Below, in pieces: positions 1 to 64,000 of a DNA stretch of 64,000 nucleotides. The notes under the pieces are model-generated. The model was not told where the DNA came from and ran no database searches. It worked only from the letters and a program-made list of their open reading frames with translations. Numbering within the stretch: position 1 is the stretch's first letter; every line of letters begins with the position of its first letter. Source of the DNA: Alphaproteobacteria bacterium (GTDB lineage: Bacteria > Pseudomonadota > Alphaproteobacteria > JBFXJJ01); assembly GCA_050175015.1 (NCBI GenBank), contig JBFXJJ010000001.1, forward strand, positions 224,001-288,000. Direction: 5' to 3'. A program made the translations under genes and the position numbers.

Positions 1-2
1 CC

Positions 3-1595
3 ATTGCGATTGCTAACATTCAGCCGAGTCCTTTTCAGCCTCGCCGCAATTTTAATGAAGATAATATTGCCGATTTAGCCGAATCAATTAGAGAAAAAGG
101 TATTTTGCAGCCTTTAATCGTTAGAAAATCTGGTGTTGAAAATGTTTATGAAATTATTGCTGGCGAGCGTCGTTTTAGAGCCTCCAAAATAGTTGGATTA
201 GAAGAACTTCCAGTAATTATTAAAGATCTTTCCGATAAAGAAGTTCTAGAAGTTGCTTTAGTTGAAAACCTTCAAAGACAGGATCTATCGCCGTTAGAGG
301 AAGCTGAAGGCTATCAAAAGTTAATTAATGAATTTGGTCACACACAAGAGGCTTTGGCTAAAGTTGTAGGCAAAAGCCGTTCTCATGTTGCTAATACTTT
401 AAGACTATTAAATTTACCTGAAGAAGTTAAAAAAATGCTTCAGAGCGGCGAACTTTCTTCTGGTCATGCTAGGGCACTTCTTAATTCTGAGAATATGTTA
501 GAGCTGGCACAAGAAGTTATTAAAAAAGGTTTAAACGTAAGGCAGACTGAGAGTTTAGTTAAACAGCCTTCTGCTAAAGATGCGGTCACTAAACCTAAAG
601 CCGTAGTTAAAGAAAAAGATTCTGATATTTTAGCCTTGGAGAAAGAGCTTTCAAAACTTATGGGTTTGAAGGTTTTTATTAGATCTCAAGGTCGAGGCGG
701 CGAAATTGCGATTAAATATGGAAGCTTAGAGGAACTAGATGACATTCTCTTTAAGCTTGGAAAAATGGCAAAAAATTCTGATATGGATAATTCTGAGCTA
801 GTTGAAGATTTAACAGAAGCAGAAGTCGCACCAGAAATTTACGATGAAACAGCCACAGCTAGTATTGTTGATGATTTTGCTGAAACGATTGAAGAGGCGG
901 AATTGAGCGAGCAGGAAGTTTTTGAAGAAACGGCTGTTCCAGAAGAAGAAAATTTGATTTCTTCTGAAATTGATGAGGATCTTGTAAATCCTGTTGATGA
1001 TAGTGAAACCGCTATAGAAGAGGCTTATAATATTGAAATTGAAGAACAAGCTGATTTGGTAGATTCTGTTGAAAACACAGACGTTGTTATGGAAGATACT
1101 TCTGAAGTAGTAGGTGAATTTATAGAAGAATTTGATGTCGCAGGTGAAGCTCAAGAAGAATATATGGAAACGGAAGAAAATGCTGTTTCAGAAAATATTG
1201 AAGCTGAGGTCGAAGAATTTTTAAGTGATATGGCGGGTGCAGCTGAAGACGATATTGTTACCGAGGTTTTAGCGAACGATGCTGATTCTGAAGAAGATGC
1301 TGTAGTGGAAATAGATGATGGGGTGCAAATTGAAGAAGCTACTGGGGAGGAACCAGTCTTTGAAGAGCAAAATGAAGCTTTAAACCCTGAGGAAGAAGCA
1401 GTAATAACCCCAGAAAGTGAGACCGAGGAAGATTGGGCTGTTGGTCTTGATACGGTCATCGGCCTTGATGATGAAACCGAGGAAGAGGCTAAAACAGAAG
1501 AAGATGCTATTCCTGATGATGCTTGGGCAAAAGCTCTTAAGTTAGATGGCGAAGATGAGATTATAGAAGAAGCGGCTCCAGAAAATAAGGCTTAA
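3..1595 (+). CDS. parB: ParB/Spo0J chromosome partitioning protein with long acidic C-terminal extension (5' end lies upstream of the window)
   Basis: Frame is open from nt 3 (IAIANIQPSPFQPRRNF...GILQPLIVR). Has the GERRFRA CTP-binding motif, ENLQRQDL and HTH (TQEALAKVVGKSRSHVANTLRLL). Converges on holA-lptE-leuS as in other alphaproteobacteria. Confidence 0.95.
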   Translation: MAIANIQPSPFQPRRNFNEDNIADLAESIREKGILQPLIVRKSGVENVYEIIAGERRFRASKIVGLEELPVIIKDLSDKEVLEVALVENLQRQDLSPLEEAEGYQKLINEFGHTQEALAKVVGKSRSHVANTLRLLNLPEEVKKMLQSGELSSGHARALLNSENMLELAQEVIKKGLNVRQTESLVKQPSAKDAVTKPKAVVKEKDSDILALEKELSKLMGLKVFIRSQGRGGEIAIKYGSLEELDDILFKLGKMAKNSDMDNSELVEDLTEAEVAPEIYDETATASIVDDFAETIEEAELSEQEVFEETAVPEEENLISSEIDEDLVNPVDDSETAIEEAYNIEIEEQADLVDSVENTDVVMEDTSEVVGEFIEEFDVAGEAQEEYMETEENAVSENIEAEVEEFLSDMAGAAEDDIVTEVLANDADSEEDAVVEIDDGVQIEEATGEEPVFEEQNEALNPEEEAVITPESETEEDWAVGLDTVIGLDDETEEEAKTEEDAIPDDAWAKALKLDGEDEIIEEAAPENKA

Positions 1596-1610
1596 ACCCT
1601 CTTTTATATA

Positions 1611-1675
1611 AAAAGTTTTACTTTTGCTTTTATTAAAAGCAAGGCTGTCGGCAGACACGTGCCGTTAGGCAAAAA
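1611..1675 (+). repeat. Intergenic palindromic repeat, module A
   Basis: aaaagttttacttttgcttttattaaaagcaaggctgtcggcagacacgtgccgttaggcaaaa, near-identical to 8454-8517; reverse-complement copies at 9419-9478 and 19599-19663. Confidence 0.85.
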
Positions 1676-1713
1676 TATAAATTTTAATAACGATGGTTAT
1701 ATTGCTTCGAATA

Positions 1714-1740
1714 TTAAGGATTTTTTCAAAAAATCCTTAA
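1714..1740. repeat. Intergenic palindromic repeat, module B
   Basis: ttaaggattttttcaaaaaatccttaa hairpin; also at 8405-8431, with variants at 9367-9388 and 19728-19754. Confidence 0.8.
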
Positions 1741-1789
1741 CAATCCTTAAACTTTATTTATAAGAAAAATTATCTGTATTAAAGATACT

Positions 1790-2833
1790 TTAAAATCTAA
1801 TTCGTTTTTTCATAATTTCGTAACCAGCGCCAGTTATTTGAGCAAGATATTTGGCGCATATGATTTCCTGAGGATACGCTGTCGTTTTAACGCCGATTTC
1901 AGCCGCCAGCAATAGGGATAAAGCTTTTGAGGCAGTTGTGGGCGACCAATGCTCAATAATCTTCTGGAAAGCTGGCGCACGTTTAAACATAATAGCTGGC
2001 TTTAAGGTCTTCATAGCACTGTCTGAACTCATTCCCTGAGCGACTTTATCGCAAGTTAGATAGATTTTCTGAAAAAAAGAAGAGGTTATTCGAATAATTG
2101 AAACGGGGTTATTCCCTTCCGCAAAAAGATTTTCTAAAATTCTCTGAACTGCTTCATGTTTTCCTTCCGCAATGGCATAGCATAAATCTTCGTTTGTTAA
2201 ATCAGCAGAATCACCAATACAATTTTTGACTTCATTAATTGTAATTTCTTTTTTATCACCCATATAGAGGCATAATTTTTCAATTTCAGAATGAATAGTC
2301 TTACGATCTGATCCTAAATGTGAAGCTGTAAAAGAAAGGGCATCACTGCTTATAGAATGACCATTTTTAGTAATGATATTTTGAATAATATTAGCAATAT
2401 CACTAATATCGTCATTATAACACGGTATTGCTGCCATATTACTATGGGTTTCAAAAGTTTTGCGCAAAGATGACTGTGGTTTTAATTCACCAGCCGATAA
2501 AACAATAAAATTCTGATTATTAAGATCAAAAACTAAGTCTTTGAAAATACTAGTTATGTTATTAGAGGCGTTTTTTATCCTTATAATTTTGCGGCCGCCA
2601 GTAAAAGGCATAGCCGAGAACTCTGACAATAACAAAGATTTATCATTGTCTATATTATCAGATGAAAGATTAACGACTCTAAAAGGATCATCGATATCGT
2701 TTACAATAAGAGAAGATATTTTATCAAATCGTTCTGATATTAAGCCTTCATTAGGTCCATAGATAAGGATAGCTTTAATGTCACCAGAAGGATTTTTTAA
2801 AAAGTTTTCATATTGAATGTTTTTAAAAATCAT
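1790..2833 (-). CDS. holA: DNA polymerase III delta subunit
   Basis: ILIYGPNEGL, SSLRKTFE, AIPCY and EIEKLCLY motifs; canonical leuS-lptE-holA order. Confidence 0.92.
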   Translation of the reverse strand: MIFKNIQYENFLKNPSGDIKAILIYGPNEGLISERFDKISSLIVNDIDDPFRVVNLSSDNIDNDKSLLLSEFSAMPFTGGRKIIRIKNASNNITSIFKDLVFDLNNQNFIVLSAGELKPQSSLRKTFETHSNMAAIPCYNDDISDIANIIQNIITKNGHSISSDALSFTASHLGSDRKTIHSEIEKLCLYMGDKKEITINEVKNCIGDSADLTNEDLCYAIAEGKHEAVQRILENLFAEGNNPVSIIRITSSFFQKIYLTCDKVAQGMSSDSAMKTLKPAIMFKRAPAFQKIIEHWSPTTASKALSLLLAAEIGVKTTAYPQEIICAKYLAQITGAGYEIMKKRIRF

Positions 2834-3335
2834 TATTTTGCTTTTGACTTAAATGTTCAAAATAAACGCTTAATCTAAGGGCAATATCATCAGAAAAAAT
2901 GGCTGCGGCTCTTTCAATAGCATCATTTTTAGAAACTACAGTACCATAAGGCTTAGTTAAAATACTGTAACTAGTCTGAGCGCTGGATTTATCTTGCAGC
3001 ACAATTTCATCACCTTTAAAAAGCTGATACTCGGCTTTATATAATAAAGCTTCACGGCTTGCTTTATTGCTAAGACTAGTTTGAGATTTAATTATAGGTT
3101 CTTCAATTTTTACCGAAAGTTTATAAACGGGATTATAAGGAATACCATAAGTATTGATGCGGTCTTTTAGGTTATTGGTAATTATCTGACCGATTCTTCC
3201 TTCAATAGGAAGAATATATACTTGAGATAAATATTGTTTAATGCCCATGGATTCCTTTTGATAATATAAAGGTTTAAAACCACAGGCACTAAGCAATAAT
3301 ATATTGATAAAAAACAGTTTTTTAAATAACGACAT
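2823..3335 (-). CDS. lptE: LPS assembly lipoprotein LptE
   Basis: Lipobox [11 protein letters not shown]; located between leuS and holA. Confidence 0.85.
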
Positions 3336-5934
3336 TTATAATCCGATTAGGAACGACAATAATTTTTCTAATAGTTTTTCCTTCAATCTGAGCCTGAACC
3401 GTAGGCAGAGATAAAGCAAGCTCTTTCATTTTATCTTCAGGCAGATCTTTAGGAATTTCGATTGTGCCACGCAATTTACCTAAAACCTGTACTGCTATTA
3501 CGACGTTATTATCTTCCAGATATTTAGCTTCAGCTTTAGCCCAAGGGTGTAAAATTAATAAACCATCGTAGCCTAAGATATTCCAAACTTCTTCAGCAAT
3601 ATGAGGAGCCATAGGAGCAACTAGTTGAATAGAAGTTTTTAAAACGAATCTATAGAGCCAGCCTGCACCCTTATCCTTCGTATCAATATTGCTTATGGCA
3701 TTTGTTAACTCACGGATTCTAGCAATAGCATTGTTAAAACGTAATTTTTCTAAATCTTCTGTAACAGAAGCTATGGTTTTATGTGCTTGTCTTAAAATTT
3801 TATCATTAGTCTCAGAAAAACTTTGTGGCATAGCCTCATTTTTATCAGCCATAGGAATGCTAGGGTATTTAGCTAAACGCCACAAGCGGTTGACATATCT
3901 CCACGCGCCATCAATTCCAGCTTCAGTCCATTCCAAATCACGTTCAGGAGGACTGTCAGAGAGCATAAATAAACGGGCAGCATCAGCGCCATAGTTTTTG
4001 ATAATAGCATCAGGATCAACTGTGTTAAGCTTAGACTTGCTCATTTTTTCTGAACGACCAACGGTAACGGGCTTATTATCTTTTTTACTAATAACAGTGC
4101 CGTCAGCTAGTTTTTCAACGTTGCCAGGAGCCAGCCAGTCGCCGTCAGAACCTTTATAGGTTTCGTGGCAAATCATACCTTGTGTAAACAAGCTTTCAAA
4201 TGGTTCTTTAAGATGAATATAACCGCAATCACGCATAGCTCTAGTAAAGAAGCGGGCATAAAGCAAATGCATTACAGCGTGTTCGATGCCTCCGATATAT
4301 TGATCTACGGGCAGCCAGTATTTAGCATCTTCTTTTGAGAAAGGAGCATCAACCGATTTAGGAGAACAGAATCTGGCAAAATACCAAGACGATTCGAAGA
4401 AAGTATCAAAAGTATCTGTTTCACGAACAGCTTCTTTTCCGCAAATAGGGCATTTTACATATTTCCAAGTAGGGTGATTTTCTAAAGGATTTCCTGGTTT
4501 ATCGAATCTAACATCGATTGGCAGTTCAACAGGAAGATCTTTCTTAGGCACAGGAACCATACCGCAAGCATCACATTTAATAATAGGGATTGGACAGCCC
4601 CAGTATCTCTGACGTGAAACGCCCCAGTCTCTTAAACGGTATTGAATTTTTTCTTCACCCAAACCTTTGGATTTCAATTTTGTCGTTGCGGTCTTAATTG
4701 CAGCGGCAACATCAAGTCCATTAAGAAAATCAGAGTTAACCGCTAGTCCATCTTCGGTATATGCGGTTTGAGATTCGTTTTGTTTTTGAATAAATTCTGC
4801 TGTATCTACGCCTTTAGGAGCGACAACAGTGCGTACGGGTAAGTTGTATTTTCTGGCAAAGTCCATATCTCTTTGATCGTGGGCAGGACAAGCAAAAATT
4901 GCTCCCGTGCCATATTCCATTAAAACAAAGTTGGCAATATAAATAGGAAGTTCAGGATTACCGCCAAGAGCTTTAAACTCTTCAGCAAAGGGGTGAATTG
5001 CTTTAAATCCCGTATCAAAACCAAGTTTTTCCGCAGATTCAATATTAGCTTCGCTGGTACCTAAAGCCTCACACTTTTTAATAAAGGCTTTAACTTCAGG
5101 ATTCTTCTCAGCTAATTCTAAAGCAAGCGGATGGCCAGCAGAGATGGCTAAAAAAGAAGCACCAAATAAAGTATCTGGTCTGGTTGTAAAAATTTCTATT
5201 TTATCACTGCGGTCTTTTACTGGAAAATAAACCGTAGCGCCAAAGGATTTTCCAATCCAGTTATGCTGCATAATGCGGACTTTTTCAGGCCATTTTTCTA
5301 ATTCTTTTAAAGACTCGAGCAAATCATCTGCATATGCGGTTGTTTTTAAGAACCACTGCGATAATTTTTTGCGCTCAACTTCAACCCCAGAACGCCAGCC
5401 TTTGCCATCAACAACCTGTTCATTAGCTAAAACAGTATTTTCTACAGGATCCCAGTTGACCCATGATTCTTTTTTGTAGGCGAGCCCTTTGTTATAAAAA
5501 TCAATGAACATAGCCTGTTCGTGCTTGTAATACTCAACTTCAGAGGTTGAAACATCTCGGTTCCAATCAATCGAAAAGCCTAAAGGCTTTAACTGAGAAC
5601 GCATAACTTTAATGTTTTCTCTAGTCCAAGTTTGAGGGTGAGCATTATTTTTTATAGCAGCATTTTCAGCAGGTAAACCAAAAGAATCCCAGCCCATAGG
5701 GTGAAGAACATTAAAGCCGTTAGAAATTTTAAAACGAGCACAAACGTCGCCTAAAGTGTAATTACGAACATGCCCCATATGGATTCGCCCAGATGGATAA
5801 GGAAACATTTCTAAAACATAGCATTTGGGTTTTTCTTTGCTTTCACTGGCAACAAAGCAATTACTTTCTTGCCATTTTTCTTGCCATTTTGTTTCAGTTT
5901 CCCGATGATTATAGCGTTCTTCGTAAGTATTCAT
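3322..5934 (-). CDS. leuS: Leucine--tRNA ligase
   Basis: [14 protein letters not shown] (HIGH-type), [12 protein letters not shown] and KMSKS motifs; 870 aa. Confidence 0.98.
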
Positions 5935-5963
5935 AGATTTTCTCTTTAAAATTTAAATTAAAG

Positions 5964-6506
5964 TTATTTTTTATTGTTAGCAGCGATTCTTAATTGTCTA
6001 GCCCTAGTTAGAATAGCGTTTTCTAAGTCTGGTGCAGTATTAGAATTAACCTTGGCATCAACCCATTCGCCTTTTTCATTTTTTTCTTGGCGGAAAGCTG
6101 AAATTTTAATTCCATCAGAACGTAAAGAACGGTCAAGAATATAAGCCGTTACTTTAAAACGTTCATACGGAGTCTCTGGGGGGGCATACCATTCAGTAAT
6201 GATAACGCCGCCAAAAGGATCAGCCGAAGACAAAGGCATAAAAGCTAAAGTATCAAGAGTTGCCCGCCACAAAAAGCTGTTAACGCCGATTCCTGTTGAT
6301 GATGCTGAATTTTCTTCTCTATCACCAAATAAATTCATACCGCCCTTACCAAAAATGGTTTCTCTTTCTTCCGGAGGGGGAGCCCCCATTTTATATTTGC
6401 CCATCACTTTTTCAGGGTATTTGTATTCGACGTTTGAAGGTGCCGAACAGGCAGCTAAGGCTGCAAATAAGCTGATAGTACATAAATATCTCAAATTGTT
6501 AGTCAT
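5964..6506 (-). CDS. DUF3576-family lipoprotein
   Basis: Lipobox ALAAC; GVNSFLWRATLDTLAFMPLSSADPFGGVIITEWY...LENAILTRARQLRI; usual position upstream of leuS. Confidence 0.85.
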   Translation of the reverse strand: MTNNLRYLCTISLFAALAACSAPSNVEYKYPEKVMGKYKMGAPPPEERETIFGKGGMNLFGDREENSASSTGIGVNSFLWRATLDTLAFMPLSSADPFGGVIITEWYAPPETPYERFKVTAYILDRSLRSDGIKISAFRQEKNEKGEWVDAKVNSNTAPDLENAILTRARQLRIAANNKK

Positions 6507-6897
6507 ATATTTTACCCAAAGATTGATTTTGAACTGAAACTATTTAAAGCAAAAAAGGATGGTAATTTCAATCAAAAACAACCAATTAGAATATTATTGT
6601 TTTAATATTAAGTATAATATATGGCTTATTAATGTGTTTTTTAGAACACAGTCAGGTGTTTAGAGCCAGTTTATATTGATTGTTTATTCACGGTTATCAT
6701 ATTGATTTACAATGATTTTATTTTATTTTAGCGCCGTTTGTGTGACTTTTTTGCAACAGGTGTGATTATAAAACACAAAAATTTATTCAAATGCTTGACG
6801 ATTTAACTTTTTAATGGCTATTTTAGAACTTGTGATGCGGGTGAAAACCCGAAAGCTTTATAAAAACCTTAAATTAAACAAAGGAATGAGGATACAG

Positions 6898-8091
6898 ATG
6901 AAAAAAATTCTTTATGGAACAACAGCTCTTCTCGCAGCTGGTATGATCTCAACCGCTGCTAACGCTGCTGAACCACTCAAACTTCAACTCGGTGGATATA
7001 TGAACTGGTATGTAGCTGCTGCTGAAAATGATGACGGCTACAGAAAAGCATTATCAAACAATGTTGCAGGCGACGGTGATTTCAACCAATTCGACGTAAT
7101 GGGCGACAGCGAAGTATACTTCACTGGTTCAACCCTTCTTGACAATGGTATGAAAGTTAGCGCACACATCGAACTCGAAACCGGAACCGCAAACAACGGT
7201 ACCCGTGCAGCTGACGAAACCTATTTAACAGTTGACAGTGCTTACGGTCGCGTAATCGCTGGTGCAACCAGAAATGTTGCTTCTAAAATGCATGTTTCAG
7301 CTCCAGAAGTTGGCGTTCTCGACGTTGAAGAATCAGATGTTGTTGATTTAGTTACAGCACCTGGTAACATCACAGCTTTAGACGCAACTTGGCTTAACAC
7401 AGACGGCAAATTAAACAAAATTTCTTATGTTTCTCCAACTTATTATGGCGTAACATTAGGTGCAACTTGGACCCCAGGTGCTGATGACACAACCCGCGGT
7501 ACAAACCTTTCAGAAAATTCAATGTTACAAGACGGTACCTTCAAAGAAGGTTATGCATTAAACGCAATGTATGCTGGCAGCTTTGTTGGCGTTGACGTAA
7601 CCACAACAGCAGCTTTTGGTTCTTACAACGTTGGTGGTAAGAGCGCACAAGACGAATACAGCTTAGGCTTAAATGTTGCTTATGCTGGTTTCACTCTCGG
7701 TGGTGGCTATCGTGAAGTTTCTGACAACAACGATGCAACCGGTTGGAATGGTGCAAACCGTGCTGTTGGTACAACCAGTGTTGACGGTTATGCTTGGAAC
7801 GTTGGCGGCAGCTACGAAGCTGGTCCTTACGGTGTAAGCTTAAACTACTTCAAATCAGAAGTTGAAGGCGATCGTGCAGCTTCAGCAGCAGATTTAGCTA
7901 ATGCTGGCCAAGACGAATTCGAAGCTTATATGCTTTCTGGTAAATACAACCTCGGTGCAGGCGTAGACAGCTTTGCTACAATCGCTCGCGTTGAATACAC
8001 AGATGAAGACAACACCGTTACCGGTGCTGCAAAAGACATCTTAAACAACGAAGGTTGGGCATTTGCAACAGGTATCGCTCTTTCTTTCTAA
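6898..8091 (+). CDS. Major outer-membrane porin (alphaproteobacterial type)
   Basis: Signal peptide MKKILYGTTALLAAG...ANA, alternating beta-strand pattern, C-terminal Phe and strongly biased codons. The ATG at 6898 follows GAGG, so it is preferred over the ORF-track start at 6814. Confidence 0.9.
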   Translation: MKKILYGTTALLAAGMISTAANAAEPLKLQLGGYMNWYVAAAENDDGYRKALSNNVAGDGDFNQFDVMGDSEVYFTGSTLLDNGMKVSAHIELETGTANNGTRAADETYLTVDSAYGRVIAGATRNVASKMHVSAPEVGVLDVEESDVVDLVTAPGNITALDATWLNTDGKLNKISYVSPTYYGVTLGATWTPGADDTTRGTNLSENSMLQDGTFKEGYALNAMYAGSFVGVDVTTTAAFGSYNVGGKSAQDEYSLGLNVAYAGFTLGGGYREVSDNNDATGWNGANRAVGTTSVDGYAWNVGGSYEAGPYGVSLNYFKSEVEGDRAASAADLANAGQDEFEAYMLSGKYNLGAGVDSFATIARVEYTDEDNTVTGAAKDILNNEGWAFATGIALSF

Positions 8092-8120
8092 TTTGAAATT
8101 AAGACATACTTAAAAATAAG

Positions 8121-8150
8121 AAGAGCGGTCTAATTGACCGCTCTTTTTTT
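8121..8150 (+). terminator. Rho-independent terminator of the porin gene
   Basis: aagagcggtc-taatt-gaccgctctt followed by a T-run. Confidence 0.88.
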
Positions 8151-8220
8151 ATGTAGGCGATAATCATAAAACCAATCTTTGGCTAGGATATTTATTGTAA
8201 ACATAAGTTGTTAGAATTTT

Positions 8221-8382
8221 TTATTCGTCCCTTAAGGGTTGCCATTTAGCGGACACTAGGGCAGTGTCGTGGCTCTTGATAGTATAACACGGATACTTTT
8301 TTCTTGCGAGCCAGTCTATTTGCTGATTGTCTCGTTTGTTGCAAAACATAAACGGCATACAATTAAATGAAATATGCTCTAA
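8221..8382 (+). repeat. Intergenic repeat module C (copy 1), REP/RPE-like palindromic element
   Basis: First 49 nt (ttattcgtcccttaagggttgccatttagcggacactagggcagtgtcg) are identical to 9477-9525; both copies end in tgctctaa. Confidence 0.85.
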
Positions 8383-8400
8383 CTATTTAAAATTGTTTCG

Positions 8401-8517
8401 CAGATTAAGGATTTTTTGAAAAAATCCTTAAAGAACCTTAAAATTATTTTTAAAAAAGTTTTACTTTTGCTTTTGCTAAAAGCAAAGCTGTCGGCAGACA
8501 TTTGCCGTAAGGCAAAA
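8401..8517 (+). repeat. Intergenic repeat modules B+A
   Basis: cagattaaggattttttgaaaaaatccttaa followed by aaaagttttacttttgcttttgctaaaagcaaagctgtcggcagacatttgccgtaaggcaaaa. Confidence 0.85.
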
Positions 8518-8612
8518 TTTACAAAGCAAAAGCAAAATTTTTGTTATATTATAAGTAACGATTTTTAAATCTTATTAAGAAATAGTTGTTTACAAAAATA
8601 AAGAGGATAACA

Positions 8613-9275
8613 GTGACCAAATCTCAAGAAAACTATCAAGAAATAATTCATACAATTAAAACGGCAGCAAGCGAATCGGGAAGAAAACCAACAGATGTTA
8701 CCTTAATTGCTGTAACCAAGACATTTTTAAGAGATGATATTGAACCTGTTTTAACTCTAGGACATAAAATATTTGGAGAAAATAAGGTTCAAGAAGCCTA
8801 TAATAAATGGGTTGAGATTAAAAAAGATTATCCTGATATAAAACTTCATTTAATTGGACCGTTGCAAACCAATAAAACTGCCGAAGCCATAGCTTTGTTT
8901 GATGTTATTGAAACTGTTGATAGGGAGAAATTAGCTCAAAAAATAGCAGAGGAATTGGTTAAAACACCAAAAAATATTGAGCTTATGATTCAAATAAATA
9001 CAGGTGAAGAACCTCAAAAAGCTGGTATTATTCCGCAAGAAGCCGATAATTTTATCGAATATTGTTTAAATGATTTAAAACTTCCGATTAAGGGCTTGAT
9101 GTGTATTCCCCCATTTGAAGATGAGCCATCGCCTCATTTTGCTTTTTTATCTAAAATAGCGAGAAAGCATAATCTATCGCAGTTAAGTATGGGTATGAGT
9201 GGGGATTATAAAATTGCAGTTAAGCAAGGTGCTACTTATGTTAGGGTCGGATCTGCTATTTTTGGGACAAGATAA
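8613..9275 (+). CDS. yggS: YggS/PLPBP pyridoxal-phosphate homeostasis protein
   Basis: LIAVTKT, FGENKVQE, HLIGPLQTNK and SMGMSGD...VRVGSAIFG motifs; GTG at 8613 after GAGG. Confidence 0.93.
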   Translation: MTKSQENYQEIIHTIKTAASESGRKPTDVTLIAVTKTFLRDDIEPVLTLGHKIFGENKVQEAYNKWVEIKKDYPDIKLHLIGPLQTNKTAEAIALFDVIETVDREKLAQKIAEELVKTPKNIELMIQINTGEEPQKAGIIPQEADNFIEYCLNDLKLPIKGLMCIPPFEDEPSPHFAFLSKIARKHNLSQLSMGMSGDYKIAVKQGATYVRVGSAIFGTR

Positions 9276-9291
9276 TTCTAGTTTAATAGCG

Positions 9292-9478
9292 TTTTGCCTT
9301 GCGATAAGATTTGCTGTGTGCGTTACTTTTGTAAAAGTAAAATTAGAACATTTGATAAAAAAGGTTTTAAGGATTTGAAAATCCTTAATCTGCTAAGTAA
9401 ATTAATAATAAACTTTTATTTTGCCTAACGGCAAGTGTCTGCCGAAGACGTTGCTTTTAGCAAAAGTAAAACTTTTTT
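9292..9478 (-). repeat. Intergenic repeat modules A(rc)-B(rc)-A(rc)
   Basis: 9361-9392 is the reverse complement of the 8401-8439 B module. 9419-9478 (ttttgcctaacggcaagtgtctgccgaagacgttgcttttagcaaaagtaaaacttttt) is the reverse complement of module A. 9292-9343 is a diverged A(rc). Confidence 0.78.
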
Positions 9479-9638
9479 ATTCGTCCCTTAAGGGTTGCCA
9501 TTTAGCGGACACTAGGGCAGTGTCGCGGCTCTTGATTATAATATGGATACTCTTCTTGCGAGCCACTCTCTTTGCGGATTGCTTCGCCAAATGAGCAACA
9601 GAACTGGACCCATTTCATATGAATAAACTTTGCTCTAA
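9477..9638 (+). repeat. Intergenic repeat module C (copy 2)
   Basis: 49-nt identity with 8221-8269, continued similarity (ggctcttgat...ggatact...ttcttgcgagcca), ends tgctctaa. Confidence 0.85.
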
Positions 9639-9645
9639 TTATAAC

Positions 9646-10767
9646 CTAAATATCGCTCTTATTTTGAGATGCAATAAAAGCATTGTTTCCTGAAACTGCG
9701 GTATTGCCAGATTTACTCCAAAAGTCGATAGCTTCTTGACTGCTGTTTTTATTTAAATGTGAAGTTTTAGCCGCTTCCAGCGTATTTTCTTTAACGTTTA
9801 AAGCCATAGCTTGAGGCATATAGATTTTATTTAATTGTTTTTGCTTATTAAAATCAAAAACTTTATCTTTTATTTTTTGATCAAGGGCAAAAGTTTTTTC
9901 CTTGTTATTCTCAATAGCAAAAGTTTTTTCTTCTTTAGCCAAACTAAATAATTTAGATTTTTCTTCACTTGTTTCATCAACAGTATCAGAAGATTTATCA
10001 TTATTCTTAGGATTTGAAGTATTATAAGCTGTTGGGATAGTGTAAATAGTGTCAGTCGTAATCTCTGGAGAGGCATCTTTTTCATTTATGTTATTTTGGC
10101 TTATATGGCTTTTACGATAGGCATCATAAATATCGTTTGTGGTGCCAATTTTATCTGAATAGTCATAAGAATTGCTTTCAAATAAGCCATCATTAGAAGC
10201 GGTTTGAATTTCATTATTAGCATCAAAGGTATCGGTATTTTTATAATTGGACTGGTTTTGCTGCTCGTTAAGAGCGTAAAGCATAGCTTGATAGCCTTTA
10301 TCATTTTTATTCAAAGTAACTCTATCATAACTGCTGTATAAATCTTCTTTCTGAGCGTAGGTTTGCTCGTTATTGGCATTATTATGGTCTTGATTATAGG
10401 TCGCCATAGCGATGGCGTGTTCACCCATATCTTTGCCGCTGACAGTCTTAAGGGCAGACTCTGCCGCTCCGACAAAGGCTCCTAAAGCACCGCCATATAA
10501 TCCCCCGCCAGCAATTCGGGCAACGGTACCAATTTCATCACCGGTTACTTTGCGGTAAACAGATGATATTACAGGTATATGCTGCAAAGGATTTACAATG
10601 TCGATTAAGTCCCTGAAACCAAAACCAGAGGTTTCTTCAGTCGTTGTCTCGGGATTACTTGGGGTTGATAGAAGTTCTAGTCTTTTTTGATATGTTGTTT
10701 GCGTAGCGGCATCATCATAGCTGCTGCTGGAAATAAAGTTTGGATAATTATCAGAACTTATACGCAT
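9646..10767 (-). CDS. Conserved hypothetical protein (FxDLIDIVNPLQHIPVISxxYR motif) with low-complexity C-terminal half
   Basis: 373-aa ORF. N-terminal DLIDIVNPLQHIPVISSVYRKVTGDEIG...GGGLYGG block is recognisable from proteobacterial hypothetical proteins. Confidence 0.7.
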   Translation of the reverse strand: MRISSDNYPNFISSSSYDDAATQTTYQKRLELLSTPSNPETTTEETSGFGFRDLIDIVNPLQHIPVISSVYRKVTGDEIGTVARIAGGGLYGGALGAFVGAAESALKTVSGKDMGEHAIAMATYNQDHNNANNEQTYAQKEDLYSSYDRVTLNKNDKGYQAMLYALNEQQNQSNYKNTDTFDANNEIQTASNDGLFESNSYDYSDKIGTTNDIYDAYRKSHISQNNINEKDASPEITTDTIYTIPTAYNTSNPKNNDKSSDTVDETSEEKSKLFSLAKEEKTFAIENNKEKTFALDQKIKDKVFDFNKQKQLNKIYMPQAMALNVKENTLEAAKTSHLNKNSSQEAIDFWSKSGNTAVSGNNAFIASQNKSDI

Positions 10768-10823
10768 AACAAATTAAACCTGTTATAATAAAATCATATT
10801 TTAACTATATTAATGCAAGAATT

Positions 10824-11543
10824 ATGCCACTTAGAACCAGTAAATATAAAATATTGTTTGTCAGTCGAGATGATTTTCTGAAAACCGCACTTTCAGAGCA
10901 GTTTTTGCAGCAATTTGATTATGAAAAACTGAGTTTTGCAGCCAATGACGACGCTTTAGAAATCATATCTCAAGATCATTTTGATGGTTTTATAATCGAT
11001 TTAGAAAATTTAGATAAAGATATTTTTGTAAGCAAACTATCAGAAGAAGATCAAAAAAAGCCTATGTTCTTTTTAATGGGTAACAATTCCAGCGGCAATA
11101 TAGCCAGCAGTTTACTATCAGATGCTCAAGATGATAGTAACTATATAAGGCATATTATTTATCGTCCTTTCGAGCTTGAAGATTTTTTTGATATTTTGAA
11201 AACTAGCCTTAATAAATATGAGAAAGGTGCAGGTTCTATCGTTAAAATTGGTGAATTTCGCCTTGATCAAGGACAGAGGCAGCTTACAGATGATAAAGGT
11301 GAGATTATTACTAAATTAACGGAAAAAGAAGTCGATATTCTTCGCCATCTGTTTAAAAATAAGAATTTACCAATAAAAAAAGAAAAGCTTTTAGAGCAGG
11401 TTTGGGGGTATAGTCCCGAAATGGATACCCATACCCTAGAAACCCATATTTATCGTCTACGCCAAAAAATAAAAGATATGGCTAAATATCTTATTACCGA
11501 TGATAAGGGATACAGCATCACTATTGATGATGAACAGTGTTAA
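10824..11543 (+). CDS. OmpR-family response regulator (degenerate receiver + winged-helix DNA-binding domain)
   Basis: C-terminal LTEKEVDIL...LLEQVWGY...THTLETHIYRLRQKI. Confidence 0.85.
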   Translation: MPLRTSKYKILFVSRDDFLKTALSEQFLQQFDYEKLSFAANDDALEIISQDHFDGFIIDLENLDKDIFVSKLSEEDQKKPMFFLMGNNSSGNIASSLLSDAQDDSNYIRHIIYRPFELEDFFDILKTSLNKYEKGAGSIVKIGEFRLDQGQRQLTDDKGEIITKLTEKEVDILRHLFKNKNLPIKKEKLLEQVWGYSPEMDTHTLETHIYRLRQKIKDMAKYLITDDKGYSITIDDEQC

Positions 11544-11654
11544 CTAAGCCGAATTGCTCCATCTTAATCATAAATAACCCGTAAACATAGTTCATATAGT
11601 CAAAAATGTGGTTAAAATATCAATCAAAAAAATCGATATTAAAAGTAAAATACA

Positions 11655-12467
11655 CTATAAAGCAATGTTGAGCATCACAGGTACGTGATCTGATGGTCTT
11701 TCAAAGTCTCGTGTGTCTTTAAAAATTTTAAGATTAGTTAAATTAGGCTTCATATCCGGTGTTGCAATAATGTGATCCAATCTTCTGCCCTTATCAACTT
11801 CAGACCATTTAGGAGATCGATAACTCCACCAAGTGTAAACTCGTTCCGTTTCAGGAATAAAATGTCTAATGGCGTCAATAAAGTCGCCGCTCTCAAGAAA
11901 TGTATTAAAACGGGAAACCTCATCAGGAGTATGAGAGACGGTTTGTAGCATTTTTTCGTGGTTCCAAACATCATATTCCAAAGGGGCTACATTTAAATCA
12001 CCTAAAATAATAGTTTTTTCTAGGTTTTGTTTTTGGTTTTTACGAAGAAAAAAACTTGCCATTTCTTCAATAAACATCAATTTATGAAGAAATTTATCGT
12101 TAGTTTCAATATTAGGTTCATAGCCGCCAGCAGGAACATAAAAATTATGGATGATAATATCATTAATCTGAACTGCGATATGACGACTGTCGTCCTTACC
12201 GCAAAAGTCGACTTTTTGAATCTCATTAAACGGGTATTTTGAAAGAATGGCAACTCCGTTGTAACCGCTGTTGCCTCTAGCGGCAATATGCTTAAAGCCC
12301 ATATTTTTACACTTGTCATAAGGAAAAGCGTAGTTTTTTACTTTAGTTTCCTGCAAGCAAACAACATCAGGATTAAGAACCGAACAGACCTGTTCTAATT
12401 GCTCAATGCGAACTCTTATGGAATTGACATTCCACGTCAAGATATTAAGACTTTTAGGTTTTTTCAT
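11655..12467 (-). CDS. xth: Exodeoxyribonuclease III (AP endonuclease)
   Basis: TWNVNSIR, CLQETK, GDLNVAP, YTWWSYR, RRLDH and SDHVP motifs. Confidence 0.95.
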   Translation of the reverse strand: MKKPKSLNILTWNVNSIRVRIEQLEQVCSVLNPDVVCLQETKVKNYAFPYDKCKNMGFKHIAARGNSGYNGVAILSKYPFNEIQKVDFCGKDDSRHIAVQINDIIIHNFYVPAGGYEPNIETNDKFLHKLMFIEEMASFFLRKNQKQNLEKTIILGDLNVAPLEYDVWNHEKMLQTVSHTPDEVSRFNTFLESGDFIDAIRHFIPETERVYTWWSYRSPKWSEVDKGRRLDHIIATPDMKPNLTNLKIFKDTRDFERPSDHVPVMLNIAL

Positions 12468-12476
12468 ATCTATGCC

Positions 12477-13169
12477 TTATCTTCTATCCTTAAGCGGATT
12501 AGGGCGTCTTGGATCAACAAACTTGAATAAGCTGCTGTCCAAATTAATTCCTTTTTCAACATTATATAAGGAAATAACCGTTGTAATGCTATGAGCATCA
12601 AGGACACGCCATTGTTTAAGGGCTAAAGGTTCTTTAGAAAAAATTAAAGTTACCTCTGCTGAAGTGTCATTTTGATAATTTAAGGTTATTTCGATAGTAT
12701 TGGAATAAGTTACGACATCTTTAACAGAAACATAATCATCATTGAAAGCTATTTTATCTTTAAGCAAGATACCAGCTGGAGAGGTCTCAAGATTCATATA
12801 AGTAATTTGTTCCAAAGAAATGTCGTGATAAACTAAAAAACGTCCGTCGGCTACGATTTCGACATTCATAGGCTCTTTATAATCAATTCGCATTTTTCCT
12901 GGACGGTTTAAATAAAAAACGCCGTCACAGCTTGAGCCATTGCTTGAGTTTTGGGCAAAATCAGCCTTAATGGTAGTCAGGGAATTAAGATATTGTTCAA
13001 TTTGAATTAATAATTTTGCTTTTTCTTGAATTGTAAGATTTTTTTCTGAAGTATTATCAAGCGTAGCCGAAGCTTTAGCAGGCTCTTCTTTAGTGTTTGT
13101 TTGAGCTGTTGCCTGATTGCAAAGAGCCAAAATAAGACAGCTTATAAGTATAATTGCATTTATTTTCAT
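12477..13169 (-). CDS. lolA: Outer-membrane lipoprotein carrier protein LolA
   Basis: Signal peptide; ADFAQ...G.FYLNRPGKMRIDY; ftsK-lolA-xth synteny. Confidence 0.85.
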   Translation of the reverse strand: MKINAIILISCLILALCNQATAQTNTKEEPAKASATLDNTSEKNLTIQEKAKLLIQIEQYLNSLTTIKADFAQNSSNGSSCDGVFYLNRPGKMRIDYKEPMNVEIVADGRFLVYHDISLEQITYMNLETSPAGILLKDKIAFNDDYVSVKDVVTYSNTIEITLNYQNDTSAEVTLIFSKEPLALKQWRVLDAHSITTVISLYNVEKGINLDSSLFKFVDPRRPNPLKDRR

Positions 13170-13264
13170 ATAAAAAACCTAATGACATTAATTCATAGTT
13201 AATGCAGTTATAACTTAGATAATCTATTTCGTCAAAAAAGCTTTTTTATTTTTTGATAACTTTT

Positions 13265-15631
13265 TTAATAATTGTCTTGTTCAGGCACAAGAATTTCACG
13301 TTTGCCAACGTGGTTAGCAGGGCTTATTAATCCTTCGCTTTCCATACGCTCCACTAATTCCGCGGCACGATTATAGCCTATTCTTAAGCGTCTTTGAATA
13401 TAACTTGTGGAAACTTTGCGATCATTTAAAACAATCGCTACAGCCTGATCATACAGGTCATTGCCGTTGCCGCCATTATCAGATGCTAAATTCATTGCCT
13501 TTTCGTAATCACTTGGTTGCTGGTTATCTTCGACGACAGCACTAATATATTCGGGCTGAGCTTGTTCTTTTAGATAATTAATAACCGCATCTCGTTCTTT
13601 ATCGTCAACAAAAGGTCCGTGAATTCTTATCGGACGCATTCCCGATGGCATATAAAGCATATCTCCTCGTCCTAGCAGTTGTTCGGCTCCTTGCTCACCA
13701 AGAATGGTGCGGCTGTCGATACGGGAGGTTACATTAAAGCTGATTCTGGTTGGAAAGTTTGCTTTAATTGTGCCTGTAATAACATCAACTGAAGGTCTTT
13801 GTGTTGCCATAATTATATGAATGCCTGCCGCTCTAGCCATTTGGGCTAAACGCTGAATAGTAGCTTCGACATCTTTTCCTGCCACCATCATTAAGTCCGC
13901 CATTTCATCAACAATAACAACAATATAAGGGAAAAATGATAAATCTAGTTCTTGTTCTTCATAAACAGGTTTTCCGGTTTCGGCGTCAAACCCTGTTTGG
14001 ACAGTTCTTAAGATTTTTTCATTATTTTTAAGAGTATCTTTTAGTTTGGCATTGTAAGTTTCGATATTGCGGACACTGAGAATGGACATAGCTTTATAGC
14101 GGTCTTCCATTTCTCTAACCGCCCATTTTAAGGCAACAACCGCTTTAGATGGGTCGGTAACAACTGGAGTTAAAAGATGAGGAATGCCGTTATAAGGGGT
14201 AAATTCGAGCATTTTAGGATCAATCATAATGAGGCGGCACTCTTCAGGCGATAACCTGAAGAGCAAAGAAAGAATCATAGAATTAACGGCTACGGATTTA
14301 CCAGAACCTGTCGTTCCTGCAATTAAAAGATGAGGCATTTTTGCAAGGTCGGCAAAAATATTTTTGCCTCCAATGTCTTTGCCTAAGACAAGGTTTAATG
14401 GGTTTTTACTGGTTAAAGCTTCTTTGGAAGACAAAAGATCTTTTAAGAAAACGGTTTTTCTTTTTTCATTTGGAAGTTCAATGCCGATAGTATTGCTGCC
14501 GACAACAACAGCGATACGCACTGAAATAGCACTCATCGAGCGGGCAATATCATCAGCTAATCCGACCACTCTTGAGGTCTTGGTGCCGGGAGCTGGGTCT
14601 AATTCGTAAAGCGTAACAACAGGCCCCGGTCTTATTTTAACAATTTCGCCCTTTATGCCGAATTCATTTAAGATTTTCTCAAGTTGTCTGGCTATGGCGT
14701 TTAATTCATCATCTGATAAATCACAAATATTTTTGTTGGAATCATTGGAAGATAATAAGTTTAAATTGGGCAGAATATAGCTGTCAGACTTTACTAAGTC
14801 AGATTTTGATCTGGTTGCGTTATTCGTTGTTTCTTTAGAAGATCTTTCAACAAGATATTGGTCGTTATTTTCCGAAGCATCAAAATTGGGTTCTTTCTTT
14901 TCTTTTTTAGGCTTTGTTTTTATAATTTTAGTATCGTTTTGGTAATCTTCGTTTTCGCTTATAGTTTCATCAATATCATAAGCTTCTAATTCAGAGCTAT
15001 GGTTAGGATAAAAAATCCCTTTAATATTATTTTTAAGATTAATAATTTTTATTATAAAACGATTGAATATTCTAAGGTTGATAGCAAAGCTGATTGAGAA
15101 AAATAAAATTGCAGTAAAGCCAAAAAATAAAGTTGTGAGCCAAGTCAAATATTGCGGCAGGTTTAAAAAAGGAATTATTTTCAAGCTGCGGATATGGATT
15201 AAATAACCAATAGCTCCGCCTAGTCCTGACATTACGGGCCAAGCATTGCCTTGATTAAATCCAGCGAAGAACGAACTTGCTAAAACAGTTGTTAAAACCA
15301 TAGCAAAAGTTTTTATAAAAAAATGATTTACTTTAGAATTTTTTATTAAGAAAAGGCTGGTTTCAATGAGAAATAAGCAAGGCAGAAAGGCCGCTATTCC
15401 AAAAATCTGAAACAGTAAATCAGAAATATAAGAGCCATAAAGCCCCATAATATTTAAAGCTATACTTGAACTTGCAGTGTTAAAAGATGGGTCTGTTGCT
15501 CGAAAAGAAAACAGAGAAATTATAGCTGATATGCTTATAATCAAAACAATTATTCCGATGAATTTTATCGAGAACTGTTTCAAAAATATCGTAACTTCAG
15601 GTGGTAATAATGGTTTTTTATTTGCTGACAT
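13265..15631 (-). CDS. ftsK: DNA translocase FtsK
   Basis: N-terminal TM segments, Walker A GTTGSGKS, IVDEMADLM, ATQRPSVD and gamma domain STSYIQRRLRIGYNRAA. Confidence 0.97.
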   Translation of the reverse strand: MSANKKPLLPPEVTIFLKQFSIKFIGIIVLIISISAIISLFSFRATDPSFNTASSSIALNIMGLYGSYISDLLFQIFGIAAFLPCLFLIETSLFLIKNSKVNHFFIKTFAMVLTTVLASSFFAGFNQGNAWPVMSGLGGAIGYLIHIRSLKIIPFLNLPQYLTWLTTLFFGFTAILFFSISFAINLRIFNRFIIKIINLKNNIKGIFYPNHSSELEAYDIDETISENEDYQNDTKIIKTKPKKEKKEPNFDASENNDQYLVERSSKETTNNATRSKSDLVKSDSYILPNLNLLSSNDSNKNICDLSDDELNAIARQLEKILNEFGIKGEIVKIRPGPVVTLYELDPAPGTKTSRVVGLADDIARSMSAISVRIAVVVGSNTIGIELPNEKRKTVFLKDLLSSKEALTSKNPLNLVLGKDIGGKNIFADLAKMPHLLIAGTTGSGKSVAVNSMILSLLFRLSPEECRLIMIDPKMLEFTPYNGIPHLLTPVVTDPSKAVVALKWAVREMEDRYKAMSILSVRNIETYNAKLKDTLKNNEKILRTVQTGFDAETGKPVYEEQELDLSFFPYIVVIVDEMADLMMVAGKDVEATIQRLAQMARAAGIHIIMATQRPSVDVITGTIKANFPTRISFNVTSRIDSRTILGEQGAEQLLGRGDMLYMPSGMRPIRIHGPFVDDKERDAVINYLKEQAQPEYISAVVEDNQQPSDYEKAMNLASDNGGNGNDLYDQAVAIVLNDRKVSTSYIQRRLRIGYNRAAELVERMESEGLISPANHVGKREILVPEQDNY

Positions 15632-15728
15632 TTTGCTATTATAACGTTAAAATTTTGACTAATTTTTGTATTAAGCAAGATTTTAAATGACAAATCTTGC
15701 AATATTATTAACAAAGGAGAGTTTTTTC

Positions 15729-16670
15729 ATGTCCTTATGGCATTTTGCAGTAGGTAATAAAAAATTTGGTCCGATGGGTCAAGACGATGCAATCCGCTTT
15801 GCAATTACTAACCCTGAAGCATTAGCCTGGTCGCCTGGTATGACAGACTGGGTCAAAGTTAAGAGGATTAGAGAATTTTCTCAAGTGGGTCAGAAAACAC
15901 CATTTTTAAATCAAGATGATAATATTTGTGATGAAATAGATTATCAAATTGTCGGTAATGATATTCAGTTTGTTGAAATAGAGCTAGATACTCACGAAAC
16001 AGCAATCGCAGAAGCTGGAGCTATGATGTATAAAGACGATACGGTTGAAATGCGCACTCTTTTGGGCGATGGTTCTCGAAGCGGAGTTGTTAATAAGCTT
16101 ATCTCTATTGGACGCAGGGTTATTACAGGCGAGGGAATGTTTATAACAGCTTTTACACATAAGGGGGTAGGTAAGGGCAAGGTTGCTTTTGCCGCACCAT
16201 ATCCAGGACATATTATTCCCATTTCTTTGCCATCAGTTGGAGGCAAAATAATTTGTCAAAAAGATGCTTTTTTGTGCGCAGCTCGAGGAGTATCAATTAA
16301 CGTCTATTTTCAGAAAAAAGTAATGACGGCTTTGTTCGGCGGTCAGGGCTTTGTGATGCAAAAACTAGAAGGTGATGGTATGGTTTTTGTTCATGCCGGC
16401 GGAGCAATTCACGATATTACTTTAGAAATAGGCGAAGGACTCCATATTGATACAGGTTGTTTGGTTGCATTAGAGGAATCCGTAGACTTTAGCGTCGAAA
16501 CCGTTGGGGGAATAAAATCGCAGTTATTTGGAGGGGAAGGGGTCTTTGTTACGCACCTTAAAGGACCAGGCAGAGTATGGCTGCAATCAATGCCTTTCTC
16601 AAGATTTGCGGGTCGAATGTGGACATCATTATCTCCTTTTGTCAGCCGTAAGAGAATGGGCATATTTTAG
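15729..16670 (+). CDS. TIGR00266/AIM24-family protein with N-terminal GYF_2-like domain
   Basis: W...KFGP...LAWSPGMTDW N-terminus; AEAGAMMY, CQKDAFLCA and GPGRVWLQSMPFSR motifs. ATG at 15729 follows AAGGAG. Confidence 0.85.
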   Translation: MSLWHFAVGNKKFGPMGQDDAIRFAITNPEALAWSPGMTDWVKVKRIREFSQVGQKTPFLNQDDNICDEIDYQIVGNDIQFVEIELDTHETAIAEAGAMMYKDDTVEMRTLLGDGSRSGVVNKLISIGRRVITGEGMFITAFTHKGVGKGKVAFAAPYPGHIIPISLPSVGGKIICQKDAFLCAARGVSINVYFQKKVMTALFGGQGFVMQKLEGDGMVFVHAGGAIHDITLEIGEGLHIDTGCLVALEESVDFSVETVGGIKSQLFGGEGVFVTHLKGPGRVWLQSMPFSRFAGRMWTSLSPFVSRKRMGIF

Positions 16671-16794
16671 CTTATAGACAAAATAGTATAATTTTTAGCT
16701 AATTTTATGTAAATTATTCTGGACAATAAAAGATAATTATAATAGAATTCTTCCTAGGTTATTAATCTTGTAATTATTGTCGTGGAGAAAAGGT

Positions 16795-19479
16795 ATGAAC
16801 AGTAATATTATTATTCAATTAGCAGACATTTTTGGTGTTGAACTTCGTGCAACGGAACAAGAAAAGTTTACAATGCTTCAGAAGATGGAAATATTGCCAC
16901 CGCAGGGAAATATGTCAGATGCTGAGTATGATAATATTCTTAACCAGACATTAAAGAATAAGCTTGATTCTGATTACTTGGCAGTTATGAAACCTGTAAC
17001 GGTTACACGCGAAAATCGCCAAAATCAAATAGAATTATCCATACCTGTTAACCGCACCAACGAATCAATTAATTGGAGAATAGAGCAAGAAGACGGCAAA
17101 GTAATGGAAGGCTCAAGTCCTATTTCCGAAATGCAGCCTGTGCTTAAATATGGTCAGCCACAAACTCACGAAGTTAATGGAGTCGTTTATCAGAAATTTG
17201 CTTTTGAAAAACCTCAAGGTGTAGATGTCGGTTACCATAATATCACCATCGCAACTCCAGATGGTCGTCAGCAAAAGTCAAACTTGTTCCATTGTCCACA
17301 ACAATGTTATGTTCCACCAGTAATTGAAAATGGTGGAAAAATTTGGGGTATGCCTGTTCAGGCTTATCAATTACGCAGTCCTTCAGACCAAGGCGGCGGC
17401 GGCGATTTTTCAAGCATTGATGAAATGGCTCATAATATTGGTACCCAGGGCGGCGCTTTAATTGGTTTGCCTCCAATGCACGCTATGTTCTCTGAACGTC
17501 CTGAAGACGCCAGCCCATATGCTCCTAGCAGCCGTGAATTCTTTAACTATCTTTACAGCGATGTTACCGCTATTCCTGAATTTAATAACAGCAAACGTGT
17601 TCAGGACATCTATGACTCCCCAGAGTTCACTACTCAACGTCGTAGATTACAACGAAGAATGTGGGTTGATTACGCCGATGTTAAAGATCTTAAACAACAA
17701 ATTTTAAACGAATGCTTTGAAGAATTTAAAAATAATGAACTTGGTAAAGGAACGGAAAGAGATAAAGAATATCAAAAGTTCTGTTCTCAATGGAATGATA
17801 AAGATGATGGTAGCTTATATAACTTTGCAACTTTCCAAGCTCTCTCCGAATATTTCTGTTCTAAAGAGTGGACAGACAAAGGTAATCCAAAATTAGAATA
17901 TATGTCCGATTGGCCAGAAGCCTATCAAGATATGCACACCAAAGAAGTAGAACAATTCAAAAAAACCCACGCCGATCGTATCGATTTCTATAAATACACC
18001 CAGTTTGAAGCTGACAGACAACTTGCTAATGTTAAGGAAACCTGTAAAAAATCAGGTATGACGGTTGGCGTTTATACCGATATTGCGGTTGGTTCTTCAC
18101 CAACTGGTTTTGAAGCTTGGGCTAGAAAAGATGATTATATGAAAGCATCAGCTGGTGCTGCTCCTGACGGTCTTAGCATTACGGGTCAAAATTGGCACTT
18201 AATGGGCTTTAAACCTCACAAATTGGTTGAAAAATCATATTCTCAGTTTGTTGGTATGCTTAGAGCAAATATGAAACACGCTGGTTGCGCTCGTTTAGAT
18301 CACGTTTTACAGCTTAGCCGTCTTTATATGATTCCAGACGGTAGTCAGAACCGCGGCGGAACTTTCGTTTATTATCCAACCGATGATTTAATGTCGTTGG
18401 TTGCTCTTGAAAGCCATCGTAATAAAACTATGTTTATTGGTGAAGATATTGGTCAGTGTCCTGATGGTTTCAGAGAAAAAATGGCAGACTATGGTATTCA
18501 CCGTTATGGCGTGCTTTGGTTTGAAAGAGAATGGGGTTTCCAAAACGGTGATTTCAGTCCTCAAGCTAACCGCATTAAAGATCCTTCTGAATTTCCAACG
18601 ATTTCAGCTTGTGCATTATCAACACATGATACACCTCCAGCAGAAGGTCAGAATACTGGCGAATATGTATGGCAAAAAGATGCTTGGGGTTGTTATGAAA
18701 ATGATCAGCAAAGACAACTGGAAATTAATCAGTACAAAACTTTTAGAGCAGCAATTAACGATGCTTTAGAAAGAACAGGTTGTTATGCTCAAGTTGGTGG
18801 TCAGAGAGCTGAGAGATCTTTTGAGGAACCTTTTGATATTAATAAACAGAAGCATATTCAGGCTGAAGTTGCTTATCTTGCTAAAAGTAATTCTAATATT
18901 GTGTTGATTCCTCCTTCAGATGTTACAGGAATCACAGCTCAGCACAATATTCCTGGCACAGGTGAAACTCAGTCATTCCTTGATCCTGAAAATATGAATA
19001 ATAGTGAATATAAAAAGGATTATGAAAGAGAAGATTCTGGTCCAAACTGGAGAAGAAAAGAAGTATTCAAAACACACGAACTTAATAATATTGAATTGTT
19101 CAATGAATGCGCTAAGATTTTAAGAGATAGTGGTAGAGGCAATCCTGAAGCTGCTTTAGATTATGAATATAAGAGACCAGGAAGAAACGAGCATTTAGCA
19201 ACTCAAAATAGCAATGAAAACAAAAAAGCTTTCTTTGAAACAGCGAGATATTATGAACAGAGAGGTGAAGAAAGTATCAGAGCTATGTATGGTCAAGAAT
19301 ATCAAGATAACTTAAAGAAACTTAACGATGGTATGAAAAACCAGACCGAAGAAAAACGTAGAAAAATTGAAGAATGGAAAAAATTAAGCTTACAACAGCA
19401 ACAACAACCGCAACAAGCGAAAAGACCAGTTGTTAATGCTACAGTAAAACAGGCTTTAATGGGCAGAAGTCCAAGGTAG
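16795..19479 (+). CDS. malQ: 4-alpha-glucanotransferase (amylomaltase, GH77) with long C-terminal extension
   Basis: WG..VQ.YQLRS, GDFS, SPYAPSSR, DIAVG, RLDH, GEDIG, THDT and NIPGT...PNWRRK motifs. ATG at 16795 follows GGAG/AAGG. Confidence 0.88.
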   Translation: MNSNIIIQLADIFGVELRATEQEKFTMLQKMEILPPQGNMSDAEYDNILNQTLKNKLDSDYLAVMKPVTVTRENRQNQIELSIPVNRTNESINWRIEQEDGKVMEGSSPISEMQPVLKYGQPQTHEVNGVVYQKFAFEKPQGVDVGYHNITIATPDGRQQKSNLFHCPQQCYVPPVIENGGKIWGMPVQAYQLRSPSDQGGGGDFSSIDEMAHNIGTQGGALIGLPPMHAMFSERPEDASPYAPSSREFFNYLYSDVTAIPEFNNSKRVQDIYDSPEFTTQRRRLQRRMWVDYADVKDLKQQILNECFEEFKNNELGKGTERDKEYQKFCSQWNDKDDGSLYNFATFQALSEYFCSKEWTDKGNPKLEYMSDWPEAYQDMHTKEVEQFKKTHADRIDFYKYTQFEADRQLANVKETCKKSGMTVGVYTDIAVGSSPTGFEAWARKDDYMKASAGAAPDGLSITGQNWHLMGFKPHKLVEKSYSQFVGMLRANMKHAGCARLDHVLQLSRLYMIPDGSQNRGGTFVYYPTDDLMSLVALESHRNKTMFIGEDIGQCPDGFREKMADYGIHRYGVLWFEREWGFQNGDFSPQANRIKDPSEFPTISACALSTHDTPPAEGQNTGEYVWQKDAWGCYENDQQRQLEINQYKTFRAAINDALERTGCYAQVGGQRAERSFEEPFDINKQKHIQAEVAYLAKSNSNIVLIPPSDVTGITAQHNIPGTGETQSFLDPENMNNSEYKKDYEREDSGPNWRRKEVFKTHELNNIELFNECAKILRDSGRGNPEAALDYEYKRPGRNEHLATQNSNENKKAFFETARYYEQRGEESIRAMYGQEYQDNLKKLNDGMKNQTEEKRRKIEEWKKLSLQQQQQPQQAKRPVVNATVKQALMGRSPR

Positions 19480-19500
19480 TTTTTCTTAGAGTTTAAGTTA

Positions 19501-19533
19501 AAAAACCCTGTTAAATTATCAGCAGGGTTTTTT
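19501..19533 (+). terminator. Rho-independent terminator after malQ
   Basis: aaaaaccctg...cagggttttttt. Confidence 0.8.
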
Positions 19534-19561
19534 ATTGTTATACGGTTTAGAATTAAATCAA

Positions 19562-19846
19562 TTAGAGCATTGTGTATTTAATTGTACGCACCTTTTTATT
19601 TTGCCTTACGGCAAGCCTTAGGCGGGCAGTTTTTGCTTTTATAAAAGCAAAGGCAAAACTTTTATTATTCTTAACTATTTTTGTAAACAAAGATTTGAAA
19701 GTAATAAAAATAGTTTTTTGAGATTGCTAAGGATTTTTTTACAAAAAAATCTTAGTTTGCGTAAGCAAATTAATCATAAATTTTTGTTTTGCTTGACGGC
19801 AAGCCAGCAGGCGGCGTTACTTTTGTAAAAGTAAAATAAAACTTTT
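19562..19846 (-). repeat. Cluster of intergenic repeat modules (C end rc, A rc, B, A rc)
   Basis: 19562-19589 (ttagagcattgtgtatttaattgtacgc) resembles the reverse complement of 8355-8382. 19599-19663 is A(rc). 19728-19846 is colinear with 9368-9478. Confidence 0.75.
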
Positions 19847-20229
19847 TATAATTTTACGGGCGAACATATTTCAATAATATAGCCATTAGGGTCGCAGACA
19901 TAAGAGGTGGTTTGTCCCCAAGCTTCTTCTTTAACATCTTGAATAATAGTTGCTCCTGCCTGAACAGCAGTTTTTAAAGCAGATGCGACATCATCAGTTT
20001 CAAAAGCAATTTCAAATACGGGTGATTTAGGATTTGGTTTTCCTGGATATTTATCTAATTTGTTCATTAGGGATATTGAAGAAAACGCAAGCGTTGTATT
20101 TCCTGTTTCCAGCTCACCAAAGTCGCCACTTTCGTGAATAAATTTGATTTTTAACCCGAAGGCTTTGCAAAAGAAATCCATTGTAGCTTTTACATTTTCT
20201 ACATAAAGAATAGAATATTTAAATTTCAT
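19846..20229 (-). CDS. VOC/glyoxalase-family protein
   Basis: ILYVENV...FEIAFETDDV...WGQTTSYVCDPNGYIIEIC. Confidence 0.9.
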   Translation of the reverse strand: MKFKYSILYVENVKATMDFFCKAFGLKIKFIHESGDFGELETGNTTLAFSSISLMNKLDKYPGKPNPKSPVFEIAFETDDVASALKTAVQAGATIIQDVKEEAWGQTTSYVCDPNGYIIEICSPVKL

Positions 20230-20284
20230 TTTAAACCTATCAGTGAGGTAATTAGAGCTATAGCTGTGGTTAGTAAATGCTCAA

Positions 20285-20818
20285 TTATATCGATTCCACA
20301 GCTTTAACTTCTGGGAAATAGTTAATAATAACCTTTTCAATACCTTCTTTTAGAGTAATCATAGCATAAGGACAGGAACTACAAGAACCTACCATTGAAA
20401 CGTATACAATACCATTTTCATAACCTTTATAAACAACATCGCCGCCATCTTGCTGTACAGCAGGACGAATTCTAGCATTAATCAAGGTTTGAATTTTGTT
20501 TTCTAGGCTATCGTTATCAGCCAGATTATCGTCTTCAAATACAGAAGGCTCGCCGAGAGATATATGTTCCATAACACCAGCAATGATTTTTGATTTTAGT
20601 ATATCCCAAGAGGCATCATCTTTTTTGGTAACACAGATTAAATCAAGTTTGATAAAGATGTTTTTAATTCCATTGATTTCAAACAGCTTTTCAATTAGAG
20701 GAAACTTTTTAAAGTTGTCTCCTTCTTTAAAGAAAAACTCTCCTTTTTCTAAGATATTTACATCAGAAAAAAAGTTCATAACATTTTTATCAGGAGTTTC
20801 TTCTGCTTGAATTTTCAT
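20285..20818 (-). CDS. NifU/NfuA-family Fe-S cluster carrier
   Basis: IQAEETPD N-terminal scaffold domain; IRPAVQQDGGD and GSCSSC (CxxC) motifs. Confidence 0.9.
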   Translation of the reverse strand: MKIQAEETPDKNVMNFFSDVNILEKGEFFFKEGDNFKKFPLIEKLFEINGIKNIFIKLDLICVTKKDDASWDILKSKIIAGVMEHISLGEPSVFEDDNLADNDSLENKIQTLINARIRPAVQQDGGDVVYKGYENGIVYVSMVGSCSSCPYAMITLKEGIEKVIINYFPEVKAVESI

Positions 20819-20822
20819 CGTT

Positions 20823-21836
20823 TTACCTATCATTAAGATTTTGTATTATTTTATTAATTTTAATCGAACTTTGAGTTAAATAAAAGCCTTGAGCAGTCAA
20901 ATGTGATGGTAAAAATGAAGCATCAGGAGCGGCATTGATTACTATCATAGGATTAAGCAAAGAAGCTTCTTGTATCAAGTCCAGCATCTCCTGCCATTCA
21001 TTTTCTATATTTTGGGCTTTAATAACATTAATATAATCATTTTCGAGTTCTTTTAAAATGATATAATAACCGTAACAACTCCCCTTGCCATAATAAAAAA
21101 CATTATCACTGTCAAAGTCTATAATTTTTTTGGAGCCAGAAGTAATTTGGTTTTGAATATCTGATACGGCTGCTAAAAGATGGTTGTTTATCTGTTGTAA
21201 AATTGTTTTTAAAGTTGATGATTTTAAGATAAAAGGAAGACCATTTTGAGCAATGTATGAATTGTAAAAAACCAATTCTTGGGAGGCATTGCGGTATTGT
21301 TTGTTAGTTGAGGCAAGAGGTAGCCAAGATTTAGAAAAATCAATAATCCAAATATTAGAAGGGTATTTTAAAAAATCTGAAGCTCTTGCTAAATTCTCAC
21401 TAGAATCATCAAGGAAATTCCAAATGTCAATGAAGTCGGCTAAGGCCGAAATAATTCCAGTTTGATAGGCAGGCATATTATCTAAAATGGCAGCAGGAAA
21501 AAAGAAAGGCTGATTAGCAGTCCAAACATTTTGTTCTACTTCACGGTTAATCAGTTTAATAACAGCATTTATACTGTTAATTTCTCCAGTTTTGTTTATG
21601 ACATTTAGGTTAGAATTATCATCAATTTTATTGATTAAAAGTCCGCCAATAGGGTAGTAAAGCAAGAGAATAATACCCAAAACAACCACAGTGTGGCGCC
21701 AGAATCTTATAATTAAATTAATTATAGATTCTCCCCAATTTTTTAGATGTGCGTTCTTAATAGACTGGATAATATTTAAAGAATAAGTACCCAGTCTATT
21801 TTTTATTTTTTCACACAATAAAACCAACGGTTTCAT
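20823..21836 (-). CDS. DUF2333-family protein (start uncertain)
   Basis: TM helix, then [20 protein letters not shown] and DNVFYYGKG; trpS-DUF2333-nifU order. Confidence 0.75.
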
Positions 21837-22806
21837 ATACTTCTTTAATAATAGGAGCTGCAATCGCGTTTGCCCTTTCAGCGCCGTCGCTTAAAATTTT
21901 ATCAATATAAGCAGGATCTTTTCTAAGTTCGACTATTTTTGAATTTATGGGAGCGAGTTCTGATACCGCTACATCTGTTAGCATCTTCTTAAATTCGGAG
22001 AACTGTTTGCCCGCAATTTCTGGAAGAATAGCAGGAACATCACTATTTCTGAGAGCGGCATAAATACCGACAAGATTCGTTGCCTCAGGACGGTTCTCAA
22101 AGTCCGCCAGATTATCAGGCAAAGGCATAGGATCTGTTTTTGCCTTTTTGATTTTATTAGCAATATCATCTGCCGTATCTGTCATATTGATACGTGCCAT
22201 ATCAGAAGAATCACTTTTGCTCATTTTTTTAGAACCATCTCTAAGACTCATAACTCTTGTTGCTGCTCCTAAAATTAACGGTTCAACAATAGGAAAAACA
22301 TCTTTTTTAAAGTCGTTATTGAATTTAATAGCGATGTCTCTGGTGAGTTCTAAGTGTTGTTTTTGATCTTCGCCCACTGGAACGTGTGTTGCTTTATAAG
22401 TCAAAATATCTGCTGCCATAAGGCATGGATAAGCATAAAGGCCGACAGAAACATTTTCACGATTTTTTCCAGCTTTTTCTTTAAACTGAGTCATACGGTT
22501 GAGCCAGCCGATGCGGCCAACACAATTCATAATCCAAGCTAACTGGGCGTGAGCTGGAACTTTGCTTTGATTGAATAAAATATTTTTTTGTGGATCAATA
22601 CCAGCAGCTATCATACAAGCAGCAAGTTCTCTAGTATTATTTCTAAGTTCTTCAGGATCTTGCCATAGGGTTATAGCGTGCATATCCACCATACAGAAAA
22701 TGCTTTCGTATTCGTGTTGCAGATTAACCCAATTTCTAATTGCTCCAAGATAATTGCCAAGATGAATATTACCTGTAGGCTGAACTCCTGAAAAAATTCT
22801 TTTCAT
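21811..22806 (-). CDS. trpS: Tryptophan--tRNA ligase
   Basis: [27 protein letters not shown] and KMSKS motifs. Confidence 0.97.
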
Positions 22807-22813
22807 TATTTTT

Positions 22814-24382
22814 TTATCCTCTTTTAAAAGCCCGTTTAAATTCTGCAATGTCTGTTGCTTTAACCATTAGAGCAGCAAAAACAAAAACTAACAGTCCAGT
22901 TAATATCAGTCCGAAAAACAGCCCAAGTCTAATAAAACCAACGGTATCTAACCAATTATGATTCCAAAGGTTGAGACCATATTGTACTAAGACTAAGTAA
23001 GCTGTCATAATTCCTGATGCCAGAACTATTTTCATAATACGAGTTTTTCGTTTCTTATCAATATTGAAATAATTTTTTTTCTTTAGTTTTATGCCCATAA
23101 TAAAAGCTCCGAGCCATGCGGATATTGTTGTTGCCATAGCAATTCCTACGTGTCCAAAAGGAAACATCAAAGCTACGTTTAAAATAATATTGGCAAAAAG
23201 GCAGATAACAGAGATTTTTACAGGAGTAACAGTATCACCTTGAGCAAAAAAGCTGGGACCAAAAACTTTAGCAATGACATAAGCAGGAATTCCTAAGGAA
23301 AAAGCTATTACAGCATTAGCGGTAGCAATCGTTTCGGCTTGACCAAAAGCACCGTGTTCAAAAAGCGTGGCAACAATAGGTTTTGCTAAAACAATAAAAG
23401 CGCAAGAAGCAGGAACCGTAAGAAGCAAAGATATTTCCAAGGACTTGTTTTGTAGTTTTAAAGCTTCATCATGATTGCCAGATTTGATAGCTTTTGATAG
23501 CATTGGTAACAGAGCTGTCCCGACGGCTATTCCTACGACTCCGAGGGGAAGCTGAATTAAATGATTTGAATAATGCAGCCAAGATACAGCACCATCAGCA
23601 ACTAAAGATACTAAAATAGTATCAACGACAAGATTAATCTGATAAATTCCAGCTCCAAAAACACCGGGAAGTATTTTTTTAAACAGGTTTTTAATATCCT
23701 CCGGTATTCCTTTTAAGAAGAACGAAGGATAAATTTTGATTTTGAAACCCTCACGCTTAATATTAAAAGAAAGCCAAAGCATCTGAATAATACCAGATAG
23801 AGCAACTCCGATTGAAAGAGCGTGAGCGGGGGTTTCTGTCCATGGAGATAACAGGTAAAGAGCCAGAATACCAGTAACATTAAAAAAGATTGGAGCTGCC
23901 GCAGGGGCTGCAAATTTGCCCAAAGAATTAAGAACGCCCGATTGAAAAGACACCAACGAAATAAATAATAAATAAGGAAAAGTTATGCGGCATAATTTGG
24001 TTGTAAGCTCAAGTTTACCTGCAATTTTATCAAAACCTGGTGCAAAATATGGCATTAAATATGGCATCAAAATTTCTATCAAGACCACAAATATCAGCAG
24101 AATAAACGTTAAAAAACACAAAGATTTTTCTGCAAATTTTCTAGCTTCTTCCTTGTCATTTACAGCAAGATGACCTGAAAAAATAGGCACAAAGGCAGCA
24201 GAAAATGCTCCTTCAGCAAATAAACGTCGGAATAAATTAGGTAGTCTTAAAGCAACAAAAAAAGCATCAGCTACGGCGCTGGCTCCTAAGATATCAGCGG
24301 TTGCAATATCTCTTAGAAAGCCAGTGACACGGCTTATCATAGTCCAGCCGCCGACAGTAGTAATAGATTTTATGAGACTCAC
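22814..24382 (-). CDS. murJ: Lipid II flippase MurJ
   Basis: [30 protein letters not shown]; multiple TM helices. Confidence 0.96.
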
Positions 24383-24521
24383 GGGGAAAAACTCCTAAAT
24401 TAGAGATTTGATGTGAAGTATATGCTAGTTTATAGAAGAAAAATTTGTTTTAATAAATAGCTAATTTCTTATATATAGAAGTTATAGGTCGTAATCTTAA
24501 TTAAATTTTTAACTGGTTTTT

Positions 24522-24953
24522 ATGAATAATATCCACGCATCTTGTATAAGTATAGATAATAATGGCGTTTTAATTATAGGCAAATCGGGCAGCGGTAAAT
24601 CCGATTTAGCACTAAGGCTTATTGATAATGGTGCTGAATTGGTTGCTGATGATAGATGTGAAGTATTTGCAGATAATAATAAATTATTGGCACAAGCTCC
24701 AAGCCGCATCAAAGGCTTAATTGAGGTTCGAGGGATAGGCATTATCAAACTTCCTTTTGTGATTAAAAGTGAAATCAAGCTCGTGGTTGAACTTCAAGAA
24801 AAATTATTGATTGATAGAATGCCTGATGCAGATTTATGTCATATTTGTGGTCTTGATATACCAAAAATTTTGCTATATCCTTTTGAAAATTCAGCAATCA
24901 TAAAAGTTAAACTGGCTCTTGCAATAGCAGCTAATAAAATCGAAAAAATATGA
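24522..24953 (+). CDS. hprK: HPr kinase/phosphorylase (short alphaproteobacterial form)
   Basis: IHASC, GKSGSGKS, LVADD and IEVRGIGI motifs. Confidence 0.92.
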   Translation: MNNIHASCISIDNNGVLIIGKSGSGKSDLALRLIDNGAELVADDRCEVFADNNKLLAQAPSRIKGLIEVRGIGIIKLPFVIKSEIKLVVELQEKLLIDRMPDADLCHICGLDIPKILLYPFENSAIIKVKLALAIAANKIEKI

Positions 24954-25912
24954 AAATAAATAAAGAAAATAAATGGCAGATTATAATTGTCACAGGTATG
25001 TCTGGGGCAGGGAAGTCGACCGTACTTAAGTCCTTTGAAGATTTTGGATTTGAAACATTTGATAATATTCCTCTGTCTTTAGTAAGATATTTAATTAGTG
25101 AAGAACAGCAAAAAAAAGAAGATGAAAATCAACTTTCACTGCTTAAATCACTGGCTAATCCTGAAAATAAAAATTCAAAAAAATTAAGACCGCTCGCAAT
25201 TGGTATTGATATAAGAACCAGAGATTTCGGCGTAAAACCGCTTTATCATTTTTTTGAAATGTTAAAAGAAAATCCCAATATTGAAAATCATCTTATTTTT
25301 ATGGATTGTGAAGATACCGTTTTACAGCGCAGATTCACTGAAACTCGAAGAAAACACCCTCTTGCTCAAGACCGAAGGTTAGAAGATGGAATTGAGCAAG
25401 AAAGAAAAATAATGAGTTCAATTAAGGAAATTGCCAATACAATTATTGATACCAGCGAAACATCTCCATCTGAAATTAAGAATTATATTGAAAGTAATTT
25501 TATTAAAGATAAAGATGCCGCTCTTAAAATTTTTGTTACTTCATTTTCTTATCGTTATGGCATTCCTCGTAACGCTGACCTCGTTTTTGATGTCAGATTT
25601 TTAAAAAATCCGCACTATGTTTCAGAACTAAAAAAACTAACAGGGAATGATGAAAAAGTTGGAGAATATATTGCAAATGATGCAATATATGATACTTTCT
25701 TTAAAGGGCTTACCAATTTTATTGAGCCCCTATTGCCACGTTATATTTCTGAGGGTAAAAGTTATTTGACAATAGCTTTTGGCTGTACAGGGGGTCAACA
25801 TCGCTCGGTTTTTGTGGCAAATGAACTAAAAAAATGGCTTGCAAAAAAAGAAATAATAGTAAATTTAAAACATAGAGAACTTGAACATATTTTAATAAAA
25901 GAAAGGCTCTAA
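24950..25912 (+). CDS. rapZ: RNase adapter RapZ (YvcJ)
   Basis: TGMSGAGKS, RRFTETRRKHP, DVRFLKNP and GCTGGQHRSV motifs. Confidence 0.95.
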   Translation: MKINKENKWQIIIVTGMSGAGKSTVLKSFEDFGFETFDNIPLSLVRYLISEEQQKKEDENQLSLLKSLANPENKNSKKLRPLAIGIDIRTRDFGVKPLYHFFEMLKENPNIENHLIFMDCEDTVLQRRFTETRRKHPLAQDRRLEDGIEQERKIMSSIKEIANTIIDTSETSPSEIKNYIESNFIKDKDAALKIFVTSFSYRYGIPRNADLVFDVRFLKNPHYVSELKKLTGNDEKVGEYIANDAIYDTFFKGLTNFIEPLLPRYISEGKSYLTIAFGCTGGQHRSVFVANELKKWLAKKEIIVNLKHRELEHILIKERL

Positions 25913-25916
25913 ATAT

Positions 25917-26315
25917 ATGATAGGTATGGTTTTAGTAACTCATGGGAAGTTAGCTAATGAGTTTATATCTGCTTTAGAACATGTTGTAGGGAAACAGGAA
26001 AATATCGAAAAGATATGTATCGACCCTGATGATGATATGGAGCAGAAGCGTTCTGAAATTATGAATTCAGTCTCAAAAGTTAACACTGGAAACGGTGTTG
26101 TAATTTTGACTGATATGTTTGGCGGAACACCCTCGAATCTTGCTATATCAATTATGGATAAAGCCAAAGTTGAAGTAATAGCAGGGGTTAATTTACCGAT
26201 GCTTATCAAGTTAGCGAGTGTTAGGAGCTCGTCCTCAATCGAAGATGCTATTTTTGCAGCTCAGGAAGCGGGACGGAAGTATATCAATGTTGCCTCAAGA
26301 TTGCTTGCGGGCTGA
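25917..26315 (+). CDS. PTS mannose/fructose-type EIIA component
   Basis: MIGMVLVTHG, LTDMFGGTPSN and GVNLPML motifs. Confidence 0.92.
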   Translation: MIGMVLVTHGKLANEFISALEHVVGKQENIEKICIDPDDDMEQKRSEIMNSVSKVNTGNGVVILTDMFGGTPSNLAISIMDKAKVEVIAGVNLPMLIKLASVRSSSSIEDAIFAAQEAGRKYINVASRLLAG

Positions 26316-26330
26316 TTTAACTTAAGATGA

Positions 26331-26663
26331 ATGTTGGTTATGGAAAATATCTATAATATAAAATCGGAATGTGCTGGGGATTCTATTTTGAACTATGATC
26401 ACAAAGTGTTGGTAAAAATTGCAAATCAAAAAGGTCTGCATGCAAGGGCTGCCGCTGCTTTTGTAAAGCTGGCAGAACGTTTTGAAGCAGAAATAACAGT
26501 TAGTAAAAATGGTATGGAAGTTTGTGGCAAGTCTATTATGGGTCTTATGATGTTAGCAGCCGCTAAGGGTTCGGAAATTGAACTTAAAGCTAAAGGTAAA
26601 CAGTCTAAAAAAGCGATTGAAGCTTTAACGGAATTAGTAAATGCAAAATTCAACGAAGATTAA
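26331..26663 (+). CDS. Phosphocarrier protein HPr/NPr
   Basis: GLHARAA (His15) and KSIMGLM (Ser46) motifs. Confidence 0.92.
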   Translation: MLVMENIYNIKSECAGDSILNYDHKVLVKIANQKGLHARAAAAFVKLAERFEAEITVSKNGMEVCGKSIMGLMMLAAAKGSEIELKAKGKQSKKAIEALTELVNAKFNED

Positions 26664-28458
26664 TGACCCTGAATTTATTCCTGACATTACTTCTAGAAAT
26701 ATGTCAGAGACTGTTGTTGAAACTGTTATGCAGGAAATAAATTACAGTGGGCTTGGAGTTTCACCTGGTATTGCAATCGGTGTGGCATACGTCCACAACC
26801 CTTCAGTTATCACTGTGCCTAAATATCGTATTGAAGTTGGACAAATCGAAGAAGAACAGAAAAGAGTTGTTCAAGCCTCTCAAAAAACAGAAAGACAATT
26901 ACTTTATCTAAAGCATAAGGTACAAAAATTACCAGATTCTTCAGGCGAAGAAATTGAATTTCTGCTCGATGCTTATGGGCAGATGCTGAAAAATTCAAGA
27001 TTAATAAGAGGCGTTTTAGATCGTATCCGCAAAGACCAGATTAATGCTGAAGCTGCGGTGCAGACTGAGATAGCAATGCTTGCAGAAGCATTTGCATCAA
27101 TGGAAGATTCTTATTTGTCATCACGTTTAGAAGATGTAAGAAGTGTTGGGCTTAGGTTAATAAGAAATCTTACCAAAGAAGTTTTTCAGCCTTTTGCGAA
27201 GCTTCCTAAAAATTCAGTTATTATTTCGCACGAGTTAACACCTGCTGATACCGCAATGCTTGATCCTAATTTTATTTCAGGATTTGCAACGGTTAAAGGC
27301 GGAGCTCAGAGCCATACAGGATTGCTCGCCCGTTCGCTGGCTTTGCCTGCTGTTATCGGTGTCGATAACCTTATGAGCAAGGTAAGAACTGGAGACCCTG
27401 TTATTATTGATGGTACTTTCGGCTTGGTTATTGTTTGTCCAAGCAGGGAAGTTATTGACCGCTATTCAATGTATCGCCAAGATTTCTTGAGATGGAGAGA
27501 TTCCTTAAGCCAATTGAAAGATCTTCCTTCTGTTACTACAGATAACTTTCATATCAGTTTAAAAGGAAACATAGATTTACCATCAGAAATTGAGGTTTTG
27601 CTTCAATCTGGTGCTGAAGGAATTGGCTTACTACGTACGGAATATATGTTTATGAATAAGGGCGAAATTCCAGACGAAAAAGAGCAATTTGAAACCCTGC
27701 GCAATGTTATTCACCGTTTAAACGGTCAGCCTGTCACGATAAGGACATTAGATGTTGGTGGTGATAAACCAAACGAACTCGTTGCAACAGGAACAGGAAG
27801 TAACCCTGCTCTCGGGCTTAGAGGGATAAGATGCTCTCTTAAATGGCAAGACCTTTTAGAAATACAGCTCTCGGCAATTTTAAGAGCGTCAGTTTATGGA
27901 CCTGTTAACATTATGCTGCCGATGGTAAGTGATGTTTCTGAGGTCATAAAAGTCAGAGAGATAATGGCTAAGCTTGTAGAAAAATTAAGGCAGAATGGTG
28001 TTGATCTTCCTAATCCTCTACCGCCGCTCGGCATTATGATTGAAACACCTAGTGCTGCTTTAATGGCAGAATCATATTTGGGCAAGGTTGATTTCTTCTC
28101 GATTGGAACTAACGATTTAACCCAATATACATTGGCAGTTGATCGTACTAATCAAAATGTGGCCCATCTTTACAATACAATTCACCCGTCGGTCTTAAGG
28201 TTAATCAAAATTACAGCCGATGCTGCTGCTAAAGGGAAAATACCAGTTTCTATGTGTGGTGAAATGGCAGCAAACGCTCATCATATTAAACTATTATTGG
28301 GACTTGGCATTTATGAACTATCAATGCCAGCAACTAATATTCCAACAGTGAAAGAAAGAGTCCGTTCAATTAATATGAATGATGCTCGTAATTTTGCTAA
28401 TTATATTTTGAGTCTTTCTAATGCGGATGAAATTCGCAATATAATTTACAATTCATAA
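26641..28458 (+). CDS. ptsI: PEP-protein phosphotransferase (PTS enzyme I, no GAF domain)
   Basis: GLGVSPGIAIG, SHTGLLAR (phospho-His), GLLRTE, RTLDVGGDK, SIGTNDLTQY and CGEMA motifs. Confidence 0.92.
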   Translation: MQNSTKINDPEFIPDITSRNMSETVVETVMQEINYSGLGVSPGIAIGVAYVHNPSVITVPKYRIEVGQIEEEQKRVVQASQKTERQLLYLKHKVQKLPDSSGEEIEFLLDAYGQMLKNSRLIRGVLDRIRKDQINAEAAVQTEIAMLAEAFASMEDSYLSSRLEDVRSVGLRLIRNLTKEVFQPFAKLPKNSVIISHELTPADTAMLDPNFISGFATVKGGAQSHTGLLARSLALPAVIGVDNLMSKVRTGDPVIIDGTFGLVIVCPSREVIDRYSMYRQDFLRWRDSLSQLKDLPSVTTDNFHISLKGNIDLPSEIEVLLQSGAEGIGLLRTEYMFMNKGEIPDEKEQFETLRNVIHRLNGQPVTIRTLDVGGDKPNELVATGTGSNPALGLRGIRCSLKWQDLLEIQLSAILRASVYGPVNIMLPMVSDVSEVIKVREIMAKLVEKLRQNGVDLPNPLPPLGIMIETPSAALMAESYLGKVDFFSIGTNDLTQYTLAVDRTNQNVAHLYNTIHPSVLRLIKITADAAAKGKIPVSMCGEMAANAHHIKLLLGLGIYELSMPATNIPTVKERVRSINMNDARNFANYILSLSNADEIRNIIYNS

Positions 28459-28483
28459 GAACTTTTAAGGAGATTTTTTAAAT

Positions 28484-29776
28484 ATGAGCTTTAACGATTA
28501 TAAAGTAAAAGATATTAATTTGGCTGATTGGGGACATAAAGAAATTAAAATAGCTGAAATAGAAATGCCAGGTCTCATGGCTATTCGTGAAGAATATAAA
28601 GGTAAAAATCCTTTAAAAGGAGCTAGAATTGCTGGCTGTCTTCATATGACTATTCAAACAGCGGTTTTGATTGAAACTTTGGTTGACTTAGGTGCAGAAA
28701 TCCGTTGGAGTTCTTGCAATATTTTTTCAACTCAAGATCACGCAGCAGCAGCGATTGCTGACAATAAAACCCCAGTTTTTGCTTGGAAAGGTGAAACTGA
28801 AGAAGAATTTTGGTGGTGTATTGAACAGACCATTTTTGGCCCAGAAGGTTGGCGCCCTAATATGATTCTTGATGACGGCGGCGATTTAACTTTAGTAATG
28901 CATCAGAAGTACCCTGAACTTTTGAAAGAAGTTAGAGGGCTTTCTGAAGAAACAACTACAGGTGTTCATCGTCTTTATGAAATGGCTAAAAAGAATACTT
29001 TAAAAGTTCCAGCTTTCAACGTTAATGACTCTGTTACCAAATCAAAATTTGATAATCTTTATGGTTGTCGTGAAAGCTTAGTTGACGGTATTAAACGTGG
29101 TACGGACGTTATGGTTGCTGGTAAAGTAGCGGTTGTTTGTGGTTATGGTGATGTTGGTAAAGGTTCTGCTGCTTCTTTGCGTAACCAAGGCGCAAGAGTT
29201 TTAGTTACGGAAATCGACCCAATATGTGCTTTGCAGGCTGCTATGGAAGGCTATCAAGTAGTAACAATGGAACAAGCTGCTCCAATTGGTGATATTTTTG
29301 TAACCGCAACGGGCAATTTAAAAGTTATTACTCACGACCATATGAAACAAATGAAAGATAGAGCAATCGTTTGCAATATTGGACATTTCGATAGCGAAAT
29401 AGATGTAGCATCTCTTAGAAAATATAAATGGTTCAATGTTAAACCTCAAGTAGATGAAATTGAATTTACAGATGGCAAACGTCTTATTCTTCTTGCTGAA
29501 GGTCGTTTAGTAAATCTTGGTTGTGCTACAGGACACCCAAGTTTTGTTATGAGCAATTCTTTCACTAATCAGGTTTTAGCGCAGATTGAACTTTGGAATA
29601 ACTATAAAGATTATGAAAATAAAGTTTATGTTCTTCCAAAACATCTTGATGAAAAAGTTGCATCACTGCATTTGAAAAAAATTGGCGTTGAACTTACTAA
29701 ATTAACTAAAGAACAGGCTGATTATATTGGTGTTTCTGTAGAAGGACCATATAAACCTGAATATTATCGTTATTAA
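28484..29776 (+). CDS. ahcY: Adenosylhomocysteinase
   Basis: [31 protein letters not shown] and [10 protein letters not shown] motifs. Confidence 0.98.
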
Positions 29777-29795
29777 TTTTTAAGGAATTTTCTAT

Positions 29796-30569
29796 ATGTC
29801 GCCGATACTTATAGGCTCTTGTGCAAGTTTAGCCGCAGGTATGGCAACGGGTGTCGGTGCGGCGTTTGTCTTTTTTATCAAAAAGATGAATGAAAAATTA
29901 GAAGATTTACTTTTGGGTACAGCGGCAGGCGTTATGCTTGCCGCTTCCTTTTTTTCTTTAATTCTGCCGTCGATTGAATCTGGCACAGAAATTTATCATA
30001 ACAAAATTATAGCAATAGCTGTCACAACTGTGACGTTTTTAATTGGAGCGGCGGTTGTCTGGCTTATTAATGAATATGTTCCGCACGAGCATTTTATTAT
30101 GGGACACGAAGGCGGTGATGCTGGTCAGTTAAAAAAAATATGGTTATTTATTATTGCGATAACGATACATAATTTTCCAGAGGGTATGGCAGTTGGAGTT
30201 GCTTTTGGCGGGAATAATATCGCAGATGGAATTCCGATTGCGGTTGGTATCGGTTTGCAAAATATTCCCGAGGGTTTAGCTGTTTCGCTTGCCCTTATTG
30301 GTCAAGGATATAAAAGAACCAAGTCATTTATAATTGGTCTTATTACTGGTTTGGTAGAACCAATCGGTGGAATTATAGGAATATCTGCGGTTTCAGTATT
30401 TTTAAAACTGCTTCCTGGTGGTTTAGCTTTTGCGGCTGGTGCTATGATTTTTATCATAAGCCACGAAATAGTTCCCGAAACTCATCGCAGAGGTCATCAT
30501 AATGCGGCAACACTGGGGCTGTTACTTGGTTTTTCAGTAATGATGGTTTTAGATGTTCTTCTAGGCTGA
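29796..30569 (+). CDS. ZIP-family (ZupT/GufA) metal transporter
   Basis: HNFPEG, QNIPEG and PHEH motifs; about 8 TM helices. Confidence 0.92.
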   Translation: MSPILIGSCASLAAGMATGVGAAFVFFIKKMNEKLEDLLLGTAAGVMLAASFFSLILPSIESGTEIYHNKIIAIAVTTVTFLIGAAVVWLINEYVPHEHFIMGHEGGDAGQLKKIWLFIIAITIHNFPEGMAVGVAFGGNNIADGIPIAVGIGLQNIPEGLAVSLALIGQGYKRTKSFIIGLITGLVEPIGGIIGISAVSVFLKLLPGGLAFAAGAMIFIISHEIVPETHRRGHHNAATLGLLLGFSVMMVLDVLLG

Positions 30570-30714
30570 AGCTACGGGGGGGCTTTGACCGCCGTATAAA
30601 TATACTATCAATAATATGCAGTACTCTTAGATAACAATCTTGAACCTCTTATAAAAGAAGAGTTTTAGCAATTGTTATTTGTCAGCAAAACAGCGTTAAA
30701 TATATAATTACTTT

Positions 30715-31287
30715 CTAGCGGCTTTGATTTTGCATTGCTTGATTTAAAGCCGCGCTTTTGCTTTCGGCTGCCAAGCTTTGTTTTTTCATATCAATAATAT
30801 TTGACGCAAGGCTGCGAAATTCAGGATCTCCAACATAGCCTGCAATTTGACCGGTTCCCATTAAGGTTGCACGGTATCCTTTTCTTTCATCAGGATTAAG
30901 CTCTCTGTAAATAGTGCCTTCATAAGCATGGGAAAAACCATAAATTTTACGCATATCCTCGACATCTTCTTTTGTAAGTCTGTCGTTGGGATAATCTTTG
31001 GCTTCAGGTGCTTTTAAATTTTCAAACTCTTTTTCGTGCTTTGCAAAAAATGCAATACGATCAAAAACCTTACCTGCATTTAAATAACTTAGATTGGGAA
31101 AACTTTTTTCAGCAAGAGTAACAAACGCAGTTCTAACCGTATCTTCAGAATTTTTAACTTCACTGGGATTAGCTGCTTTTTGAGTCAAATTAGAATGATT
31201 TTCTAATGCTGCGGCTAAATTTTTCTGCAGTTTTTTTTCATAAAAATGGTCTTTAATCGATTGAATAAAATCCTTTTTTTCTTGCAT
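30715..31287 (-). CDS. Hypothetical protein with C-terminal ...AALNQAMQNQSR tail
   Basis: 190-aa ORF with AGGA upstream; no recognisable domain. Confidence 0.7.
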   Translation of the reverse strand: MQEKKDFIQSIKDHFYEKKLQKNLAAALENHSNLTQKAANPSEVKNSEDTVRTAFVTLAEKSFPNLSYLNAGKVFDRIAFFAKHEKEFENLKAPEAKDYPNDRLTKEDVEDMRKIYGFSHAYEGTIYRELNPDERKGYRATLMGTGQIAGYVGDPEFRSLASNIIDMKKQSLAAESKSAALNQAMQNQSR

Positions 31288-31342
31288 TTGCTTTGTCCTA
31301 ATTGTTTAAAGAGGTGTAATTATAATACAATTTTTCAAAAAT

Positions 31343-33094
31343 TTAAACAGAATAATCGTCTTCTATGATTTGAGCCTCAAAGTCTCTGGACGTTCTTTCT
31401 TCATTTTCACTGGCAATTTTTTCATAAATATCACGGCTGTTGAACATTGCCTTAGCAATTCTACGGCAGAGTTTAAAAATTTGGCTGAAATTTTCAATCA
31501 TCTCCATTTCTCTAGTATAAGTTTGAAGGCGATTGGGTTCAGATGCTACTAGCCTTAAAGCTTGATGGCGAGATACTCTTAAAGTAAGCCGGCTCATTCC
31601 TTTTTTCATTTCATAGACTTCTTTGGCAACGCTCATATTGCGGTCTCTGACTGCGAGAATGATTTTTTCGAGTGCAATCATAATTTGTTGCTGATATTTC
31701 TCTAACATCTCTCTAGTTTCTCGGCTTACGACAACTTTCTCAGCAATGCGCCTTTTTCCTATAGTAACCAGACCTGTTTCGATAAGATCTCCCATATTTT
31801 CAAAGTGATTGGTGATTTGGATAAGTTCCATAATTTCATCAGTTTGATATTCATCATAATCAGACTTTTTAACGAGCTTGCTTAAAAAATCGATAATAAA
31901 GCCGTGGCGCATATCAACACGTTCGTCCATTTTTACAATCGAATCCAATTCATCTTTGTTGCCTGAAATAACAGATTTCATAATTTTATCATACATTTCT
32001 AAAACCGAACGACCTAGCTCTCCTATTTCCATACGGCATCTAGAAAGAGCCATTTCAGGAATATCAAGTAATTCATCACTGATAAAAAGAGGCTTAATTT
32101 TTTCTTGTTTTTCTTCAGGTACTTCAGGAATTAATTTTTCAAAGAATTTAGTAATTTGAGGAATAAACCAGATAAAAAGCATCGTGTTTAAAACATTAAA
32201 CATAGTATGAGCATTGGCGATTTGTCTTGGCATAACCGATAAATCTTGGCTCAGATTAGGATCTGCCTTTGGGGAAATAGCTATAACTAGTTTGGCAATT
32301 TCAGGAATAAACCAAACCCAAATTAAAACTCCAACAACATTAAACGTGACGTGAAACAATGCTGTTCTAAGAGATTCCCTGTTTTTACCGATAATATTAA
32401 AAAGAGCAGTTATACAGGTGCCAATGTTAGCCCCAAAACAAATAGCGATTGCAATCGGAAGGGATAAAAAGCCTTGTCCGGCAAGAACTAATACCAAGCC
32501 CATCGTAGCAACGGAATACTGAATGATACTGGTAAAAACAGCGCCAATTAAAATAGCATAAAAACTATTATTAATATTTTTTATAAATGAAATAAAAGCG
32601 TTATTATCACCTGACGTAATAATGGTTTGTTTCATTAGGTATACACCGTAGAAAATTAAACCAAAACCCAATAAGATATTCCCATATTCTTTTAGTTTTT
32701 CTTTCCGACCAAAAAAACTAATCACAAATCCAATAGTAACTATCGGCAGAGCAATTTTGATAACGTCGAAAGCCAAAATTTGAGTAGCTATTGTGCTGCC
32801 GATATTAGCCCCCATAATGATACCTATGCATTGCATCATAGATATGAGACCAGCAGAGACAAAGCTTACTACAATAGCGATTGTAACAGATGAGGAGTTA
32901 ACTAGACTTGTAATCAAAATACCAGTAAAAATACCCGAAAGGCGGTTTTTTGAAAGTAGAGCTAGAAGATCTTTCATACGGCTGCCAGTAACAATTTTTA
33001 AAGATTTTGTTAAAATATCCATTCCTAGGAGAAATAGAGCTAAACCTCCTAAAAGTCCGCTCCACAAAAAGAAATAATCGGTATTGATGTTCAT
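31343..33094 (-). CDS. Na/Pi cotransporter family protein with PhoU-like C-terminus
   Basis: GGLALFLLGM, NSSS, GANIGST and GANIGT repeats; soluble PhoU-like domain with ENMGD. Confidence 0.92.
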   Translation of the reverse strand: MNINTDYFFLWSGLLGGLALFLLGMDILTKSLKIVTGSRMKDLLALLSKNRLSGIFTGILITSLVNSSSVTIAIVVSFVSAGLISMMQCIGIIMGANIGSTIATQILAFDVIKIALPIVTIGFVISFFGRKEKLKEYGNILLGFGLIFYGVYLMKQTIITSGDNNAFISFIKNINNSFYAILIGAVFTSIIQYSVATMGLVLVLAGQGFLSLPIAIAICFGANIGTCITALFNIIGKNRESLRTALFHVTFNVVGVLIWVWFIPEIAKLVIAISPKADPNLSQDLSVMPRQIANAHTMFNVLNTMLFIWFIPQITKFFEKLIPEVPEEKQEKIKPLFISDELLDIPEMALSRCRMEIGELGRSVLEMYDKIMKSVISGNKDELDSIVKMDERVDMRHGFIIDFLSKLVKKSDYDEYQTDEIMELIQITNHFENMGDLIETGLVTIGKRRIAEKVVVSRETREMLEKYQQQIMIALEKIILAVRDRNMSVAKEVYEMKKGMSRLTLRVSRHQALRLVASEPNRLQTYTREMEMIENFSQIFKLCRRIAKAMFNSRDIYEKIASENEERTSRDFEAQIIEDDYSV

Positions 33095-33192
33095 GATAAT
33101 CCTATTTTTGGTAAGATGGTTTGGGGTAAGAAAAACCTATTTATTATATATGATTTCTAAAATTATTAAATAAATTTTATAATAAAAAGGGG

Positions 33193-33738
33193 CTATTCTT
33201 TAAAAAATTCTTTTAAGAGGTTATAGGCATTAACAACTAGTTTGAAACGTTCTTCCGCATCTTTATCCCCGCCGGTAATATCTGGGTGATATTTTTTAGC
33301 AAGAACTTTGTATCTTTTATGAAGGTCTTTTAGGTCAAAAGGAGGTATAAGCTCCATTATTTGCATAGCGTTTTCTTGCTCAGAATTAACATACCTAGCT
33401 TCTTGATTCTCAGAATTTTTATCTTGATAGAAAAAACCAAAGGAATCGTTTGTTTTATAATTAGCTGCTCTTGTTCCAAAACGCCAAGTTTGGTTTTGCC
33501 ATAAGGCATCACTTCTAATATGATGTTCAATTTCTTCTGGTGTCATATCAGAATAATAGTCCCAAGACTCGTTGTATTCTCTAACGTGTTTTAAGCAAAA
33601 CCAATAATATTCTTTTAAAGATTTATCTTTAGGAGCTTTAAATTCAGCGGGTTCTTCACAGTCAGGATAGTCACACTTTTTGCAAGTTTTGTCTGTCTGT
33701 GGGGCATAGTATTTGGACTTTCTTTTTTTCTTATTCAT
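33193..33738 (-). CDS. DnaJ-domain protein (N-terminal Cys/His motif, C-terminal J domain)
   Basis: CDYPDC...FKAPK...WFCLKHVREYN; J domain with HPD. Confidence 0.88.
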   Translation of the reverse strand: MNKKKRKSKYYAPQTDKTCKKCDYPDCEEPAEFKAPKDKSLKEYYWFCLKHVREYNESWDYYSDMTPEEIEHHIRSDALWQNQTWRFGTRAANYKTNDSFGFFYQDKNSENQEARYVNSEQENAMQIMELIPPFDLKDLHKRYKVLAKKYHPDITGGDKDAEERFKLVVNAYNLLKEFFKE

Positions 33739-33765
33739 TATAAATTCTTAAAATACATCAAGTTC

Positions 33766-35034
33766 CTAGTAATTATTAATCTGTTTTGGAGTTATCTTAA
33801 CAATTGATATTTGATTTCTATTTCGTTGCTCAATCATAAATTCAAAACCATAAAACAGATATTTTTGTCCTTGCTCTGGAATCCTTTCGGTTTCATGCAT
33901 TAAAAATCCAGCAATAGTTGCGGCTTCTTCGTCTGGCAAATTCCAATCGAATCTGCGATTAAGATCTCTGATGGTAACACTACCATCGACAAAGAATGAA
34001 CCTTCTCCAGCAGGGCGGATACCTGCAACATCAATAGGACATTCATCAGTTTCATCATTAATGTCGCCAACAATTTCTTCTAGAATATCTTCTAAAGTTA
34101 CAATGCCTAAAATAGCACCATACTCATCAACCACAATCGCAAAATGTTCTCTTTTAGCTCTAAAATCCTGCAATTGCTGTTTTAAATTTGTGGTTTCCAA
34201 AATAAACCAAGGTTTGGCAACTAATTTGGAGATATTAAGGCTTTCAATATCGCCTTTGTGGTCTTTAACCGCACGCATCAAGCCTTTAGCTCTTAAGATG
34301 CCTATAATGTTGTCGGGTCTATCACGCCAGACAGGAATTCTGGAATAAGGCGCATCTAAGACAATATCAATAATTTCCTTAACAGGTTTGGCAACATCTA
34401 TTGTAAACATATTGCGGCGGTGAGTCATAATTTCATTAACATGGACATCGACTAAATCTAAAACACTGCGAAGCATAGCTCGTTCTTGTTTAATATCTTT
34501 GCTTTTCTGCATATTGATAACACCACGCAGTTCGGCAAGACCAAAACCTGTTTTTTGATTATGAATATCCTTAACTCTTAATATTTTTAAGAGACCATGA
34601 ATAACAAATTGAAGCACAAAGACAATAGGAGACATCATCTTAACAATTAAGTACATCAAATGGGCAATTTTAAGAGCGGTTTTGTTAGGATTTTTAATGG
34701 CGTATGTTTTAGGAATAACTTCTGAAAAAATTAGAACTAAAACCGTCATAACAATTGTAGCGTAAACGACCCCTTTGTTTCCAAACAAGTCAATGAGTAA
34801 ACCTGTAGAAATAGACGTTGCTAAAATATTAACTAAGTTATTTCCAAGAAGAATAGAACTTATTAAATTTTCATAGTTGTTTTTGAGCTTGTTAACAATA
34901 GATGCTCTCTTATCATTTTCACGTTCTTTTTCGTGCATAATTGCAGGAGATGCCGCAGTTAATGCCGTCTCTGATCCTGAGAAAAAAGCTGACATCCCAA
35001 GAAGGATAATAATTGCAATAATTGAAATCCACAT
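33766..35034 (-). CDS. HlyC/CorC (CNNM) transporter with CBS domains
   Basis: SAFFSGSETA, SEVIPKT, YSRIPV and VDEYG...TLEDILEEIVG motifs. Confidence 0.93.
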   Translation of the reverse strand: MWISIIAIIILLGMSAFFSGSETALTAASPAIMHEKERENDKRASIVNKLKNNYENLISSILLGNNLVNILATSISTGLLIDLFGNKGVVYATIVMTVLVLIFSEVIPKTYAIKNPNKTALKIAHLMYLIVKMMSPIVFVLQFVIHGLLKILRVKDIHNQKTGFGLAELRGVINMQKSKDIKQERAMLRSVLDLVDVHVNEIMTHRRNMFTIDVAKPVKEIIDIVLDAPYSRIPVWRDRPDNIIGILRAKGLMRAVKDHKGDIESLNISKLVAKPWFILETTNLKQQLQDFRAKREHFAIVVDEYGAILGIVTLEDILEEIVGDINDETDECPIDVAGIRPAGEGSFFVDGSVTIRDLNRRFDWNLPDEEAATIAGFLMHETERIPEQGQKYLFYGFEFMIEQRNRNQISIVKITPKQINNY

Positions 35035-35041
35035 ATAGTCC

Positions 35042-36172
35042 CTATATAAAATGATTTATGATACTACTAATATCGTCAATAGACGCCTCGGCATAGGTAA
35101 AAGCGTTTCCTATGTTTTTTAATAATACCAGATTAATTTTGCCGTCTTTATTTTTCTTATCTCTTTCCATAAAGTCAATAATTTGAGAAGCTGTTACTTT
35201 TTCAAAGTATGGAATATCTGATATTTTAGTAAATAATTCCAGCTCATCAAAATGTTGTTTTATTTCATCAAACGTTCCCTTAGGAGCAAACCCCAGTTTT
35301 TCTGAAAGCATAGTTGCCATAAGCATACCAATACCGACGGCTTCTCCGTGAAGAAGTTTTTTATCATTAAAATCAACAATTCCTTCAAGAGCGTGTCCAA
35401 AGCTGTGCCCAAAATTTAAAAGAGCTCTAATGTTATTTTCTTTTTCATCTTTTGCAACAATTTTAGCTTTAATTTTACAACTTTCTAAAACAGCATATTG
35501 GAGTTTTTCTTTGTTTAAACGAGTGATTTGTTTGCCGTTTTCTTTCAAGTATTTCCAAAAAGCTTTATTTTGAATTAAACCATATTTTGCCATTTCGGCA
35601 TAACCTGATTTAATCTGCCTCTTATCAAGGGTTTTAAGCGATGCTAAATCGGCAATAACCATTTTAGGTTGATAGAATGAACCAATCAAATTCTTGCCAA
35701 ACTCAGCATTAATAGCAGTTTTGCCGCCAACAGAGCTGTCAACTTGTGATAATAATGTGGTTGGGATTTGAACAAAATCAATACCTCTTAGGATAATCGA
35801 CGCCGTAAAACCAGCTAAATCACCGATTACTCCTCCGCCGAGTGCTAGTATAATAGACGATCTATTGATTCTTCCGCCTAAAAGGGTTTCGCAAATTTTT
35901 TCCAGCCAGAAAAAGCTTTTAATTTTTTCTCCAGAAGGAAGAATAAAACTTGCATATTCAATCCCTGATTTTTCTAATGATTTTTCTAAAACATCAAGAT
36001 AAATAGGAGCGACTCTTTCATCAGAAATAATGAAAGTTTTTCTTTTACCGATAATAGGTTTAAGTAAGTCTCCGGTTTTTTTTAGAAGGTTGTGCCCGAT
36101 TTTGATGTCATAGGAGTCTTTTTTTAAGTTTACTCTTGTTTCAACTATGTTTTTATCCAACGTCTTATCCAT
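35042..36172 (-). CDS. aroB: 3-dehydroquinate synthase
   Basis: GGGVIGDL, PTTLLSQVDSSVGGKT, LNFGHSFGHA and HGEAV motifs. Confidence 0.97.
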   Translation of the reverse strand: MDKTLDKNIVETRVNLKKDSYDIKIGHNLLKKTGDLLKPIIGKRKTFIISDERVAPIYLDVLEKSLEKSGIEYASFILPSGEKIKSFFWLEKICETLLGGRINRSSIILALGGGVIGDLAGFTASIILRGIDFVQIPTTLLSQVDSSVGGKTAINAEFGKNLIGSFYQPKMVIADLASLKTLDKRQIKSGYAEMAKYGLIQNKAFWKYLKENGKQITRLNKEKLQYAVLESCKIKAKIVAKDEKENNIRALLNFGHSFGHALEGIVDFNDKKLLHGEAVGIGMLMATMLSEKLGFAPKGTFDEIKQHFDELELFTKISDIPYFEKVTASQIIDFMERDKKNKDGKINLVLLKNIGNAFTYAEASIDDISSIINHFI

Positions 36173-36710
36173 TCTTTAAATATTTTTCTATTGCCTCAAC
36201 AGTTCTTTTGAGAGTTTTACTAACATTTTCGTCCTTGGTTTCAACTGTTATATCAGCTTCAGCATAGATATGATATCTATCATCAATAAATTTTTGAAGT
36301 TTTTCTTTCAAATTTTCTCCTAAAAGAAGAGGACGCCTTTTTTTTCCTTTGGTTCTTTTTTCTAAAACATCTAAATCAGCTTTAAGCCATATAGTAATAG
36401 CTTTTTCCTTAGCCTTAGCTCTAATATCCTCGGGAAGGTAGGCTCCTCCCCCAGAGGCAATGACACAAGGTGCTCTGTCAAGCAGGCGGGTCATAACTTT
36501 TTTTTCGCCGTTTCTAAATTCAGCTTCGCCATAAAAATGAAAAATATCAGAAATTGAGCAGCCAGCAGAAGTTTCAACTTCATTGTCGCCGTCAACAAAG
36601 GGCAAATTAAAATATTTTGCCAGTCTTTTCCCAACACTTGTTTTGCCGCAGCCCATAAGACCAACCAGCAGAATAATTTTAGGTACTTCGAAATCAGCTT
36701 TTTCTATCAT
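36165..36710 (-). CDS. aroK: Shikimate kinase
   Basis: GLMGCGKT, GEAEFR, SGGG and RPLL motifs. Confidence 0.96.
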   Translation of the reverse strand: MIEKADFEVPKIILLVGLMGCGKTSVGKRLAKYFNLPFVDGDNEVETSAGCSISDIFHFYGEAEFRNGEKKVMTRLLDRAPCVIASGGGAYLPEDIRAKAKEKAITIWLKADLDVLEKRTKGKKRRPLLLGENLKEKLQKFIDDRYHIYAEADITVETKDENVSKTLKRTVEAIEKYLKNG

Positions 36711-36837
36711 TGGCTTCTAATTAAATTGTTTTTTTTGCAAACAGAATATACATTGTATTTATAAAATATGGTATCTTTATATAATATTTTCATAAATGTT
36801 TAACATTAGATAAATTTTTTAAGGAGCAATAAACCTT

Positions 36838-36978
36838 ATGAAAAGAAATTCATCAAATCTCATTTGGCTGCCAATTGTTGCAATTTTAGGGGTATTTTTA
36901 GTGGTTTCAGTTTTTGTAGCAAATGCTAAGCCCCCTGTTAAAAATGTTGAAGTTGTAATTCCTAATGACAAGCTCTAA
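36838..36978 (+). CDS. Small single-TM protein (46 aa), not in the ORF track
   Basis: MKRNSSNLIWLPIVAILGVFLVVSVFVANAKPPVKNVEVVIPNDKL*. AAGGAG at 36821; overlaps the next gene's start. Confidence 0.75.
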   Translation: MKRNSSNLIWLPIVAILGVFLVVSVFVANAKPPVKNVEVVIPNDKL

Positions 36979-38575
36979 AATTAAACAAATTTTTTTCAAA
37001 TTAATTTTTTTGGCAGCATTTAAAAGCTTTTCTGCGGTTGCAGCGCCAATTTCCTTAATTCCTGATGATTCGGCAATTGTAGAACTGCCAGCCATTCAAA
37101 TTGGAACAGTTGTTAAAGACGTAAACTCCAATTCGAATGGAATTACGGTTATTGGTTTAGATGATATTAACATTAACAATACGGGCTTTTCTTATGATGA
37201 CCAAGAAGGCTATGCCTTTGATGTTTGGCAAGGTGCTGACAATAAAACTTTGAGCAATGTTCTTGACCATTTAGATACTGGTTTTAAGTTTAATGTTTTT
37301 TATGACATTGTAAAAAAACTTTTAACGGTATCTGCTAAGCCTCCTCTTAATGCGGACAACTTTTTATATTACAGGTTAAAAACTTTAGTAAAGCTAGGAA
37401 TGACTAGTGAATCTTTAAAGTTAATAAAAATGGCGGGATTAAAGAATTTTGATAATATCATCAAACCCAAAATCGATGGCTTATATCTTTTATTACTATT
37501 AATAGAAGATACTAAAATCTGTGATAATTTTAAGTCGCTTGGTGATAATTTGGATAACATTACTAAGCAAAAAATAGAAGCCGTTTGTTACTTAAATCAA
37601 AATCAAAACGATAAAGCTTTGCTCAAGGTAAATCTCTTAAGAGACAGCGGCTATAGTGATAATGATTTTTATAATTTAATTGAATATATAACAGGCGCAT
37701 CATTATCCAAACCAGATATGGCAACGATAGTTGTATCTCCACTTAATATTATTGCGGCTTTAAATAATAAGGAACTAGCTAATCTCTTGCCTGAAGAGAC
37801 GGATAATATATGGTATTATAAAGTTTTGGCTTTAAACAATAGAACACCGGCGTCGAAAAGAATCAAAGCTGCAGAAAAAGCATTAAGCCTTGGTATTATC
37901 AAAAATGATATTGTTGAAAAAGCTTATTTTGATGCCGAATTTAAGCCCAAAGAATTAGAAAAGGCTTTAAGTATTGCCGCTAAAATTTCTCCCCATATGG
38001 GAAGAGCTATTTTGTACCAAAGTATTATAAACCGCAAGAGCAGTGCAGAACAAATTGAAATTATAGCTAAAGCATTCAGCCTAGAGAAATCTCGGGAATC
38101 TTTGGTGATTAATGCTTCAGTTTATAACCCGATTATTAACGAATTAGTTTTCTCCAAAAATATTTCGTGGTTTTATAACTATGCTGCTTGTTCTATGGTT
38201 TATTCTAATTCCTTAAATAGAATCAATGAAGTCCTAGACACGGTTGCAATTATTAAGACTAAAAAAACAGCTCTTGCAATGGTCTTAAGTCGCTTTTTTA
38301 ATATATCTTATAATCAAAGTGCCGATTATGAACAAATTGAACCATTTACTTGTGTAGCTTTAAATGGCGAGGTTTTAAGTGGTATGGAGCATAAAAATAG
38401 CGGAGAAACGTTGTTGATTTTGGCATCAGTTTTAAAGACAACTGAGCCAGCAAAAATTTGTCCCCACACGTTGGAAAAAATACTAAACCTTTTAAAACGC
38501 AAGGGATTTAAAAAAGAGGCAGAAAACATAGCGTATCAAGCTCTTATCGAAAGCTATAATATCTTAAACTATTAA
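36965..38575 (+). CDS. Exported helical hypothetical protein upstream of xerD
   Basis: Signal peptide (..FSAVA), DVWQG motif and helical-repeat-like body; position between aroK and xerD. Confidence 0.7.
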   Translation: MTSSKIKQIFFKLIFLAAFKSFSAVAAPISLIPDDSAIVELPAIQIGTVVKDVNSNSNGITVIGLDDININNTGFSYDDQEGYAFDVWQGADNKTLSNVLDHLDTGFKFNVFYDIVKKLLTVSAKPPLNADNFLYYRLKTLVKLGMTSESLKLIKMAGLKNFDNIIKPKIDGLYLLLLLIEDTKICDNFKSLGDNLDNITKQKIEAVCYLNQNQNDKALLKVNLLRDSGYSDNDFYNLIEYITGASLSKPDMATIVVSPLNIIAALNNKELANLLPEETDNIWYYKVLALNNRTPASKRIKAAEKALSLGIIKNDIVEKAYFDAEFKPKELEKALSIAAKISPHMGRAILYQSIINRKSSAEQIEIIAKAFSLEKSRESLVINASVYNPIINELVFSKNISWFYNYAACSMVYSNSLNRINEVLDTVAIIKTKKTALAMVLSRFFNISYNQSADYEQIEPFTCVALNGEVLSGMEHKNSGETLLILASVLKTTEPAKICPHTLEKILNLLKRKGFKKEAENIAYQALIESYNILNY

Positions 38576-38590
38576 ATTTAAGGTTTTTTT

Positions 38591-39496
38591 ATGGATAATG
38601 CTGTTCTTATCGAATCCTTTTTGGAAATGATTATTGCTGAAGGCGGAGCATCTGCTAATACCGTTGCTGCATATAAAAATGATCTAATTTCTTTGAGTTT
38701 GTGTCTTGAAGAAAAAGGCAGTGATTTAAAAAATGCCAAGGAAAAGGATTTAAGGGATTTTTTAGCACAGTTATCTAAAAATGGGTTTGCTAAGAAAAGC
38801 CAAAGCCGAAAAATTTCAGCTCTAAAAATGTTCTATCGTTTTTTGTTTACTGAAGAAATTATCAAAATCAATCCGAGTGAAAATTTAGATAGTCCAAAGA
38901 CAGGGAAATCATTGCCTAAATACTTGTCAGAAGATGAAATAAAACTTTTAATTAAAGCCGCGGGAATGATAAAGGGCAAAAGAGGTCTTAAAATAAAAGC
39001 CTTAATAGAGTTGTTATATTCAACAGGTTTGCGAGTATCCGAGTTGGTGGGATTGCCAATTTCGGCGGTAGCTCGAAATCCAGAATTTATTATTGTAAGA
39101 GGTAAGGGCAGTAAGGAGCGGCTGGTTCCTTTAAGTACTTATGCCAAAGATGCAGTTAATGCTTGGCTTCAAACTAGATCGGAGCAAAAAGGGAAGAAAA
39201 TTATATCAAAATGGCTTTTTCCATCGGACTCTAAGTTAGGACATCTAACAAGAGATGGTTTTTTTAAAATAATGAAAGAGCTGGCGTTAAATGCTGGAAT
39301 TAATCCTGAAAGAGTTTCTCCTCACGTAATCAGACATTCTTTTGCCAGCCATTTAGTAGCCCACGATGCCGATTTAAGAACCGTGCAGAAGATGCTTGGG
39401 CATTCTGATATTGCAACTACAGAAATTTATACCCACCTACTTGATGAAAAATTGACCTCTATAGTTAGCAATTTTCACCCATTAAGCCGAAAATAG
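38591..39496 (+). CDS. xerD: Site-specific tyrosine recombinase XerD
   Basis: SANTVAAY, TGLRVSEL, GKGSKER, SPHVIRHSFASH and LGHSDIATTEIYTH motifs; conserved location by aroK. Confidence 0.9.
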   Translation: MDNAVLIESFLEMIIAEGGASANTVAAYKNDLISLSLCLEEKGSDLKNAKEKDLRDFLAQLSKNGFAKKSQSRKISALKMFYRFLFTEEIIKINPSENLDSPKTGKSLPKYLSEDEIKLLIKAAGMIKGKRGLKIKALIELLYSTGLRVSELVGLPISAVARNPEFIIVRGKGSKERLVPLSTYAKDAVNAWLQTRSEQKGKKIISKWLFPSDSKLGHLTRDGFFKIMKELALNAGINPERVSPHVIRHSFASHLVAHDADLRTVQKMLGHSDIATTEIYTHLLDEKLTSIVSNFHPLSRK

Positions 39497-39551
39497 TTTT
39501 TAAATTAATTTACCTAAGCCAAGATATGGCTCTAATCGTATTAAATTTGAT

Positions 39552-39582
39552 ATCTATTTGCTTTTAGTCAAAGCAAATAGAT
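39552..39582. terminator. Hairpin between convergent xerD and integrase (probable bidirectional terminator)
   Basis: atctatttgcttt-tagtc-aaagcaaatagat 13-bp stem. Confidence 0.55.
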
Positions 39583-39737
39583 TTGTCTTTATATAAAATA
39601 GCTAACTACATAGCTAAAACAATTTAAAACAGGGAAATAAAATGTTCTATCTAGCTTGTTTTGTTAGCTATTTTTTCAAAATTCATCATCAAGATACTTT
39701 GACCTTGTTGCAAATTTAATTAGAAAATATTTTAAAA

Positions 39738-41012
39738 CTATTTTGCCTTTCTTAATTCATAAATATTATTCATAGGATCTCTTTCACCACTAAGAGCTTT
39801 TTCAATCCGTAGAGAAATCTTATCAGCAGCACTTATCAGGCTTGAATCGACATTATGACTATAACGATTCGTTACTCCGCCTAAATTGTGTCCTAAAAGA
39901 CCGGCAATGGTAAGCTCAATAAAGCCCATATCTGCTCCTAAGCTTGCAAAGCTGTGTCTTAAAGTGTGAATTGAAATTTCAGGTTTTAAAAATGCCTTTC
40001 CTGTTTTTGGGTCTTTCTGTCGGCAGATCCGTTTAAAAATTTTTGAAATTCCCTTAAAATTGCAATCACTTACATGAGAAGGAAAAACCCAAACAGGGTG
40101 AGATTTTTTCTTAAGTTCTTGAAGCAAATGCAATGCGCCTTGACCAAAACATCTGGTTTGTTTCCCTGTTTTGGTATCAGGAAATCTGAAACACTTGTTT
40201 TTCAAGTCCACATATTCCCATTTTAAGGTTAGAATTTCATTTTTACGGCAACCAGTTAGCAGTAGTAATTTTATGGCATTAATAGCAATTTTATTAATTC
40301 CTTGCTTTTCTGCTAATAATAAAGCACGGCTTAAGGCTTCAATATCACCAAAGTTTAAAAAGAAGTCTTTTTTATTATCGGAATACTTCTTTACACCCCG
40401 AGAAGGGTTATGTTCAATGATATCTCGTCTTCTAGCAAATTCTAAAATACTGCCAAACATACCAACGGTTCGACTGGCAACAGTTTTGCCGCCCCTGACC
40501 TTAATAAAGCTGCGTAGTTTTTTGCCGCGCCTCTTAAATGCTGTTTTGCCTTGAGCAATATCAACCATCATTTTTTCGATAACAGCTGTTGTTAGGCTAT
40601 TTACAGGCATATTTCCAATGAGGGGCTTAATATGGCGTTCGATTCTGCTAATGTCCATTTTAATGGTTGAGATTTTTTTGTTCTCACAACCTTCTCTAAT
40701 ATATAAGTCGCAAAGCTCACTTACTTTTAAATATTTCTTTTTGTCAGCTTTCTCAACAGCAGGATCTCGACCCATAATCACTTCTGCCAGACGTTTTTTA
40801 GCAATTTTTCTGGCCTCAGTCGCATTTAACTTGTCGGTATGACCTAAAGTTAATTTTCTTATAATTCCTTCAGCATTGCGATACATCACAATCCAAGATT
40901 TCGTATGTTTCCTAACCCTTAATCCAAAACCTTTAACTCTATCGTCCCAATACGTTTTTTCTTTTTCGTGATAAGGCACCTGCTTAACGAACCCTTTTGT
41001 TAATTTTGTCAT
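39738..41012 (-). CDS. Phage/island-type tyrosine integrase with N-terminal arm-binding domain
   Basis: YWDDRVKGFGLRV...KSW arm domain; catalytic R (TGCRKNE), K (DTKTG), HTLRH, LLGH and Y (NRYSH) all present. Confidence 0.93.
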   Translation of the reverse strand: MTKLTKGFVKQVPYHEKEKTYWDDRVKGFGLRVRKHTKSWIVMYRNAEGIIRKLTLGHTDKLNATEARKIAKKRLAEVIMGRDPAVEKADKKKYLKVSELCDLYIREGCENKKISTIKMDISRIERHIKPLIGNMPVNSLTTAVIEKMMVDIAQGKTAFKRRGKKLRSFIKVRGGKTVASRTVGMFGSILEFARRRDIIEHNPSRGVKKYSDNKKDFFLNFGDIEALSRALLLAEKQGINKIAINAIKLLLLTGCRKNEILTLKWEYVDLKNKCFRFPDTKTGKQTRCFGQGALHLLQELKKKSHPVWVFPSHVSDCNFKGISKIFKRICRQKDPKTGKAFLKPEISIHTLRHSFASLGADMGFIELTIAGLLGHNLGGVTNRYSHNVDSSLISAADKISLRIEKALSGERDPMNNIYELRKAK

Positions 41013-41043
41013 GGCGGCAACTCCTTAAAATTGCTCCAATTTA

Positions 41044-41230
41044 TTTTGGGTAGCGTGTTGGGTAACACCTCATAAAACAATTATATCAGTTTTTTTAGAA
41101 TGAATCAAATCTTAACTAAAAAGTAAGATTCAGTATTTATAATACATTAGGAGTTTTATGCGTGATATAAACAGGGTAATTTTGGGGTAACAAATGGGTA
41201 GCAAATTTCATAAAAATTTAATCAATTTGT
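41044..41230. repeat. Duplicated block of GGGTA(A/G)(C/T) direct repeats upstream of the integrase (arm-type-site-like)
   Basis: Heptamers at 41048, 41060, 41174, 41185 and 41196 (11-12 bp spacing); both blocks are followed by tcataaaa. Confidence 0.6.
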
Positions 41231-41546
41231 AAAAATAATAAACCACATCTCTTCTTAAAAAATGACGTTTTCTAATGAATTTGAATAAAATTTTATTTAA
41301 ATTTAAATCTATTTTAATTAGATTTAAAAATAAAAAAGGTTATGCTCGATGTTGTTTTGTCATTGAATATAAACTATTTTTTTAGGTGTTAAAACTAGCT
41401 GGGGTTAGCATAAAAAGAACAAAGAAGGAATATTGTTTAATTAATTTTTGTCCACTGTAGTCTAAAAAGCAATTGTTTGACATTAAAATCATAGTTTTTA
41501 AAAAATGTTATTTTATTTTATGGTTATCTCATTATAATCCGTAGGA

Positions 41547-42665
41547 ATGAATGAAATAAGTAGATATATCAATAAACAACTTTTTGTAGGACTGCTCTTA
41601 GTAACAACAACACTTTTAGCAATCGTTTGGCTTACGCAATCCTTGAGATTTATAGACTTCATCCTGAGTAAAGGACTTTCAATAACCATTTTTTTAAAAC
41701 TTACTCTTTTGCTTATTCCTAATTTTTTGGTTATTATTCTGCCGATAGCTTTGTTTGGAGTAACACTTTTTACATACAATCGTATGATGATGGATAGAGA
41801 GATAGTTGTAATGTATGCGGCAGGTATAAGCCGCTTAGATTTAGCTAAGCCTGCTATTTTATTTGGCTTTGCGGCTATGCTGGCGTCACTTTTTCTTTCT
41901 ATAGGTTATGTTCCCAAATCAGTTAAGCAATTTAGGGAACTTCAATGGAGCATTCGTCACGATGTTTCCCATATTATTTTCCAAGAAGGCGAGTTTATCA
42001 ACATTGCAAGCGGTGTTACAATTTATATTAAAGAAAAACTGGCTGATGGTTCTTTAGCTGGAATAATGGTAAATGATGAGCGCAACCCTGATGTTAGAGT
42101 AACAATGACAGCAGAAAGAGCAATGATAATTCTTGGCGAAGGCAACCCTAAAATCAGTATGGTTAATGGCAGCCGCCAAGAAGTTAAAGTAAGTAATGGA
42201 CAGTTTTCTATAATGTATTTTGATAGTTACAATATGGATTTAGGATTTTTTGATGAAAACCAAGAAATAAGATATATTGATGCTAAAGAACGTCCTTTAT
42301 GGGAACTCCTGACTTTCAAGGGAGAAGAGAATATTCCAGAGAGAGATATTAAAAAATTTATTGTTGAAGGACATAAAAGAATTATTTCCCCCATTTATAA
42401 TTTGACCTTTTTAATAATAGCTGTTGCTGGTCTTCTGTGCAGTAAATTTGATAGAAAAGGGCAGACTCGGGAAGTTTTGATAACATCTGGGGCAATGATT
42501 TTTGTTTTGAGCTTGTCTCTTGCTCTAGAAAATATGGCAACAAAACATTTGTTTGTCATTGCCTTTATGTATATTAATGCTTTAGTCCCGATTGCTCTGG
42601 GGCTATATTTCTTATCTCAAAATACTGCAAGAATACCAAAAAGAGAAATGCCAGACCAAATATGA
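41547..42665 (+). CDS. lptF: LPS export ABC transporter permease LptF
   Basis: WLTQSLRFID, DREIVVMYAAG and EGHKRI motifs; upstream of lptD. Confidence 0.88.
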   Translation: MNEISRYINKQLFVGLLLVTTTLLAIVWLTQSLRFIDFILSKGLSITIFLKLTLLLIPNFLVIILPIALFGVTLFTYNRMMMDREIVVMYAAGISRLDLAKPAILFGFAAMLASLFLSIGYVPKSVKQFRELQWSIRHDVSHIIFQEGEFINIASGVTIYIKEKLADGSLAGIMVNDERNPDVRVTMTAERAMIILGEGNPKISMVNGSRQEVKVSNGQFSIMYFDSYNMDLGFFDENQEIRYIDAKERPLWELLTFKGEENIPERDIKKFIVEGHKRIISPIYNLTFLIIAVAGLLCSKFDRKGQTREVLITSGAMIFVLSLSLALENMATKHLFVIAFMYINALVPIALGLYFLSQNTARIPKREMPDQI

Positions 42666-44857
42666 TAAAGCAGAAAAGAAACACCGCAAATATTTTTAAA
42701 AATACGCTTAAGGGGAGTATTTCTCTGTTTGCACTTTCTTGTTTTATGGTGTCATTTTCAACTAAAGCTGAGGCCAAAATAGATGATGAAATTAATAAAC
42801 GGCAGAACGAGTTTAATCAGTCGATAGATTTTATGGCCGATGAGTTGGTACACGATAGAGTAAACAGCCTTATTTCGGCAAAAGGACACGTAGAAATAAA
42901 CAGCGGTAAAAGTGTTTTAAAAGCAGATAATATTACATTTTATCAACGTGATAATCTGGTAAAGGCGTCTGGAAATATCATTCTTTTGGAAGAAACAGGC
43001 AATGTTATTTTCGCTGACTATTTAGAGCTTAAGGGCGATCTTAAAGATGGTTTTATTGATAACATTAAAATTATTATGAGCGATCATTCTCGTCTAGCAG
43101 CCAAGAAAATAGCCCGCAGCGATAAAAAAAATGTTTTGGAATACGGCGTTTTTACTCCGTGTGATATTTGCGCTGAAAATCCTGAAAAGCCCCCAGTTTG
43201 GCAGATAAAAGCTATTAGAGTGATTTATGATGAAGATAATCAAAAGGTTTCTTATCGTAATGCGTGGCTTGAATTAGGAAGCGTTCCTGTTTTTTATACT
43301 CCTTATTTTTCGCACCCAAGTCCAGAAGTTAAAAGAAGAAGCGGGTTTTTAGCCCCTAAAATAGGAAATCGTAAAAACATTGGAGAGTCTTTTCAAATTC
43401 CTTATTTTTATGATATTTCACCGCAGGAAGATTTAACATTTACACCGATGTTTACTACTAAGGAAAATATTGTTTTAAAAGCCAATCATCGCAAAATGTA
43501 TGATGAGGCAGAAAGCGATATCAGCGGGAGTTTAACGCAAGATTCCAATAATGATATAAAAGGCAATATCGACCTTTATGCTCGTAAAGAACTAAACGAT
43601 TATTATGTTGTGGAAGCAAACGTCGCTAGGGCATCTGACGATACCTATTTAAAGCGCTATGGATTTAAGGGTGAAGACAAACTTTGGCTTGAGAGCAGTT
43701 TGAATTTAGAAGGTTTTGACGGCAGAAGTTATGTCAATTCCAAGGCTTTTACATTCCAAGATATGCGCAGCAATATTATTAATAATAATACCCCTGTGGT
43801 TTTAGAGCCGTTAAATTTTAATTTGATAAATGACCCTGAAAAATATGGGTCTTATACTTCTTTGACAGGAAGTTCAATGATTCTTGATCGGCAGAAAGGT
43901 GTTAAATCAAGAAGAGTGAGCCTTATTGCAGGGTGGCATTTGCCTTATACAAGCCCTTACGGCGATATTTATCAGTTGTCCGCATCATTGCGAGGTGATG
44001 GTTACCACGTTGAAAATGTTGCTATCAGTGATACTGAAGAATACAGCGGTTTTGTTTCAAGAGTTTTCCCTGAACTTGCTATGGAATGGCGTTATCCATT
44101 TGTTAAAAGAGAAGAAGCTTCACATCAAGTTTTAGAGCCTATTGTCGTTGGTGTTATTTCTCCTAATAATGTTAACAATATTAAAATACCTAATGAAGAC
44201 AGCCGAGATATTGAACTTGATGATACTAATATTTTAGAATCAAATCATTTTATTGGTTATGACCGCGTTGAAAGCGGGGCTAGAGTTAATTACGGCCTGC
44301 GGTGGAGTGCTTATGGTGAAACAACAGGACAGGCATCAGGATTTTTAGGTCAAAGTTATCGTTTTACTAAGGATAATTACTTCCCTGAAGAATCAGGCAT
44401 TAACAAGCATTTTAGTGATTACGTCGGTAAATTTAAGGCAAGTCCTAATGACTTTTTTGATATGAGTTATAGTTTCCGATTAGATCAAAATACATTTGAT
44501 GCAAGGCGTCACGAATTTGCTATGAGTGCAGGAACGCCGGCATTTAAAGTAAGCCCCGATTATACTTATATTAATTCTTCAGAATTTTCTGATTTAAAAG
44601 ATCGTAAAGAAATAGGTTTAAAACTTAATTCAGAGCTATCAAGATATTGGAATGCCGAAGCTTATCATCGTTATGATTTGACTAAAGACGGCGGTACTTT
44701 AGAATATGGTGTCAGCTTGATATATGACGACGAATGTTTTACTGTTGATACGAGTGTTGAACGTGATTATACCTCAGACCAAGACTATGAAGGCGGTTTT
44801 AGTATCGGTATAACTTTTTATTTTAAACCTTTTGGTAAAGTGCAGACAGGACAATAA
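42662..44857 (+). CDS. lptD: LPS assembly protein LptD
   Basis: Signal peptide; FTPCDIC, PVFYTPYFSHP, RRSGFLAP, SDDTYL and YDDEC motifs. Confidence 0.93.
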   Translation: MIKQKRNTANIFKNTLKGSISLFALSCFMVSFSTKAEAKIDDEINKRQNEFNQSIDFMADELVHDRVNSLISAKGHVEINSGKSVLKADNITFYQRDNLVKASGNIILLEETGNVIFADYLELKGDLKDGFIDNIKIIMSDHSRLAAKKIARSDKKNVLEYGVFTPCDICAENPEKPPVWQIKAIRVIYDEDNQKVSYRNAWLELGSVPVFYTPYFSHPSPEVKRRSGFLAPKIGNRKNIGESFQIPYFYDISPQEDLTFTPMFTTKENIVLKANHRKMYDEAESDISGSLTQDSNNDIKGNIDLYARKELNDYYVVEANVARASDDTYLKRYGFKGEDKLWLESSLNLEGFDGRSYVNSKAFTFQDMRSNIINNNTPVVLEPLNFNLINDPEKYGSYTSLTGSSMILDRQKGVKSRRVSLIAGWHLPYTSPYGDIYQLSASLRGDGYHVENVAISDTEEYSGFVSRVFPELAMEWRYPFVKREEASHQVLEPIVVGVISPNNVNNIKIPNEDSRDIELDDTNILESNHFIGYDRVESGARVNYGLRWSAYGETTGQASGFLGQSYRFTKDNYFPEESGINKHFSDYVGKFKASPNDFFDMSYSFRLDQNTFDARRHEFAMSAGTPAFKVSPDYTYINSSEFSDLKDRKEIGLKLNSELSRYWNAEAYHRYDLTKDGGTLEYGVSLIYDDECFTVDTSVERDYTSDQDYEGGFSIGITFYFKPFGKVQTGQ

Positions 44858-44861
44858 CCTT

Positions 44862-46103
44862 ATGTTTTTTTATAGAATAAAAAATTTATTATTCGTAGTT
44901 GCAATTATAGGCTTTGCGACGTTTAAAGCCGCAGCTTCAGATTTTTCTATTGCAGCTTTAGTTAATGATCAGATAATTTCTGCGCTTGATTTAGATTCAA
45001 GAATCAAAATGGTTTTTGGAACTTCCAATATCCCATATAATCAGGAAACCATAAATCATTTTAAGCCGCAAATCTTAAACCAAATGATAGATGACCTTCT
45101 TAAAATACAAGCCGCGAAAGATCTTGGCATCAACATCACCGATGATGATATTGAAAATGCAATTGCTACCGTCGAACGAAACAATCGTATGCCCAAAGGT
45201 CAGTTAAAGAAAATGGTTGAATCCTTTGGCATCAGTCAAGAAACATTAAGAATGCAAATGAAATCAGAAATATCTTGGCTTAAGATTGCAGGAAAGCTTT
45301 TTATGCCTAACACCAATGTCAGTGATGAAGAAGTAAAAGACTTTATTGATAAGAAAAAAGCGCATATCGGCAAGCCTGAAATGATGGTTTCTGAGATTTT
45401 TCTTCCTATAGACGATGTTGATAAAGAAGAAGAGGTTTTAACCAATGCCCGCAGAATAATAGGATATGTAGCATCTGGGGTTGATTTTGGAGCGATGGCA
45501 AAACAATTTTCTCAAAGCCCAACGGCGGGCAGTGGTGGTGATTTGGGCTGGATTTATGAAGGACAGCTCGAAAAAGAGTTAGATGAAGTGATTAATAAAA
45601 TGGAACCACCAAGTATTTCTTCTCCGATTAAAACCCGCTATGGTTATTATATTCTTTTGTTAAAAGACAAAAGACTTGCTTCAATACCTGATCCTTCAAA
45701 AGCGGTCTATAATTTAAGTCAGATTTATATTCCAGATAGTACTTTAGATGTTATTAAACAGGATATAATGCGTAAGGCAAATAATGCTGAAAATTGTTCT
45801 GCTTTTAATGAAGTTGCTAAAAATTTTGGAACTCTTGGCTCAGGGCCTTTAGGTATGATTCCTTTGGCTAATATGCCTCCTGAAATTTTAAAAGCTACCA
45901 AAGATTTACCAGAGAATAAGGCTGGCGGCCTTACTCCCGTTAAAGATGGCAATTTAATTTTTATGGTTTGTTCAAAGACTATTCCTGGAGGACTTCCTGA
46001 CGAAAAAACCGTTAGAAATCAGTTGGAACTTGAAAAAATCGATAAAATGGCACGTAGAAAACTCAGAGAACTCAGACGTTTAGCTATTATTGAAATTAGG
46101 TAA
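44862..46103 (+). CDS. surA: SurA-family periplasmic peptidyl-prolyl isomerase
   Basis: IAALVNDQIIS; parvulin motif AKQFSQSP...GGDLGW; lptD-surA order. Confidence 0.88.
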   Translation: MFFYRIKNLLFVVAIIGFATFKAAASDFSIAALVNDQIISALDLDSRIKMVFGTSNIPYNQETINHFKPQILNQMIDDLLKIQAAKDLGINITDDDIENAIATVERNNRMPKGQLKKMVESFGISQETLRMQMKSEISWLKIAGKLFMPNTNVSDEEVKDFIDKKKAHIGKPEMMVSEIFLPIDDVDKEEEVLTNARRIIGYVASGVDFGAMAKQFSQSPTAGSGGDLGWIYEGQLEKELDEVINKMEPPSISSPIKTRYGYYILLLKDKRLASIPDPSKAVYNLSQIYIPDSTLDVIKQDIMRKANNAENCSAFNEVAKNFGTLGSGPLGMIPLANMPPEILKATKDLPENKAGGLTPVKDGNLIFMVCSKTIPGGLPDEKTVRNQLELEKIDKMARRKLRELRRLAIIEIR

Positions 46104-46106
46104 CAG

Positions 46107-46955
46107 ATGATTTTTGAAGAAATCACCAACATTCCATCTGTTAGCGATATCTGTAAAAAGTATGAACTTTTTGCGAAGAAGTCATTAGGTCAAAATTTTT
46201 TATTTGATATGAACATTACGAGGCGGATAGTACGCCTAGCATATGAAAACGGTAAAATTGATTTTGAGAAAGATACCATTTTTGAAATCGGCTGCGGTCC
46301 AGGTGGTCTTACTAGAGCCATTTTAGAAGCTGGAGCCAAAAAGCTGATTATCATCGAACAAGATGAACGTTTTGTTGAAATTATAAGTGATACCTTAAAA
46401 GACTTTAAAGATAGATTTGAAGTTATCAGTGGTGATGCACTAAAAACGGATATTAGCTTATTAGGCACGTCTCCACGTCATATCATTGCTAATCTTCCAT
46501 ATAATATTTCGACGGCTCTGCTTATCAAATGGCTGGAGAATATAACAAGTTTTAGCAGTATGACTTTGATGTATCAGAAAGAAGTTGGCGATCGAATATG
46601 TGCCAGCGTTGATGAAAATGCTTATGGCAGATTGGCGGTTATGGCTAATTGGTTGTGCAATACTAAGGTCTTGTTTGATATTAATCCAAGGGCTTTTACG
46701 CCGCCGCCAAAGGTTACATCTAGTGTTGTTTTCTTAAAACCAAAAGCTGATGCTTTTCAAGTATCATTTAAAGCAATGGAAAAGGTTGTTGCCGCAGCGT
46801 TTAATCAAAGAAGAAAAATGCTTCGCTCGAGTTTAAAAACTCTGGGGCAAACAGAGGAACTATTAGCCCAAGCCGCAATTGACGGCACCAAACGTGCAGA
46901 ACAACTAGATATTTCAGATTTTTGCAGGCTGGCTAAGGTTTTTGAAAATAAGTAA
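46107..46955 (+). CDS. rsmA: 16S rRNA adenine dimethyltransferase KsgA
   Basis: KKSLGQNFL, EIGCGPG, ANLPYNI, FTPPPKV and QRRKML motifs. Confidence 0.96.
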   Translation: MIFEEITNIPSVSDICKKYELFAKKSLGQNFLFDMNITRRIVRLAYENGKIDFEKDTIFEIGCGPGGLTRAILEAGAKKLIIIEQDERFVEIISDTLKDFKDRFEVISGDALKTDISLLGTSPRHIIANLPYNISTALLIKWLENITSFSSMTLMYQKEVGDRICASVDENAYGRLAVMANWLCNTKVLFDINPRAFTPPPKVTSSVVFLKPKADAFQVSFKAMEKVVAAAFNQRRKMLRSSLKTLGQTEELLAQAAIDGTKRAEQLDISDFCRLAKVFENK

Positions 46956-46975
46956 AACCGTTATTTAGATAAAAT

Positions 46976-47037
46976 TTTTTACTTTTGCTTTTATCAAAAG
47001 CAAAGCCGTACGACAGATATTTACCGTCAGGAAAAAA
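46976..47037 (+). repeat. Intergenic repeat module A (diverged)
   Basis: ttttacttttgcttttatcaaaagcaaagccgtacgacagatatttaccgtcaggaaaaa aligns with 8459-8517. Confidence 0.75.
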
Positions 47038-47067
47038 TAAAAGCAGCAACAAAAAATATTGATGTTA

Positions 47068-48516
47068 TCAACTTAAAAATAGAGCCGTTTTTTTATTAAC
47101 GTTATCTTTCTTTTTAATTAAATCGATTAATTCTTGATAACGATTTTTTATCAATGTTATCTGTGTTTTTGTGAAAGGTTTTTTTCGTTTAAACTTAACA
47201 CCGTGAAATCCGTGAGAGCCAGAAGTTAAGTAATTTTTATCTATTATTATATCAAACTTATCAGGATTATTAAAAACATCACAGCCGTATGTTAAATCAA
47301 AATACTGAACATTAAGGCAGTCAATATAACTTTCGAGCTGCTCAATTTTTTGTGCTGTATCCATTATTTCTTCAAATGAAGCGTTAGGAAAATCTGCAAT
47401 AATATTTGATGAGATAATGATATTATAAAAAGCTGCGGCTTTTAAATTCTGTTTAATGGTTTCATAGTCAGCTTTTTTGTTCATCAGTTTTAAAACACGG
47501 TTATTTAAACTTTCAGTTCCAAAATTTATTTCATAAACCCCAGCTTTGGATAAGGTTTGAAAAAAATGATTATCAAGATTTTTATCGTGAAGCATATATC
47601 CGGAGGTTTTTAATTTATAATTTTCGCTTATAGCCAGATTGCAAAGTTTTAGGTACCAATTAGGAGGGATAGCATCAGATATTAATATGAAACCGCTGGG
47701 ATTTATATTTTCATTATGACTTTTTATTTCAGCAAAGACATCTTCAGGTTTTCTAAGCAGAATATTTTGAGAAAGCCGCTTATAATCACAAAAACTGCAT
47801 TTGCCCCAGTGGCAGCCATTTCCTATAAGAATAGGAATAAAACGAGGTTCAAAATAATCTTTAATATCACTGAAATCGGTAGTTTCAAGACTGTTAAAGG
47901 CGTCTTTTGTTAAAGGTTTAGCTTTTATAATTTCGATGTTTGGGGCATCATTTTTGATATGTTCTAAAAGATAAGGCAGGGTTTCTTCACCGTTGCCGCA
48001 CATAATAGAGTCAAATATCTGGCTTTTACGCAGCATTTCAATTTGAAGAGGGGTTAAAAGTGTTATTTGACTGCCGCCTATAATAAGCTTTATCTCAGGG
48101 TGCAGGTGTCTAATAATCCTTGCCATTTCTATTGCTCGTGGCAGTTGATGGGCAAAAGCTACAGAAAAGCCTATAACGTCATATCGAAAGGCATTAATAA
48201 AATTAAGGCTTGATAGATATAGGTTATAAGCTAAATCATCTAAAGTATAATCTTTAAGGCATTCCTTTAGGTTTTTGAAAAGCGGAAAAACTTCAGAAAA
48301 ATCATATTTTTTTTGATTATCTGATTTATGATTTAATAGTTTTTCAGTCGTAATGAATGCCAAGTTTAAATCAACGGCTGCGGCATCAAATCCTTGTTTT
48401 TGCAAAATACTTTTAAGGTAATTAATCCCAAGAGGAGGAGTTGTTTGAAAACAAATATTATCGGAATAAGGCGGAAATATTAATAATATTGAAGGCTTTG
48501 AAGTTTGGGACATCAT
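47068..48516 (-). CDS. B12-binding-domain radical SAM protein
   Basis: N-terminal PPLGINYL...D.N cobalamin-binding-type domain; CHWGKCSFC (CxxxCxxC); FGTES...VLKLMNK. Confidence 0.88.
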   Translation of the reverse strand: MMSQTSKPSILLIFPPYSDNICFQTTPPLGINYLKSILQKQGFDAAAVDLNLAFITTEKLLNHKSDNQKKYDFSEVFPLFKNLKECLKDYTLDDLAYNLYLSSLNFINAFRYDVIGFSVAFAHQLPRAIEMARIIRHLHPEIKLIIGGSQITLLTPLQIEMLRKSQIFDSIMCGNGEETLPYLLEHIKNDAPNIEIIKAKPLTKDAFNSLETTDFSDIKDYFEPRFIPILIGNGCHWGKCSFCDYKRLSQNILLRKPEDVFAEIKSHNENINPSGFILISDAIPPNWYLKLCNLAISENYKLKTSGYMLHDKNLDNHFFQTLSKAGVYEINFGTESLNNRVLKLMNKKADYETIKQNLKAAAFYNIIISSNIIADFPNASFEEIMDTAQKIEQLESYIDCLNVQYFDLTYGCDVFNNPDKFDIIIDKNYLTSGSHGFHGVKFKRKKPFTKTQITLIKNRYQELIDLIKKKDNVNKKTALFLS

Positions 48517-48553
48517 TATTCCGCCATTGCAATGGTTGTTAAGAAAAAATTAA

Positions 48554-49105
48554 CTATAAAGATATGGTGATTAAACCTAGCTTTAAGATGCAAAGAGCTA
48601 GAATACCATAAAGCAGAACGCCCAGAGGATACTTAAATGCTATCCTAAAATCTGTGCGTGATGGGATTGCATTTTCAATGATAATCGTCTGCATTAAGAC
48701 GTATAATATATAGTTTTTAAAATTAGGTTCCATCAAAAGATTGAGGTTTTGATTAAGCCAGAAACCGAATGGAAGCAATAATAAAGGAGCCATAGCAGAA
48801 GGGACAGCATTGTAATATTTTATGTTTTCAAAGCTCACGCTTCCCATTGTATAAAATCCAGGTCCAGCTTTTTTAGGAAGAATTTCAAAATCAATCGGTC
48901 TGGCATTGGTGATCGTTCCAATTACAAAGTGGCATAGCTCGTGCAAGAAGGTTCCAAAAATATTCACCAAAGCTAAAAGCCACATATTTTTATAAGTTGC
49001 ATATTTTATTCTGATTAAAAAAATGACAAGAGCGATTAGAATGAAGCGATCATTAAAAAGAAACTCTAAAAAATCGGGATTGTTAACAATACGGTTAATA
49101 TTCAT
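48554..49105 (-). CDS. Membrane protein with HExxH motif (peptidase M50-like)
   Basis: GTFLHELCH within a TM segment, APLLL, PSRTD. Confidence 0.7.
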   Translation of the reverse strand: MNINRIVNNPDFLEFLFNDRFILIALVIFLIRIKYATYKNMWLLALVNIFGTFLHELCHFVIGTITNARPIDFEILPKKAGPGFYTMGSVSFENIKYYNAVPSAMAPLLLLPFGFWLNQNLNLLMEPNFKNYILYVLMQTIIIENAIPSRTDFRIAFKYPLGVLLYGILALCILKLGLITISL

Positions 49106-49107
49106 TT

Positions 49108-49725
49108 TTATTCACTCTTAGAATTTAATTTTTTCATACCAGCGGCATACATTGTAAAAAGCAGTTCAGATATAATTGCGGGATTATCTTTGCATACCGT
49201 ATTAAGAAGGTTTTTAGAGGCAAGAGCTATAATACCCATCAGAGAAGAAGCATAAACCTCAGAAAGTTTAGTTCTTGCATTGTCATCTATTGCAGGAAAA
49301 ACATCTGCAAAAATATCAGAAACAGGGGCAAATAACATATTGATTTGAGCAGAATAATCTTCGGGAAGTTCAAGGCAATAGTTTGTAATATCAACAAAGA
49401 CTAGGCTGGCAAGGTTAGGGTTTGTTTGAATAAACCTAAGTAGTTCTTGGGAAAAGGTGCGAAGTTTCAATTCTGGTTCGTCAATTTCCATTAAGCTGTT
49501 AGTGACGTTGGAAATAAGGTCTGATAAAGCCCCGATAGCAATGTTCATAACAATATCGTCAAGAGAGTTAAAAAGGTTATAGAGTGTACCAACAGAATAA
49601 CCATTTTCCTGAGCAAGTTTTCTAGCCGTTAAAGCTTTAGCTCCATTATTAATAATAAATTCTCTAGCGCAACAAAGTGTTTTGTCTTTTATTTCAAAAC
49701 GCTCTAAATCACTTTTAACGGGCAT
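49108..49725 (-). CDS. TetR/AcrR-family transcriptional regulator
   Basis: LTARKLA..GYSVGTLYNLFNSLDDI helix-turn-helix. Confidence 0.9.
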   Translation of the reverse strand: MPVKSDLERFEIKDKTLCCAREFIINNGAKALTARKLAQENGYSVGTLYNLFNSLDDIVMNIAIGALSDLISNVTNSLMEIDEPELKLRTFSQELLRFIQTNPNLASLVFVDITNYCLELPEDYSAQINMLFAPVSDIFADVFPAIDDNARTKLSEVYASSLMGIIALASKNLLNTVCKDNPAIISELLFTMYAAGMKKLNSKSE

Positions 49726-49741
49726 AATAAAACCTTAAGAA

Positions 49742-49819
49742 GAACATTGTTCAAAGTTGTATAGTATATTGTTATAAAATAATTTTTTAATATACAAGAT
49801 AAAACTTTAAACAATGTTC
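49742..49819. promoter_or_regulatory. Candidate TetR operator pair
   Basis: GAACATTGTTC (49742-49752) and AAACAATGTTC (49809-49819) immediately upstream of the tetR start. Confidence 0.45.
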
Positions 49820-49825
49820 ATTTTT

Positions 49826-51395
49826 TTAAGAGTTTCTAATTTTATTGATAAAATCGGCTACTTGATTTTTTAACATTACTGATTTTTGAGCAAGTTCTTT
49901 AGAGGCAGCTAGAACTTGGTTAGCTGCGGAGCCTGCTTCACCTGCAGCCTGAGTTACACCAGAAATGTTGTTGGAGACGTTTTTTATACCTTCTGAAGCT
50001 TGGGCGGCATTTCTAGATATTTCGCCTGTTGCAGCTCCTTGTTCTTCGACTGCAGATGCTATAGTAGCGGAAATTTCATCAATCTTAGAAATGACTTCTC
50101 CAATTCTAGCAATAGCAGTTACGGCTTGATTAGTTTTGCCTTGAACATCTGATATTTGTTCAGCAATATCCTCTGTAGCCTTAGCTGTTTGGTTAGCAAG
50201 ATTTTTAACTTCGCTTGCAACTACAGCAAAACCTTTGCCGGCATCGCCAGCTCTTGCAGCTTCGATTGTAGCATTAAGAGCAAGCAAGTTAGTTTGGTTG
50301 GCAATATCTGTGATAAGAGAAATAATCTCGCTAATTTGCTGTGCAGATTCTGATAAACTGCCGATAACGTCATTAGTAATATTTACTTCGTTCACAGCTT
50401 GACGGGCAATATCTGATTCTGCAGAAACCTGTCTTGCAATTTCATTAATGGAGGCCGTTAATTCTTCAGCCGCCGCTGCCACAGTTTGAACATTGGTTGA
50501 TGCTTCCTCTGATGCTTCGGCAACGTTTGCAGCTTGTTGAGCGGTTTCATCTGAAATTGCAGACATACTTTCTGCCGTCGCGTTAAGCTCGGTTGAGGCT
50601 GCCGATACAGCGTCTACGACGTTCATAATAGAAGCTTCAAAATCTTTAATAATTACTTCCAATTGTTTTAGTTTGGCGACTTGTTTTTCTTGTTCTTTAC
50701 GTTGTTCTTGTTCTAAAACTTGGGTTTTAAGAGCGTTATCTTTAAAAACCTGCATAGCTTCTGCCATGTCGCCGATTTCATCGGTGCGCTTTTTTTCAGG
50801 AATTGCAACATCTAAGTCACCATTGGAAAGGATATTCATCGCCTTAGTCATATTTTTTATGGGTAAAGAAATCCCTGATGCCATTAGATATCCAACAAAA
50901 GCAACAATTACAGCAAAAACAAAAGCGATAATAAAAATAACTTGGCTCATTTGGGAGACATCGGCTAAAGCTTCGTCTCTATCAATTGTAGACACCGTAA
51001 TCCAATTAACATCTAAAAACTTGACCTTTTCTGCTTCAAAGAGAACTTTGTGTCCATAAAAATCTGGACAGTATCCCAATTCAGTGCCGCTTTCAAAGGC
51101 CTTGTTCATACAAGGGTAGGAAAAGTCTAGTCCTATCTTAATATCAGGTTTTCCAGAGGTTATAGTTTCAATGCCGGTACGGAGCGAGGTAATATCTTTA
51201 TTACGCCCGACAACAAAAGAATTACCAGTTTTTCCCATGCCGTCCCTTGGAATTACAATACTTTCGATTGCTTCTTGAGGAATTTTAAAAGCTACAAGGC
51301 CGATAGTTTGCAATATAGCCTACCAGAATCAAGGGCAGTAAACCAATAGCTAAAAAAGCTATAATTAATTTGGATTTTATCTTTAATTTAGACAT
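49826..51395 (-). pseudogene. Methyl-accepting chemotaxis protein with internal deletion/frameshift in the periplasmic domain
   Basis: AGGAGG-ATG at 51395 gives [36 protein letters not shown] (stop at 51285). The rest (partial Cache, TM2, [21 protein letters not shown]) is in another frame, 51313-49826. Confidence 0.75.
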
Positions 51396-51518
51396 TATTC
51401 CTCCTATTTTATGTACACAATGTTACAAATGTAACTATATTGTAACTCCGCTTTTAAGGCAACTTAAAACAGAAAATGTAACATAACCGTAATGTTATTG
51501 TCTTAAAAAAGGGGAGGC

Positions 51519-53279
51519 TTAATTTTGTTCTAAATTAAAATAGCCAGCATCAAAACTTGTAGAACCGTCTTTTTTTATTAGATTTATTTCTGCATGCCAT
51601 ATTTTTCCAGGCTGTTCTTTATAATAGCTGATAGTTTTATCTTTAATAACAAAGCTAACCTCAAAAAGATTATCAACAATATTTTTTATACTGATTATTG
51701 TAGTTTCATAATCTTTAAAGTCATGTTGCAAAAGAAGCATTTCTTTATATAAAGGCTGCTGCAACTGCTGAAAAAGATATTTTGCGATAAAAAGCTGTTC
51801 TAGGCTTTGTTCAGGATTGGGATAGAGCTGTTCTGACGAGCTTTTATAATCGTGAACCAAAAATCTATGGGGCATTATTTGAGCAAATTTATCGTTAGCT
51901 GAATTAGGGACAATAACAGTTCTAAAACTTGCTTGCCATACCCGTTCCTCTGTAAGATTGTTGTTATCAAAATCTCTTGTGAGAAAAGTTGCACGCCATT
52001 CTTTACCGCCAACGGTATCGATTTTATTTCCTAGATCTTCAACTGCGAGAATTTCAAAGTCTCTTGTCATTTTGCTTTTGGAGAAAACGTCAAATAAGAA
52101 AACAGCTTTAACATAAAAATCAATAAAGGTTTTTTCTGAGCTTAGTTCTTTGATTTTTCCATTTAATCCCCAATCATTACGCATCTGTTCTGCATTATCG
52201 GTGATGCTGTGACGCATTTTAAGATAATCAATAATCATTTGCGGAGTGTCTTCCATAACACCTTTGCTTGGCGCATCTATATAGAGGATTTCATTATCAG
52301 AATTTTGAGCATAGAGCTCTTGTTTGGTTACCATAAACCCTGATGGATTATTGAAACCTTCAAAAAAATAAGAAACGCCAGAAAGTGGTTCGTTTACGCC
52401 ATCAAACAAAGCATCACTTTTCCTAAAATCTATAGTTAAAACAGCTTGCCAATTTCTAATCAAAGGTTCTTCTTTATCTGGGAAATAATCGAAACTTTTA
52501 AAGTATACCCGCCACTTATCAGAAGAAATTTTTTCGGCGTCATCTATTAAAATGCTGCGTTCTAAGTTTTGAATATTAAATCGTGCTAAATCTTGCGCCA
52601 GCCCTTCAGAGATGTTCTGGTAATTTTCTAAAGAAGATATCTGGCGTAAAGGCCCTCGTTCTCCCCAGTAAATTGCAGTGTCTTCAATAGAGCCAAAGGT
52701 GCTGAATCTTAAACTGATATATCTTGAAACAAGTTCTTTGATATTAGCCATTTTAGAAGGCAGTTTTCGCAAAGGTTTCTCTTCTTGCGCATAGTAATTG
52801 ACAATAAAACTGGCTTTTTGAGATAAATTTTTCAGGGTTTTAATATCATCTGATATAGAAGAGGCGTAAATAACAGCTTTCCATTTACGAGAAATAATTT
52901 CTTCGTAATTTTCGGCGACATCTTTAGTAATGAATTCCGTTTCCCAAACGCCTGGTTGTTTTTTATCAAAGGTTATAAATTCAACATCTCGTTCGATTCT
53001 TTTATTCATAACAATATCTTGTTCTTTAAGAGCATTATCGGCAAATTCGGCACATACCGAATCGGAAGAGTAGTAACATACCCCGTGTTTTCCTCCCCAT
53101 CTAGCCGCCATTTTGTCAGGGTCTTTAACTATAGTGTTTCGTAAGGTAACGTATTCTTTAATTAAAAGGTCATCTTTATCTAGGGCTTTGCTAGAGCTCA
53201 TAAAAGAAGGTCTAATTACGGCAAATAAGGCCGCGAGCATAAGAAAGATTGCAGTCAAAACGTGAGATAACTTGTTCAT
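51519..53279 (-). CDS. Membrane-anchored protein with tandem VirB8-like domains
   Basis: N-terminal TM; three repeats of Y(V/I/L)xxR...WG...SS...W...F...D...RxWxA plus a degenerate fourth; NPSGFMV in repeat 2 matches the VirB8 NPxGF motif. Confidence 0.65.
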   Translation of the reverse strand: MNKLSHVLTAIFLMLAALFAVIRPSFMSSSKALDKDDLLIKEYVTLRNTIVKDPDKMAARWGGKHGVCYYSSDSVCAEFADNALKEQDIVMNKRIERDVEFITFDKKQPGVWETEFITKDVAENYEEIISRKWKAVIYASSISDDIKTLKNLSQKASFIVNYYAQEEKPLRKLPSKMANIKELVSRYISLRFSTFGSIEDTAIYWGERGPLRQISSLENYQNISEGLAQDLARFNIQNLERSILIDDAEKISSDKWRVYFKSFDYFPDKEEPLIRNWQAVLTIDFRKSDALFDGVNEPLSGVSYFFEGFNNPSGFMVTKQELYAQNSDNEILYIDAPSKGVMEDTPQMIIDYLKMRHSITDNAEQMRNDWGLNGKIKELSSEKTFIDFYVKAVFLFDVFSKSKMTRDFEILAVEDLGNKIDTVGGKEWRATFLTRDFDNNNLTEERVWQASFRTVIVPNSANDKFAQIMPHRFLVHDYKSSSEQLYPNPEQSLEQLFIAKYLFQQLQQPLYKEMLLLQHDFKDYETTIISIKNIVDNLFEVSFVIKDKTISYYKEQPGKIWHAEINLIKKDGSTSFDAGYFNLEQN

Positions 53280-53402
53280 CTAAAAAAACCCTTAAAATTT
53301 TATATAATTTTTATCAACTCTTCTTGATATTTATTTTTAAAGTATTAGGCTTTATCTTTTAATATAAATCTAACCTTAACTGTTTTTTTTAGGAAATAAA
53401 AT

Positions 53403-56400
53403 ATGACTATGAACTGGGTTGAAAATTTTTCAAAGACCTTAGTTGAAAAACTTGGGCAAAAAAAAGGCGAAAGTTTTGTAAAAAGATATGCTAATTCATT
53501 TAAATCCAATTATCACGACCGTTTTGATGCCGAAAGTGCATACAAAGATGTTTTAAACATAGAAGAAGTTGCAAAAACTGGAAAACCTTCAACCTATCTT
53601 TATGAACCAGAGAAAAAAGACGGAAACAAGGTCTGTTTTAAACTTTATTATCCAAGAGAATCCGCGGTTCTTTCTGATGTTATTCCTATGCTTGAGCATA
53701 TGAGTTTTAAGATTTTAACAGAAATTCCTTATCAATGCTCATTTCAAGATGCTAAAGAAACTGATGATATTAAATCAGTATGGGTACATAACTTTACAAT
53801 GGTTCGTATGGATAAAAGTAAGGTTGATGTCGAAAAAATAAGAGACGATTTTCAAGAAGCCTTTAAAAAGGTTATGGACGGTGATGTTGACGATGATGGT
53901 TTTAACTGCCTTATTTTAGTTGCAGGGCTTAATTGGCGTGAGGTTTCAATTGTTAGAGCTTATGCTCGTTATTTAAGACAAGCAGGTATTACACTTTCTC
54001 AGGACTACATTAACTCTGCTTTGGCAGCAAACCCTGAGATTACTAAAATGCTGGTTGATTACTTTGAATCTAAATTTAATCCTGCAGCAAGTGTCAGAAA
54101 AACATCAGCTGCCAAAATAGCTGAAATTGATGCTAAGATTAAAGCTGCTCTTGATAATGTAACAAGTGCAGAGGAAGACCGTATTATAAGATATATTGTA
54201 AATCTTTTAGAATGCACTCTTCGTACTAATTTTTATCAATCAAAAGCAAAAAATTACATTTCTTTTAAACTAAACAGCAAGGAAATTTATGATTTGCCTC
54301 TGCCACGTCCAATGGTGGAAATCTTTGTTTACTCTCCTCGTATGGAAGGCATTCATTTAAGAGGCGGCAAAGTTGCTAGGGGTGGTATTCGCTGGTCAGA
54401 CCGCCACGAAGATTACAGAACTGAAATATTAGGTTTGGTTAAAGCCCAAATGGTTAAAAATGTGGTTATCGTTCCAACAGGTTCTAAGGGCGGATTCGTC
54501 TGCAAAAAAATGCCTTACAATGGAACCAGAGAAGAAATCTTGGCTGAGGGCATCGAATGTTATAAAACATTAATGCGTGGTATTTTAGACCTCACAGATA
54601 ACATAGATTTAAAGAATGATAAAATTGTTCCTCCTGAAGATGTTGTTCGTTATGATGAAGACGATCCTTATCTTGTTGTGGCCGCGGATAAAGGAACAGC
54701 AAGCTTTTCCGATATTGCAAATGGTGTTTCTCAAGAATATGGTTTCTGGCTTGGCGATGCTTTTGCTTCTGGCGGTTCAGTCGGTTTCAGTCATAAAGAT
54801 ATGGCGATTACTGCAAAGGGCGCTTGGGAATGCGTTAAGCGTCATTTCCGCGAAATTGGCGTTAATATTCAAACGACTGATTTTCAAGTGGCGGGTGTCG
54901 GTGATATGTCTGGCGACGTATTCGGCAATGGTATGCTCTTGTCAGAACATATTAAATTAGTAGCAGCGTTTGACCATCGTAATATTTTTATTGATCCTAA
55001 TCCAGATCCTAAGAAATCATTTAAAGAAAGAGAACGTATGTTCGCTTTACCTCGCTCAAGTTGGGAAGATTATAACCAAGAGCTAATTTCTGAGGGCGGC
55101 GGTATTTTTAGCCGTAAAGCTAAAAGCATTACGCTTTCAAAAGAAATTAAAAATCTTTTGAATATTAAAGAAAGCAGCCTCACGCCTAATAATTTAATTA
55201 AAGCCATTTTAAGATCTAATATCGATTTGTTATGGTTTGGAGGTATTGGTACTTATGTTAAATCTTCGGCGCAAAGAGATTCTGATGTCGGCGATAGAAG
55301 CAATGATGCCTGCCGCATTAATGCTAACGAAATCAAAGCAAAGGTTGTGGGTGAAGGTGCCAATCTTGGTATGACACAAAAAGCTCGTATTGAATACTGC
55401 TTAAATGGCGGCCGTTGCAATACTGATGCTATTGATAATTCTGCTGGTGTTAATTGTTCTGATATCGAAGTGAACTTCAAAATTTTATTAAATGATATTA
55501 TTTCATCGGGTAAGATGGATATTAAGGGACGTAATAAACTGCTGGTAGAGCTTACAAGTGATGTTTCTAAGTTAAGTATGAGAGCTAATCAGCTTCAGGG
55601 GCAGGCTTTAAGCCTAATGCTTGCTCAAGGCACTTCGATTATGAGTGAGCAAAAAGACTTATTTAAGTTTTTAGAAGAAGATGGGCTTCTTAATAGAGAT
55701 GTTGAGTTTTTACCATCTAATGACGAAATGGACGATAGATTTTCAAAAGGTCAAGGGCTTACTAGACCTGAGCTTTCTATTTTAATGCCATATTCTAAAA
55801 TTTGGCTTTATAAACAAATTATAGAAAGCGATCTGCCAGATGATCCAATGCTTACAGAGCGGGCTTTGTTTAATTATTTTCCTAAACAAATTCGTGAAAA
55901 ATATGGTGAATTTATTAAGAGACATCGTTTACGTCGTGAAATAATTGCTAAACAGATTACCAATACTTTAATTAATCGTGTTGGTGGAACATTTGTTACC
56001 TCTCTTATGGAAAAAACGGGAATGCCTCCTTCAATGATTGCTAGGGCGTTTCTCGTAGCTGTTATTTCATTTTCGATTAATGATATCTGGGATAGTATTG
56101 AAGCTTTAGACAACAAAGTTGATGCCAAAGTTCAGACAATGATGCTGATCGAAATTAACCGTATTTTAGAAAGAATTACGCAGTGGATTTTAAGAAGAGG
56201 TCCAGCAAAAATTGATTTAACATTAGTTACCAAAGAATTCAAAAACAATGTTGATGATGTTGCCGCCTCTATTGATGCAGCGCTTGCAGCCGTAAATGAC
56301 AGCTATATTAAGGATTTTGCTAAAATTTATATGGATCAAGGTGTTCCTGAAATATTGTCGCGTCGTGTTGCTAGCATACCGTTACTTTCTTCTGGGCTTG

Positions 56401-56819
56401 ATATTGGTCAACTATCCAGAAAATATGGTGTTCCAATAGAAATAGTCTGCAGTATTTATTTTGCTATCGGTAAAGATTTTGATTTAAGATGGATGAGAGA
56501 TTCTCTCAGAAAAGATGTCTTTATTGACAGCCACTGGAAGCATCTTGCCGTTTTTGGCATTGAAGAATCGCTGTTTGCTCAGCAGCGTTCAATTGTTGCT
56601 CGTATTTTGGAATATCTTGGCAAAGATATTGTTAAACTTGCGAAGAAGGATCCTTCTTTTGAAGGTGCAATTAATTCATGGAAAACGGAGCATGAGTATA
56701 TCGTAAAACGTATATCCAAAGTAATTCGTGATATTAAAGCATCAAATAAAGTTGATTTAGCAATGATGATGGTTATGACACGCAATCTAAGAGCTTTGTC
56801 GGAACCACGATTATTGTAA
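53403..56819 (+). CDS. gdhB: NAD-specific glutamate dehydrogenase (large type, N-terminally shortened)
   Basis: RGGIRWSDR, KAQMVKN, DDPYLVVAADKGTA, GDAFASGGS, GVGDMSGDVFGNG, GEGANLG and DNSAGV motifs. Confidence 0.93.
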   Translation: MTMNWVENFSKTLVEKLGQKKGESFVKRYANSFKSNYHDRFDAESAYKDVLNIEEVAKTGKPSTYLYEPEKKDGNKVCFKLYYPRESAVLSDVIPMLEHMSFKILTEIPYQCSFQDAKETDDIKSVWVHNFTMVRMDKSKVDVEKIRDDFQEAFKKVMDGDVDDDGFNCLILVAGLNWREVSIVRAYARYLRQAGITLSQDYINSALAANPEITKMLVDYFESKFNPAASVRKTSAAKIAEIDAKIKAALDNVTSAEEDRIIRYIVNLLECTLRTNFYQSKAKNYISFKLNSKEIYDLPLPRPMVEIFVYSPRMEGIHLRGGKVARGGIRWSDRHEDYRTEILGLVKAQMVKNVVIVPTGSKGGFVCKKMPYNGTREEILAEGIECYKTLMRGILDLTDNIDLKNDKIVPPEDVVRYDEDDPYLVVAADKGTASFSDIANGVSQEYGFWLGDAFASGGSVGFSHKDMAITAKGAWECVKRHFREIGVNIQTTDFQVAGVGDMSGDVFGNGMLLSEHIKLVAAFDHRNIFIDPNPDPKKSFKERERMFALPRSSWEDYNQELISEGGGIFSRKAKSITLSKEIKNLLNIKESSLTPNNLIKAILRSNIDLLWFGGIGTYVKSSAQRDSDVGDRSNDACRINANEIKAKVVGEGANLGMTQKARIEYCLNGGRCNTDAIDNSAGVNCSDIEVNFKILLNDIISSGKMDIKGRNKLLVELTSDVSKLSMRANQLQGQALSLMLAQGTSIMSEQKDLFKFLEEDGLLNRDVEFLPSNDEMDDRFSKGQGLTRPELSILMPYSKIWLYKQIIESDLPDDPMLTERALFNYFPKQIREKYGEFIKRHRLRREIIAKQITNTLINRVGGTFVTSLMEKTGMPPSMIARAFLVAVISFSINDIWDSIEALDNKVDAKVQTMMLIEINRILERITQWILRRGPAKIDLTLVTKEFKNNVDDVAASIDAALAAVNDSYIKDFAKIYMDQGVPEILSRRVASIPLLSSGLDIGQLSRKYGVPIEIVCSIYFAIGKDFDLRWMRDSLRKDVFIDSHWKHLAVFGIEESLFAQQRSIVARILEYLGKDIVKLAKKDPSFEGAINSWKTEHEYIVKRISKVIRDIKASNKVDLAMMMVMTRNLRALSEPRLL

Positions 56820-56842
56820 ATCTATTTTATTCAACAAAAATT

Positions 56843-56886
56843 AAACAAGTGAAAAACTCTTTTATGATAGTTTTTCACTTGTTTTT
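56843..56886 (+). terminator. Terminator after gdh
   Basis: aaacaagtgaaaaact...agtttttcacttgttttt. Confidence 0.7.
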
Positions 56887-57020
56887 CTTGTAATACAACA
56901 AAAATATAATAACGAGATTGATACATATTTAGAAAAATAAATAAAAAATAACAAACTTATAAATAATATCAAGATAGTTTATAATAATACGCTTGTTTTT
57001 TTTCTTGTTATCTTTTAAAG

Positions 57021-57252
57021 TCTAGAAGGTTTGCAAGAGTTTGCAGACTAGGGCGTCGAAACCCTTTGATGTGTGCAGCTTGGCACAGGCTGATTTATTT
57101 ATGTGTCGCCTCGGTCCTAGGGTCGGGGTGATAACAGTGTATGTACAAGTTCCCTCCCCCAAGAGATAGGACTAAAGACTGTTATGCCTTTTTACATCAA
57201 GGTTTTCGAACACCCCGACCGCCAAGCTAAGCTATTTTGGCGGTCACATCGG
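57021..57252 (+). ncRNA. Candidate structured RNA / cis-regulatory leader upstream of an MCP
   Basis: About 48% GC in very AT-rich flanks; outer stem 57056-57072/57194-57209; internal hairpins with G-U pairs favouring the + strand; no family recognised. Confidence 0.5.
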
Positions 57253-57362
57253 TATGCAGTAATTTTATTGATACATAACTGAAACGATTAAGAAATATTC
57301 TTGATACAGAAATATGCTTTAATAAGATTATTGTTGTTAGTACTTTTTATAGGGGACAGGCT

Positions 57363-59066
57363 ATGTTTGCTGTAGTAACAAGGTTAAAATTTTCTCAAAA
57401 AATTATTATTTCATCTATGTTATCGCTATTAGTATTAGGCGGAACTTTGACAGTGCAGTCATCACGCGGCATTAAACAGGAAATGCTTCAAATGGCTCAA
57501 GAAGACCAAAATACTTCTCTTAATGTATTAAAAGCAATTTTTGCTAATATGGGCAGTGAGATCAAAATATCCGATAATAAGTTGATGGTAGGAGAACATA
57601 TTGTTAATAATGATTATCTTATAGTTGATAGAGTGAAAAACATCTCTGGTGGTGTTGCAACAATCTTTATGAAAACTATAAAAAACGGTTCAATTGAATT
57701 TGAGCGCGTGTCAACTAATATTGTAAATGACAGCGGAAATAGAGCTGTTGGAACTCTTTTAGCTAAGGGTGCTGTTTATGATAGTATGATGAATGGCAAA
57801 ACATTTTTTGGTGAGGCTGATATCTTAGGTAAAAGCTATTTTACAGCTTATGAGCCGATAAAAGACAGCCGAGGTGAAATTGTTGGCATTTATTTTGTTG
57901 GTTTATTACAAAGCGATTTCTTAGGTATTATTAACAAAACAATAAATGATTTGGTTCTTATTTCATTAGTAACAGTTATTGTTATCACTTTGCTTTTGAC
58001 TATTTTCTTCAAGAAACAACTTAAAGTTATGTTAGATTTAAATAATGTAATGGGCGATATTTCAAACGGGGACTTTAACATAAAAGTTCCAGGACAAAGC
58101 CGTTATGACGAAATCGGCGATATGGCAAGAGCTGTTGAAGTGTTTAAAGAAAATGGTATTAAGACCAAAGAGCTCGAAGAAGCTCAGAAACAAGCTGAGA
58201 TTAGAGCTGCCAAGGAAAAGAAAGAAATGATGCATAAAATGGCAGATGACTTTGAAAAAGCAGTTATGGGTATTGTTGACGCTGTATCTGCTGCCGCTAC
58301 CGAAATGAATTCGACGGCTGAGAATATGTCAGCTATTTCCGAAGAAACAGCTCAGCAGGCAACCGCAGTTGCCGCAGCTTCCGAACAAGCTGCTGCGAAC
58401 GTTCAAACTGTTGCCGCCGCTGCTGAAGAACTTTCCAACTCTATTGCTGAAATTTCAAGGCAGGTGACAGAAGAATCAGCTATAGCTAGACAGGCTGTAG
58501 AAGAGGTTCACACAACAAATGCTGTGGTTGGCGGACTTGTTCAATCCGCTCAAAGAATTAGTGAAGTTGTTGAACTCATCACTGATATTGCCAATCAAAC
58601 GAATTTACTTGCTCTTAATGCAACGATTGAAGCTGCTCGTGCTGGTGATGCTGGCAAGGGATTTGCTGTTGTTGCTAGTGAAGTTAAGAATCTTGCTAAT
58701 CAAACAGCAAGGGCAACGGAAGATATTTCTAATCAAATTTCTGATGTTCAGGGTAAAACTAATCAGGCGGTATCAGCTATTACTAACATCGGGTCTGTTA
58801 TCGATAAGATTGATGAAATATCAGCTGCAATCGCTTCTGCTGTTGAACAACAAGGCGCAGCAACATCTGAGATTTCACGTAATGTTGAACAAGCATCACA
58901 GGGAACAGCTGAAGTATCTAATAATATTGTTGGCGTAACACAGGCTGCAGGTGAGGCTGGTTCAGCGGCTAACCAAGTTTTGACAGCATCTAAAGAACTT
59001 GCTCAAAAGTCAGTTCTTTTAAGAGATGAAGTTAAAAACTTTATTGTAAAAATTAGAGCATCATAG
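57363..59066 (+). CDS. Methyl-accepting chemotaxis protein (Cache sensor domain, HAMP)
   Basis: TM1; Cache-type ATIF...RVSTN...GNRAVGT...[10 protein letters not shown]; TM2; DEIGDMARA; [17 protein letters not shown]. Confidence 0.95.
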
Positions 59067-59096
59067 TTTTTATAAAGATATTTCTGTTTTTAGTTA

Positions 59097-59142
59097 ATAG
59101 GCTTGAATTAGATGACTTTTAGGTTTTCTAATTCAAGCCTAA
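59097..59142 (+). terminator. Hairpin after the MCP
   Basis: taggcttgaattaga...tctaattcaagccta 15-bp stem. Confidence 0.6.
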
Positions 59143-59586
59143 CTATTTTTTATGAAATTTTTGCCAATCTTTTGACATAAATTTGCATTTGGCAAAATTG
59201 ATTTAACTAAAATTCCTGAGAAGTACTCAAATTAAGAATTGTTGATAATATTATTGAAGCATATTTTCAATATTTTTATTGAAACTACTTTATTTTCAAT
59301 AACTAATAATACTTTTTATTTTATACTTAAAAAGATTTTCTAACAAAAGAACTTTGAGGTATTAAAATCACTTTGTATCGTTTTAACAAAATTTTTAAGA
59401 AAAACAATCGCTTGTTATAAAATAACAGTAAATGTGAAGTGTTGTCGAAAAACCACAGTATTATTAAAAAAGCATTTTATTACTCTTGAAATGGACAAAA
59501 AGAAAATTTTTTCTTTAAACAAAAAAGCACTTATGATAGAAGGTAGGTATATTTTAAACATTTGCACAACTTAAGGGGTATGAGTA

Positions 59587-61317
59587 ATGGCAGAAGATGT
59601 AAAAGATAAAGTTTCAGGATTTTTAAAGAAGGATTTAAAAATTTTTGTTTGTGGTGATACTACCAAAAGACCAGATGATGTTTTTAGACAGTCATCAATA
59701 ATGCTTTTAAATAAAAAGGCCGATGGCCGCACTATTTATGCTGAACCAGCAAAAGATCAAAGAGGTGTTGTCGATATTAGTTTTGACAAACCTGTTGCTG
59801 GCGGCGAAATTGAGAAATCTACAACGAGATCAAGCAGAGATTTCACAGAATTATCAAATGTCTTAAAAGAACTAGGCAATGTTACTTGGGTTATGGATAA
59901 AGATGCCATTTTAAGAACATTTGCTCTTGATACCGATCCTAACAAGACAAAACTTAAGGCCTTTGAAAAACATTTAGCGGCGTTTTCTAAAGAAGAAAAC
60001 AATGAATTGACCAGCCAGCTTAGCTATAGAGATAAGCAAATGCTTTATAAAGAAGTTATGGAAAAAGAAAACAATCCATTTTCTTTAGCAATTCCATCAA
60101 CTACCATTGATGGCAATGTTGGCGTTATTAACCCAGCAGATGCAGATATGCCAATTCATGATATGTTTTTCCCATATTTGGCAGAAAAGGGTATTGGCTT
60201 GGAAGAGTATAACCAATTTATTAATACTCATGAAGCAGGACATGCTAACGATAGACGTAATCACAGAACGCAATTCAGTGATAAGGCAGAAACTAATTGG
60301 ATGCGCCACAGAACAGAATGCGTAGCTGATACATTCTCAACTCTTATGCTTGCAAGAAAAACAGGAAATACTAATGTTGGTGAGCTTGCTGCGGATGTTC
60401 GTAACGAATTAACAGTTCAAGGTTTAGCATATATACAAAAATATCTTGATAAACAAAGACAAGAACAGCTTGGTGATGGCGTTGCCTTTAGAATTTCAAG
60501 CTTATCTAAATCTCTTTCAGAATATGCTGATGATAATTTTGAAGACAGACCATACGTTGGTAGTGCTGCTTTGAAGAAATTTATGGAAGAAGAAAAAGCT
60601 AAAAAAGAAGGTAGGCCTGTTGCCAGAAAACAAGAGCCAAGTTTTGTTGAATCTATTATTAATGATTTTGATGGCAAATTGACGGCTTCTGCTTTTTCTA
60701 GAACACCTGAAGATGTTTTAGGCTCAATCATCGCATACACAACAACGCCAACGGTTGATGCAACAATAAAAGTTGCAAAAGAAAAACTTAAAGATGGCAG
60801 CTTGCAGGCAATGTCAACTAAAGAAGTTTATTCTTTGGCAGAAAAAATGGTTGATGAAAATACTTTCAGCAAAGAAAAAGTTGCGAAAATGATTTCCAGC
60901 TTTATGAAGGGCGAAACAATGCCTGAGTTTGAAGCTATTTTCAAACGCAGAGCTGAATCAGGTTTAACTGTTACAGATAACAAAAAAGTTAAAGCTGAAG
61001 AAATGACAGGGAAACAAACAGCAGATTATGACAGAGGTTTCAGAGCAAAAATTGCATCTGATTCTAAAGTAGATGTTATAAATGCAGTTGAAACTGAGAA
61101 GGATAGATTAAGAGCTATCGATCCATTTAAAGCTAGTTATGTTACAGCTCATAGCAAAATTGAACATCTTAATGATAAATACATTGATGGCAATGGGAGC
61201 AAATCTAGAGATGCGGTTAAAGCTAAAATCTTAGCAAACAAAGATAAAACCAAAAAAGCCAAAGGCAAAAAACAGCCTTCTGTTGCTAACTTGGTTAATA
61301 AAAGCAAAACTAGATAA
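59587..61317 (+). CDS. Hypothetical protein with HExxH zinc-metalloprotease-like motif and basic C-terminal tail
   Basis: INTHEAGHA followed by TECVADTFS (ExxAD); ends ...KQPSVANLVNKSKTR. Confidence 0.7.
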   Translation: MAEDVKDKVSGFLKKDLKIFVCGDTTKRPDDVFRQSSIMLLNKKADGRTIYAEPAKDQRGVVDISFDKPVAGGEIEKSTTRSSRDFTELSNVLKELGNVTWVMDKDAILRTFALDTDPNKTKLKAFEKHLAAFSKEENNELTSQLSYRDKQMLYKEVMEKENNPFSLAIPSTTIDGNVGVINPADADMPIHDMFFPYLAEKGIGLEEYNQFINTHEAGHANDRRNHRTQFSDKAETNWMRHRTECVADTFSTLMLARKTGNTNVGELAADVRNELTVQGLAYIQKYLDKQRQEQLGDGVAFRISSLSKSLSEYADDNFEDRPYVGSAALKKFMEEEKAKKEGRPVARKQEPSFVESIINDFDGKLTASAFSRTPEDVLGSIIAYTTTPTVDATIKVAKEKLKDGSLQAMSTKEVYSLAEKMVDENTFSKEKVAKMISSFMKGETMPEFEAIFKRRAESGLTVTDNKKVKAEEMTGKQTADYDRGFRAKIASDSKVDVINAVETEKDRLRAIDPFKASYVTAHSKIEHLNDKYIDGNGSKSRDAVKAKILANKDKTKKAKGKKQPSVANLVNKSKTR

Positions 61318-61346
61318 TAGCTTTAATTAAAAAAACAATGCTTTTA

Positions 61347-61382
61347 GACACCGCAATTTATTAAATTAGATTGCGGTGTTTT
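61347..61382 (+). terminator. Terminator between the HExxH gene and the aminopeptidase
   Basis: gacaccgcaat...attgcggtgtttt. Confidence 0.75.
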
Positions 61383-61411
61383 AACTAAAAATAGGGAAAA
61401 AAGAGGAACAA

Positions 61412-64000: not shown

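What the first reader, a model, noticed from the sequence alone, without database searches (positions are those of the whole stretch)
57021..57252. Unrecognised GC-rich multi-stem RNA with switch-like alternative pairing upstream of an MCP
Seen: about 48% GC versus under 20% just upstream. Stems: gtttgcaa/ttgcagac (57030-57048); outer tcgaaaccctttgatgt (57056-72)/acatcaaggttttcga (57194-209); tgtgc/gcaca; aggc/gcct; a 13-bp hairpin 57104-57133 with five G-U pairs and a CUAG loop; aacagt/actgtt enclosing a further stem; 3' hairpin gaccgccaa (57217-25)/ttggcggtc (57237-45). ggtcggggtg (57121-30) is perfectly complementary to caccccgacc (57211-20), which would disrupt both the G-U hairpin and the base of the 3' hairpin, giving two mutually exclusive folds. 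G-U polarity indicates the + strand, ending about 110 nt before the MCP start. It matches no riboswitch or housekeeping RNA I recognise. Inference: a novel riboswitch/attenuator or independent ncRNA.
Basis: partly seen in the sequence, partly recalled or inferred. Interest (0 to 1): 0.7.

Follow-up and report, generated by a model that had tools for sequence, protein, structure and literature searches.

The report
Mobile-element leader RNA with built-in antisense switch
The GC-rich stretch is a real, strongly conserved folded RNA of about 195 bases that belongs to a large, mostly uncatalogued family found on plasmids and other mobile DNA, and it most likely works like the small antisense "immunity" RNA of phage P1 rather than as a metabolite sensor.

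Summary
Five diverged copies lie in this genome, and covariance-model matches occur in 22 of 151 families sampled from its class (named records: Alphaproteobacteria) and in 389 plasmid records. On 101 sequences 94% of 4919 pair cells are standard pairs against 67% in shuffles. The "switch" is real. One G-rich strand pairs either with an upstream strand (weak, G-U-rich hairpin) or with a distal strand (10 Watson-Crick pairs), and all three strands covary. The distal strand overlaps a terminator (47 of 111) or pairs with the ribosome site (61 of 111). No Rfam family reaches threshold. However, the top sub-threshold hit in 3 of 3 members tested is sRNA-Xcc1 (RF02221), which matches the 3' half. 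True sRNA-Xcc1 loci carry the same unmodelled 5' domain (17 of 20). The architecture matches phage P1 C4 antisense RNA: an outer stem starting GGU, an RCC tail, two variable recognition segments and upstream decoy sites. Best reading: a processed antisense-RNA leader module. A riboswitch is now a rival. The link of this copy to the MCP gene is weak. No expression data exist.

The parts
56992..57020 (+). Putative own promoter (CTTGTT ... TTTAAA); weak in this copy
   Evidence: Across the family, TTGNNN-16..18-NANNNT ending 2-12 nt before the RNA start occurs in 43 of 133 members, against 4.6 (max 10) in shuffles. The E. coli-type scan finds no + strand site here. The gdh terminator hairpin upstream (56843-56884) means the RNA needs its own promoter (inference).
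57029..57048 (+). P0: 5'-terminal hairpin (gtttgcaa / ttgcagac, loop gagt)
   Evidence: 6 of 6 modelled pairs show double changes; 94.2% of cells paired.
57050..57065 (+). Hairpin Ha: a (AGGGC 57050-54) / a' (CCC 57062-64), with loop b (UCGAAA 57056-61)
   Evidence: a:a' is 86-88% paired, with GGGG/CCCC, GGAGC/GCUCU and GGGA/UCCC variants. Within-sequence complementarity is 3.58 against 3.12 +/- 0.05 for permuted partners. The same hairpin occurs upstream of sRNA-Xcc1.
57056..57061 (+). b: first upstream recognition/decoy segment; pairs with b' 57204-57209
   Evidence: 6 pairs, 97.5% paired, all with double changes. Ranks 4, 5 and 25 of all column pairs by mutual information.
57066..57072 (+). 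c: second upstream recognition/decoy segment; pairs with c' 57194-57200
   Evidence: 8 pairs, 93.1% paired, all with double changes. Holds the top mutual-information ranks 1-3, 7 and 8.
57076..57103 (+). P2 hairpin (CAGC/GCUG) followed by a U-rich tract
   Evidence: 4 pairs, 91.9% paired. Flagged terminator-like by the scan. In sRNA-Xcc1 loci the equivalent hairpin is followed by a U run.
57107..57116 (+). Strand 1: 5' arm of the G-U-rich hairpin P3, the competitor for strand 2
   Evidence: P3 is 90.2% paired over 8 pairs, with many U-G pairs. Three-way covariation with strands 2 and 3: U/A/U 74, A/U/A 5, G/U/A 3.
57121..57130 (+). Strand 2 (GGUCGGGGUG): 5' strand of the outer stem; predicted RNase P cut just 5' of it
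   Evidence: The outer stem is 98.2% paired over 10 pairs. It starts GGU in 98 and GGC in 10 of 134 members. The GGW motif is named as the C4 processing site in passages of PMC5320573. The cut itself is inferred.
57131..57185 (+). P4 (AUAACAGU / ACUGUUAU) with conserved internal loop GUAUGUACA (57139-47) / CUAAAG (57172-77) and variable hairpin P5
   Evidence: P4: 8 pairs, 95.6% paired. P5: 4 pairs, 90.6% paired. Loop letters are at least 90% conserved. Part of that conservation was imposed by the search pattern.
57186..57202 (+). Hairpin Hd: d (CCUU 57187-90) / d' (AAGG 57199-57202), with loop c' (ACAUCAA 57194-57200). G57186 pairs with C57054.
   Evidence: d:d' within-sequence complementarity is 3.61 against 2.57 +/- 0.08 permuted. 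The lone pair is C-G in 60 and U-A in 19 of 98.
57204..57209 (+). b': single-stranded recognition segment of the predicted mature RNA
   Evidence: See b. It aligns with the 'UUugAg' stretch of the RF02221 model.
57211..57224 (+). Strand 3 (CACCCCGACC), the 3' strand of the outer stem, followed by GCCA (an RCCA-like tail)
   Evidence: R-C-C follows directly after the stem in 98 of 134 members, and RCCA in 59 of 134. The strand 2:3 duplex is -19.4 kcal/mol against -10.0 for strand 1:2, and is stronger in 101 of 101.
57217..57245 (+). 3' hairpin (GACCGCCAA / UUGGCGGUC) whose 5' arm overlaps strand 3; no U run in this copy
   Evidence: In 47 of 111 members the same hairpin is followed by a U run and so forms an intrinsic terminator. 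The window copy scores as neither terminator nor ribosome-site sequestration.
57363..59066 (+). Downstream gene: Cache_3-HAMP-MCP chemoreceptor (567 aa); regulatory link not shown
   Evidence: Pfam. A promoter-like site lies at 57301-57328 between the RNA and the gene.

Best explanation
The element is a self-contained transcription unit: its own promoter, then a leader RNA of about 195 nt. It is a member of a large family of mobile-element leaders. The 3' half of that family has been described as the 88-nt sRNA-Xcc1. I read the family as working like the C4 antisense RNA of phages P1/P7.

Anatomy (shown):
- The 3' domain (57121-57224) has an outer stem (strand 2 with strand 3) that begins GGU and is followed by RCC(A).
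- That stem encloses hairpin P4/P5 and hairpin Hd.
- The 3' domain displays two variable recognition segments: c' (loop of Hd) and b'.
- The 5' domain carries their complements: b (loop of hairpin Ha) and c.
- These form two hairpin-loop pseudoknots that mask c' and b' in cis.
- Strand 2 can instead be held by strand 1 in a weak, G-U-rich hairpin. Strand 3 is then free to form a terminator or to pair with the ribosome-binding site.
- So 1:2 plus 3:4 means downstream gene off, and 2:3 means downstream gene on. This is the logic of a classical attenuator.

Inferred steps:
- RNase P cuts 5' of strand 2 and releases an RNA of about 100 nt.
- This RNA acts in trans on transcripts that carry matching b and c segments.
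- It binds either at the ribosome site, as in sRNA-Xcc1 loci, or at the 5' domain of nascent leaders.
- Binding at the 5' domain blocks the cis fold, so that 1:2 plus 3:4 wins.
- The result would be a burst of expression when the DNA enters a cell that lacks the RNA, followed by shut-off, with each paralog addressed by its own b/c pair.
For: Family and structure
- Real family: 5 copies in this genome. Matches in 22 of 151 families sampled from the class, in 80 of 80 pattern-found loci and in 389 plasmid records, 282 of them conjugative.
- Structure.

Switch
- Three-way covariation of strands 1/2/3.
- The strand 2:3 duplex is stronger than 1:2 in 101 of 101 members.
- Strand 3 overlaps a terminator in 47 of 111 members and pairs with a G-rich site before a start codon in 61 of 111; both occur in 19 and neither in 22.

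Relation to sRNA-Xcc1
- RF02221 is the best Rfam hit, with the full model 1-87 aligned, in 3 of 3 members tested: 23.6, 18.8 and 20.9 bits. It aligns strand 2, P4, Hd, b', strand 3 and the CaCC tail.
- My model R1 aligns full length, 5' domain included, to 2 of 20 true RF02221 loci.
- 17 of 20 of those loci have the Ha-b-c 5' domain 74-135 nt upstream.
- Their upstream complement averages 8.95 nt against 6.20 +/- 0.28 for permuted partners.

C4-like logic
- In RF02221 loci the ribosome site is flanked by copies of b and c; the downstream complement averages 6.90 against 5.38 +/- 0.23.
- Downstream genes there include Bro-N/P22_AR_C antirepressors (3 of 10) and Rha (1 of 10).
- The outer stem starts GGU or GGC in 108 of 134 members, and RCC follows it in 98 of 134.
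- Passages of PMC5320573 describe C4 as cut by RNase P at a GGW motif at the 5' end of its outer stem, with loops a' and b' pairing to the target and occluding the ribosome site.

Specificity and context
- Seven paralogs in one genome carry seven different b/c pairs.
- There is no common downstream or upstream gene family. The context is mobile: traA, TraR, Xre-RES, toprim/DUF3085.
Against: - No RNA data exist for this organism, which is a landfill metagenome bin, so transcription and processing are unproven.
- Similarity to RF02221 is far below its threshold (19-24 bits against 53). No match to C4 (RF01695) appears even at E up to 10. The C4 comparison therefore rests on architecture only.
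- In the alphaproteobacterial type, complementarity between c'-d'-b' and the downstream region is only slightly above control: 5.40 against 4.97 +/- 0.09. A C4-like attack on the ribosome site is therefore not the main mode there.
- The trans feedback on the 5' domain is my inference.
- The highly conserved internal loop of P4 has no assigned role and would suit a ligand pocket.
- The window copy itself has neither a U run after its hairpin nor a matching ribosome site.
- Part of the alignment (80 loci) was collected with a sequence pattern. This inflates the conservation of strands 2 and 3 and of the P4 loop.
Confidence: 0.55

Rival explanations
1. A new riboswitch class. The pseudoknotted core (Ha, Hd, P2, P4 internal loop) binds a small molecule or ion. 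Binding stabilises the long-range helix 2:3, which prevents the terminator or frees the ribosome site (an ON switch).
For: - Two kinds of expression platform sit on one conserved core, as in known riboswitches.
- Junction letters (GUAUGUNCA / UAAAG, GGGG) are highly conserved.
- The fold is complex, with two pseudoknots and a lone covarying tertiary pair.
- Some downstream genes fit a second-messenger regulon: GGDEF in 2 and EAL in 1 of 85, MCPs, outer-membrane proteins, an autotransporter, glycosyltransferases.
Against: - No downstream family exceeds 3 of 85. The rest is restriction enzymes, antitoxins, XRE regulators, nucleases and unknown small proteins.
- The distribution is patchy and plasmid-borne.
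- The helices b:b' and c:c' differ between all paralogs of a genome, as address labels would.
- The RCC tail and GGU start are unexplained by a riboswitch.
- The relatives (sRNA-Xcc1) are detected as an 88-nt RNA (PMC2996969, passages).
Confidence: 0.15
2. A purely cis-acting attenuator, thermosensor or protein-bound leader. The weak G-U-rich hairpin 1:2 melts, or is displaced by a protein, so that 2:3 forms. There is no processing and no trans-acting product.
For: - P3 is systematically weak: U-G in 55 and 31 of 101 at two pairs, and -10.0 kcal/mol on average. This resembles RNA thermometers (recalled).
- The 1:2/3:4 versus 2:3 layout is that of attenuators.
Against: - A scaffold of about 130 nt with two covarying pseudoknots is far more than a thermometer needs.
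- No conserved neighbouring protein gene exists.
- No conserved upstream reading frame is seen. By eye in the alignment, codon 2 after the conserved AUG varies U/A/C and the P5 length is not held in threes. This was not computed.
Confidence: 0.15
3. An independent trans-acting small RNA gene whose downstream genes are incidental. This is how sRNA-Xcc1 is described in the literature.
For: - It has its own promoter and, in 47 of 111 members, its own terminator.
- In the window copy the MCP gene seems to have its own promoter.
- sRNA-Xcc1 is called a trans-acting sRNA in the title of Chen 2011. I saw the title only; the paper is not held.
Against: - A same-strand ORF with a ribosome site starts within 400 nt downstream of the RNA (at most 60 nt in most members) in 110 of 112 members. 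The ORF call was permissive.
- A ribosome-site complement to strand 3 occurs in 61 of 111 members.
- In sRNA-Xcc1 loci the ribosome site is flanked by copies of b and c.
Confidence: 0.1
4. A DNA-level element: a MITE-like repeat, an integron attC-like site, or a single-strand promoter of a plasmid leading region.
For: - It occurs in several copies per genome and on conjugative plasmids.
- sRNA-Xcc1 lies in integron cassettes (bioRxiv 10.1101/2025.06.18.660453, passages).
Against: - Copies differ by compensatory changes and keep G-U but not A-C pairs.
- The flanks do not align.
- Orientation always matches the downstream gene.
- Terminators and ribosome-site pairings only make sense in RNA.
Confidence: 0.03

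Closest known systems
sRNA-Xcc1 (Rfam RF02221). An 88-nt RNA of Xanthomonas campestris, found in integron cassettes upstream of symE (PMC2996969 and bioRxiv 10.1101/2025.06.18.660453; passages read).
   Same: - The 3' domain has the same layout and partly the same letters: outer stem GGYCGGGRNG / CNYCCCGRYC, a first hairpin, a second hairpin with a variable loop, a U-rich single strand, then CaCC.
- It occurs in multiple copies (over its cut-off in 24 of 151 genomes sampled from the phylum).
- It is associated with mobile elements.
- It lies upstream of a gene, in the same orientation as that gene.
- True sRNA-Xcc1 loci also carry the Ha-b-c 5' domain (17 of 20).
   Different: - The window RNA scores 23.6 bits against a threshold of 53.
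- The two models find different loci in the same genomes (G136 and G228).
- The Rfam model, and the literature passages I read, cover only the 87-88 nt 3' part and treat it as a stand-alone trans-acting sRNA.
- In sRNA-Xcc1 loci the ribosome site is flanked by copies of b and c. In the alphaproteobacterial type, strand 3 itself pairs with the ribosome site or enters a terminator.
C4 antisense RNA of phages P1/P7 (Rfam RF01695), with the upstream c4-a1b1 motif listed in a table of Weinberg 2010 (PMC2864571)
   Same: - Logic: an outer stem that starts GGW and is cut by RNase P; two recognition elements that pair with the mRNA at and before the ribosome site; further complementary sites upstream in the same transcript; antirepressor genes downstream.
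- Basis: passages of PMC5320573 and the table row in PMC2864571. The a1/b1 and a2/b2 details are partly recalled.
   Different: - There is no detectable sequence match (no RF01695 hit at E up to 10).
- The 5' domain here is a structured double pseudoknot.
- There is an extra competitor strand 1 and a terminator or ribosome-site platform built on the outer stem itself.
- The hosts are plasmids, islands and chromosomes of Alphaproteobacteria rather than P1-like phages (2 phage records only).
Riboswitches and classical attenuators (for example the trp leader)
   Same: Four strands with 1:2 plus 3:4 (terminator or sequestered ribosome site) against 2:3; a conserved core with interchangeable expression platforms.
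   Different: No coherent regulon, no conserved leader peptide and no known ligand. The variable helices behave as address labels.

Membership tests
sRNA-Xcc1 (RF02221) | Score at or above the curated gathering score (53 bits) | tested here: not met
   23.6 bits for the window copy; 18.8 and 20.9 bits for two relatives.
sRNA-Xcc1 (RF02221) | Architecture: outer stem enclosing two hairpins, a single-stranded U-rich stretch before the 3' strand, and a CaCC tail | tested here: met
   The full model 1-87 aligns in 3 of 3 members tested. The helices are supported by covariation in my own alignment.
sRNA-Xcc1 (RF02221) | Shared flanking anatomy (5' domain with hairpin loop b and segment c complementary to the 3' domain) | tested here: met
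   17 of 20 true RF02221 loci. Model R1 aligns full length to 2 of 20.
C4 antisense RNA (RF01695) | Sequence/structure match to the Rfam model | tested here: not met
   No RF01695 hit at E up to 10 in three short scans.
C4 antisense RNA (RF01695) | 5' end made by RNase P at a GGW motif at the base of the outer stem | not testable with these tools
   The motif is present: GGU in 98 and GGC in 10 of 134, with RCC after the stem in 98 of 134. Cleavage itself needs an experiment.
C4 antisense RNA (RF01695) | Recognition loops complementary to sites at the ribosome site of the downstream gene and to sites upstream in the same transcript | tested here: inconclusive
   Upstream sites: met. Downstream sites: clear in sRNA-Xcc1 loci (6.90 against 5.38 +/- 0.23), weak in the alphaproteobacterial type (5.40 against 4.97 +/- 0.09), and absent at the MCP ribosome site of the window copy.
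Riboswitch | Conserved structured core joined to an expression platform with mutually exclusive pairing | tested here: met
Riboswitch | Downstream genes share a pathway or ligand-related function | tested here: not met
   No Pfam family occurs in more than 3 of 85 downstream proteins.
Riboswitch | Direct ligand binding | not testable with these tools
   Needs in-line probing or a comparable assay.
MITE / dispersed repeat | Near-identical copies with terminal inverted repeats and no fixed relation to genes | tested here: not met
   Copies are 65-81% identical, with compensatory changes and unalignable flanks. Orientation is fixed relative to the downstream ORF. Target-site duplications were not searched.

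The most novel reading that the evidence does not exclude
The family is an addressable 'entry pulse' switch of mobile DNA. The leader folds in cis into the ON state and lets the gene behind it be expressed. RNase P then cuts out the 3' domain. This product returns in trans to the b and c segments of new leaders, which are transcribed about 130 nt before their own partners. That blocks the cis fold, so the terminator or ribosome-site trap forms. Each paralog is private because of its own b/c pair. It would follow that sRNA-Xcc1, annotated for 15 years as an 88-nt trans-acting sRNA, is the processed half of such a leader, and that chromosomal genes such as chemoreceptors have captured the device.
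Probability: 0.3. Interest if true: 0.8.

Novelty: new variant of a known kind. Interest (0 to 1): 0.62.

Why it matters
- A structured RNA present in about one in seven alphaproteobacterial families sampled, and on hundreds of Agrobacterium, Rhizobium and Sinorhizobium plasmids, is missing from Rfam. In genome annotation it is therefore invisible.
- The work links it to sRNA-Xcc1. It shows that the published 87-88 nt family is only the 3' half of a leader of about 200 nt, with a covarying 5' domain and a target-like ribosome site. This changes how that sRNA should be studied in Xanthomonas, Xylella and other carriers.
- If the processing and feedback model holds, the family is a compact, orthogonal RNA-only controller of genes on incoming DNA. 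That would interest plasmid biology, and also synthetic biology, because paralogs already come with many different address pairs.
- If the model fails and a ligand is found instead, it is a new riboswitch class.

Tried and rejected
Expression data
- No RNA holder is listed for this DNA. The single DNA holder is a landfill metagenome that may be the source.

Model building
All searches therefore used R1, built from the four closest copies in this genome. Copy numbers and genome counts are lower bounds; only 16-41 candidates per genome were scored in the large searches.

Known families
- Rfam at gathering score on the window and on 16 named loci found nothing at the element. At E up to 0.1 on 8 loci it also found nothing.

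Alternative pairings and motifs
- a:d pairing was rejected: 2.77 against 2.70 +/- 0.05.
- The a':d' continuation of the long helix is only 2 bp in most members.
- A conserved upstream reading frame (SD-like GGAGG, spacer, conserved AUG in the P4 loop) was considered and set aside by eye only.
- An 11-nt tetraloop receptor, a T-loop, the cobalamin riboswitch, the T-box and tmRNA were compared from memory only and do not fit. ARAGORN finds nothing in the window.

Gene context
- A conserved partner gene upstream: none.
- A genome-wide search for trans targets of the five copies was too loose and gave only noise; nothing from it is used.

Earlier scan notes
- Nothing by sequence. One note on another piece of this genome describes mobile islands with an oriT.

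Literature
- Searches, and term look-ups in PMC11109978 and PMC8632094, found no description of this alphaproteobacterial RNA.
- The cuckoo RNA (PMC4615179, abstract) is a different family.
- Chen 2011 on sRNA-Xcc1 is not held. Supplements, among them the file of Weinberg 2010 that describes c4-a1b1, are closed. They may already show the upstream sites of C4 relatives in more detail than I could see.
Full report
**What is in the window**

The stretch 57029-57245 is 47-51% GC, within an intergenic region that is 15-18% GC just upstream. It lies between the terminator hairpin of a large NAD-glutamate dehydrogenase gene (53403-56819; Pfam) and a Cache_3-HAMP-MCP chemoreceptor gene (57363-59066).

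Folding one sequence is not convincing on its own. The + strand gives -81.5 kcal/mol (z -2.8), and the - strand folds at least as well (-82.4 kcal/mol, z -4.7). The case rests on relatives.

**Copies and relatives**

- BLAST and nhmmer find three further diverged copies in the same 2.53-Mb, 35.5% GC genome, 65-81% identical over parts.
- Aligned, they differ by compensatory changes in nearly every stem.
- A covariance model built from the four copies (R1) finds a fifth copy in this genome.
- R1 finds full-length matches in 13 of 61 genomes, and later in 22 of 151, each from a different family of the same class. Up to 10 copies occur per genome. These counts include G000 and the unpublished genome G040.
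- In a sample of 151 genomes of the phylum, all four other genomes with a match are of the same class.
Most records are Alphaproteobacteria: Rhizobium, Shinella, Devosia, Ruegeria, Celeribacter, Sphingomonas, Xanthobacter, Hyphomicrobium, Micavibrio, and Rickettsiales and gut bins. A few are Acidobacteria.
- All 80 loci hold a full-length R1 match.
- Around Granulicella, only the centre genome of 81 sampled matched.
- One Rhizobium copy finds 389 plasmid records: 218 Agrobacterium, 78 Rhizobium; 282 predicted conjugative. It finds only 2 phage records.
- The genome of the window is a metagenome bin with no RNA runs listed.

**Structure**

On 101 sequences aligned to R1, the 30 column pairs with the highest corrected mutual information are all pairs of the model. 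Including pseudoknots, 94.3% of 4919 cells are standard pairs against 66.7% in shuffles. 49 of 51 pairs show changes on both sides. Sliding the partners by 1-3 columns gives 38-47%.

The fold has these parts:
- A 5' hairpin, P0.
- Hairpin Ha (GGGG/CCCC, covarying to GGAGC/GCUCU and GGGA/UCCC). Its loop b pairs with b' about 140 nt downstream.
- Segment c, which pairs with c'. c' is itself the loop of hairpin Hd (d:d').
- P2.
- Hairpin P3.
- P4/P5, with a conserved internal loop.
- A lone covarying pair (C57054:G57186; C-G 60, U-A 19).

Ha and Hd are supported by within-sequence against permuted-partner complementarity: 3.58 against 3.12 +/- 0.05, and 3.61 against 2.57 +/- 0.08. An a:d alternative is not supported.

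Caveat: 80 of the loci were collected with a pattern that fixes parts of strands 2 and 3 and of the P4 loop. Conservation of those letters is therefore overstated. The helices b:b', c:c', P0, P2, P4 and P5 were not in the pattern.

**The switch**

Strand 2 (GGUCGGGGUG, 57121-30) pairs either with strand 1 (57107-16) or with strand 3 (57211-20).
- With strand 1 it forms hairpin P3: 90.2% paired, with many U-G pairs.
- With strand 3 it forms the outer stem: 98.2% paired, Watson-Crick.

At the one position where strand 2 varies, all three strands change together: U/A/U 74, A/U/A 5, G/U/A 3. Both pairings are therefore under selection.

The 2:3 duplex averages -19.4 kcal/mol against -10.0 for 1:2, and is the stronger in 101 of 101 members.

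Downstream of strand 3, among 111 members:
- 47 have a hairpin plus U run whose 5' arm is the CGAYCRCC end of strand 3.
- 61 have a G-rich complement of strand 3 just before a start codon.
- 19 have both, and 22 have neither. These criteria are crude.

So 1:2 plus 3:4 gives termination or a blocked ribosome site, and 2:3 gives read-through or a free ribosome site.

A promoter-like pair of hexamers ends 2-12 nt before the RNA in 43 of 133 members, against 4.6 in shuffles.

**Gene context**

A same-strand ORF with a ribosome site begins within 400 nt in 110 of 112 members, usually within 60 nt; the ORF call was permissive. These proteins share no function. The commonest Pfam family (HTH_3) occurs in 3 of 85. 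The rest are lipoproteins, outer-membrane proteins, GGDEF/EAL proteins, MCPs, restriction enzymes, methylases, nucleases, antitoxins, glycosyltransferases and many unknowns. Upstream genes are equally mixed.

In this genome the five copies precede:
- two chemoreceptors, one of them with an Fe-hydrogenase-like domain;
- a small sCache_2 protein;
- a DUF1232 protein;
- a type ISP restriction enzyme.

One genome (G228) has seven copies, six of them before a 137-aa XRE regulator paralog; at the seventh (L175) the script called a 78-aa ORF in another frame, and by eye its ATG four bases on reads like the others. On plasmids the RNA sits near traA, traR, an Xre-RES pair and toprim/DUF3085 genes. This pattern argues against a metabolite riboswitch.

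**The closest known family**

No Rfam family reaches threshold. In three short scans of three different members, however, the best hit was each time sRNA-Xcc1 (RF02221). The whole 87-position model aligned to strand 2, P4, Hd, b', strand 3 and the CaCC tail, at 23.6, 18.8 and 20.9 bits against a threshold of 53.

RF02221 itself is over its cut-off in 24 of 151 genomes sampled from the phylum, often in several copies. I took 20 true RF02221 loci and read their flanks.
- 17 of 20 have, 74-135 nt upstream of the annotated RNA, a 4-bp hairpin whose loop is complementary to b'. It is followed by a segment complementary to c', in the right order.
- The upstream complement averages 8.95 nt against 6.20 +/- 0.28 for permuted partners.
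- R1 aligns full length, 5' domain included, to 2 of the 20.

So the published family is the 3' half of a longer leader, and the window RNA is a diverged alphaproteobacterial branch of the same kind.

In those loci the ribosome site of the next gene is flanked by copies of b and c, for example b-GGAG-c; the downstream complement averages 6.90 against 5.38 +/- 0.23. Of 10 downstream proteins tested, 3 are Bro-N (2 of them also P22_AR_C, antirepressor-like) and 1 is Rha.

Literature passages say that:
- sRNA-Xcc1 is an 88-nt RNA with mapped ends (PMC2996969);
- it lies upstream of symE, in the same orientation, in the most widespread Xanthomonas integron cassette (bioRxiv 10.1101/2025.06.18.660453);
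- it occurs in seven copies in a Xylella strain (PMC12189769).

**What it works like**

Passages of PMC5320573 describe the C4 antisense RNA of phages P1/P7 as follows. It has three stem-loops. Host RNase P cuts it out of a longer transcript at a GGW motif at the 5' end of the outer stem. Loops a' and b' pair with the target, b' covering the ribosome site. Weinberg 2010 lists, beside C4, an upstream "c4-a1b1" motif (table row only).

The present family has the same elements:
- The outer stem begins GGU in 98 and GGC in 10 of 134 members.
- It is followed by R-C-C in 98 of 134, and by RCCA in 59. The resemblance of this tail to the discriminator-CCA end of tRNA is my own knowledge.
- It has two variable recognition segments, and complements to them upstream.
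- In the sRNA-Xcc1 branch, it also has complements at the ribosome site.

In G228 the seven paralogs carry seven different b/c pairs, as address labels would. There is no sequence match to RF01695, so I claim likeness of mechanism, not membership.

**Mechanism I commit to (55%)**

Shown: the fold, the two exclusive pairings, and the platforms.

Inferred:
- RNase P cuts 5' of strand 2.
- The product of about 100 nt acts in trans.
- In the alphaproteobacterial type, complementarity of c'-d'-b' to the downstream region is only marginal (5.40 against 4.97 +/- 0.09), while strand 3 does the work at the platform (6.06 against 5.31 +/- 0.08). There, the product binds the b and c segments of nascent leaders before their own partners are made. 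This prevents the cis fold that brings strand 3 to strand 2, so that 1:2 plus 3:4 forms.

This would give expression on entry into a naive cell and silence afterwards.

Rivals are a riboswitch (15%), a purely cis attenuator or thermosensor (15%), an unrelated stand-alone sRNA (10%) and a DNA-level repeat (3%).

**The window copy**

Its 3' hairpin has no U run. No complement of strand 3, or of c'/b', lies at the MCP ribosome site. A promoter-like site (57301-57328) lies between the RNA and the gene. The RNA may still be made and act in trans, but control of this MCP gene is not shown.

**Verdict**

The RNA is a new, uncatalogued variant of a known kind (C4-like or sRNA-Xcc1-like antisense leader modules). 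As a by-product, the published sRNA-Xcc1 family appears to be only half of its transcript.

Noticed in passing
L195-L214 (true sRNA-Xcc1 loci), about 60-100 nt upstream of the annotated RNA: The P2-equivalent hairpin is followed by a run of 5-7 U and then GYGCC-TTGAAT-like letters. It looks like an intrinsic terminator inside the leader, perhaps followed by an internal promoter, so the 5' domain and the 88-nt RNA might be separate transcripts there.
   Followed up: no
L174-L180 (genome G228): Seven copies of the leader in one 3.7-Mb genome. At six a 137-aa XRE-family regulator paralog (ITFQQVQKYERGTNR motif) follows; at the seventh (L175) the script called a 78-aa ORF in another frame, and by eye its ATG four bases on reads like the others. 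All seven have a bipartite hairpin in which strand 3 pairs with GGUGGUCG and with the ribosome site GGGGAGUU.
   Followed up: partly
window 56843-56884: Hairpin plus U run directly after the glutamate dehydrogenase gene, most likely its terminator. It gave a weak chance-level hit to ohsC RNA (E 1.6).
   Followed up: no
window 59587-61317: 576-aa ORF after the MCP gene with no Pfam family at E up to 0.001.
   Followed up: no
L160:4150-6093 (-), genome contig C12: The gene behind copy B is a chemoreceptor that joins two 4Fe-4S motifs and an Fe-only-hydrogenase large-subunit domain to an MCP signalling domain. This is an unusual redox-type sensor.
   Followed up: no
L161, genome contig C19: Copy D sits directly after a GAF-PAS-GGDEF-EAL gene and before a 144-aa sCache_2 protein and a Na+/H+ exchanger.
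   Followed up: no
L163, contig C45 (2.8 kb, ends at both sides): Copy E precedes a type ISP restriction-modification enzyme (Mrr_cat_2, ResIII, ISP coupler).
   Followed up: no
G136 and G228: The same genomes hold both R1-type leaders and, at other places, weak RF02221-type matches (32-34 bits). The two branches of the family therefore coexist in one cell.
   Followed up: no
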